Assembly (NCBI RefSeq): GCF_001945605.1 | Contig: NZ_MPKA01000044.1 | Location: forward strand, 30,001-62,000 | Reading direction: 5' to 3' | DNA: 32,000 nucleotides | Source: Dubosiella newyorkensis | GTDB taxonomy: Bacteria; Bacillota_I; Bacilli_A; Erysipelotrichales; Erysipelotrichaceae | Shown here: one piece after another, positions 1-32,000 of the stretch | How positions within the stretch are numbered: position 1 is the first letter of the stretch | Layout of the letters: each line of letters opens with the position of its first letter | Translations under genes and position numbers: made by a program | Notes under the pieces: generated by a model | Seen by the model: the letters and a program-made list of their open reading frames with translations, nothing else | The model's database searches: none | Told to the model about the DNA's origin: nothing

Positions 1-51
1 CTCATCAAAAGAGGTCGGCCGATATTTACGATATAACGCTTGATAGGACAT
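1..51 (-). CDS. dnaX: DNA polymerase III subunit gamma/tau, first 17 codons only (gene runs off the left edge)
   Basis: The reverse complement of 1..51 reads MSYQALYRKYRPTSFDE, the conserved DnaX N-terminus (compare B. subtilis MSYQALYRVFRPQRFED). A purine-rich SD (AAAGGGGGA) lies a few nt upstream. The tadA-dnaX neighbourhood matches Bacillus. Confidence 0.7.
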   Translation of the reverse strand, partial: MSYQALYRKYRPTSFDE

Positions 52-103
52 GAATAGATCCCCCTTTTTCAATTCGTATTTAAAGTATATCACGCATCTA
101 TCT

Positions 104-131
104 AAAAAAAATGTTCTCCATCGAGGAGAAC
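104..131 (-). terminator. Rho-independent terminator downstream of tadA
   Basis: A 7-bp stem (GTTCTCC 113..119 pairing with GGAGAAC 125..131) has a 5-nt loop. On the minus strand it is followed by a T8 run (plus-strand A8 at 104..111). It sits 3 nt after the tadA stop codon. Confidence 0.75.
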
Positions 132-133
132 GA

Positions 134-604
134 TCATAAGCGATTCTTCTTTTTTTCTTTTCGCTTCTGCCTAAAAAAATCTTTGAGAAGCTGAGCGCAT
201 TCCTCTTCGAGGATGCCCCCGTGTACTTCAGGATAATGATTAAATCCTTTCACGTGAAAAAGATCAGTGCAAGAACCTGCGCATCCTCCTTTCGGATCAT
301 AGGCTCCAAACGTCACTGAACGAATTCTCGATAAAATGATCGCTCCGGCGCACATAGGACAAGGTTCTAGAGTCACATAAAGATCACAATCTTCTAGTCG
401 CCAAGTTTTAAGCTTCTTGCACGCCCTTTCGATCGCGATCAATTCTGCGTGTTTTGTCGCGATCTGCTGACTCTCTCTTAAATTATGAGCGCGAGCGATG
501 ATCTTGCCATCCCTTACGATCACACATCCGATCGGTACTTCGTTTTTTTTCATCGCCACTTTTGCTTGCAAGATTGCTTTTTTCATCCAATCTATTTCAT
601 TCAT
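134..604 (-). CDS. tadA: tRNA-specific adenosine deaminase
   Basis: This 156-aa ORF carries the CMP/dCMP deaminase zinc motifs HAELIAIE and TLEPCPMCAGAI. Its size and its position next to dnaX are typical of TadA. Confidence 0.9.
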   Translation of the reverse strand: MNEIDWMKKAILQAKVAMKKNEVPIGCVIVRDGKIIARAHNLRESQQIATKHAELIAIERACKKLKTWRLEDCDLYVTLEPCPMCAGAIILSRIRSVTFGAYDPKGGCAGSCTDLFHVKGFNHYPEVHGGILEEECAQLLKDFFRQKRKEKKKNRL

Positions 605-740
605 GCTCCCATTCTACCATAAAAGAAGATCCTCGCTCTTTCTTGTATTCATTTTGTGCATGCTTACATATAGAAAAGAACGATTACACAGGGAAATAAA
701 GAATCCATATCATAACCGTGTAAGCAGAAAGGAAATTCTT

Positions 741-1744
741 ATGAAGCAAAAAAAATCTACCACTTATAATGTTTGTTTTCATTATCATGAATTTCATCAT
801 TTCCTTATCAGGAATACTGTTTAACGGCATTCTTGACCAACAACTTTCAAATCTTATTGTTTGCTCGTTTTATGGCTGGATTGTTTGGAACCGCATATGG
901 TGTGATTGCCACAACGACTATCGCATCGCTATCCTCTAATAAGAATGTCGGAAGAAACATCGCTTTGTTGATTTCTGGCGCTTCCGCAGCGCTTATGATC
1001 GGTATTCCCCTATGCCGAATCTTGATTGAATACTTTTCATGGCAGATGATCTATCTTGTTTTAGTCATCTTGATGGGAGGAGGTTTGTTGGCTTATACGA
1101 TCTTATTGCCAGAATCAAAAACAAATACCGTGAAAATCGATCTGAACAAAGAATGGAAGCTGCTCACAACTCCAAAAGTATGGAGTATCATTCTTGCTTC
1201 TTTCATCGTCTTTGTTGGATATGGAGCTTTTTATACGTATCTTACACCATATCTCATTGAATTATTCCCACAAATCGAACCATACACAAGTGGAATCCTT
1301 GTATTTGTAGGAGCTTGCGCTTTGATTGGAAATTCAATCAGCGGATATATCTGTGATCGGATCGGCTTTGCGCGCGCTTTATTGTATGGAACAGAGTTGC
1401 AGATTCTTGTTGGCTTTCTAATCTTCATAACCCAAAACAACATGGTGGTCAATATTTTATACGTATTTTTATGGATGATCACAGGATGGTTTATCGGTCT
1501 TCAGCTCAATACAGGAATTAATGTTGTAAGCCAAAAACGCTCCAACTTCATCGTTTCCTTATCTGGATCAATCATTCAGTTTTCGCAAGCCGTTGGCTCC
1601 TCGATTTCAGCAATCGTGATCAATCAATTCGGCATGTCAATGATCATCTTCATTTCCATGATCACTTCTCTTCTATGCGTGATCTTTTGTCTTTTACAAA
1701 CCATTCAAAAACAAGCAGCAATAATAACATCCGAAAATATCTAA
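741..1744 (+). pseudogene. MFS transporter, apparently decayed (frameshift in an A8 tract plus an internal deletion); the intact part is the 303-aa ORF 833..1744
   Basis: ATG 741 has an SD (AAAGGAA) and encodes MKQKK before running into an early stop. The next frame, from 754, reads NLPLIMFVFIIMNFIISLSGILFNGILDQ, a typical MFS TM1. The long ORF in a third frame starts at LLFARFMAGLFG (TM4-like) and contains the second-half motif GYICDRIGFARA. TM2-TM3 and the first-half motif A (G-x-x-x-D-R-x-G-R-K/R) are missing. Confidence 0.5.
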
Positions 1745-1750
1745 AACAAA

Positions 1751-1779
1751 GAGGAAAGATCCAATCCAGATCCTTCCTC
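1751..1779 (+). terminator. Hairpin after the MFS ORF (weak terminator)
   Basis: GAGGAAAGATC (1751..1761) pairs with GATCCTTCCTC (1769..1779) with one mismatch and a 7-nt loop. The following T tract (TTAATTG) is poor. Confidence 0.35.
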
Positions 1780-1791
1780 TTAATTGTATAA

Positions 1792-1876
1792 AAAAACTAC
1801 TACACATACGGGAGCTTACTTAGGGCTGCTTCATTCCTGACCTGACCCGATTCATAAGATCGTATTGTAGTAGCTT
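1792..1876 (-). ncRNA. ffs: Signal recognition particle RNA, small (4.5S-like) type
   Basis: The minus strand reads CTACTACAATACGATCTTATGAATCGGGTCAGGTCAGGAATGAAGCAGCCCTAAGTAAGCTCCCGTATGTGTAGTAGTTTTTTT. It contains the conserved SRP domain IV core GGUCAGGUC-A-GGAA-U-GAAGCAGCC, including the GGAA tetraloop (compare E. coli 4.5S GGUCAGGUCCGGAAGGAAGCAGCC). The ends pair (CTACTACA..TACG with CGTA..TGTAGTAG), and a T7 run follows. Confidence 0.8.
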
Positions 1877-1880
1877 AAAT

Positions 1881-1909
1881 ATAATAGCAAAATCGCTCTA
1901 AAAAGTCAA
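1881..1909 (-). promoter_or_regulatory. Sigma-A type promoter for ffs
   Basis: On the minus strand a -35 TTGACT (1904..1909) is followed by a 17-nt spacer and a -10 TATTAT (1881..1886). The predicted start lies about 7 nt downstream, at the 5' end of the SRP RNA terminal helix. Confidence 0.6.
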
Positions 1910-1916
1910 ACGAGAA

Positions 1917-3206
1917 CTAGCGAACCAGTTTTAGCTCCTCTGTACCTCCCATATAAGGACGAAGCACTTCCGGGATCTTCACCGTACCATCCTCCTGCAA
2001 ATTGTTTTCTAAGAAGGCGATCAACATACGAGGTGGAGCGACACAGGTGTTGTTTAACGTATGAGCAAAATATTTATTGCCCTTATCATCTTTAACGCGG
2101 ATCTTCAATCGACGAGCTTGGGCATCCGTTAAATTCGAACAGCTTCCCACTTCAAAGTATTTTTGTTGGCGAGGAGACCAAGCCTCCACATCGACCGACT
2201 TACATTTCAAATCTGCCAGATCACCAGAACAGCATTCTAAAGTGCGGACAGGAATATCCATCGAACGGAAAAACTCCACCGTATTCATATACATCTTTTT
2301 AAACCAATCCATTGATTCTTCTGGTTTACATACAACGATCATTTCTTGTTTTTCAAATTGATGGATCCGATAGACTCCACGCTCTTCAATGCCATGCGCT
2401 CCCTTTTCCTTTCTAAAACAAGGAGAATAGGAAGTATAGGTATAAGGAAGAGCTTTTTCATCTAAGATCGTATCAATAAATTTACCGATCATCGAGTGTT
2501 CGCTCGTTCCGATCAAATAGAGATCTTCGCCCTCGATCTTATACATCATTCCTTCCATTTCCGCAAAGGACATGACACCCGTCACGACATTCGAACGAAT
2601 CATATAAGGAGGAATGACATACGTGAATCCTTTATTGATCATAAAATCTCTTGCGTACGATAAGATCGAAGAATGCAAGCGCGCAATATCACCCATTAAA
2701 TAATAGAAGCCGTTGCCAGCCACTTTTCTTGCCGCATCCAAATCGATCCCATTAAACCGCTCCATGATTTCTGTATGGTAAGGAATCTCAAAATCAGGAA
2801 CGACAGGTTCTCCAAAACGTTCCAATTCCACATTCTCTGAATCATCTTTTCCAATCGGCACTGTTACATCGATCATATTCGGGATCTGCATCATTTTTTC
2901 TAAAACCGATTGACGAAGCGCGTCTTCTCTTTTAGAAAGCGTCTCAAGATCTTCAGCGATCTTAGCCACTTGAGATTTGACTTCAGCCGCTTCTTCTTTT
3001 TTTCCTTGTGACATGAGCTTGCCGATCTCTTTCGAAATCGACTTGCGCTGATTCCGTAAAGAATCCGCCTGCTGCTGTGTCGCGCGCAGTTCTTGATCTT
3101 CTTCGATCACTTCGTCAACTAAATGAAGCTTATGATCCTGGAATTTTTTACGAATGTTCTCTTTCACAAGATCTGGGTTTTCTCGTACAAATTTAATATC
3201 TAGCAT
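1917..3206 (-). CDS. serS: Seryl-tRNA synthetase
   Basis: The 429-aa protein starts MLDIKFVRENPDLVKENIRKKF, the canonical SerRS N-terminus, followed by a coiled-coil arm and a class II core. An AGGAGG SD lies 4 nt upstream of ATG 3206. The ORF-track extension to 3350 runs through the T-box leader and is not coding. Confidence 0.95.
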   Translation of the reverse strand: MLDIKFVRENPDLVKENIRKKFQDHKLHLVDEVIEEDQELRATQQQADSLRNQRKSISKEIGKLMSQGKKEEAAEVKSQVAKIAEDLETLSKREDALRQSVLEKMMQIPNMIDVTVPIGKDDSENVELERFGEPVVPDFEIPYHTEIMERFNGIDLDAARKVAGNGFYYLMGDIARLHSSILSYARDFMINKGFTYVIPPYMIRSNVVTGVMSFAEMEGMMYKIEGEDLYLIGTSEHSMIGKFIDTILDEKALPYTYTSYSPCFRKEKGAHGIEERGVYRIHQFEKQEMIVVCKPEESMDWFKKMYMNTVEFFRSMDIPVRTLECCSGDLADLKCKSVDVEAWSPRQQKYFEVGSCSNLTDAQARRLKIRVKDDKGNKYFAHTLNNTCVAPPRMLIAFLENNLQEDGTVKIPEVLRPYMGGTEELKLVR

Positions 3207-3216
3207 ATGACCTCCT

Positions 3217-3483
3217 AAAAAAAAGACCTTCGTCAAGGGACGAAGATCTTCGCGGTACCACCCTTTTTCGTTTTCATCCTCAATGAAAACCTCTTCCATG
3301 ATAACGGTTTGGCTCCGGATCCTATTACTGATTTTCATAGGATCGCTCACAGGGGCTGCTTATAACGTTTCGTCGATGCTTCCACCAGCCGCATCGTCTC
3401 TATGAATCGAAATGGCGTTATAAAAAACCTGTTCTACGCTTTTTTTTATTTTATGACTCTTCCGATCACAGGCTTGCGATCGA
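3217..3483 (-). promoter_or_regulatory. T-box riboswitch leader controlling serS
   Basis: The minus strand contains the T-box sequence AAAGGGTGGTACCGCGAAG (plus strand 3251..3267). This overlaps the 5' arm of a terminator, GAUCUUCGUC-CCUU-GACGAAGGUC followed by U8 (3217..3248). Stem I-like elements upstream include GATCGC...GCGATC base pairing, AGAGTC and ATAGAGA motifs, and GGTGGAA. The candidate specifier is AGC followed by A (minus strand 3360..3358). Confidence 0.8.
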
Positions 3484-3535
3484 CTTCTATCTAACGATAG
3501 AGAAGAATAGCCACCTCCCCAATTGATTTGGTTTA

Positions 3536-3564
3536 ATTTTACATCTATTCAAGATAAAAGTTAA
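3536..3564 (-). promoter_or_regulatory. Candidate promoter for the serS leader
   Basis: On the minus strand TTAACT (3559..3564) is followed by a 17-nt spacer and TAAAAT (3536..3541), just downstream of the gyrA stop. The -35 match is only moderate. Confidence 0.35.
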
Positions 3565-3577
3565 GCAAAAATTATAC

Positions 3578-6163
3578 TTACGAATTTGCGATCTCTTCCT
3601 CTTCGACATTCATCTGTCCATCTGGATCGGATTCTACAGCGAACTTTTCTTCGATTCCTTGATCATCCACCACATCGATTTCCTCGATCTCTTCTTCATC
3701 GTGATTGACCAATGTGATCTTATTCACCTTCGCTCCTTCGTCTAAATTGATGAGCTTGATTCCTTGTGTATTTCGTCCATACACACCAATATCAGCAAGA
3801 TGGATCCGGATCATGATTCCTGTGCTCGAGACGATCAACGCATCCTCATCCCCATGGACCGACAACAAAGAAACAAGATCACCCGTTTTTTCCGTGATCC
3901 GAAGCGCGCGTACACCTTTTTTACCTCGCGCCGTTTTTCTGAAATCCGCAAACGAAGAACGCTTGCCATATCCATTTTCCGAAACGCAAAGAACCGTATC
4001 TCCTTCGTGGGACAGCGCGACACCAACAACTTGACCACCATCGGTATTGAATCCAAGAACACCAGCCGCCGTTCTGCCACTCATACGAATTTGCGATTCA
4101 TCAAAACGCACCGCTTTTCCATTGTTGCCCGCGATAATGATCTCATCCGAGCCTGTTGTCGCTTTGACATATTTCAATTCATCATCATCTTTGAGCGTGA
4201 TCGCGATCTTGCCATTCCGATTGATCGTATCGAACTCCTTGACACTTGTTCGTTTTACGATCCCATTTTTGGTTACGAACAACAAGCTTTCAAATCCGTC
4301 TTTATCTTCTGGGACCGCAAGGAGCGTCTGAACTTTTTCATCCGGTTGCAGCTCGACGATATTCACGATCGGTAGTCCTTTCGCTGTCCTGGAAGCATTC
4401 GGGATGTTATAGCCTTTGATTCGATAGACACGCCCTAAATTCGTAAACAAAAGAAGCGGATTATGCGTGTTCATGCTCAACAGCGTATCGACTTGATCTT
4501 CCTCGTTGAGTGTCACCGACTTGATTCCTTTGCCCCCACGATTTTGAGCATGATAGGTGTCGACTGGTTGCCTTTTGATATAACCCGATTCTGTCAACGT
4601 GATAATGATATCTTCACGAGGAATCAGATCTTCATCTTCCATATCCACATACGATTCCGATATCTCCGTACGACGAGCATCACCATACCTTCGATCCATC
4701 TCTTCGAGATCCTCTTTGATGATCTGCAAGACACGATCGTGATTTGCTAAAATATCCTCGAGATCCGCGATCGTTTCTAGAAGCGTCTGGTATTCATTCT
4801 CGATCTTTTCGCGTTCCAAACCAGAAAGGCGCCGAAGTTGCATCGCTAAGATCGCCCGAGCCTGGATCTGCGTAAAACCAAAGGCTTCACACAGATCGGC
4901 ATTCAAACCATTCTCGTCTTTATGCGAACTGCGAATCATATGAATGACTTCATCCAAATGATCGAGCGCGATCCGCAATCCTTCTAAAATATGCGCTCTC
5001 TCTTTCGCTTTCTTTAAATCATATTTTGTTTTCCGAACGATCACATCCACTTGATGATCGATATAATCGACAATGATCTCCTTTAAAGAAAGCTGCTTTG
5101 GCCGGCCTCTTTCCAAAGCGAGCATATTGATCCCAAAAGAAGACTGCAAAGGCGTCAATCTGAATAGCTGATTCAAAATCACATCCTCTTGAGCGTCCTT
5201 TTTAAGCTCCATTACGATCCGCACCCCTTCACGATTGCTTTCGTCGTTCAAATACGTTATGCCTTGGATCGCTTTATCTTTGATCAATGTCGCCATTTTG
5301 GCAAGCAAATTCGCTTTATTCACAGAATAAGGAATCTCATAAAAGATGATCCTTTTTCTTCCTTGCGATAATTCCTCTACACGATATTTCGAACGGATCA
5401 TGATCGAACCACGACCCGTTTCATACGCTTGACGGATCCCTTTTCTTCCTAAGATGATCCCGCCCGTTGGAAAATCCGGACCTTTGATATGTTCCATCAA
5501 TTCCGGAACCGTGATATCTGGATCCTCCATTACCGCGTCGATCGCCTTGACTGTCTCGCTTAAATTATGCGGAGGAATGTTCGTCGCCATCCCGACGGCG
5601 ATCCCCATCGCTCCATTCAACAATAAATTCGGGATCCGAGAAGGAAGGACATCCGGCTCTTCTCCATCTGAATCATAGGTCGGCGAAAAGTCGACCGTTT
5701 CCTTATTGATATCGGCAACCATTTCCATCGAGATCTTCGACATGCGCGCCTCGGTATATCGCATGGCCGCGGCCCCATCTCCATCCAAGGAACCAAAGTT
5801 TCCATGCCCGTCCACGAGCGGATAACGATAGGAAAAATCTTGCGCCATTCGAACCATCGCGTCATAGACAGCCGTATCTCCATGCGGATGATATTTACCA
5901 ATGACATCGCCGACGATACGCGCGCTTTTTTTATGCGCTGTATTGGCTGTCATATTCAATGTGTTCATCGCATAAAGAATACGACGATGAACAGGCTTGA
6001 GGCCATCGCGAACATCGGGAAGAGCCCGCTGCACGATGACAGACATCGAATAATCAAGAAATGATTCTTTCATTTCTTTTGAGATTTCGACATCCTCGAT
6101 CACATCGTGTCCGCGTTCTCCTTGATTTTCTAATTCTTCTGTATTCTTTTCTGGCATGTTCAT
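3578..6163 (-). CDS. gyrA: DNA gyrase subunit A
   Basis: The 861-aa protein has the GyrA signature [20 protein letters not shown] and the active-site region [10 protein letters not shown]. Beta-pinwheel repeats fill the C-terminal domain, and the C-terminal tail is acidic. A GGAG SD lies upstream of ATG 6163. Confidence 0.97.
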
Positions 6164-6169
6164 TCACTC

Positions 6170-8134
6170 CTATAGATCCAAATTCGCATACGTCGCATTT
6201 TCTTGAATAAACTCTCTACGTGGATCGACATCTTCTCCCATCAGCATATCGAACACCGCATCGGCTTCCATAGCATCCTCGATCGTGACCCGCTTCAAGA
6301 TCCGATTGGCCGGATCCATCGTCGTTTCCCATAGCTGCTCGGCATCCATTTCACCGAGTCCTTTATAACGCTGCACTTTGTATCCTTCTTTAAATTCATC
6401 ACGAAGCTGATCCATCTCTTGTTCTTTATACGCATAAGCCACCTTCTTCCCCTTCTGGACTTTATAAAGAGGAGGCTGGGCCAAATACACATATCCGCCC
6501 TCGACGACTGGTTTCATGAACCGATATAAGAACGTCAACATCAATGTACTGATATGCGAACCGTCGACATCGGCATCCGTCATTATAATGATCTTATGAT
6601 AACGAAGCTTAGAAAGATCGACATCATCTTGGATCCCGCAACCAAAAGCTGTGATCATGCTTCGTATTTCCGCATTCTCGAAGATCCGATTCGTTCTCGC
6701 TTTTTCAACATTCAAGATCTTTCCTCGAAGCGGCAAGATCGCTTGGGTCTTCGCGTCTCTTCCTTGCTTGGCAGAACCACCCGCCGAGTTCCCCTCGACA
6801 ATATAGATCTCGCATTCGCTAGCATCTTTGCTGGAACAATCTGTCAATTTTCCTGGCAAAGAAGTGATCCCATCCAAAGCGGACTTTCTTCGCGTCAGCT
6901 CACGCGCCTTTTTGGCGGCGATACGGGCTTTAGAAGCGACCATCGCCTTGTCGACGATCGCCTTAGCCACGCTTGGATTTTCCAAAAAGAAACGATGCAT
7001 TTTATCGCCTACGATATTAGAAACGATCTTGCGGACTTCCGAGTTTCCTAATTTTGTTTTTGTTTGCCCTTCATATTGAGGGTCTGGATGCTTGATCGAA
7101 ATGATCGCGACCAAACCTTCTTTAACATCCTCTTGGGAAAGACTCTCGTCTTTTTTCAACATATTGTTGTCTTTAGCGTATTTATTGATGATACGTGTCA
7201 AAGCCAAACGGAAGCCTTCTTCATGGAAACCGCCTTCATGCGTATTGATATTGTTGCAGAACGAATAAATATTCGCCTGGTATCCATCGTTATACTGCAA
7301 AGCGACTTCCGCAAAGATCCCATCCTGCAACCCATCCACATAGATCACAGGCTCTGAAATAAGCTGCTTGCCTTTATTCAAATATTCGACATATTCAATG
7401 ATCCCGCCTTTATAATGGTATTCATTGACGCGAGGAGTCTCGCCGCGCTCATCCCTTAAAGTCAGACGGATATCCCGATTCAAGAAAGCTAGCTGACGAA
7501 GTCTTGTATTCAAAATCTCATAATCATAAGTCGTTGTTTCTTTAAAGATCTGCGGATCGGCTTTAAAGCGGACAAGCGATCCGGTTTCATTCGTTTCGCC
7601 AATGACCTTTAATGGCGCCACGGTATGACCGCCATTTTCAAACCGGATCATATAGATTTTTCCATCTTGAAAGATCTTGACTTCCATCCATTCGCTCAAA
7701 GCGTTCACAACGCTCGCTCCTACACCATGCAATCCGCCGGAGACTTTATAAGCACCCCCACCAAATTTACCACCCGCATGAAGGACGGTCATGATCGTCT
7801 CGACCGCACTCAGTCCTGTCTTTTCGTGGATGCCAACAGGCATACCGCGTCCATTGTCTCGCACACTGATCACATTGTCTTTTTCGATCGTCACATCGAT
7901 CTGGTTGGCGAAGCCCGCTAGAGCTTCATCGATTCCATTGTCAACGATCTCCCAAACAAGATGATGAAGTCCACGAGAAGAAGTCGAGCCAATATACATA
8001 CCTGGCCGAAGCCTTACCGCTTCGAGTCCTTCTAATACTTGAATGTCATCAGCTGTATAGGAATGGTCCACAAAAGTGGCTTGGTTTTCCATTTCTTCAA
8101 ATTTCAGCAATTCATCGTTATTCGTTTCGCTCAT
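6170..8134 (-). CDS. gyrB: DNA gyrase subunit B
   Basis: The 654-aa protein has GHKL ATPase motifs ([32 protein letters not shown]) and Toprim motifs ([26 protein letters not shown]). A strong SD (AAAGGAGGAAG) precedes ATG 8134 and lies inside the last codons of recF, giving a 17-nt overlap. Confidence 0.97.
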
Positions 8135-9224
8135 GAACTTCCTCCTTTATCGTTCCATTCTCTATCGTATAAAAAAATACTTTTCGTTTGAACCAGTCTG
8201 TCTGGATCGGTTCAGCGCTCGTTATGAAGATCTGCATCTGCTCAGGAAGCATTTGGATCAATGTCCGTTTGCGCCCTTCATCAAGCTCGCTGAATACATC
8301 GTCCAACAGCAAGATCGGATATTGCCCATCTTTTTCATAGACGATGTGAGCGAGTCCAAGCTTCAAGGAAAGAAGTACGCTTCTTTTTTGACCTTGGCTC
8401 GCGCTCTCTATGACAGGGACGCCATTGAGAGAAAAAATAAAATCATCTTTATGGATCCCCAATTGGGTCGTTTTATAAAACAGATCCTTTGAAAGGGAAG
8501 TCGCGTAAGCTTCCTTCAAGGACTGCTCTAGATTTTCGTCGATGGGTACGAATGTTTTATAGACCGCATCCATCACTTCTTTTCCATCATCAAAAAAAGG
8601 ATAAAGCGATTGGGATTTTTCGATCAAGTCTTTCAAAAACGCATGTCGCTGCTTGATAATGATCTTTTCATCCTCGATCATCTGATCGGTATATACTTGA
8701 ATGAGCGCGCGATCGACCGGCGTGCTCTTCAAAGCCAAGTTTCGATCTTTCAAGAGCTTTTGATAATGCGAAAGGGTTGCTGTATAGGTCTTGGAAAGCT
8801 TGATCAATTCTGTGTCGATAAACTTGCGTCGCTGACTTGGAGCGCCAGCAAAAAGCATCAAGTCGTCGGGGCAAAACAAGATCGCGTTGAGCGAGCCAAC
8901 AAAAGAAGAATACGTAGAGACGGGCTGTCCAAACCGAAAAAGCTGTTTTTTATGCTCTGAAAGAACGACTTTTAGATCTTCCGTTCTTTCTTTCGATTCG
9001 ATCTGCGCTTCGATCATCATCATTTCTTCATCGTGCTTGATCATGAGATTCGGTTTGCTCGTTCGAAAAGAGCGCAGCAGCGATAAAAAATAGATCGCTT
9101 CTACGACATTGGTCTTGCCTTGCGCGTTGTTTCCACGCAAGATATGGATCCCATTTTCTTCAAAAGAAAAAGAAGCCTTGTCATAATTTCGAAAATGATA
9201 GAACTTCAGTTTTCTAATATTCAT
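8118..9224 (-). CDS. recF: DNA replication and repair protein RecF
   Basis: The 368-aa protein starts [14 protein letters not shown] and has the Walker A motif [14 protein letters not shown] and the Walker B motif [11 protein letters not shown]. The gene order is the conserved dnaN-yaaA-recF-gyrB. Its ATGA start overlaps the yaaA stop. Confidence 0.95.
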
Positions 9225-9424
9225 TCGACTTCGATCCTAATTCCATCGGCTTCGACAACATCCCCTGCATAAATCTTTTTTCCACGTCGATCTTCTTTTT
9301 CTCCATTGAGAAAAACAGGACAGTTCGCTAAAAAATATTTCACTTCACCGCCACTTGAAACGACATCACAGGCTTTTAAAAGTTGCCCCAAAGCGATGTA
9401 ATCATTCGTCAATTTAAATTTCAT
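9221..9424 (-). CDS. yaaA: S4-domain RNA-binding protein, YaaA family
   Basis: The 67-aa protein reads MKFKLTNDYIALGQLLKACDVVSSGGEVKYFL...NGEKEDRRGKKIYAGDVV. Its position between dnaN and recF matches B. subtilis yaaA. An AAAGGAG SD precedes ATG 9424, and the upstream ATG at 9439 has none. Confidence 0.8.
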   Translation of the reverse strand: MKFKLTNDYIALGQLLKACDVVSSGGEVKYFLANCPVFLNGEKEDRRGKKIYAGDVVEADGIRIEVE

Positions 9425-9447
9425 ACAGTCTCCTTTCAATGTAATAC

Positions 9448-9456
9448 ATTATAGCA
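9448..9456 (-). promoter_or_regulatory. Extended -10 element (TGcTATAAT) of a candidate yaaA-recF promoter
   Basis: The minus strand reads GTGCTATAAT about 25 nt upstream of the yaaA start. The -35 is poor, and a second TGgTAAAAT element lies just upstream. Confidence 0.45.
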
Positions 9457-9494
9457 CAAAATCAAACATTTTACCATAATCCCTATTTGAATAC

Positions 9495-9527
9495 AAGAAA
9501 AAAGGAAGCACATTACGTGGCTTCCTT
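9495..9527 (-). terminator. Rho-independent terminator after dnaN
   Basis: AAGGAAGC (9502..9509) pairs with GCTTCCTT (9520..9527), with a T run following on the minus strand. The hairpin overlaps the dnaN stop codon by 2 nt. Confidence 0.7.
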
Positions 9528-10647
9528 AATCAATGCTCCGTACCGGAACAACGATCATCAATGTCGAATCATCTTCTGGATCGCTGATCTTGATCGGCTT
9601 CAAAACTCCTGTAAAAGAGAGCTCGACTCTAGAAGAACCAAGTGCCTTCAGAGCATCGAGCATATACGATCCATTGCATGTCAAAGTCAGATCTTCGCCA
9701 CCATAGATCGAGCTCAACAATTCTTCTTTCGAATCGCCGATCTCGCTAGAGCGCGTCTTGATCTCTACGATCTTGGGCGTGCACTCTAATTTGATCAAAT
9801 GCACTTTGTCCGTCAAGATAAAATTCGTTCGATCGATAGCGTTCGAAAGTTCTCTAGCATCGATCTGCAGTGTAGAAATAAAGTGTTGCGGAATAATTCG
9901 TTCTACATCCGGAAACGTTCCATCCAGCAAGCGCGTTTGAAAGGTCGTCCCATCAAAAATAAACTGCGCCTTTTTTTGATCCACAAAGATCTGAATGTCT
10001 TCTTCCTCTTGATTGAGCGATTTTACGATCTCGTTGAGCGAACGATTGGAAATCGTGATATTGAATGTATTTTCTTGGGGCAAAGTGATCCTTTTGCGCG
10101 CAAGACGATATGTGTCTGTCGCTGAACAATAAAGGTTTTCTCCTTGCATATTAAAATTGATGCCATTCAAAACAGGACGGCTATCAGAATCCGCGCATGC
10201 AAATCCAGTTTGACGCACGATTTCTTTCAATTGTTTTTTTGAAAGGATGAATTCATTTTGAGGTTGATAAAAATCGATCGATGGATATTCGCTTCCTTCG
10301 ATCCCATTCAAATGGAACGTTCCATGATCGCCTTCGATACGGATCAACGTATCGTCAAACAATTCAAAAGAAACGATCTTGCATTCTAGCTTTCGAATGA
10401 TTTCTAATAGATATTTCGATTCGATGATGATCGATCCTGTAGATTCGATTTTTAATTGATTTTCTTCATTGGGTTCAATGATCGTTTTAATCGAGATCGT
10501 CGAATCGCTTCCCATCAAAATCAAATGATCCGCTTCTACTTGAATACAGATCCCAGATAAAGCGGGCAGCGGAGAATAGGGTGAGATCGCCCGAGCGACA
10601 ATGCTAAGTTGGTCATAAAAGTATTTTCGATCTATGCTGAAATTCAT
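9526..10647 (-). CDS. dnaN: DNA polymerase III beta sliding clamp
   Basis: The 373-aa protein starts MNFSIDRKYFYDQLSIVARAISP, a typical DnaN N-terminus. An AAGGAG SD precedes ATG 10647. The ORF-track extension to 10791 crosses the dnaA-dnaN intergenic origin segment. Confidence 0.95.
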   Translation of the reverse strand: MNFSIDRKYFYDQLSIVARAISPYSPLPALSGICIQVEADHLILMGSDSTISIKTIIEPNEENQLKIESTGSIIIESKYLLEIIRKLECKIVSFELFDDTLIRIEGDHGTFHLNGIEGSEYPSIDFYQPQNEFILSKKQLKEIVRQTGFACADSDSRPVLNGINFNMQGENLYCSATDTYRLARKRITLPQENTFNITISNRSLNEIVKSLNQEEEDIQIFVDQKKAQFIFDGTTFQTRLLDGTFPDVERIIPQHFISTLQIDARELSNAIDRTNFILTDKVHLIKLECTPKIVEIKTRSSEIGDSKEELLSSIYGGEDLTLTCNGSYMLDALKALGSSRVELSFTGVLKPIKISDPEDDSTLMIVVPVRSID

Positions 10648-10790
10648 GTAGACTCCTTTAATATATTTATTTTGTATATAGTAACAACAATAAGGGTGGG
10701 GATATTGGGGAAAACTCTTGAAAACCGAATATCTATGCGATTTTTTTACGATTTTAGCTGGGTATGGATTGGGGAAGCCTGGGGAAATCA
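10648..10790. other. oriC, dnaA-dnaN intergenic half (box cluster plus AT-rich candidate unwinding element)
   Basis: Four box-like 9-mers are present: TGGGGATAT 10697..10705, TGGGGAAAA 10706..10714, TGGGGAAGC 10770..10778 and TGGGGAAAT 10780..10788. The tandem pair abuts GGG and a 3-nt periodic tract (AACAACAATAAG, 10683..10694). An AT-rich stretch follows at about 10658..10683, next to the dnaN start. Confidence 0.7.
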
Positions 10791-12134
10791 CAAAAGCTTC
10801 TCTTTGATCTTATGGACGGCGATCTCGAAGGCTTGATCTTTTTGCATTAGATCTTTCGCCCGGTTATAGGAAGACTGGATCGTCTTATGATCGCGTTTTC
10901 CAAGCTTCTTGCCAATCGTCATATAAGGAAGGTGTAAAAGCTCTCTAGAAAGATAGACACAAATGTGTCGAGCGTTCATGATCGCTTTGAGTCTCGATTT
11001 TCCTTCCAGATCTGAAATGGATAAGCCATAAAATTGCGAGACGGAACGTTTGATCGTCTTCATCGTCAATTCGTTTTTTTGCTCGACGATCGGCTCTTTG
11101 CCTAAATGTTCAGTCGCGAATTTTAGATCGATCACGTCGGGATTGAATAAAGTCGACTGAAAGATCAGACGATTGAGCTTTCCTTCCAGATCGCGGACAT
11201 CCGAAGAATAGGACATCGCCAAATAATCGAGAACTTCATCGGTCACAAGATCTTCTCGTCCATCCAATTTCTTTTTCAAGATCGCTTTACTCGTTTCAAA
11301 GCCTGGTTTCGAGATATTGATCGCTAGGCCAGAAGTAAAGCGCGAAATAAGGCGGGATTGCAGATTGCTCAATTCTTTAGGATGGATATCCGAGGTAATG
11401 ATGATCTGCGAGCCTTTTTCGATCAACTTGTTGTAGACCGTGAAAAAGACCTCCTGGGAAGAGTTGTGCTGCAAATTTTGAATATCGTCGATCAAGAAAT
11501 AATCACAGTCGAGAAGCTGCTCTTTGACTTTATCGACTGTATTTCCATGAATATTCTTTGTCTTCATCGCTTCGATAAGGATCGAAACAAAGTCGCCGCT
11601 ATACATATAGATGACTTTCGCTTCCGGGCGTTCGGCATGAAGATAATTGCCGACCGCATGGAGAAGATGGGTCTTCCCTAATCCAGAATTTCCAAAAAGC
11701 ATCAATGGATTGAACATTGGATGGCTTCCTTGATTGCAGGAGGCAAAACAGGCGGCATACGCTTCTTTGTTGCTGCTGCCTTCGATAAAGTTTTCAAAGG
11801 TATAATTCGGATTGAATTTATTTTCCAGAAGTGTGTTGGTCCTTTGTTCGACGACGACTTCTGGCATCATTTGTTCCATTTCTTTTTGTTCGATCAAGAT
11901 CAATGAAACTGGGTTGCCCCATTCCTCGCTCAAAGTCGCTTCAAATAAGGCCAGCTGCCTTTCCATGATCGCTTTTGTGATCGAGGATCGATACGCGACA
12001 TAGGCGGAATCATTTTCTATCTTGAACAAGGTCGTTTTTTGGATCCATACTTGAAAATCTTGTTCATCGAAATATTGAGCTTCGTGGATCTTCTTTAAAA
12101 CGCTGTCCCAAAGCATTTCTAATGTTGTGGCCAT
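10788..12134 (-). CDS. dnaA: Chromosomal replication initiator protein DnaA
   Basis: The 448-aa protein has Walker A GNSGLGKTHLLHA, Walker B FLIDDIQ, sensor/arginine-finger regions IITSD and RLISRFTSGLAINI, and a C-terminal helix-turn-helix domain. An AAAGGAG SD lies 8 nt upstream of ATG 12134. Confidence 0.97.
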   Translation of the reverse strand: MATTLEMLWDSVLKKIHEAQYFDEQDFQVWIQKTTLFKIENDSAYVAYRSSITKAIMERQLALFEATLSEEWGNPVSLILIEQKEMEQMMPEVVVEQRTNTLLENKFNPNYTFENFIEGSSNKEAYAACFASCNQGSHPMFNPLMLFGNSGLGKTHLLHAVGNYLHAERPEAKVIYMYSGDFVSILIEAMKTKNIHGNTVDKVKEQLLDCDYFLIDDIQNLQHNSSQEVFFTVYNKLIEKGSQIIITSDIHPKELSNLQSRLISRFTSGLAINISKPGFETSKAILKKKLDGREDLVTDEVLDYLAMSYSSDVRDLEGKLNRLIFQSTLFNPDVIDLKFATEHLGKEPIVEQKNELTMKTIKRSVSQFYGLSISDLEGKSRLKAIMNARHICVYLSRELLHLPYMTIGKKLGKRDHKTIQSSYNRAKDLMQKDQAFEIAVHKIKEKLL

Positions 12135-12580
12135 CCTTCTGCTCCTTTCGCTCGTATTGCTAGGTTTTCATTATACACAAAACGAAAAGGGGATAAAAGA
12201 GTTTTTCCCCAAAGGAATGTGTTTTCCCCATATCTGGATTAGGGAGAGTCTTTTCCCCTTGGGGAAAATGGGGAAAAAGAAGGAAAATAATTGGGGAAAA
12301 CTCAAACATATCCCCAATTATTTTTAGAAAGATTTTCTTTTAGGTAAGGAATAATTGATGATTTCCCCACTTATCCCCAAAGGGGTGGATAGGGGAAAAG
12401 TTTTTGTGGTGAAAAAAGGGGAATTTTATTCAGTTTTCCCCCATTTTGTTGAAATGACCAAAATCAAGCATGATATAATTCCCAAAAGAATGGGGAAAAC
12501 TTTCGTCATTTATGCTTTTCTTTTTCCCCTATATTAATATATAGACGGAACTTGGGGAAAAATTTATTAGGAACACTTCA
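12135..12580. other. oriC, dnaA-upstream half (dense array of about 15 non-canonical DnaA-box-like 9-mers)
   Basis: Perfect TTTTCCCCA copies lie at 12203..12211 and 12222..12230. Perfect TGGGGAAAA copies lie at 12260..12268, 12269..12277, 12292..12300, 12491..12499 and 12553..12561. One-mismatch variants lie at 12188, 12251, 12308, 12361, 12371, 12391, 12434 and 12522. The region has no plausible coding sequence and sits between divergent dnaA and rpmH. Confidence 0.8.
12170..12196 (-). promoter_or_regulatory. Candidate dnaA promoter overlapped by a box (autoregulation geometry)
   Basis: The minus-strand -10 TATAAT lies at 12170..12175. The -35 region, 17 nt upstream, is TTTATC and overlaps the box TTATCCCCT (12188..12196). 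Confidence 0.45.
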
Positions 12581-12609
12581 TTGACGATATGTATCGGATT
12601 TGCTATAAT
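12581..12609 (+). promoter_or_regulatory. Sigma-A promoter of rpmH
   Basis: TTGACG (12581..12586) is followed by a 17-nt spacer and TATAAT (12604..12609), about 55 nt upstream of the rpmH ATG. Confidence 0.75.
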
Positions 12610-12663
12610 GGGCAAGCAATCTTATTTGTAAATAAAATAGTAATAGACTGTGGGGTGTAAAGA

Positions 12664-12798
12664 ATGAAAAGAACATATCAGCCAAGTAAGATCAAACACA
12701 AAAGAGTTCATGGTTTCCGTGCACGTATGGCGACAGTTGGTGGGCGTAAAGTTCTAGCTCGCAGAAGAGCAAAAGGTAGAAAGGTATTATCCGCATAG
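12664..12798 (+). CDS. rpmH: 50S ribosomal protein L34
   Basis: This gene falls below the ORF-track size cutoff. The translation [44 protein letters not shown] (44 aa) is near-universal L34 sequence. It sits in the conserved position upstream of rnpA. Confidence 0.95.
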
Positions 12799-12823
12799 AA
12801 ATCACCAGCAAGGTGATTTTTTT
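12799..12823 (+). terminator. Terminator/attenuator hairpin between rpmH and rnpA
   Basis: AAATCACC (12799..12806) pairs with GGTGATTT (12812..12819) across a 5-nt loop, and the 3' arm runs into T7. It starts immediately after the rpmH stop. Confidence 0.6.
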
Positions 12824-12843
12824 GTCTGGATAGGGATTTTTTC

Positions 12844-13197
12844 ATGAAAAAACAATTTAGAGTATGTAAAAATTATGAATTTGCTTCCATTATCCAGAAT
12901 CGTAAATATTTAAAGTCTAGTGCGTTTGTTTTTTATTATAAACCGAAAAAGCATTCGACAGCCCGGGTAGGGATCAGCGTAGGAAAGAAGCTTGGCAACG
13001 CGGTATGCCGCAACCAAATCAAGCGTCAAGTTCGAAGCATGGTCGATGCTCTCTATGATTTTAATGAAGCGTACGATACGATCTTGATCGTGCGTCCGGT
13101 TTATCAAAAACAAACGTATCAGCAAAATCTAGAAGAACTTAAACGTTCAAAACAAAAAGTCGAAAAACGACAACAAATAGGGAAGGAACAACTATGA
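12844..13197 (+). CDS. rnpA: Ribonuclease P protein component
   Basis: The 117-aa basic protein contains ARVGISVGKKLGNAVCRNQIKRQVR (the RNR-like motif). The gene order is the conserved rpmH-rnpA-yidC. Confidence 0.9.
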   Translation: MKKQFRVCKNYEFASIIQNRKYLKSSAFVFYYKPKKHSTARVGISVGKKLGNAVCRNQIKRQVRSMVDALYDFNEAYDTILIVRPVYQKQTYQQNLEELKRSKQKVEKRQQIGKEQL

Positions 13198-14207
13198 CGC
13201 ATTTTTTACATAAAAAAATGAATATTTTCCTACTTTGCTGTTTTGTATTGCTCGGTTTGTCTGGTTGTTCGAACCCAAGAGGTACGGATGGAAAAACGAA
13301 AGTGGATCAGATCATTGCGAGCGAAAAAATCGAAGTAGAAAAAGATCGAGTCAATGTATCCGATATCACGGATGAAAAACTAAAAAAAGAATACGAAAAA
13401 TTAGGAAAGAACGAAATGATCACGATCGAACCAACTTCGTTCAAGCAAGCGATCTCGCAAAGCTGGTTCGATGGCTTGATCGTTTGGCCGATCGCGCAAT
13501 TGATCAACGTGTTCGCTTCGTGGACCGATGCGGGAATCGGGATCATCTTAGCAACCTTGCTCATTCAGATCATCATTTTCTTCTTCACGCGCAAATCGCA
13601 GATCGCCAACCAGCGGATGCAGCAGATCCAACCGGAGATGAATAAGATCCAAAACAAATATAAGGATAAAAACGATGAGCGTTCCAAAATGATGATGGCT
13701 CAAGAGATGCAGAAGCTCTACTCCAAATACGATATCAATCCATTCGGAACGCTTCTAGTTACATTCATTCAATTGCCAGTCATGATGGGAATGTATTATG
13801 CGACGATGCGGGCAGCCGCTGTCGTATATGGATCTTTTTTAGGAATGCCTCTTTCGGAAACGCCAATGGGCGCGTTTACGACGCTTGGCTCCAGCAATGC
13901 GCAATGGGGACCGGTCATCGTGTATGTATTGATGGTCATTTTCCAGCTTGTCTCTTTACAGTTGCCAAAATGGCTCAAAAAGCTGGATGACAAGAAAAAT
14001 CATGTGAAACAGAAAAAATACATCAAAGACGACAATCCGATGGGCAATACGATGAATACAACGATGTATTTCTCAACAGCGCTGATCGCGTTCATGTATT
14101 TGAGCTGGCCGATCGCCATGTCCTTTTACTGGCTCGTTTCTTCCGTGATTCGTACTTGCCAGACATTATTGATCCATTTTGTGATGACTGATAAAGAAAA
14201 ACACTAG
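13194..14207 (+). CDS. yidC: Membrane protein insertase YidC/SpoIIIJ family (lipoprotein)
   Basis: The 337-aa protein has a lipobox (LLGLSGCS) and multiple TM segments, plus conserved YidC regions (KMMMAQEMQKLYSKYDINPFG, LPVMMGMYYA). Its ATGA start overlaps the rnpA stop. Confidence 0.9.
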   Translation: MTHFLHKKMNIFLLCCFVLLGLSGCSNPRGTDGKTKVDQIIASEKIEVEKDRVNVSDITDEKLKKEYEKLGKNEMITIEPTSFKQAISQSWFDGLIVWPIAQLINVFASWTDAGIGIILATLLIQIIIFFFTRKSQIANQRMQQIQPEMNKIQNKYKDKNDERSKMMMAQEMQKLYSKYDINPFGTLLVTFIQLPVMMGMYYATMRAAAVVYGSFLGMPLSETPMGAFTTLGSSNAQWGPVIVYVLMVIFQLVSLQLPKWLKKLDDKKNHVKQKKYIKDDNPMGNTMNTTMYFSTALIAFMYLSWPIAMSFYWLVSSVIRTCQTLLIHFVMTDKEKH

Positions 14208-14217
14208 GAGTAAGCGT

Positions 14218-14847
14218 ATGGAATATCAGAAATTTATTGGAAAAACACTTGAAGAGGCGCTACAGAAAGCCGCGAGCGAAAAAGAAGTCAGCGTCGAAGA
14301 ATTGACCTATACAGTCACCGAAGAAAAAGCAGGTTTCCTTGGTATTGGAAAAACAGTGGAGATCCAAGTCTTCTGCAATAAGGATATCCAAAAATTTATT
14401 CATGACTATATCCAGACGTATTTTGATAATACCGATCTAGATGGCGAAACATCTGTGGAAATCGATGATGATGATTTCTATCGTGTTCAAGTGAATACGA
14501 GCAACAACGCGATCTTGATTGGAAAAAACGGCAAGACGCTTCAATCGTTCAATCGTCTTGTCAAAGCGGCAGCAAGCGCCGAATTTAAAAAACGGATCCG
14601 TTTATTGATCGATGTCAATGGCTACAAAGAAGAAAGATACGACAAGATCTGCCGAATGGCGATCCGCGTCGCCAAAGATGTTCGCCGAACAAAAGTCGAT
14701 GCCGAACTTGATCCAATGCCAGCTGACGAGCGAAAAGCGATCCATAACGCGCTTTCAAAAATGGAAGATATATCCACGCACTCGCAAGGCGAAGGCGTAA
14801 ATCGCCATCTGTGTATTTTATATACACCAGGAAAAGAAGTTGAATAA
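14218..14847 (+). CDS. jag: Jag/KhpB RNA-binding protein (Jag_N, KH and R3H domains)
   Basis: The 209-aa protein has the N-terminus FIGKTLEEALQKAASEKEVSVEELTYTVTEE..GFLGIG. The C-terminal region PMPADERKAIHNAL is R3H-like. It sits in the conserved position after yidC. Confidence 0.85.
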   Translation: MEYQKFIGKTLEEALQKAASEKEVSVEELTYTVTEEKAGFLGIGKTVEIQVFCNKDIQKFIHDYIQTYFDNTDLDGETSVEIDDDDFYRVQVNTSNNAILIGKNGKTLQSFNRLVKAAASAEFKKRIRLLIDVNGYKEERYDKICRMAIRVAKDVRRTKVDAELDPMPADERKAIHNALSKMEDISTHSQGEGVNRHLCILYTPGKEVE

Positions 14848-14872
14848 GTGGGAAGAGCTTCCCACTTTTTTT
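14846..14872 (+). terminator. Rho-independent terminator after jag
   Basis: AAGTGGGAA pairs with TTCCCACTT in a 9-bp stem with a GAGC loop, followed by a T run to 14872. Confidence 0.8.
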
Positions 14873-14889
14873 CGTAGGAGGAATAGAGT

Positions 14890-15450
14890 ATGAAAATCAT
14901 AGTAGGATTAGGAAATCCCGGAACAAAATATGAAAATACACGCCATAACGCCGGATTTATGGCGATCGATCGACTCGCAAAAAAATGGAATCTAGACTGG
15001 AACCAAGAAAAATTCAACGCCAAATTTATAAAGACGAAACAAAATGGCGAAGATGTGATCTTGCTCAAACCCTTGACGTATATGAACGAAAGCGGTTTCG
15101 CGCTCCGCGAATGCCTTGACTTTTACAAAAGCGGCAGCGAGGATGTCTTGATCCTTTATGATGATGTCGACCTTCCTGTAGGAAAGATCCGTCTAAGACA
15201 GAAAGGCAGCGCAGGAGGCCATAATGGCATTAAAAGCATCATCTCTTGCATCTTTACGCAAGAATTCGATCGGATCCGTATCGGCGTAGGAAAAGATCCT
15301 AAGATCCCAATGGTCAACTGGGTATTAGGAAAGTTCAAAGCGGATGAAAAAAATGAACTCGATCACGCCTTACAAGAAGCAAGCGAAGCTGCAGCGTATT
15401 CGATCGATCATAATTTTGCTCAAACGATGAATCAATTCAATAAAAAATAA
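14890..15450 (+). CDS. pth: Peptidyl-tRNA hydrolase
   Basis: The 186-aa protein starts MKIIVGLGNPGTKYENTRHNAGF and contains GSAGGHNGIKS. An AGGAGG SD lies upstream. Confidence 0.95.
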   Translation: MKIIVGLGNPGTKYENTRHNAGFMAIDRLAKKWNLDWNQEKFNAKFIKTKQNGEDVILLKPLTYMNESGFALRECLDFYKSGSEDVLILYDDVDLPVGKIRLRQKGSAGGHNGIKSIISCIFTQEFDRIRIGVGKDPKIPMVNWVLGKFKADEKNELDHALQEASEAAAYSIDHNFAQTMNQFNKK

Positions 15451-15463
15451 AGGATGGCAACTC

Positions 15464-18400
15464 ATGGAACCGCAAATTTTTAAACGACTCGCCCAAAATC
15501 CAGTGACCAAAGCGATCTTGGCCCGCCAAAACAATATTGGCAATCTATATTTGATGGAAGAAGCACTCGTTTTAGTCAGCGCCTTTTTAACCGATAAAAA
15601 AACGCGCATTATCGTAAAGAAAAATCGATACGAGGCGCAGCAGCTTTATAATCGCCTGCTTCAAATGGAAGAAAACGTGCTTTTATTTACGATGGAAGAA
15701 AGCTTGCGTGTCCAGGCGATCGCCTCCTCTCCAGAGGATATGGAAGAACAGCTCAATGCCCTCGTCCAAATCACACTCGATCCTAAGCCACGCTTGATCG
15801 TCTGCAATACAGCGAGCTTTCTACGTTTCTTGCCCGACCATACTTTCTTTCAAGAAAATACATTTACCTTAGAAGTCGGCCAAGAATTCAATATGAAAGA
15901 ACTTAAGAAGAAATTGAATCGGATCGGGTATGGCAAAGTCAATTATGTCGATCGTCCATGTACTTTCGCATCACGGGGAGGAATCGTCGATGTCTTTATC
16001 TTAGGCCAAGACCATCCGGCCCGCATTGAATTTTTTGATACCGAAATTGATTCGATCCGTCTGATCGATGAGCATACCCAACGAACGATAAGAACAATCG
16101 AGAAGGTCACGATCACGCCTGCGACAGATCTTCTTTTCAAAGATGAGCAGATTGCGGAGATCCAGACGATCGTGAAAGAAAAACTTGAACATGAAAAAAA
16201 GAGTTTGAACGAAGAAGAATTTGATTTGCTCCAAGATCATATTGAAGAAGATCTTCTCGCTTTAGAAACCTACGATACTTCGCCTAAGCTCTATCGCTAT
16301 TTTTCCTATATCCATTCAGATCAGCTTCTTGATTATATTGACGCCGAAGTCATTCTTTCTTCTCAAGAAGAAGTGGAGCGAGCGGCTAAAAAGCTCAACG
16401 AAGACAATATCGCCTTTATTCAAGAGCTCGTGCAAGATCGCAAAAGCATCGCCCGCTACATCATGTTTCATGATCTGTATCGTTTAGAAGCGAAGCATTC
16501 CTTTTTGATGTTTCATGAATTCCAAGATCTCGAAGATCCTATTTTTTCAAATATCCGGCCACTCGATCCGATCAGTCAAGGATTGCCTTTGTTTTTCGGT
16601 ACGATCCATCAAAACACTTTGTTCGCCTTAGATGAAGAAGATGCCAAAAAAGTCAAAGCGCTTAGCGAGTATCCTCTTCGGATCATACCGAATGATTTTT
16701 ACGAAGGATTTTCCTATGAAGGGGAAGAAATTTATACAAATCGGGAATTGTTCCGTCAGCAAGTCAAGCATAAACGGTATCAAAAGACATTTAAAGAAGG
16801 TCAAGTGCTGGAAAACGTATTGGAACTGGAAAAACTCGATTATGTTGTCCATGAACAATATGGGATCGGACAATATCTAGGAATCGTGACTCGCGAAAAA
16901 GATGGCAGAGCGCAAGATTATCTTCATATTGTCTATCGGGGCGGCGAGTTGTTCGTGCCTCTCGCTCAGTTCCAATTTATCCGCAAATATATCTCCAAAG
17001 AAGGAGCGGGTGTCAAACTCTCGCAGCTTGGAAGCAACCAGTGGCAAAAAACGAAAGAGCGAGTGAACGCGAAAATCGAAGAAATCGCCTCGCGCCTTGT
17101 TGAATTGTACGCGCATCGAAATGAAGAAATCGGTTTTGCCTACTCGAAAGATGACGCGCTGCAAGAAGAATTCGATCAAGCCTTTGAATATGAAGCGACC
17201 GAAGATCAATTGAAAGCGACGGAAGAGATCAAAGCCGAAATGGAAAAAGCCAAGCCGATGGATCATCTATTATGCGGAGATGTTGGCTTTGGTAAAACAG
17301 AAGTCGCTATGCGATGCGCTTTTAAAGCGATCACAAACAATAAGCAAGTCGCTTTCCTTTGTCCGACAACGATCTTATCGATGCAGCACTATCAAACCTT
17401 GAAAAAGCGTTTCGAATATACGGGTGCCAATATCGCGCTTGTGAATCGTTTCGTGAGCGCGAAAGAAATCAAGCAAATCAAAGAAGGCTTAAAAAATGGA
17501 ACGATCGATATCGTGATCGGGACCCATAAGCTTCTTAATAAAAGTTTCGAATATAAGGACCTTGGCTTTTTGATCATTGACGAGGAACAGCGTTTCGGTG
17601 TCGAACATAAAGAAAAAATCAAAGAATTGAAAGAATCGATCGATGTTCTTTCTTTATCAGCTACTCCCATTCCGCGCACTCTGCAAATGTCATTGATCGG
17701 TGTCAGGACGATCTCCCAGCTCACCACCCCTCCGGCTCATCGGCATCCTATACAAACTTATGTGATCGAAAAAAGAGGAAGCGCGATTGAAGAGATCATT
17801 CAGCGCGAGCTTTCACGCGATGGACAAGTGTTCTATCTCAACAATCGAGTCTCCAATATTTATGGCGTGGCAAAAAAGATCCAAAAACAATTTCCAGACG
17901 TGCAAGTGGGCATCGCTCACGGAAAAATGAGCAAAGAAGAAATCGAACAGACGATGTACGATTTTGCCGAAGGAAAATACAAGATCCTTGTGTGCACGAC
18001 GATCATTGAAACAGGACTCGATATCGCCAACGCCAATACGATGATCATCGATCAAGCTGACCGATTCGGCTTGTCTCAGCTCTATCAGATCCGAGGACGC
18101 GTTGGACGAAGAGATAAGATTGGCTATTGCTATTTGATGGTCGATGGCCAAAAAGAAATCACGGAACAAGCGCATAAGCGTTTGCAGTCGATAAAAGAAT
18201 TCACCCAGCTCGGCTCTGGGTATAAGATCGCGATGCGCGATTTAACGATCCGCGGAGCGGGCGATATGTTAGGACCTCAGCAAGCGGGATTTATCGATCA
18301 AGTGGGACTGGATATGTATTTAGAGCTCCTTTCGAATGCGATTGCCAAAAAACAAGGCAAAGAAATCGAAGAAACGAAAGAAGTCAAACAAGCGAACATT

Positions 18401-18847
18401 CAATTGGGCGGATATATCCCGCAGCAGTTTACAGAGAACGATGGCGATAAGCTCGATCTTTATCAAGAAATCAAAGCGATCCGTTCCTTGCAGCAATTGT
18501 ATGAATACCAGCATCGGATCGAAGATCTATTCGGCAAAATCCCAAAAGAAGTTAGTCAGCTCTTTAAAAAGAAGAAGCTTGACTTGTTCGTGAACGAAGA
18601 CTATGTTGATTCTTTAAAGGAAACGAATATGAATGTTCAGATCCAAATGGCGCCTGCTTATTCGAAAAAAGTCGATGGCGCCGCGCTCTTTCACGATATG
18701 AGCGCTTTGTCTAAAACCATTCGATTAAAGATGAATAAAGGAAAATTAGAAATCCTTCTAGATAAGAAAGGACGTTACATCGATTTGTTGATGAAAGTCA
18801 TCGATCGATTGATGCATGAAAAGGAGATAGAAGATGCGATTGGATAA
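15464..18847 (+). CDS. mfd: Transcription-repair coupling factor
   Basis: The 1127-aa protein has a UvrB-homology N-terminus and a CarD/RID region (VVHEQYGIGQYLGI). Its superfamily 2 helicase motifs are GDVGFGKTEVA, DEEQRFG and QLYQIRGRVGR. A TRCF C-terminal domain follows. Confidence 0.95.
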   Translation: MEPQIFKRLAQNPVTKAILARQNNIGNLYLMEEALVLVSAFLTDKKTRIIVKKNRYEAQQLYNRLLQMEENVLLFTMEESLRVQAIASSPEDMEEQLNALVQITLDPKPRLIVCNTASFLRFLPDHTFFQENTFTLEVGQEFNMKELKKKLNRIGYGKVNYVDRPCTFASRGGIVDVFILGQDHPARIEFFDTEIDSIRLIDEHTQRTIRTIEKVTITPATDLLFKDEQIAEIQTIVKEKLEHEKKSLNEEEFDLLQDHIEEDLLALETYDTSPKLYRYFSYIHSDQLLDYIDAEVILSSQEEVERAAKKLNEDNIAFIQELVQDRKSIARYIMFHDLYRLEAKHSFLMFHEFQDLEDPIFSNIRPLDPISQGLPLFFGTIHQNTLFALDEEDAKKVKALSEYPLRIIPNDFYEGFSYEGEEIYTNRELFRQQVKHKRYQKTFKEGQVLENVLELEKLDYVVHEQYGIGQYLGIVTREKDGRAQDYLHIVYRGGELFVPLAQFQFIRKYISKEGAGVKLSQLGSNQWQKTKERVNAKIEEIASRLVELYAHRNEEIGFAYSKDDALQEEFDQAFEYEATEDQLKATEEIKAEMEKAKPMDHLLCGDVGFGKTEVAMRCAFKAITNNKQVAFLCPTTILSMQHYQTLKKRFEYTGANIALVNRFVSAKEIKQIKEGLKNGTIDIVIGTHKLLNKSFEYKDLGFLIIDEEQRFGVEHKEKIKELKESIDVLSLSATPIPRTLQMSLIGVRTISQLTTPPAHRHPIQTYVIEKRGSAIEEIIQRELSRDGQVFYLNNRVSNIYGVAKKIQKQFPDVQVGIAHGKMSKEEIEQTMYDFAEGKYKILVCTTIIETGLDIANANTMIIDQADRFGLSQLYQIRGRVGRRDKIGYCYLMVDGQKEITEQAHKRLQSIKEFTQLGSGYKIAMRDLTIRGAGDMLGPQQAGFIDQVGLDMYLELLSNAIAKKQGKEIEETKEVKQANIQLGGYIPQQFTENDGDKLDLYQEIKAIRSLQQLYEYQHRIEDLFGKIPKEVSQLFKKKKLDLFVNEDYVDSLKETNMNVQIQMAPAYSKKVDGAALFHDMSALSKTIRLKMNKGKLEILLDKKGRYIDLLMKVIDRLMHEKEIEDAIG

Positions 18848-19100
18848 ATATTTAAAAACAGCGCGGATCTTGAAACGAAGAGAGGCGGCCAAAGAATTGG
18901 CGCTTCAGCAGCGAGTGGAAGTCAACGGAAGAATCGTCAAGCCTTCCTATGAAGTCGAAGTGGGAGATCGAATCGTGCTTCGCTTTGGAACGCGGATCTT
19001 AGAGATCCGTGTCCTTGATATTCAAAAACAAGTATCAAAAGCCAATGCTTCTTTGTTATTTGAAGTCATCAGCGAGAAAAAGATTGAAAACAAAGAATAA
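18834..19100 (+). CDS. rqcP: S4-domain RNA-binding protein, YabO/RqcP (Hsp15-like) family
   Basis: The 88-aa protein starts MRLDKYLKTARILKRREAAKELALQQRVEVNG, closely paralleling B. subtilis YabO (MRLDKFLKVSRLIKRR...). It overlaps the mfd stop by 14 nt. Confidence 0.75.
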   Translation: MRLDKYLKTARILKRREAAKELALQQRVEVNGRIVKPSYEVEVGDRIVLRFGTRILEIRVLDIQKQVSKANASLLFEVISEKKIENKE

Positions 19101-19143
19101 GAATCATTCTTATTTTGTGTATTTTAGTGAAAGGAACGAGAAT

Positions 19144-20361
19144 ATGAAAATCACAGATCGACTCGAAGAAATCAAAGTGATGCGTGATCCGATCCATAGC
19201 TATATTCATATTGAATACGCCCTGTTGTGGAAGATCATCGATACCCCAGAAATGCAGCGGTTGCGCCGCATCCATCAGCTGGGAGGAAATTTTCAAGTAT
19301 ATCATACAGCCGAGCATTCTCGTTTTTCACACTCCCTAGGCGTTTACGAGATCGTAAGAAGGATGCTTTCTGAAATACCAAGCCTTGTTCAAGAAGTCAG
19401 CGAACAGGAAAAGATCGTGTTGATGGCGGCAAGCTTGGTCCATGATATTGGCCATGGTCCTTTCTCCCATTTGTTTGAGAGGATCACTCATAAACATCAC
19501 GAAACGATGGGAAAAGAGATCTTGCTCGATCCCTCTACCGGGATCCACAAGCTTCTTGTTCAATATGATCAAGATCTGCCCGATCAGATCGTTTCTATTT
19601 TAGAAAGGCGTCATCCTAAAAAGATCTTATCTCAAGTATTGTGTTCTCAGCTCGATGCGGATCGGATGGATTACTTGCTTCGTGATTCGTACGCGACAGG
19701 AACGAGTTATGGAAAATTTGATCTTGAGCGGATCTTACGAACTCTACGTGTCGAAGATGGATTGCTTTGCGTCAAAGAAAGCGGCGTGCATTCGATCGAA
19801 GATTACATCATGGCTCGCTATGAAATGTATTGGCAAGTGTATTTACATCCCGATGCGAAAAGCTATGATATTTTAATCTTAAAATTGTTCGAACGCTACG
19901 AAGCAATCCGTTCAAAAAGAAGGATCGAAGCGCTCGAGGCATTTTATCGACCGATCGATCCGCGCACTTTTTTTAAGCTCGACGACTATCGTTTTTATAC
20001 GATCGTGCACGATCTTCAAGAAGATCGAGATCCTTATTTGAGCGATCTAGCCAATCGGATCATGAATCGGCGTTTATTCGATTGGGTGCGAGAGCCAAAA
20101 CAAGAAATGATCAATTCGATCCAAGAAAAACTGACGCGAAGAAAGATCCCGCTATCTATCTATACGCATGAAGAAAGACTTTTAGAAGATATGTATCTTC
20201 CTTATACAGAAAGAAAAAAGGAAGAGGAGATCCATGTACTCGACGTTTGCGGCAAGATCTGGCCACTTTCCGCGAAATCAGAAATCGTCAAGGCGCTTCT
20301 AGGAATGGAGACGAAGACGTGCAAGTACTTTTATTGGCAAAAAATTTCTGAAGAATCCTAG
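19144..20361 (+). CDS. HD-domain phosphohydrolase, dNTP triphosphohydrolase-like (YwfO/EF1143 family)
   Basis: The 405-aa protein, counted from ATG 19144, starts MKITDRLEEIKVMRDPIHSYIHI. It has the motifs HSRFSHSLGV, LVHDIGHGPFSH and QLDADRMDYLLRDSYATG. The ORF-track start at 19009 overlaps rqcP and is unlikely. Confidence 0.8.
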   Translation: MKITDRLEEIKVMRDPIHSYIHIEYALLWKIIDTPEMQRLRRIHQLGGNFQVYHTAEHSRFSHSLGVYEIVRRMLSEIPSLVQEVSEQEKIVLMAASLVHDIGHGPFSHLFERITHKHHETMGKEILLDPSTGIHKLLVQYDQDLPDQIVSILERRHPKKILSQVLCSQLDADRMDYLLRDSYATGTSYGKFDLERILRTLRVEDGLLCVKESGVHSIEDYIMARYEMYWQVYLHPDAKSYDILILKLFERYEAIRSKRRIEALEAFYRPIDPRTFFKLDDYRFYTIVHDLQEDRDPYLSDLANRIMNRRLFDWVREPKQEMINSIQEKLTRRKIPLSIYTHEERLLEDMYLPYTERKKEEEIHVLDVCGKIWPLSAKSEIVKALLGMETKTCKYFYWQKISEES

Positions 20362-20379
20362 GAAAATCGGTTCTTCTTA

Positions 20380-20407
20380 TTGAAAAAAATGTCAATCATG
20401 TTAATAT
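20380..20407 (+). promoter_or_regulatory. Candidate promoter directly abutting the DUF1934 gene start
   Basis: TTGAAA (20380..20385) is followed by a 16-nt spacer and TAATAT (20402..20407). The ATG at 20417 is only 9 nt after the -10 and has no SD. Confidence 0.45.
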
Positions 20408-20416
20408 ACATTCGCT

Positions 20417-20806
20417 ATGACACACGTGATTGTTTTAAAGAATCTTAAGAATGATGAGATCGTGTTTCAGGGGAATGGCGAAATGATCATAGAGGAAAAT
20501 GGAAATTGGAAGATTTCTTTTCAAGATCGATCCAGGACGTTTCATTATGCATTTGAAGAGCCGCGCTATGTGATGGATCATAAAACCGACATGGCTGTCC
20601 ACTTGGAATTTGATGAAAACGAAGAAAAAAATGGATGGATCGAAACAGTCTATGGAAGGATCGACGTCCAAGTGAAAACGCGATTTCTCCAAGTCATGAA
20701 GGATGCGATCGAATTCGCCTACACATTATCGATCCATGGCGAAGAAGAGACGTTTCACTTTCGATTGGAATACACAAAAAGGAGCGATGAAGTATGCAAA
20801 CAATAG
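20417..20806 (+). CDS. DUF1934 (YwiB-like) beta-barrel protein
   Basis: The 129-aa protein has alternating beta-strand character (ISFQD, VHLEFDE, IDVQVKT, FHFRLEY). It sits immediately upstream of argS and overlaps it, as ywiB-argS does in Bacillus. The family assignment is from memory of the family and its synteny. Confidence 0.65.
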   Translation: MTHVIVLKNLKNDEIVFQGNGEMIIEENGNWKISFQDRSRTFHYAFEEPRYVMDHKTDMAVHLEFDENEEKNGWIETVYGRIDVQVKTRFLQVMKDAIEFAYTLSIHGEEETFHFRLEYTKRSDEVCKQ

Positions 20807-22434
20807 ATGTTCAACTCAAAGAGGCGCTGCAGAAGGCGATCAAAAAAGCGTTTGATCTAGAACTCGACGTAAAAGAGATCCAGATCGAGATCCCTAAAAA
20901 TAAAGAGCATGGCGATTTTTCAAGCAACGCGGCAATGCAGTTGACAAAGATCTTGCGGAAAAATCCGCGCTTGATCGCCCAAGAAATCGTTCAAAATGTC
21001 GATCAAGAAACCTATGGCATTGAAAAAATCGAGATCGCGGGACCTGGTTTTTTAAATCTTTGTTTGGAAAAAAATTCATTCGCCCAAGTCGTGCACGATA
21101 TTTTAAAACGAGGCGAACAATATGGAAATCAGCCTAAGCAAGATGTTCGTATCAATTTAGAATATGTCAGCGCCAACCCGACAGGTTCGCTTCATTTAGG
21201 ACACGCTCGCGGGGCAGCCTGGGGAGATGCTTGCGCAAGGATCATGAAAAAAGCGGGCTATGATGTCACTCGGGAATACTATGTCAACGATGCCGGCAAC
21301 CAGATCGCGAATCTTGCCCAATCCTTATACGCGCGCTATAATCAAGCGCTCGGGATCCCTAAAGAGATCGGGGCCGATGGATATTTAGGCAGCGATATCG
21401 AAGAAAAAGGAAAAGAGCTCGCACGCAAGTATGGGGATCGCTATTTGGATGCAAGTGAAGAAAACTTGGCGTTCTTTAGAAAAGTCGGCGTGGATTTCGA
21501 ACTCGATAAAATCAAGAAAGATCTCGATGAATATCGTGTCCATTTCGATGTCTGGAGCAGCGAACAAAAGCTTAGAGACGATGGAGCGGTCGAGCAGGCG
21601 ATCTTAAAGCTTGTCGAACAAGGCTACACGTATGAAAAAGAAGGGGCTCTTTGGTTCCGTTCGACCGATTTTGGTGACGATAAAGACCGTGTTCTTCGAA
21701 AGAGCGATGGCTCATTGACTTATCTTGTACCCGATATCGCCTATCACAACAATAAATACGAACGGGGCTTTGATGAACTCGTCGATTTCTTTGGCGCCGA
21801 TCATCATGGCTATATTCCGCGCTTAAAAGCGAGCATGTCCGCTTTAGGCAACGATCCAGAAAAGCTCCATGTCGATATCATTCAAATGGTGCGCCTAGTC
21901 AGCAACGGGGAAGAAATGAAAATGTCGAAGCGTTTAGGCAACGCCACGACGATCACAGAATTGTGTCAACGTGTCGGGGTGGACGCGGCTCGTTACTTTT
22001 TCGTACAGCGCGCATTGGATTCCCATCTAGATTTTGATGTAGAGCTCGCTACGAAAAAATCCAATGAAAACCCGGTTTACTACGCACAATATGCCCATGC
22101 GAGAATGTGTTCGATCTTAAAGCAGGCGCCGGATTGGCAAGAGCCTGAAGTCTATGATCAGCTTGTTCATGAAAAAGAGATCGACTTGATGAAGACTTTG
22201 GAAGAATACAACAAGGTGATCCGTGATGTGGCGAAGAGCCGGCAAGTCCATAAAATGACGCATTATATTCAATCGCTTGCATCTAAGTTCCATAGTTTCT
22301 ATAATGCATGCAAGGTGATCGATCCAAACAACAAAGAATTGAGCGCTCAAAGATTAGCGCTTGTCAAAGCGACGAAAATCGTTTTGGCAAACGCTCTCGA
22401 TCTGATCGGTGTAGAAGCCGTAGAATCGATGTAA
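20794..22434 (+). CDS. argS: Arginyl-tRNA synthetase
   Basis: The 546-aa class I synthetase has the HIGH-type motif SANPTGSLHLGHARG and the KMSKS-type motif MKMSKRLGN. The C-terminus is a DALR anticodon-binding domain. Confidence 0.97.
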   Translation: MQTIDVQLKEALQKAIKKAFDLELDVKEIQIEIPKNKEHGDFSSNAAMQLTKILRKNPRLIAQEIVQNVDQETYGIEKIEIAGPGFLNLCLEKNSFAQVVHDILKRGEQYGNQPKQDVRINLEYVSANPTGSLHLGHARGAAWGDACARIMKKAGYDVTREYYVNDAGNQIANLAQSLYARYNQALGIPKEIGADGYLGSDIEEKGKELARKYGDRYLDASEENLAFFRKVGVDFELDKIKKDLDEYRVHFDVWSSEQKLRDDGAVEQAILKLVEQGYTYEKEGALWFRSTDFGDDKDRVLRKSDGSLTYLVPDIAYHNNKYERGFDELVDFFGADHHGYIPRLKASMSALGNDPEKLHVDIIQMVRLVSNGEEMKMSKRLGNATTITELCQRVGVDAARYFFVQRALDSHLDFDVELATKKSNENPVYYAQYAHARMCSILKQAPDWQEPEVYDQLVHEKEIDLMKTLEEYNKVIRDVAKSRQVHKMTHYIQSLASKFHSFYNACKVIDPNNKELSAQRLALVKATKIVLANALDLIGVEAVESM

Positions 22435-22459
22435 TTTTGATTAAAGGAGAAATGACGTT

Positions 22460-22777
22460 ATGAGTAAATCAATGATTGAAACAGCTTATCAAGTTTTGTC
22501 AGAACAGAAAGGGGCTATTCCATTTGTTGATTTGTGGAAGCAAGTCAGCGAACGAATGGGTTTCACCCCAAGTCAAGCGGAGGATAATATCGCTCAGCTG
22601 TATACAGACCTTTCTATGGATGGGCGTTTTTTGAATATGACGGGGAATCAATGGGATTTACGTTCACGCCATACATATTCTGAAAGTGTAACGGATACAT
22701 CGACGATCGCGATCGATGATGATCAAGACGACGAGATGGATGAAGAAGCTTCGAGTGCAAATTTAGACGAAGAATAA
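22460..22777 (+). CDS. rpoE: RNA polymerase delta subunit (short form)
   Basis: The 105-aa protein contains IPFVDLWKQVSERMGF...IAQLYTDLSMDGRFLNMTGNQWDLRS, matching the B. subtilis RpoE core IAQFYTDLNIDGRFL...WGLRSW. The C-terminal tail is acidic (DDDQDDEMDEE...LDEE). Confidence 0.85.
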   Translation: MSKSMIETAYQVLSEQKGAIPFVDLWKQVSERMGFTPSQAEDNIAQLYTDLSMDGRFLNMTGNQWDLRSRHTYSESVTDTSTIAIDDDQDDEMDEEASSANLDEE

Positions 22778-22781
22778 GAAG

Positions 22782-22806
22782 AAATCTGCGCACCGCAGAT
22801 TTTTTT
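22782..22806 (+). terminator. Rho-independent terminator after rpoE
   Basis: AAATCTGCG (22782..22790) pairs with CGCAGATTT (22794..22802) across a 3-nt loop, and the T run extends to 22806. Confidence 0.85.
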
Positions 22807-22849
22807 GTGTTTAAAAACAGGTATAATAGAACAGAATAAGGAGTTGTGT

Positions 22850-23680
22850 ATGCTCAAAAGTATTTGGTATGTCCTAAAGGAGAATTTTTCCAATCTCTAT
22901 CGCATCTACAGCATCTCAAAATATGAGCTGCTCTCGGAAATGCGAGATTCTAAATTTGGGATCGTTTGGAATTTTTTATCTCCTGCAATACAAGTATTTA
23001 CATATTGGCTGATCTTTGGTGTCGCCTGGAACCGGAAACCGATGAAAGTCAATGGGATCGAAGTGCCCTATTTGATCTGGCTGATCGTGGGGTATGCCGC
23101 GTGGTGGTTCATCCAACCAAGTATCACGCAAGGCTGTTCGGCGATCTACTCGAAGATCAACGTCATTACGAAGATGAAATTTCCCGTTTCGATCTTACCG
23201 GCGACAGTCGTCTGCAAAGAGTTCTTCAATCATATTTGCATGCTTTTGATCGCTTTCACCGCGCTTTTGATCTTTGGTTATTATCCAAACTGGTATTGGC
23301 TGAATTTGATTTATTATGCGTTTTGCGCATTCGTGCTCGTTGAATCGATCGGGTTGATTCTTTCAGTGTTGACGATGCTTTGGCGAGACATCAAAAAGCT
23401 TGTCACATCCTTGACGCGGATGCTGTTTTATTTTTCGCCAGTAATCTGGAATTGCCGGTTCGCGAGCAGCGTTCCTTTCCATACGATCTTGAATAAAATG
23501 ATGAAGCTCAATCCGATCTATTATGTGATCGAAGGCTATCGGGAGTCGATCCTTTATCAAAAACCGTTTTGGGCCCATCCAGCTCTTGGCTTGTACTTTT
23601 GGCTCTTTTGTCTTGTCGCGTTTAGTCTAGGATGCTTCTTGATGTTTAAATTCAAGAAAAAATTGATCGATCTGATCTAG
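22850..23680 (+). CDS. tagG: Teichoic acid ABC exporter permease (ABC-2 type)
   Basis: The 276-aa protein, counted from ATG 22850, has an AAGGAG SD and six predicted TM segments. The N-terminus YELLSEMRDSKFGIVWNFLSP is typical of TagG/ABC-2 permeases. A TATAAT lies at 22822..22827 upstream. The gene is paired with the tagH ATPase. Confidence 0.85.
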   Translation: MLKSIWYVLKENFSNLYRIYSISKYELLSEMRDSKFGIVWNFLSPAIQVFTYWLIFGVAWNRKPMKVNGIEVPYLIWLIVGYAAWWFIQPSITQGCSAIYSKINVITKMKFPVSILPATVVCKEFFNHICMLLIAFTALLIFGYYPNWYWLNLIYYAFCAFVLVESIGLILSVLTMLWRDIKKLVTSLTRMLFYFSPVIWNCRFASSVPFHTILNKMMKLNPIYYVIEGYRESILYQKPFWAHPALGLYFWLFCLVAFSLGCFLMFKFKKKLIDLI

Positions 23681-23690
23681 GAGAGTGCGT

Positions 23691-24527
23691 ATGAGCAAAG
23701 AAAAGCAAACCTCAAAACAATACGCGGTAGAAGCGGATCATATTTCAAAGATCTACGCATTGCGAAACAAAAACAATCAGCATAAAAAGGCCAATAAACG
23801 TTTCTATGCTTTGAAGGATGTCTCCTTTAAAGTCGAAAAAGGCGATGTGGTCGGGATCTTGGGAACGAACGGATCAGGAAAGTCGACTCTTTCTTTGTTG
23901 TTGTCTGGAATATCCGATATCGATTCAGGCGAGATCAAGATCCATGGCGAACAAGCTTTGATCGCCATCAATACAGGACTCAATATGCAGCTGACCGGTC
24001 TAGAAAACATCAAAGTCAAAGGGGCTTTGATGGGTCTGAAGAAAAAACAGATCGAAGCGATCACAGAAGATGTGATCAATTTCTCGGAGCTTGGCGATTT
24101 CTTATATCAGCCTGTCAAAAAGTATTCTAGCGGAATGAAATCCCGTCTTGGTTTTTCGATCTCGTTAGCGCTCGATCCCGATATATTCATTGTCGATGAA
24201 GCGTTGTCGGTCGGCGATAAAGGCTTCGCGAAAAAGTGCATGGATAGAATGATGCAGTTGAGGAACGATCAAGGAAAGACGATCTTTTTTATCTCTCATT
24301 CTTTAGATCAAGTGCGAAATTTCTGCACGAAAGGCATGTGGATCGAAGGTGGCGAACTGAAAGCGTATGGAGATGTCGAGACCGTCGCTTCCGAATATTC
24401 TGAATACGTGGATTCTTTGAACGCCCTCAAGGGAAAAGAAAAACAAAAAGTCTTGGACGAAAAATTCGAAAAACGACTTCTTCCAAGCCCGCCAAAGAAG
24501 ACATTATGGCAAAAAATCAAGGGATGA
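23691..24527 (+). CDS. tagH: Teichoic acid ABC exporter ATP-binding protein
   Basis: The 278-aa protein has Walker A GTNGSGKST, the ABC signature YSSGMKSRLGFS and Walker B IFIVDEALS. It lies immediately downstream of tagG. Confidence 0.9.
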   Translation: MSKEKQTSKQYAVEADHISKIYALRNKNNQHKKANKRFYALKDVSFKVEKGDVVGILGTNGSGKSTLSLLLSGISDIDSGEIKIHGEQALIAINTGLNMQLTGLENIKVKGALMGLKKKQIEAITEDVINFSELGDFLYQPVKKYSSGMKSRLGFSISLALDPDIFIVDEALSVGDKGFAKKCMDRMMQLRNDQGKTIFFISHSLDQVRNFCTKGMWIEGGELKAYGDVETVASEYSEYVDSLNALKGKEKQKVLDEKFEKRLLPSPPKKTLWQKIKG

Positions 24528-24540
24528 GATCCCTTTTTTC
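24519..24540 (+). terminator. Short hairpin plus T run spanning the tagH stop (weak terminator or attenuator)
   Basis: AAGGGAT (24519..24525) pairs with ATCCCTT (24529..24535) across a 3-nt loop that contains part of the TGA stop, followed by TTTT. The stem is only 7 bp, and there is no room for a new promoter before tagD. Confidence 0.35.
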
Positions 24541-24559
24541 TTAAAGGTCGGTGAAAGAT

Positions 24560-24958
24560 ATGAAAAAAGTAATCACATATGGAACATTTGATTTGTTCCA
24601 TATCGGCCATTTGAATATATTGAAGCGCGCCAAGGAGCTCGGCGATTATTTGATCGTGGGCGTCAGTTCTGATGAATTCAATAAAATCAAAGGCAAACAT
24701 TGTCAAATTAGCGATAAGAACCGCATGGAGATCGTGAAAGCGATCCGTTATGTGGACGAAGTGATCCCGGAGACGAGCTGGGATCAAAAAGTGAAAGATA
24801 TTCAAGAACACGATGTGGATGTTTTTGTGATGGGCGACGATTGGAAAGGAAAGTTCGACGATTTGAAAAGGTATTGTGAAGTCGTCTACCTACCTAGGAC
24901 TGAAGGAATCTCAACGACACAGATCAAGGATACATTGAAAGAGGCGGACCATGAGTGA
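24560..24958 (+). CDS. tagD: Glycerol-3-phosphate cytidylyltransferase
   Basis: The 132-aa protein starts MKKVITYGTFDLFHIGHLNILKRAKELGDYLIVGVSSDEFN, nearly colinear with B. subtilis TagD. It has the HxGH motif and RTEGISTT. Confidence 0.92.
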   Translation: MKKVITYGTFDLFHIGHLNILKRAKELGDYLIVGVSSDEFNKIKGKHCQISDKNRMEIVKAIRYVDEVIPETSWDQKVKDIQEHDVDVFVMGDDWKGKFDDLKRYCEVVYLPRTEGISTTQIKDTLKEADHE

Positions 24959-26837
24959 ATTACGTATATATATCGACCAAGATGAATTAACGATCGAAAA
25001 GATCCGCGCCCGCCACAGCCAAGAAGATACGCTGGTTTTTGATTTAAATGATTTTGATGAGGAAACATGCACGATCACGACGAAAATGAGTGTCAATCGG
25101 CAAAAGGACACGCATTGTATCTTGTTTCAGCAAATGTGGAATGAAAAGCTCGTCCTTGTGTATTGCGGACAAAAATATATCCATGTCGGATGCGGAAGCG
25201 CAGAAATCCTTTATCAAAAAATGGGGCGACCGTATGTGTTCTCGACTTCTCAACGTCTAACTCGAAGAGGTCTAAAGATCAAGATCAAAGGGTATATTTA
25301 TGATCCGTTCAATTTGCCAAGCACCTCTTGCTCCATCATGGTCGATGAAAACAACAAACAAGAGGTGGAGCTTCAAAAATCATTGAAAAAGATCCCAAAG
25401 TACACTTTTTTATGGAAGCCTTCGCAAACGGTGTTTTTTAAGATGGACAAGCTTTTATATCCGAATGCGATCATCAACTGCAACATCATGAGCGATTGGT
25501 GTGTAGAGGGCCATGAGCTCTTGCATCCAGTAGGATGCGGATATTTACGCAAGAATGGAGATCGGAGAAACTATGTGCCGTTCCAATCGCTCTATTATAA
25601 AGGCTGGGCGCTTCATTTACGTAAGACCCGGGCAGGCAATCTCGCCTTTATCCGTCGGCCGATGGAAGAAATAGAAAAGAAGCTCGATTTTCGAATCAAA
25701 GAAAATCCTCTCATCGATTGGGCGATGTATCATCTAGGAAAATGGAAGCGGGCTTGGAGCCAAAAACCGGTGAATTTGTTTTATGAAAAATTCGCCTCGA
25801 AATCCGAGGAAGGCGCTTTTGATTTGTTTTTAAAGGCGCGCGACAATACAACTTCAAACAATTATTTTATCATCGATCCTACATCGAGCGATTATGAAAA
25901 AATCAAGAATGAAAAAAACGTAGTCAAAAAGTGGAGCTGGAAATACTATTGGCTTTTGTTTGCTTCCGATCATTTTATCGCGACGGAAGCGCCGATTCAT
26001 ATCAATATCGTTCGTTCCAACAATAAATATTTTCGAAAGAGCACATTTGAGAAGAAGTTTATTTTCCTACAGCACGGGGTGACGTATTTAAAACGGCATG
26101 GCGTCAATTCGCCATTTGTTTCCGGGAAAGAAGCGACACCAAATTTGATGGTGGTCGGCAGCGAAAAAGAAAAAGATATCGTATCTGATATGCTCGGTTT
26201 AAAAGAAGAGCAGCTCCTTGTGACAGGCTTGCCTGTTTTTTCGAATTTGAAATGGGAGAGCATGGATCAAAACAGCGATGATCTTGTGACCGTCATGCTT
26301 ACATGGAAGCCCTATGAAGAATTTATGACCGATTTCGATCAGACTTCATATTATCAAAATACAAAAGCAATCTATGAAGCTTTGTTAGAAAAATTACCGA
26401 AAGAAAAGATCATGATCATCCCGCATCCAAAGATCGCGCATTTAATGCAGAATACGGATTTCGCGCAAAATGTTTGGGATCGAGAAATATCGGAAGCGCT
26501 CTCTAAATCGAAGCTCTTGATCACAGATTATTCTTCGGTTTGCTACAACAGCTTTTATCAAGGAGGCGGTGTCGTGTTCTTTCAGCCAGATCTAGCTTTA
26601 TATGAGGCAGAAAATGGAGATCTGATCCCGGAGGATGATGAATACATCGGCCATCGTGTGTATGATCTTGAAACATTGAAGAAGCTTTTAGATCAAGGGA
26701 TCCATGATCAAAAGATCGACCTCGCTTTCTATCGGACCCCTGAATATGTAGATCGATATTTAACGATCAACTCTTTTGTGGATGGAAGGAATATCGACCG
26801 GATCGATGAACAGCTTAAAGAGCTGAAAATTGTATGA
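24951..26837 (+). CDS. CDP-glycerol:poly(glycerophosphate) glycerophosphotransferase, long TagF/TarL-like form
   Basis: The C-terminal ~350 aa of this 628-aa protein have TagF-family hallmarks (FIFLQHGVTYLK, LLITDYSSVCYNSFYQGGGVVFF). The N-terminal ~270 aa contain two related segments (HVGCGS...GRPYVFSTS and HPVGCGY...RNYVPFQS). It overlaps the tagD stop by 8 nt. Confidence 0.8.
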   Translation: MSELRIYIDQDELTIEKIRARHSQEDTLVFDLNDFDEETCTITTKMSVNRQKDTHCILFQQMWNEKLVLVYCGQKYIHVGCGSAEILYQKMGRPYVFSTSQRLTRRGLKIKIKGYIYDPFNLPSTSCSIMVDENNKQEVELQKSLKKIPKYTFLWKPSQTVFFKMDKLLYPNAIINCNIMSDWCVEGHELLHPVGCGYLRKNGDRRNYVPFQSLYYKGWALHLRKTRAGNLAFIRRPMEEIEKKLDFRIKENPLIDWAMYHLGKWKRAWSQKPVNLFYEKFASKSEEGAFDLFLKARDNTTSNNYFIIDPTSSDYEKIKNEKNVVKKWSWKYYWLLFASDHFIATEAPIHINIVRSNNKYFRKSTFEKKFIFLQHGVTYLKRHGVNSPFVSGKEATPNLMVVGSEKEKDIVSDMLGLKEEQLLVTGLPVFSNLKWESMDQNSDDLVTVMLTWKPYEEFMTDFDQTSYYQNTKAIYEALLEKLPKEKIMIIPHPKIAHLMQNTDFAQNVWDREISEALSKSKLLITDYSSVCYNSFYQGGGVVFFQPDLALYEAENGDLIPEDDEYIGHRVYDLETLKKLLDQGIHDQKIDLAFYRTPEYVDRYLTINSFVDGRNIDRIDEQLKELKIV

Positions 26838-27874
26838 GTTCGCTTTTTACGCGTCGAAAAACGGATCTAGTCAAAGGATTCGCGATCCTCTTTATGTATA
26901 TTCATCACTTTTATTTAGACCCCTCTCGTTATGAAGGATTTCCTATTTATTTTTTTCTAGGAGAGGAATTTGTCAATAAAGTGGCGGTATTCATGAAGAT
27001 TTGTGTGGCGATGTTCATGTTTTTATCGGGATATGGGATGTATTTGAGCGCTCAAAAGAAACAAGGAGAACATGCGCTCGCATTGTATTCGATCAAACGC
27101 TATATCAAGTTGATCTTCTCTTTTTTCTTTATTTTTTGGCTTGTTCAGCTTATCTTCTATCCAACGATGCGTTGGAGAAAGATCTATGGCACTTCATTAG
27201 ATAGTCTCGGTTATTTTTTGATCGACATGTTTGGATTGGCGCACCTTTTTCATACCCCCACCTATTTAGGGACTTGGTGGTATATTTCTTTGATTTCGCT
27301 TGTGATATTCACATTTCCAATCCTATTTCGCTTGTTTGATCAAAGGGTTTGGCTCTATATGGCGATCATCGTGCTGATCCAATGGATCGAGCCGGTCAAA
27401 GATCTTGAATATGTCCGCTATTTGCCTGCGTTTAGCTTCGGAATGCTTTTTGCGCGATATCATTTCGTGGACTATTTCCATAGGAAAATAGAGCAAAGTC
27501 CTCATTCCAAGTGGCTCTTTGGAGCGCTGATGGGGTTTGGATGCATTCTTTGTTTTTATTTTCGATCGGTTCCGAATATTCCGATTGGCTTGAAAGATGG
27601 TCTGATCGTAAGCTATATCATCAGTTTTATTGTTCTTTTCATTCCCGATTTTAAAATCGGTGTGGAATTAGGAAAGCGTTCGATGAGCATGTTTTTAACA
27701 CATACCCTTGTAAGAACGACGTTTTTCAAAGAGTTCAGCTATGGATTTTATGATGCGGGCTTGAATTTACTCGTTTTTACACTCGTGACGTATATGATCG
27801 CTTTGGCGATCGATGAAATGAAGGTTAAATGCGGCTATGATCGTTTCGTCGATCGATTGACAAAAAGAATATGA
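26834..27874 (+). CDS. Integral-membrane acyltransferase (acyltransferase family 3-like)
   Basis: The 346-aa protein has about 10 hydrophobic segments. Its N-terminal motif RKTDLVKGFAILFMYIHH resembles the R-x-x-x-D-x-x-(R/K)-G-x-A and H signature of acyltransferase_3 O-acyltransferases. It is translationally coupled to the preceding gene by an ATGA overlap. Confidence 0.7.
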   Translation: MSSLFTRRKTDLVKGFAILFMYIHHFYLDPSRYEGFPIYFFLGEEFVNKVAVFMKICVAMFMFLSGYGMYLSAQKKQGEHALALYSIKRYIKLIFSFFFIFWLVQLIFYPTMRWRKIYGTSLDSLGYFLIDMFGLAHLFHTPTYLGTWWYISLISLVIFTFPILFRLFDQRVWLYMAIIVLIQWIEPVKDLEYVRYLPAFSFGMLFARYHFVDYFHRKIEQSPHSKWLFGALMGFGCILCFYFRSVPNIPIGLKDGLIVSYIISFIVLFIPDFKIGVELGKRSMSMFLTHTLVRTTFFKEFSYGFYDAGLNLLVFTLVTYMIALAIDEMKVKCGYDRFVDRLTKRI

Positions 27875-27883
27875 GGGAAGAGG

Positions 27884-29086
27884 ATGAAATTACTGCAAAA
27901 ATTAAAAAGAATCGCTGGCGCATGGATCCGTTTCGCATATCGGTGCACCTACAAATGGATCCCGATCGATCCCAAGCTCGTCATTTTCATTTCATTTCAT
28001 GGCCGAGGGTATTTGGACAATCCCAAAGCGATCTATGAAGCGATGCGAAACGATCCACGCTTTCAAGGGTATCGATTTATTTGGTACATCAAGCATAAAA
28101 AGAAAAAGAACATTGTTATTCCTGGGGCCAAAGTCGTAGAGTATTTCTCGATTCCTTATTTTTACTATTTGTCGAGAGCGAAATTTTGGGTCATCAATTG
28201 TAAGATGCCTTCCTATATTTCAAAAAAGCCAGATCAGATTTATTTGCAGACTTGGCATGGAACTCCATTAAAGAAGCTGGGACATGATATTGATGTCGCC
28301 GAAAATACGACATTTTATCGTTCGGGCATGAATTTTGAAGAAATGACAGGAAGTTATGATATCGATGTGGCTCGTTATAATTATATGATCTCTCCGAACA
28401 CGTTTTGTACAGAAGTATTCCAAAGCGCTTTTGGGATCGATCGGCAACGTTTGATCGAAACGGGCTATCCGCGGAATGATTTTTTAAGCAACTATACAGA
28501 AGACGATGTTCTAAGGATCAAGAAAAAATACAACTTGCCTTTGGATAAGAAGATCGTTTTATACGCTCCAACATGGAGGGACGATTCCTTCGTGGCAGCG
28601 GGCTATACGTTTGAGCTGCAGGCGGATTTTAAAAAGTGGAAAGAAGTGCTAGGAGAAGATACGATCGTCTTGTTCAAGCCGCATTACTTGATCATCAATC
28701 GTTTTGATCAAGATCCTTCGTTAAAAGGTTTTTTATATTCGATCCCAGCCGAAGCGGAAATTAGTGAATTATATATCGTGGCGGATCGTCTCGTGACCGA
28801 TTATTCGAGCGTCTTTTTCGATTATGCGATCTTGAAGCGCCCTATTTATTTTTATATGTATGACAAGGAACAATATGCGAACAATTTAAGAGGCTTTTAT
28901 TTAGACATTTATAAAGATCTTCCAGGAAAGATCTATGAAAAAGAGCAAGATCTTCTAGAAGCGCTGAAGAAGGAAGAATTCGATCAAGAACGTTTAAGCG
29001 CGTTTAATGCCCTCTTCAATAATCGGGAAGATGGAGAAGCTTCGAAGCGTGTGTTGGATGTTTTAGCGAAAGATCGAATGGAGTGA
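27884..29086 (+). CDS. CDP-glycerol glycerophosphotransferase (TagB/TagF family)
   Basis: The 400-aa protein has the motifs YLQTWHGTPLKKLGHDI, VLYAPTWRDD and LVTDYSSVFFDYAILKRPIYFYMYD. A GAGG SD lies upstream. Confidence 0.85.
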   Translation: MKLLQKLKRIAGAWIRFAYRCTYKWIPIDPKLVIFISFHGRGYLDNPKAIYEAMRNDPRFQGYRFIWYIKHKKKKNIVIPGAKVVEYFSIPYFYYLSRAKFWVINCKMPSYISKKPDQIYLQTWHGTPLKKLGHDIDVAENTTFYRSGMNFEEMTGSYDIDVARYNYMISPNTFCTEVFQSAFGIDRQRLIETGYPRNDFLSNYTEDDVLRIKKKYNLPLDKKIVLYAPTWRDDSFVAAGYTFELQADFKKWKEVLGEDTIVLFKPHYLIINRFDQDPSLKGFLYSIPAEAEISELYIVADRLVTDYSSVFFDYAILKRPIYFYMYDKEQYANNLRGFYLDIYKDLPGKIYEKEQDLLEALKKEEFDQERLSAFNALFNNREDGEASKRVLDVLAKDRME

Positions 29087-29091
29087 TCGAT

Positions 29092-30198
29092 ATGGGTTTG
29101 AGCAAACTTGTTTTAAAAATCGCCCTTTCGATCGTGAACGCTTGTACATTTTTTCTGCATCCAAAATGGAATCGGATCACATTTGTCTCATTGACGAGCG
29201 ATGTGCTTTCAGGTGATTTTCTTAGATTGTCAAAAGCGCTCGAGAAGGAGCATCGTTATGATCTTCGTTATAATTTGATCGTATTCAAGCAGAATATATG
29301 GGGACAGATCGCTTATTTTTTTAATTGTTTAAAGCAACTTGTTGAATATAAACGTTCTGCTTTAGTCATTCTTAACGACAATAATTTTGTGATTTCAGTG
29401 ATGAAGCCTAAACAGACGAAGGTGCTTCAGATCTGGCATGCGCCAGGAGCGGTTAAAAAGTTTGGCAATCAGATCAAACGTCAATATAAGATCCGAAACT
29501 ATGACGCAGTGATTTGCAGCGCCCCCTATTGGAAGGAATGTTTTGCCGAAGCGTTTGGTGTTTTTCCTGAACAAGTCTATCCGACAGGAATGCCGAGGAT
29601 CGATGATCTTTACGATCAAAGTGTTCGAAAAGCAAATCGAGATGCTTTTTACGAAAAATATCCGCAGACAAAAGGAAAGCGTTTGATTTTATACGCTCCT
29701 ACATTTCGGGGCAATATCATTGATGGTTTCCAGATCGAATCGTTGAATATGTCCAAGATCGATCCAGCTTTGAAAGAGAATACGCTTCTTTTATATAAGT
29801 TTCATCCTTTATTAGGGGATGTGCAGCTCTCTTCCAAGAAAGCGATCGATGTCAATGCGGAAGATTTGTATACGTTAATGGAAGTAAGCGATTGTCTGAT
29901 TTCCGATTATTCGAGCGTGTTTTTTGATTACTCGCTCTTGAACAAGCCGATGCTTTCTTTCGTGCCCGATCTTGAGATGTATAAAAAGACGATTGGATTG
30001 AATATCGCGTATGAGAAAGAATTTCCTGGGCCGATCTGTAAAACTGAAGAGGAGATTTGCGCAGCGATCCAAAATCTTCATACGTATGATCATGAAAAGC
30101 TTCAATCGTTTCGGAATCGTTATATTGTCGATTTTGACGGAAAGAATACGGAAAGGATCGTTCATTTGATCAATTCGCTATTAAAAAAAGCTCAGTGA
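29092..30198 (+). CDS. CDP-glycerol glycerophosphotransferase (TagB-like, short form)
   Basis: The 368-aa protein, counted from ATG 29092, has a GGAG SD 8 nt upstream; the GTG at 29083 is an alternative start. Its motifs are LQIWHAPGAVKKFGNQ, ILYAPTFRG and LISDYSSVFFDYSLLNKPM. Confidence 0.8.
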   Translation: MGLSKLVLKIALSIVNACTFFLHPKWNRITFVSLTSDVLSGDFLRLSKALEKEHRYDLRYNLIVFKQNIWGQIAYFFNCLKQLVEYKRSALVILNDNNFVISVMKPKQTKVLQIWHAPGAVKKFGNQIKRQYKIRNYDAVICSAPYWKECFAEAFGVFPEQVYPTGMPRIDDLYDQSVRKANRDAFYEKYPQTKGKRLILYAPTFRGNIIDGFQIESLNMSKIDPALKENTLLLYKFHPLLGDVQLSSKKAIDVNAEDLYTLMEVSDCLISDYSSVFFDYSLLNKPMLSFVPDLEMYKKTIGLNIAYEKEFPGPICKTEEEICAAIQNLHTYDHEKLQSFRNRYIVDFDGKNTERIVHLINSLLKKAQ

Positions 30199-30213
30199 TC
30201 TGAGCTAATTTTT
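30183..30213. terminator. Bidirectional terminator shared by convergent genes
   Basis: AGCTCAG (30189..30195) pairs with CTGAGCT (30200..30206) across a 4-nt loop, with A7 on the left and AATTTTT on the right. The stop codons of both convergent genes lie inside the hairpin. Confidence 0.6.
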
Positions 30214-30816
30214 AAATGTGACTTCGATATCGTATTGGTCTTTGATGCCATCCGCGATCTGAAGAAGCTTCGTGATCGAATTGATCGTGTTCTCTTCAGC
30301 GACTTGATAGATTTGTTTTTCTTTGAGTTCTTCATCGACGAGCTTTTTTTGCTGGATGGCGAACTCTTTATAGTCGTTGATGCTGATTTGATTAAAGACA
30401 TTTTTAGATTCGTTGTAGACTTCTATGCTTTTTTCATCGATCGTATTCGTAAGCACTTCAACAGGTGGTAAAGCGATCTTGATTTTGTTTTGTGTGACTT
30501 GAATATCCGCTTGATCGAGATCGACGCCAAGATTGACTTCTCCTTCATAAGTCAAAATAAAATACTTGTTCGTGAGAGGAATCGACCAATTATTGATTTC
30601 CAATGAATTTTCATAACGGCCAACTTTGGCGTAATGATATTTCGTGGTGATCAAATCCGAAGCGGATCTTAGTTGTTCTAAAACCGTCGTTTGGCTTACT
30701 TGTGGTTCGCTTTGTTTTATATTCCAATTCGCGACCCCAAAAAAGAGAAAAACGCCTACGAGGATCCCGGCTGCCAAGACAAATACATACGATTTCCAAT
30801 TCTTTAATTTTTTCAT
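30205..30816 (-). CDS. Membrane-anchored hypothetical protein (DUF4230-like)
   Basis: The 203-aa protein has one N-terminal TM segment (SYVFVLAAGILVGVFLFFGV) followed by a soluble domain (LEQLRSASDLITTKYHYAKVG...). Its resemblance to the DUF4230 family is recalled from memory, not searched. It has no clear SD. Confidence 0.55.
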   Translation of the reverse strand: MKKLKNWKSYVFVLAAGILVGVFLFFGVANWNIKQSEPQVSQTTVLEQLRSASDLITTKYHYAKVGRYENSLEINNWSIPLTNKYFILTYEGEVNLGVDLDQADIQVTQNKIKIALPPVEVLTNTIDEKSIEVYNESKNVFNQISINDYKEFAIQQKKLVDEELKEKQIYQVAEENTINSITKLLQIADGIKDQYDIEVTFKN

Positions 30817-30850
30817 AGCTTTATCTTATCATATTTTCCTGTTCCTATGA

Positions 30851-30879
30851 AAATCATATCCCCAAATATGTGTTATAAT
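30851..30879 (+). promoter_or_regulatory. Candidate rsmG-soj promoter with an extended -10
   Basis: TGTTATAAT (30871..30879) matches the extended -10 form TGnTATAAT and lies about 20 nt upstream of the rsmG ATG. A box-like ATATCCCCA (30856..30864) sits in the spacer/-35 area. Confidence 0.55.
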
Positions 30880-30898
30880 AAACGACACGGAGGCAATC

Positions 30899-31603
30899 AT
30901 GACACAAGAACAATTTATACAAGCACTCTCAAGCCGCGGGATCTCGCTGTCTGAAAAGCAGATCACGCAGTTTCAAACATATATGCGTCTTCTTCAAGAA
31001 TGGAATGAAAAGATGAATTTGACTGCGATCGTCAAGGACGAAGAAGTTTGGGAAAAACATTTTTATGATTCGATCTTGCCTTTTATTGGCTTGGATCTTT
31101 CGAGTTTTTGCGATGTGGGCAGCGGAGCGGGTTTTCCAGGAATTCCGGTCAAGATCGTCTATCCTGATTGCGAAATGACGCTGATCGAACCACTTCAGAA
31201 GCGATGCCGCTTTTTAGAGGAAGTCGTTTCTCAATTGAAGCTGGAAAATATTTCGGTAATGAACGTGCGGGCGGAAGAGTATGCCAAAGAACATCGGGCT
31301 CTATTTTCGATCGTCTCGGCTCGAGCGGTCGCCAAGCTTTCGATTTTATTAGAGTTATGCATTCCTTTATTGAAGGTCGATGGGATCTTTGTCGCTTTAA
31401 AAGGAAAAAATGGAGATCAAGAGCTGAAGCAGGCTAAAAAAGCGCTCTCGCTCTTGCATGTCAAGCTGATCAAGGAAGAAAAGACGACGATCGAGGAAGA
31501 TGCGACTCGGATCAATTTTTATTTTCAAAAAGTACAGGCCACGCCAATCAAATATCCTAGAGCGTATGGGCAGATCAAAAAGAAGCCACTGGAGGAACAA
31601 TAA
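30899..31603 (+). CDS. rsmG: 16S rRNA (guanine527-N7)-methyltransferase
   Basis: The 234-aa protein contains LQEWNEKMNLTAI, the SAM-binding motif DVGSGAGFPGIPVKI and SARAVA. It has a GGAGG SD and sits in the conserved position upstream of soj. Confidence 0.93.
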   Translation: MTQEQFIQALSSRGISLSEKQITQFQTYMRLLQEWNEKMNLTAIVKDEEVWEKHFYDSILPFIGLDLSSFCDVGSGAGFPGIPVKIVYPDCEMTLIEPLQKRCRFLEEVVSQLKLENISVMNVRAEEYAKEHRALFSIVSARAVAKLSILLELCIPLLKVDGIFVALKGKNGDQELKQAKKALSLLHVKLIKEEKTTIEEDATRINFYFQKVQATPIKYPRAYGQIKKKPLEEQ

Positions 31604-32000
31604 ATGGGGAAGATCATAGCGATATCGAATCAAAAAGGGGGCGTGGGCAAGACGACGACCGCGATCAATGTAGCGACTGGACTCGCTTATGCGAATCGGA
31701 AAGTCCTGCTCGTCGACTTTGATATGCAAGGAAACGCTTCGCAAGGATTATCGGCTCTAAAAGGTGAAGGTCAGCCAACTGTGTATTCGGTCTTGATGGA
31801 AAAATTTCCGATCGAAAAGGCGCTCATCCATATCGAGGAGAGTGGTGTCGATATTTTGCCAGCCAACATTTCTTTAGCTGGCGCCGATTTGATGATGGAT
31901 AAGATTGGTCATGGAAAAGAGCGGCTTCTTAAAGAGGCTTTGGATCCTTTGCGGGATCGATATGATTATATTTTGATCGACTGCCCTCCTTCTTTAGGCT
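31604..32000 (+). CDS. soj: ParA/Soj chromosome partitioning ATPase (5' part; gene runs off the right edge)
   Basis: This ORF is absent from the ORF track because it has no stop within the window. The translation starts MGKIIAISNQKGGVGKTTTAINVATGLAYANRKVLLVDFDMQGNAS, with the deviant Walker A KGGVGKTT. A GGAGGA SD lies upstream, and the ATG follows the rsmG TAA immediately. Confidence 0.9.
   Translation, partial: MGKIIAISNQKGGVGKTTTAINVATGLAYANRKVLLVDFDMQGNASQGLSALKGEGQPTVYSVLMEKFPIEKALIHIEESGVDILPANISLAGADLMMDKIGHGKERLLKEALDPLRDRYDYILIDCPPSLG

What the first reader, a model, noticed from the sequence alone, without database searches (positions are those of the whole stretch)
10860..10960. 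DnaA domain IV has substitutions at base-contacting positions (T435K and H439S equivalents) that co-vary with the altered box
The C-terminal DNA-binding signature reads ...MNARHICVYLSRELLHLPYMTIGKKLGKRDHKTIQSSYNRA... E. coli has ...[41 protein letters not shown]... and B. subtilis has ...[15 protein letters not shown]... Counting back from the C-terminus, E. coli D433-H434-T435-T436-V437-L438-H439 aligns with D415-H416-K417-T418-I419-Q420-S421 here. K417 is the AAG codon at 10884..10886. The proline of the LPEIG/LPKIG segment (E. coli P423) is also displaced (HLPYMTIG). P423, D433, H434, T435 and H439 are the residues reported to make base-specific major-groove contacts in the E. coli domain IV-DNA co-crystal structure. 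T435 substitutions have been reported to abolish sequence-specific binding. A natural Thr-to-Lys change next to a box change from A:T to C:G at position 7 suggests a re-tuned recognition code, because lysine typically reads guanine. My alignment is by eye, and I do not recall the exact residue-to-base mapping.
Basis: partly seen in the sequence, partly recalled or inferred. Interest (0 to 1): 0.65.

Follow-up and report, generated by a model that had tools for sequence, protein, structure and literature searches.

The report
Lysine-variant DnaA with matching altered origin boxes
This gut bacterium's replication initiator DnaA has a lysine where nearly all bacteria have a threonine that reads the origin DNA, and in seven relatives with that lysine the origin's DnaA-binding sites all carry the same one-base change, suggesting protein and binding site evolved together.

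Summary
dnaA lies at 10788..12134 on the minus strand. HMMER alignment places K417 (AAG, 10884..10886) at E. coli T435, Q420 at L438, S421 at H439 and M405 at P423.

The origin boxes are TTWTCCCCA. All 8 exact TTTTCCCCA copies in the 32 kb flank dnaA, against 0.39 expected. There is no exact TTATCCACA.

- **H439S and the shifted proline:** these do not track the box change. Other Erysipelotrichales share them and keep canonical CCACA boxes.
- **K at 435:** this does track it. Seven K-type loci (up to six NJ lineages; only the window's own T-to-K change is clearly independent) have C at box position 7 in 73 of 74 anchored sites.
- **T/S-type relatives in the same subfamily:** they mix A7 and C7 about equally.
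- **Outgroups:** 90% A7.
- **Closest T-type relatives (82% and 75% identity):** their origins are already C7-rich, so lysine is not needed to use C7 boxes.

The best reading is a promiscuous intermediate followed by a T-to-K change that locks in C7. This rests on comparative evidence only; a direct Lys-guanine contact is inferred. I found no prior description. It is a new variant of a known system and is readily testable.

The parts
10788..12134 (-). dnaA coding sequence (448 aa plus stop)
   Evidence: ORF. Pfam Bac_DnaA 7.8e-50 and Bac_DnaA_C 2.4e-18. PDB DnaA 8btg 4e-71. Foldseek best hits are DnaA structures.
10839..10889 (-). Recognition helix of domain IV (residues 416-432), equivalent to the E. 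coli helix starting at residue 434
   Evidence: DSSP helix 416-432 in the AF2 model, pLDDT above 90. Offset of 18 from the alignment. E. coli helix 434-451 inserts in the major groove and reads TnCACA (PMC5742627).
10884..10886 (-). K417 codon AAG, at the E. coli T435 position
   Evidence: T-type relatives have ACC, ACG or ACA here, so Lys needs one or two base changes (ACG to AAG is a single C-to-A transversion).
10875..10877 (-). Q420 codon, at the E. coli L438 position (a DNA-contacting position that is normally hydrophobic)
   Evidence: Alignment. Position 438 contacts DNA (PMC5043019). A polar residue here marks the subfamily with mixed or C7 boxes.
10872..10874 (-). S421 codon, at the E. 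coli H439 position
   Evidence: Alignment. S at this position is common in Erysipelotrichales that have canonical boxes.
10920..10928 (-). P403-Y404-M405. M405 occupies the E. coli P423 position and the proline is shifted two residues towards the N-terminus.
   Evidence: Ungapped alignment. The same arrangement occurs in relatives with canonical boxes.
10992..10994 (-). R381 codon, at the E. coli R399 position (minor-groove arginine), conserved
   Evidence: Invariant in the 52-sequence alignment A1. Offset of 18.
12188..12561 (.). Upstream DnaA-box cluster in the rpmH-dnaA intergenic region. About 18 sites on both strands lie within one mismatch of TTWTCCCCA, including 7 exact TTTTCCCCA and 1 exact TTATCCCCA.
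10697..10714 (-). Two tandem C7 DnaA boxes (TTTTCCCCA at 10706-10714, ATATCCCCA at 10697-10705) next to the unwinding module in the dnaA-dnaN intergenic region
   Evidence: Relatives with canonical boxes carry TTTTCCACA-type boxes at the matching position in the module.
10780..10788 (-). ATTTCCCCA box directly after the dnaA coding sequence, overlapping its stop codon by one base
10679..10696 (-). GC cluster (CCC, 10694-10696) followed by the repeated triplets TTATTGTTGTTACTA (10679-10693). These are candidate DnaA-trios on the complementary strand and are followed by AT-rich DNA up to the dnaN start.
   Evidence: Sequence. The module is conserved across relatives. The architecture matches the B. 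subtilis basal unwinding system described in PMC10721633. Unwinding itself was not tested.
9526..10647 (-). dnaN (beta clamp), starting at the ATG at 10645-10647 (MNFSIDRKYF...)
   Evidence: Relatives have a 372-376 aa dnaN with Pfam DNA_pol3_beta domains at the same place.
12664..12798 (+). rpmH (ribosomal protein L34), divergent from dnaA and bounding the upstream box cluster
   Evidence: Sequence. A 44-aa Ribosomal_L34 gene sits at the same place in L002 and L207.

Best explanation
**What it is.** The window holds the chromosomal origin of an Erysipelotrichaceae bacterium. Its DnaA boxes have the canonical register and sequence except for position 7, giving TT[T/A]TCC-C-CA instead of TT[T/A]TCC-A-CA. 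Its DnaA carries Lys at the second residue of the recognition helix, the E. coli T435 position.

**Most likely history and mechanism.**
1. In one Erysipelotrichaceae subfamily, DnaA stopped discriminating between A:T and C:G at box position 7. A candidate cause is replacement of the hydrophobic residue at the L438 position by S, T, Q, K or A. That residue, together with T435, would normally pack against the thymine methyl of the A7:T7' pair. Origins in this subfamily then came to hold A7 and C7 boxes side by side.
2. In several lineages, including independently and recently the window's own, a T-to-K change (ACx to AAR) placed a lysine in the major groove at that base pair. The lysine would favour the guanine of C7:G7' and disfavour T7'. 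The remaining A7 boxes were lost, leaving C7-only origins.

**Shown:** the alignment, the box inventory, the three-tier correlation across loci, and the positional homology of the boxes.

**Inferred:** that T-type proteins bind both box types, that K417 contacts base pair 7, the role of residue 438, and the order of events.
For: **Origin context.** Exact TTTTCCCCA is confined to the dnaA flanks and strongly enriched. The cumulative GC-skew minimum falls at about 10-11 kb.

**Alignment.** K417 aligns with T435 without gaps and lies in the first turn of the recognition helix.

**Three-tier pattern across loci** (TCCNCA-anchored sites in 800 bp upstream plus 250 bp downstream of dnaA):
- K-type, 7 loci: 99% C
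- T/S-type with polar 438, 11 loci: 42% A and 47% C
- Other Erysipelotrichales with hydrophobic 438, 18 loci: 90% A
- Positions 1-6, 8 and 9 are unchanged in all three groups.

**Per-locus C7 fraction** (six of the seven K loci, L208 left out because its flanks are short): K loci range 0.90-1.00 and T/S-polar loci 0.15-0.78. Mann-Whitney gives p=2e-4 for that contrast and p=5e-10 for polar against hydrophobic.

**Independence of the window's Lys.** Its DnaA is 82% identical to the T-type P0002 but only 66% identical to the nearest other K-type. The NJ tree shows up to six K lineages.

**Same sites, one base changed.** The two boxes next to the GC cluster and triplet repeats in the dnaA-dnaN spacer are A7 in canonical relatives and C7 in K-types at the same positions.

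**Tolerance in T-type lineages.** Strains of one T-type species (DnaA 98.5-99.8% identical) differ between A7 and C7 at orthologous boxes.

**Lead for residue 438.** Holdemanella L005 has the subfamily's helix-4 motif but Leu at 438, and its boxes are canonical (10:2).

**Rarity of Lys.** None of about 78 DnaA loci sampled from GTDB genomes has K. None of 120 metagenome hits has K, although the search pattern allowed K, T or N.

**Literature.** T435 is a base-contacting residue (PMC2533591, PMC7561715). T435M is defective in box binding (PMC5742627). An E. coli allele that includes T435K lowers initiation (PMC11695965).
Against: - Lysine is not needed for a C7-rich origin. T-type L001 (4:14), L003 (1:7, short flank) and L129 (3:11) are already C7-dominated. 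The K-to-C7 link could therefore be a consequence rather than a cause.
- The statistics are not corrected for phylogeny. The deeper K lineages may represent fewer than six independent events, because the NJ tree is unbootstrapped.
- Only seven K-type loci were obtainable.
- The polar-438 rule has an exception. L007 (S435, S438, A439) has canonical boxes (11:2).
- Only one Leu-438 member of the subfamily was sampled.
- I could not retrieve the residue-to-base contact map of 1J1V or 3PVV. T435 facing base pair 7 therefore rests on this covariation and on my memory of that paper.
- No binding data exist.
Confidence: 0.55

Rival explanations
1. **Passenger lysine.** Residues other than 417 set the specificity for, or tolerance of, C at position 7 in this subfamily. 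K417 would be a neutral or affinity-raising change, for example an electrostatic contact with the backbone. It would become tolerable only once the T7' methyl contact no longer mattered. On this view C7-only origins in K lineages reflect drift or shared history, not a Lys-guanine readout.
For: T-type L001, L003 and L129 already have C7-dominated origins. The K lineages might be fewer independent events than the NJ tree suggests. Ala at 438 accompanies K in 15 of 19 K-type proteins, so other residues change together with it.
Against: All seven K loci have a C7 fraction of at least 0.90, and none of 16 T/S-polar loci exceeds 0.78. The window's K arose recently inside a T/Q clade, and its origin is the purest in that clade. 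A neutral residue would be expected to occur sometimes with mixed origins.
Confidence: 0.27
2. **The first reader's full version.** K417, S421 (H439S) and the displaced proline together form a re-tuned recognition code that co-varies with the CCCCA box.
For: All three substitutions are present and all sit at positions reported as base-contacting (PMC2533591).
Against: S at 439 and the shifted proline are general in Erysipelotrichales whose origins are canonical. Eighteen loci with S439 give A7 281 against C7 20. L006 (VPFVKIG...RDHSTIMSS) gives 23:1. In the wider sample, N and Y at 439 also go with canonical boxes.
Confidence: 0.08
3. **Not DnaA sites.** The CCCCA repeats are binding sites of some other origin-associated protein, or are compositional repeats. 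DnaA would bind elsewhere or with low specificity.
For: No binding experiment exists. In E. coli, T435 substitutions reduce specific binding (PMC5742627).
Against: The repeats share length, register and all eight other positions with canonical boxes. They occupy the same positions as canonical boxes in relatives, including the two boxes abutting the GC cluster and triplet repeats. They occur only around dnaA at the GC-skew switch. No canonical boxes are left for DnaA to use.
Confidence: 0.03

Closest known systems
E. coli / B. subtilis DnaA domain IV bound to the TTATCCACA DnaA box (PDB 1J1V; 8BTG)
   Same: Same four-domain protein (Pfam Bac_DnaA plus Bac_DnaA_C). Same helix-turn-helix. Conserved R399, D433, H434 and T436 equivalents (R381, D415, H416, T418). 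Same 9-bp box register, with positions 1-6, 8 and 9 unchanged. Same rpmH-dnaA-dnaN origin layout, and a B. subtilis-like module of two boxes, a GC cluster and triplet repeats.
   Different: Box position 7 is C instead of A. T435 is Lys, L438 is Gln, H439 is Ser, and the P423 position is Met.
Lineage-specific DnaA-box variants: Epsilonproteobacteria (T at position 5), Cyanobacteria TTTTCCACA, Mycobacterium TTGTCCACA, Thermotoga AAACCTACCACC
   Same: These are precedents for box variation accompanied by variation at helix-5 positions 435, 438 and 439 (PMC5043019). They also show species-specific motifs (PMC10225481).
   Different: None of the variants named in those papers changes position 7, which is part of the strict CACA core. 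Here there is also a graded series within one family (A7 only, then A7/C7 mixed, then C7 only) that tracks a single residue. The papers read here describe no such series for DnaA.
E. coli dnaA T435 mutants (T435M; T435K within the dnaA(Sx) allele; Sutton & Kaguni 1997 as cited in PMC11511705 and PMC5742627)
   Same: The same residue, and for T435K the same substitution.
   Different: In E. coli the change damages box binding or initiation. Here it is the fixed wild-type state of an essential gene, alongside an origin whose boxes differ at one base.

Membership tests
DnaA chromosomal replication initiator | AAA+ ATPase domain III with Walker A | tested here: met
   Pfam Bac_DnaA 7.8e-50, residues 108-272. 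GLGKTHL motif. Foldseek best hits are DnaA domain III structures.
DnaA chromosomal replication initiator | C-terminal helix-turn-helix domain IV | tested here: met
   Pfam Bac_DnaA_C 2.4e-18 against a cut-off of 31.5 bits, scoring 66.3 bits. Matches to 1j1v and 3pvp domain IV. Confident helices at 404-410 and 416-432.
DnaA chromosomal replication initiator | Conserved base-contact residues R399, P423, D433, H434, T435, H439 | tested here: not met
   R381, D415 and H416 are conserved. T435 is K, H439 is S and P423 is M. This is a departure in the specificity residues, not in fold or family.
DnaA chromosomal replication initiator | Gene at the origin: rpmH-dnaA-dnaN synteny, box clusters, GC-skew switch | tested here: met
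   Same gene order in relatives.
Canonical DnaA box (TTWTNCACA) | A at position 7 within the strict CACA core | tested here: not met
   No exact TTATCCACA in the window. About 21 sites carry C at position 7. In 7 K-type loci, 73 of 74 anchored sites have C.
Canonical DnaA box (TTWTNCACA) | 9-bp register, TTWT 5' part, C6, C8, A9 | tested here: met
   Position frequencies outside position 7 are the same in K-type, mixed and canonical groups.
Bacillus-type basal unwinding system (two DnaA boxes, GC cluster, DnaA-trios, AT-rich DNA) | Sequence architecture next to dnaN | tested here: met
   Window 10679-10714 reads TTTTCCCCA-ATATCCCCA-CCC-TTATTGTTGTTACTA followed by AT-rich DNA. It is conserved in relatives. 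The pattern follows PMC10721633.
Bacillus-type basal unwinding system (two DnaA boxes, GC cluster, DnaA-trios, AT-rich DNA) | DnaA-dependent unwinding and ssDNA trio binding | not testable with these tools
   Needs P1 or KMnO4 footprinting, or a structure.

The most novel reading that the evidence does not exclude
A subfamily of Erysipelotrichaceae preserves a step-by-step natural re-specification of the bacterial replication initiator. The ancestral state reads only A7. An intermediate with Thr at 435 and a polar residue at 438 accepts A7 or C7. Repeated T435K changes then produce initiators that read only C7. K-type DnaA and its origin would form a pair that is functionally orthogonal to canonical DnaA and oriC. 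This would give a single-residue, single-base recognition rule (Lys 435 reads G7') for a protein whose DNA code has been treated as nearly invariant.
Probability: 0.45. Interest if true: 0.75.

Novelty: new variant of a known kind. Interest (0 to 1): 0.65.

Why it matters
- **The rule it breaks.** DnaA-box recognition is one of the most conserved protein-DNA codes in bacteria. The CACA core and T435 are treated as near-invariant, and origin-prediction tools default to TTATCCACA.
- **What is new.** Here a core base and the residue long linked to sequence specificity change together. An apparently promiscuous intermediate state survives in living relatives.
- **Why it is testable.** A handful of domain IV variants and two oligonucleotides would show how an essential initiator and its many dispersed binding sites can change specificity without a lethal intermediate.
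- **Experimental material.** Cultivable K-type species exist, including Ileibacterium valens and Faecalibaculum.
- **Practical points.** Origin finders should accept TTWTCCCCA for this clade. K-type and canonical pairs might serve as orthogonal replication modules.

Tried and rejected
- **Papers that could not be read.** I tried to read the residue-to-base contact map in Fujikawa 2003 (PMC153737), Tsodikov & Biswas 2011 and Yoshida 2003. None is held. The reviews and the BUS paper give no per-base map.
- **Metagenome scan.** The pattern VARYTNGGNNNNMGNGAYCAYAMNACNATH was meant to catch K- and T-type subfamily members. It still yielded about a dozen T-type subfamily loci and showed 0 K among 120 hits.
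- **Genome-collection scan.** These served as canonical controls but added only one close relative (L003, with 100 bp of upstream sequence).
- **H439S as the cause.** Rejected, because S, N and Y at 439 occur with canonical boxes.
- **Displaced proline as the cause.** Rejected for the same reason.
- **Q420 as the specific correlate.** Rejected, because K-types mostly have Ala there and T/Q loci have mixed boxes.
- **Sequencing error or pseudogene.** Rejected, because the gene is intact and K appears in independent assemblies.
- **Literature searches.** Searches for a CCCCA-type DnaA box, or for any DnaA-box work in Erysipelotrichaceae, found nothing.
- **First NJ tree script.** It timed out and was rerun.
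Full report
**1. The observation**

The window carries rnpA and rpmH on the plus strand. It carries dnaA (10788..12134), dnaN (9526..10647), a small S4-like gene and recF on the minus strand. Cumulative GC skew reaches its minimum at about 10-11 kb, so this is a chromosomal origin region.

DnaA is 448 aa. The codon at 10884..10886 is AAG on the coding strand.

An ungapped HMMER alignment to B. subtilis DnaA (8btg, E=4e-71) puts RDHKTIQSS under RDHTTVIHA. With a constant offset of 18:
- K417 = E. coli T435
- Q420 = L438
- S421 = H439
- D415, H416 and T418 = D433, H434 and T436
- R381 = R399
- M405 = P423, with the window's proline two residues earlier

Pfam finds Bac_DnaA and Bac_DnaA_C above their cut-offs. 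An AlphaFold2 model (mean pLDDT 86.7, above 90 in domain IV) starts the recognition helix at residue 416. Its best structural matches are DnaA.

The literature I could read confirms R399, P423, D433, H434, T435 and H439 as the base-specific residues of the E. coli co-crystal (PMC2533591, PMC7561715). PMC5043019 adds position 438. T435M is defective in box binding (PMC5742627). An E. coli allele containing T435K lowers initiation (PMC11695965).

**2. The boxes**

Exact TTTTCCCCA occurs 8 times in 32 kb against 0.39 expected. No shuffle reaches 8. All eight copies lie in the rpmH-dnaA spacer (seven) or the dnaA-dnaN spacer (one). No exact TTATCCACA occurs in the window.

Allowing one mismatch, about 21 TTNTCCCCA sites cluster at 12188-12561 and 10697-10788. 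They are the dominant repeat family of the upstream spacer.

In the dnaA-dnaN spacer the sequence runs TTTTCCCCA, ATATCCCCA, CCC, TTATTGTTGTTACTA, then AT-rich DNA up to the dnaN start. This is the layout of two boxes, a GC cluster, triplet repeats and AT-rich DNA described for B. subtilis (PMC10721633).

**3. Relatives**

The nearest homologues are Erysipelotrichaceae, including Ileibacterium, Faecalibaculum, Faecalicoccus, Floccifex and Catenisphaera.

In the 120 best hits, Ser at the H439 position is the rule. The T435 position varies:
- **Lys:** the window species and about 19 other proteins
- **Thr:** most proteins, including the four closest relatives at 75-82% identity
- **Ser:** the Catenisphaera-like group

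An NJ tree places the K-types in up to six lineages. The window's DnaA is 82% identical to T-type P0002 but only 66% identical to the nearest other K-type. Its Lys is therefore a recent, independent change. T-type relatives carry ACC, ACG or ACA at this codon, so Lys needs one or two base changes.

**4. Covariation test**

I fetched dnaA loci in three ways:
- by exact-protein look-up
- by a scan of GTDB genomes
- by a scan of metagenome contigs

In 800 bp upstream plus 250 bp downstream of dnaA, I counted 9-mers within one mismatch of TTWTCCNCA outside position 7. Counts are A7:C7.

K-type loci:

| Locus | A7:C7 |
|---|---|
| Window | 2:19 |
| L083, Ileibacterium valens | 0:20 |
| L084, Faecalibaculum | 0:20 |
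| L207 | 0:16 |
| L208 | 0:13 |
| L210 | 0:24 |
| L211 | 1:14 |

T/S-type loci of the same subfamily (polar residue at 438):

| Locus | A7:C7 |
|---|---|
| L002 | 8:9 |
| L085 | 8:11 |
| L086 | 6:10 |
| L106 | 6:7 |
| L127 | 9:3 |
| L139 | 6:5 |
| L159 | 7:6 |
| L186 | 8:7 |
| L209 | 6:12 |
| L212 | 5:7 |

The window's nearest T-type relatives are more C7-rich: L001 is 4:14 and L003 is 1:7. Only 100 bp of L003's upstream flank were held, so it was excluded from the statistics.

Erysipelotrichales with a hydrophobic residue at 438, and the other bacteria sampled, are canonical. L006 is 23:1, L004 is 19:3 and L005 is 10:2. Pooled, 35 S/hydrophobic loci give 454:25 and 110 T/hydrophobic loci give 458:70.

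Anchoring on TCCNCA gives N = C in 99% of K-type sites. In the mixed group N is 42% A and 47% C. In the canonical Erysipelotrichales group N is 90% A. All other box positions are unchanged.

Per-locus C7 fractions separate the classes. Six K loci were tested, because L208's flanks were too short for that script. They range 0.90-1.00. T/S-polar loci range 0.15-0.78, giving Mann-Whitney p=2e-4. Polar against hydrophobic gives p=5e-10. These tests are not corrected for phylogeny.

S, N and Y at the 439 position all occur with canonical boxes. The shifted proline is family-wide.

**5. Positional homology**

The two boxes abutting the GC cluster and triplet repeats are TTTTCCACA-type in canonical relatives (L004, L006, L212). 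They are TTTTCCCCA-type in K-type loci at the same place. Some T-type loci have one of each (L002, L003).

Within one T-type species (DnaA 98.5-99.8% identical between assemblies), orthologous boxes differ between A7 and C7. So the CCCCA motifs are DnaA boxes with one base changed. T-type lineages appear to tolerate either base.

**6. Interpretation**

The S421 and proline parts do not. Lysine is not required for a C7-rich origin.

The data fit a two-step path through a promiscuous intermediate:
1. Loss of discrimination at base pair 7 in the subfamily. A candidate cause is loss of the hydrophobic 438 side chain. This is supported by the Leu-438 Holdemanella locus with canonical boxes. It is weakened by L007, which is polar at 438 yet canonical.
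2. T435K, which correlates with complete loss of A7 boxes.

A Lys reading O6/N7 of G7' is chemically reasonable but is inferred. I could not obtain the 1J1V contact map. That T435 faces base pair 7 rests on the covariation itself and on my memory of that paper.

The main rival is that Lys is a tolerated passenger. Against that, no K-type locus has a mixed origin. In its favour, some T-type origins are already C7-dominated.

**7. Novelty**

Lys at this position was absent from about 78 DnaA loci sampled from GTDB. It was also absent from 120 metagenome hits whose search pattern allowed K, T or N.

Full-text searches found no paper pairing DnaA boxes with Erysipelotrichaceae or with TTTTCCCCA. 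Ori-Finder 2022 mentions TTATCCACA, TTTTCCACA and the Thermotoga 12-mer in its text but no CCCCA type.

Known lineage-specific variants change positions 3 or 5, or the whole motif (PMC5043019, PMC10225481). This is therefore a new variant of a well-known system. It has an unusually clear comparative signal and a cheap decisive experiment.

Noticed in passing
window 10679-10714 (minus strand); same module in L001-L004, L083, L085, L086, L212: The dnaA-dnaN spacer holds a conserved module of two tandem DnaA boxes, a short GC cluster, TTATTGTTGTTA-type triplet repeats and AT-rich DNA. This resembles the B. subtilis basal unwinding system. The triplet block is conserved even where the boxes differ at position 7.
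   Followed up: partly
window 12170-12196 (minus strand): A TTATCCCCT box (12188-12196) lies just upstream of a TGTGTATAAT element (12170-12179). The same element is also present upstream of dnaA in L001, L106 and other relatives. It is a likely dnaA promoter -10, with a box placed where autoregulation would be expected. This element also produces a false 'A7' hit (TTATACACA) in the box counts.
   Followed up: no
loci L004-L082 (tally): The E. coli H439 position is not conserved across Bacillota. S (18 loci), N (18) and Y (16) are common there and all go with canonical CCACA boxes. [quoted passage not shown]
   Followed up: partly
L106, L124, L127, L150, L158 (upstream 450 bp): Assemblies of one T-type species (DnaA 98.5-99.8% identical) differ at orthologous boxes between A and C at position 7, for example TTTTTGCACA against TTTTTGCCCA and TTATCCCAA against ATATCCACA. 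This suggests ongoing neutral interconversion.
   Followed up: partly
proteins P0016-P0028, P0034, P0058, P0100-P0120 (alignment column of window residue 420): In 15 of 19 K-type DnaAs the L438-equivalent residue is Ala, which is rare among non-K relatives (seen only in P0010 and P0115). A small residue may make room for the lysine. The window is unusual in pairing K with Gln.
   Followed up: no
L007 (Longicatena sp. MAG): Its DnaA has S435, S438 and A439 (RDHSTISAS) but canonical boxes (11 A7 against 2 C7). This is an exception to the idea that a polar residue at 438 is enough to relax position 7.
   Followed up: no
L086 926-2182 and L212 859-2091: In two relatives a FemAB-family gene sits between rnpA and dnaA, shortening the upstream box region to about 300-400 bp. 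In L083 (Ileibacterium) the upstream neighbour is a MatE transporter gene instead of rpmH and rnpA.
   Followed up: no

Follow-up and report, generated by a model that had tools for sequence, protein, structure and literature searches.

A DnaA-box variant with C at position 7 in the probable replication origins of a clade of Erysipelotrichaceae

In the 32-kb stretch of DNA analyzed here (the window), the two intergenic regions that flank dnaA carry clusters of a non-canonical 9-mer, TTTTCCCCA, with C at position 7. These repeats probably serve as DnaA boxes in a bipartite origin of the Bacillota type, and their C7 consensus is a clade trait that most likely reflects co-evolution between the sites and the DnaA initiator. 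The search for DnaA boxes usually starts from TTATCCACA, a consensus on which both regulon scans and the prediction of origins rely. In a clade of gut bacteria that are common, namely Faecalibaculum, Ileibacterium and their relatives, origins have few or no canonical boxes and would be under-annotated.

Results

The origin locus

The gene order around the origin is serS-gyrA-gyrB-recF-dnaN-dnaA on one side and rpmH-rnpA-yidC-jag on the other, and the sign of the GC skew flips at about 10-11 kb within the window. On its sequence, we assign the region to an oriC of the Bacillota type from a member of the Erysipelotrichaceae. Box clusters are present at 12188-12561 and 10697-10788, with trios and AT-rich DNA at 10648-10693, as in the layout of a bipartite oriC, and the predicted unwinding region is presumed to lie in the dnaA-dnaN spacer (Table 1). 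The GC content of both dnaA-flanking intergenic regions is 30-40%. A consensus scan returned no convincing sigma-70 promoter of dnaA. A promoter-like site of rpmH starts just 3' of the last upstream box.

Table 1 Features of the origin locus, in window coordinates
Feature	Position	Strand	Evidence or sequence
dnaN, beta clamp	9526..10647	-	TIGR00663, E = 3e-82
AT-rich stretch, candidate DNA unwinding element	10648..10678	.	extends into dnaN ribosome-binding site
DnaA-trio-like array, five NAN trios	10679..10693	+	+ strand 5'-TAG TAA CAA CAA TAA-3'
GC cluster (CCC in dnaA sense) between box pair and trios	10694..10696	-	sequence
Tandem box pair of presumed unwinding module	10697..10714	-	TTTTCCCCA 10706-10714 then ATATCCCCA 10697-10705, dnaA sense
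Two boxes right after dnaA stop	10770..10788	-	ATTTCCCCA 10780-10788, GCTTCCCCA 10770-10778
dnaA, 448 aa	10788..12134	-	TIGR00362, 381 bits vs cutoff 344
Upstream putative DnaA-box cluster, dnaA-rpmH intergenic	12188..12561	both	15 TTWTCCCCA-type boxes, 7 perfect TTTTCCCCA
rpmH promoter-like site, TTGACG-17-TATAAT + extended TG, 11/12 matches	12581..12609	+	consensus match only
rpmH, ribosomal protein L34	12664..12798	+	TIGR01030, E = 2e-23

A 9-mer with C at position 7 is clustered on both sides of dnaA

Perfect copies of TTTTCCCCA start at 10706(-), 12203(+), 12222(+), 12260(-), 12269(-), 12292(-), 12491(-) and 12553(-). These eight copies compare with 0.39 expected in 32 kb (shuffle mean; maximum 2), and none of 100 shuffles reached eight. 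All eight lie within 1.9 kb around dnaA, in its two flanking intergenic regions, and there is no perfect copy elsewhere in the 32-kb window. The first-pass annotation had described such an origin-clustered 9-mer and judged its copy number to exceed chance, and both statements are borne out.

Variant sites were defined by allowing W at position 3 plus at most one other mismatch, and were counted without overlap. The upstream cluster contains 15 of them (12188-, 12203+, 12222+, 12251+, 12260-, 12269-, 12292-, 12308+, 12361+, 12371+, 12391-, 12434+, 12491-, 12522+ and 12553-), of which seven are perfect, the same figures as in the annotation. Within this cluster, three boxes abut without spacing at 12251-12277 (TTTTCCCCT, TGGGGAAAA and TGGGGAAAA). 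The dnaA-dnaN spacer, in which four further copies including one perfect copy had been described, has three sites under this rule (10697-, 10706- and 10780-) and a two-mismatch site, GCTTCCCCA, at 10770-. The consensus of the window boxes is TT(T/A)TCCCCA. Each of positions 5-8 is C in 19/19 matrix sites (15 upstream and four in the spacer), so that the invariant C noted earlier at position 7 extends to every site; among looser sites in the window, 2/22 have A at this position.

Canonical boxes had been reported as lacking from both intergenic regions. We found no perfect TTATCCACA anywhere in the window and no perfect TTATCCACA or TTTTCCACA in either dnaA-flanking intergenic region; the sequence CTATCCACC, previously given as the closest approach, is visible on the minus strand at about 12384-12392. 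One-mismatch matches to TTATCCACA number 11 in the window against 6.9 expected, and they are unclustered.

DnaA boxes have been defined by at most two mismatches to TTATCCACA (PMC4285127). The window 9-mers fall within this limit, TTTTCCCCA differing at two positions (3 and 7) and TTATCCCCA at one. The 19 sites (10697-12561) are clustered in both orientations beside dnaA at the origin, and comparison of the spacer module places them in positions orthologous to accepted boxes of related genomes. The first-pass annotation had assigned TTTTCCACA to cyanobacteria, an attribution that needs correction in that TTTTCCACA is also the usual box of the window organism's own order. The real departure is therefore a single base: the window differs from the usual TTTTCCACA of Erysipelotrichales solely by A to C at position 7 and is identical at the other eight of nine positions.

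The dnaA-dnaN spacer contains a conserved module

The first of the two boxes that follow the dnaA stop codon, ATTTCCCCA, shares one base with it, and relatives also carry boxes at this slot. Farther along is the presumed unwinding module, comprising the tandem box pair, the GC cluster, the trio-like array and the AT-rich stretch. Read from the box side, the array is 3'-AAT AAC AAC AAT GAT-5' and starts 12 bp past the better box. The lowest-GC 40-nt window of the region is 10640-10679, at 17.5%. The published search rule for a basal unwinding system (BUS) is a box with at most two mismatches, a spacer of 0-16 bp (13 being commonest) and (.A.){3,} (PMC8287927). Here we find a box at 10706-10714, a 12-bp spacer made up of the second box and CCC, five trios and, next to them, AT-rich DNA. 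We judged how the boxes are oriented with respect to the trios from the relatives and the published search rules.

The arrangement box-box-CCC-TTATTGTTGTTA-AT-rich is conserved among relatives. The TTATTGTTGTTA element of the trio array is kept across the clade, and the GC-cluster slot reads CCC, CAC or CGG. The upstream box of the module corresponds to the one needed for strand separation in B. subtilis according to published work. In L004, L006 and L170 this box is TTTTCCACA, and the window and L082-L087 have TTTTCCCCA in its place.

C7 boxes are shared by a group of related genomes

In most other Erysipelotrichales, 9-mer enrichment returns TTTTCCACA or TTATCCACA as the top origin motif. 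A C7 variant private to the window genome was considered and rejected, given that relatives carry C7 boxes too. Judged from the origins compared, the variant is a clade trait, present in the window, Ileibacterium valens, Faecalibaculum, strain OPF54 and several metagenomic lineages. A metagenome scan contributed 12 close loci, mostly Holdemanella. When NTWTCCNNN sites are split by their position-7 base, Ileibacterium valens (L087) has 18 C7 and 0 A7 sites and Faecalibaculum (L168) 15 and 2; the corresponding counts are 13 and 3 in L086, 16 and 4 in L084, 11 and 3 in L081, and 11 and 0 in L097. The origins of L082, L083, L085, L095, L096, L169 and Holdemanella are mixed, with both A7 and C7 boxes. 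Enrichment of 9-mers gave no motif for Holdemanella L002 and L003. The possibility that Holdemanella is without boxes was rejected on reading the sequences, where a short degenerate set was found: TTATCCACA, TTTTCCCAA (twice), TTATCCCGA, TTATCCCAA and TTATCCCCA.

Ten related loci and the window together have 83 C7 sites in their origin flanks; their remaining 94 kb contains 3. In this sequence the motif is not the generic scattered repeat that the first-pass annotation had named among the observations that would defeat its reading. That the repeats are not DnaA sites at all, being instead the sites of another origin-associated regulator or a generic dispersed repeat, is a reading to which we give almost no credence. 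The motif does lie two mismatches away from the E. coli consensus, but the sites agree with the TTTTCCACA of their own order at eight of nine positions and occupy slots orthologous to canonical boxes. Moreover, no second set of boxes that DnaA might use instead is present in these intergenic regions. Outside them, the motif is missing from the window (~30 kb) and is almost missing from the 94 kb of related sequence. The interpretation of the repeats as oriC DnaA boxes, proposed in the annotation, is supported by their origin context, their confinement to the dnaA flanks and the canonical-box slots that they fill in relatives.

The position-7 base covaries with a DNA-reading residue of DnaA

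The identity of the window DnaA is supported by a full-length TIGR00362 match and by the AAA+ domain PF00308 and the C-terminal DNA-binding domain PF08299 on P0001, its identical cluster representative; the match to B. subtilis DnaA (8btg) has E = 4e-71. By an ungapped match to 1j1v (query 357-432 to chain 2-77), its residue numbers are 18 lower than those of E. coli DnaA, whose numbering is used below. Our assignments of residues to bases are second-hand, from two papers: base contacts are listed for residues 399, 423, 432-435 and 438-439 (PMC5043019), and D433 and L438 are described as interacting with position-7 bases, L438 not being conserved among bacteria (PMC8235120). The helix-5 DNA-reading motif of the window DnaA, R414-D415-H416-K417-T418-I419-Q420-S421, is the counterpart of R432-D433-H434-T435-T436-V437-L438-H439 in E. 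coli. Of the canonical set of base-reading residues, R381 (R399), D415 (D433) and H416 (H434) are kept and four are changed (P423 to M405, T435 to K417, L438 to Q420 and H439 to S421).

The 56 loci in which residue 438 is M, I or L have 471 A7 and 22 C7 sites, and the 12 loci in which it is Q, A, T, S or K have 35 A7 and 81 C7 sites. The covariation of residue 438 with position 7 has a Mann–Whitney p = 2e-8, uncorrected for phylogeny; on a neighbour-joining tree that lacks support values, roughly one to three evolutionary events account for it, so that it weighs much less than this p value would indicate. In the DnaA neighbour-joining tree, L005, with L438 and A7 boxes, is nested in the C7 clade.

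Predictions from residue 438 were fixed for five further loci before their DNA was seen; four were correct and one was partially so. For Faecalibaculum C7 was predicted and 15 C and 2 A were seen, for Floccifex A7 was predicted and 14 A and 1 C were seen, and for P0096, which has few sites, A7 was predicted and 2 A and 0 C were seen. For P0119 mixed or C7 boxes were predicted (17 C and 9 A seen). The partial case is Catenisphaera, where C7 was predicted and 9 C and 10 A were seen.

The rule has exceptions. S438 goes with A7 boxes in L010 (12 to 1) and with few, degenerate boxes in Holdemanella, and K438 goes with mixed boxes in L096 and Catenisphaera. The C7 clade is without a single common replacement residue at 438, and other DNA-reading positions vary across the family, A7 lineages included (H439 to S, A or N; P423 variable). 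Residue 438 may not be the sole determinant of the position-7 base.

Two narrower rules were rejected. Gln at 438 (Q420) is not a specific switch, as relatives with T438 (L083 and L085) and A438 (L086 and L087) also use C7, and the hypothesis was therefore widened to loss of the hydrophobic residue at 438. Lys at 435 (K417) is not a requirement, as L001, L081 and L084 have T435 yet C7. Lys at 435 may nevertheless sharpen the preference for C7, since the window and two Lys435 lineages of the initial set are near-pure C7; Faecalibaculum agreed in the prediction test.

Discussion

How the origin may work

We infer from these sequences that DnaA binds the repeats. Domain IV would bind the 15 upstream and four spacer boxes, an ATP-DnaA oligomer would grow from the tandem TTTTCCCCA-ATATCCCCA pair over CCC onto the five NAN trios, and the adjoining AT-rich DNA by dnaN would then open, as in the basal unwinding system of B. 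subtilis. We also infer the direction of the preference, toward C7, and its structural reason. DnaAs of the C7 clade have lost the hydrophobic 438-equivalent, its place being taken by Q, A, T, S or K. At the T435 position, Lys is found in several of these proteins, that of the window included. From either of these two positions, a Lys could read the G that faces C7.

Intergenic DNA of 30-40% GC would drift to A or T if unconstrained, and thus C in 19/19 sites points to selection. The same consideration bears on a relaxed specificity of DnaA, in which the protein, having lost the hydrophobic contact at 438, would no longer distinguish A from C, and some lineages would have drifted to C with no positive preference for it. 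Mixed origins in L082, L083, L085, L095, L096, L169 and Holdemanella and the diversity of replacement residues (Q, T, A, S and K) are consistent with this. However, drift at such GC content should not yield ratios of 17 to 2, 18 to 0, 15 to 2 and 11 to 0 in favor of C, and G or T is nearly missing at position 7. We consider relaxed specificity improbable.

A further counterpoint comes from E. coli, Caulobacter and H. pylori, where C7 is the mark of sites that are weak or depend on ATP-DnaA. By analogy, the C7 sites of the window could be weak, not cognate high-affinity sites. An origin made wholly of weak boxes, in which DnaA keeps an ancestral A7 preference and C7 sites fill cooperatively and need ATP-DnaA, is in our estimate unlikely, though it deserves more weight than any other alternative considered here. 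TCCCCA is the exact core of the Caulobacter W-box, at which binding is very weak but detectable, and C7 is common to the ATP-DnaA boxes of all three species. The boxes are many and often abut (12251-12277; 10697-10714), which would suit cooperative filling, and the few A7 boxes beside C7 boxes in L082, L085 and L169 are possible anchors. Against this, A7 boxes that could serve as anchors are absent or nearly so in the window, Ileibacterium (L087) and L097, and the residue reported to contact position 7 is altered in precisely these lineages. Weak sites should be degenerate, whereas C is fixed in every strong site of the window, and within the unwinding module it is the best-conserved box, the one required in B. 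subtilis in published work, that has been replaced by a C7 box. If the origin is nonetheless of this weak kind, initiation would be tightly tied to the level of ATP-DnaA, without a high-affinity anchor box.

Co-evolution of site and initiator remains our preferred reading. Within it, we see the case as evenly poised for a switch of the cognate high-affinity site of the clade's DnaA from A7 to C7, by way of a lost L438-type contact and sometimes a gained Lys at 435 or 438, with mixed intermediates surviving. Such a switch would provide a simple residue-to-base rule for position 7, and would mean that the base marking weak ATP-dependent boxes in model species is the strong cognate base elsewhere. 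The clade is a natural experiment, as its origins range from A7-only through mixed to C7-only, and the DnaAs that go with them are close relatives that differ at one or two recognition-helix residues, among them the residue reported to contact position 7. The DnaA recognition code at position 7 thereby becomes accessible through few point mutants. The system also bears on whether C7 is intrinsically weak and ATP-dependent, or so only with hydrophobic-438 initiators. The finding reveals no new mechanism of initiation.

Comparison with known systems

The window boxes resemble those of Bacillota and Erysipelotrichales (TTATCCACA or TTTTCCACA) in being asymmetric 9-mers in both orientations, in forming rpmH-dnaA and dnaA-dnaN clusters, and in occupying the same slots of the conserved spacer module. 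They differ in having C at position 7 in all 19 strong sites where those boxes have A. In a published review of nine model species, every high-affinity box has A at the equivalent of position 7 (PMC4285127, Table 1).

The closest known motif is the W-box of Caulobacter crescentus (TCCCCA; KMRTCCCSM), to whose consensus the last six bases of the window box, TCCCCA, are identical. The window boxes have the TCCCCA core and C7 of this class, but they are not auxiliary to a set of stronger A7 boxes within the same origin. The C7 hallmark is also shared with the weak I and tau boxes of E. coli and the ts1 and c-ATP boxes of H. pylori. In those species such ATP-DnaA weak boxes are outnumbered by stronger A7 boxes, and the DnaA that reads them has a hydrophobic residue of the 438 type. 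In the window, by contrast, C7 is the sole class, TTWT is well conserved at positions 1-4, and the position-7-contacting residue is changed. Our literature search found no paper that ties the 9-mer to DnaA or to the family, or the genera of the clade to a DnaA box. The TCCCCA core is already known as the weak Caulobacter W-box.

The presumed unwinding module of the spacer has the tandem pair, 3-bp GC cluster, trios and candidate AT-rich DNA unwinding element of the B. subtilis BUS (DnaA-boxes 6/7). Unlike in that system, its boxes are of the C7 variant and its trios are mostly AAT or AAC instead of GAT. Finally, lineage-specific boxes, paired with changes in DnaA domain IV, have been described in Epsilonproteobacteria (TCATTCACA), Thermotoga (a 12-mer) and Actinobacteria (TTGTCCACA), and the window box is likewise shifted together with variation at residues 435, 438 and 439. 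The change in the window is at position 7 and not at 2, 3 or 5, and, compared with those shifts, it is recent, lies within one family and has mixed-origin intermediates that are still extant.

Organization of the origin locus and box inventory

On the minus strand of the window lie serS, gyrA, gyrB, recF, dnaN and dnaA, and on the plus strand rpmH, rnpA, yidC and jag (NCBIfam models); this divergently transcribed locus is a classical Bacillota origin neighbourhood. The GC skew switches sign at ~10-11 kb, in agreement with the origin placement of the first-pass annotation. Its box counts and coordinates also hold. The 9-mer TTTTCCCCA has 8 perfect copies in the 32-kb window (mean 0.39, maximum 2 in dinucleotide-preserving shuffles), 7 between dnaA and rpmH and one in the dnaA-dnaN intergenic region (hereafter the spacer). 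With position 3 relaxed to A or T and a single additional mismatch tolerated, the scan gave 15 non-overlapping upstream sites and 3 in the spacer, where a two-mismatch site makes the fourth. As the annotation had noted for the intergenic regions, the canonical box is missing: perfect TTATCCACA is absent from the whole 32-kb window, and its one-mismatch matches (11 versus 6.9 expected) are dispersed. In a count matrix of 19 sites, positions 1-4 are T/A, T, T/A, T, positions 5-8 are CCCC in all 19, and position 9 is A in 14 and T in 4.

Three upstream boxes abut with zero spacing, a single TTTTCCCCT facing a tandem pair of TGGGGAAAA on the opposite strand; they are packed more closely than the boxes of E. 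coli arrays, for which gaps of 2-3 bp are described. Beyond the origin, one-mismatch matches occur at about the background rate in the window. An isolated ATATCCCCA in the short gap between two divergent ORFs could mark a DnaA-regulated promoter or be due to chance; two further one-mismatch sites lie within or near the rightward ORF.

Coordinates of features in the window and in related dnaA loci
Feature	Positions	Strand	Remarks
Upstream box cluster (dnaA-rpmH)	12188-12561		15 sites
Perfect TTTTCCCCA, upstream	12203-12561		7 copies
Abutting boxes	12251-12277	both	three boxes
Two-mismatch site, spacer	10770		
Module box, spacer	10706-10714		perfect TTTTCCCCA
Box-to-trio spacer			12 bp, second box plus CCC
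Five trios	10679-10693	+	3'-AAT AAC AAC AAT GAT-5'
Lowest-GC stretch of the region			17.5% GC, directly past the trios
dnaN-recF gap	9225-9525		300 bp
Isolated ATATCCCCA	30856-30864	+	
Divergent ORF	30205-30816	-	
Divergent ORF	30899-31603	+	
One-mismatch site	31048-31056	-	
One-mismatch site	31605-31613	-	
FemAB-family gene, L083	1426-2682		
FemAB-family gene, L085	1353-2585		
FemAB-family gene, L169	1398-2630		
FemAB-family gene, L170	1407-2633		
MatE transporter gene, Ileibacterium (L087)	850-2241		
S4-domain protein gene, L081	5815-6018		between dnaN and recF
Holdemanella origin (L002/L003)	5580-5976, 7345-7489		

The nearest matches of the window DnaA are metagenomic proteins, and the nearest named organisms are Erysipelotrichaceae (Ileibacterium valens, Faecalicoccus, Floccifex, Catenisphaera and Faecalibaculum); the best genome match is Erysipelotrichaceae bacterium OPF54 (75% identity). 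The rpmH-dnaA junction is not fixed in this family, because in relatives FemAB-family or MatE transporter genes are inserted between rpmH/rnpA and dnaA; in these loci the upstream box cluster still adjoins dnaA. Between dnaN and recF, relatives also have a gene for a 67-aa S4-domain protein (PF13275). At the corresponding site in the window there is a gap, in which an ORF of this size would be too short for the 80-aa listing threshold applied.

Identification of the repeats as DnaA boxes

For comparison we used 80 loci from genomes, another 80 from metagenomes, and 12 contigs that carry the genes of particular DnaA homologues. By de novo 9-mer enrichment around dnaA, TTTTCCACA or TTATCCACA ranks first in most Erysipelotrichales loci, and within the first locus set TTTTCCCCA does so only in the window and OPF54. 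Boxes with C at position 7 (C7, as opposed to the canonical A7) are present in all closer relatives fetched individually, whose origins are pure C7 or C7/A7 mixed. These encode the DnaA homologues P0002 (82% identity), P0004 (76%), P0005 (75%), P0006 (70%), P0007 (69%), P0020 (66%), P0026 from Ileibacterium valens (64%) and P0100 from Faecalibaculum.

The spacers of the window and its relatives align on one conserved module. In the dnaA sense it reads GAGTTTTCCCCA-ATATCCCCA-CCC-TTA TTG TTG TTA CTA, followed by AT-rich DNA, in the window, CTTTTCCACA-GTTTTCCACA-CCC-TTA TTA TTG TTA in locus L004 and TTTTTCCACA-TTTTCCACA-TCC-TTA TTG TTG TTA in L170. Therefore, the C7 box of the window occupies the slot of the canonical box in relatives. 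The window module also reads as a candidate basal unwinding system under published search rules (a box with at most 2 mismatches, a spacer of 0-16 bp, most commonly 13, and at least 3 NAN DnaA-trios; PMC8287927). Across eleven loci of the C7 clade, NTWTCCCCA has 83 sites in origin flanks versus 3 in the 94 kb outside them, which speaks against the generic scattered repeat that the annotation had named as the alternative. Given the orthologous slots, the module and the confinement to origin flanks, its claim that the repeats are DnaA boxes is, at the sequence level, secure.

Covariation of DnaA residue 438 with box position 7

Window DnaA residues 357-432 align without gaps to residues 2-77 of the E. 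coli domain IV chain in 1j1v. The offset is 18 residues, so the window RDHKTIQS corresponds to E. coli R432-D433-H434-T435-T436-V437-L438-H439 (E. coli numbering is used below). For the comparison with domain IV of E. coli and B. subtilis, the numbering is fixed independently by the 1j1v and 8btg alignments. The basic-loop arginine R399 (R381 in the window), D433 and H434 are conserved; P423 is replaced by M, T435 by K, L438 by Q and H439 by S. Thr435 of E. coli DnaA reportedly confers sequence-specific binding (Sutton and Kaguni, 1997). T435K is mentioned as a component of a multi-mutant allele used for lowering initiation. Base contacts are assigned, second-hand in PMC5043019, to residues 399, 423, 432-435 and 438-439. 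PMC8235120, also second-hand, has D433 and L438 contacting the position-7 bases on both strands and describes L438 as not conserved among bacteria.

Residue 439 is S, A, N or T in nearly all Erysipelotrichales DnaAs examined, in A7 and C7 users alike. In the closer relatives of the window position 423 is variable (M, T, Q, V, S, N) and an aromatic residue replaces L422. These residues set the reading head apart from that of E. coli or B. subtilis.

Position 7 was tabulated against helix-5 sequence, first for all NTWTCCNNN from 700 bp upstream to 200 bp downstream of dnaA and then, more strictly, for NTWTCC[A/C]CA in loci with at least 5 sites. Where residue 438 is M, I or L (56 loci) there are 471 A7 and 22 C7 sites, and where it is Q, A, T, S or K (12 loci) 35 A7 and 81 C7. 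In loci with at least 5 sites, the C7 fraction is at most 0.33 in the hydrophobic class and has a median of 0.9 in the other. The nominal p = 2e-8 for this association overstates the evidence, because independent evolutionary events are few. On a neighbour-joining tree of DnaA only, drawn without support values, the C7 users all fall within one clade, whose sister has M438 with A7; nested inside the clade is L005, with L438 and A7 boxes (9 to 2). Gln at 438 failed as the switch, as T438 and A438 lineages use C7 too, and Lys at 435 failed as a requirement, Thr being found there in the C7 users OPF54, P0002 and P0005.

Predictions from protein sequence alone were recorded before DNA retrieval for five further homologues.

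Position-7 predictions and observations
DnaA	435/438	Predicted	Observed
Faecalibaculum (P0100)	K/A	C7	15 C, 2 A
Floccifex (P0064)	T/L	A7	14 A, 1 C
P0096	T/I	A7	2 A, 0 C (few sites)
P0119	T/S	mixed or C7	17 C, 9 A
Catenisphaera (P0067)	S/K	C7	9 C, 10 A (partial miss)

Exceptions to a residue-438 rule are L010 (S438, A7) and L096 (K438, mixed). The surviving rule suggested by these sequences is that a hydrophobic 438 goes with A7 only, and that a small or polar 438 permits, and usually accompanies, C7. Lys435 combined with a non-hydrophobic 438 is found in three genomes (the window, Ileibacterium and Faecalibaculum), which have the purest C7 origins; it is chemically plausible that this Lys could read the guanine opposite C7.

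Divergent boxes in other lineages

Holdemanella (H. hominis and Holdemanella sp.) has a short upstream region with ~8 degenerate boxes, including TTATCCACA, TTTTCCCAA (twice), TTATCCCGA, TTATCCCAA and TTATCCCCA, and its spacer module carries TTTTTACACA / CTTATACAG in place of CC-containing boxes. This origin looks unusually eroded, given a DnaA 69% identical to that of the window. In the P0119 locus (contig CBFFOQ010007010.1) TTATCCCCG and TTATCCCCC predominate in the spacer and upstream, and Faecalibaculum has TTTTCCCC(A/C/G). Position 9 has drifted too in these two lineages, where the last box base may also be changing. An Oscillospiraceae MAG (L067) with a distant DnaA has an aberrant helix 5 (IHHTSVMGAF versus RDHxT) and dnaA flanks enriched for CTGTGGGTT/AACCCACAG (4 perfect copies) and TTTCCCACA; it may be another divergent box/initiator pairing.

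Probable selection for C at position 7 and the strength of the boxes

Position 7 is C in 19/19 strong window sites, and in three further lineages the C:A counts are 18:0, 15:2 and 11:0. The intergenic regions have 30-40% GC, in which an unconstrained site would drift A/T-rich; the pattern argues for selection for C. C7 may be the high-affinity state for these proteins; alternatively, the origins might consist entirely of weak, ATP-DnaA-dependent sites. In model species C7 marks weak ATP-DnaA sites: E. coli, Caulobacter and H. pylori are described as having it in common in their ATP-DnaA boxes (PMC8235120), and the Caulobacter W-box, which reads TCCCCA, is called 'very weak but detectable' (PMC4285127). 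Another group puts the ATP-preference determinant at box positions 1-4. We consider a wholly weak origin unlikely here, because the window is without any A7 anchor box, the C7 box stands where the unwinding module has its best-conserved box, and the contacting residue is altered in the same lineages.

Comparison with known DnaA boxes

As a DnaA-box cluster within a standard bipartite origin, the element belongs to a kind already known. Literature searches combining the 9-mer with DnaA, or the relevant genera with 'DnaA box', yielded no pertinent paper. The C7 boxes imply no new mechanism; they are useful and testable for replication-initiation research and for origin annotation. In a 2015 review of high-affinity boxes from nine species (Table 1 of PMC4285127), position 7 is A in all eight 9-mers and A also stands at the corresponding place of the Thermotoga 12-mer, whereas the window boxes have C. 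What appears to be new is the C7 box as the only type that an origin contains, its spread over a gut Erysipelotrichaceae clade in which mixed intermediates persist, and its covariation with a residue reported to contact the position-7 base.
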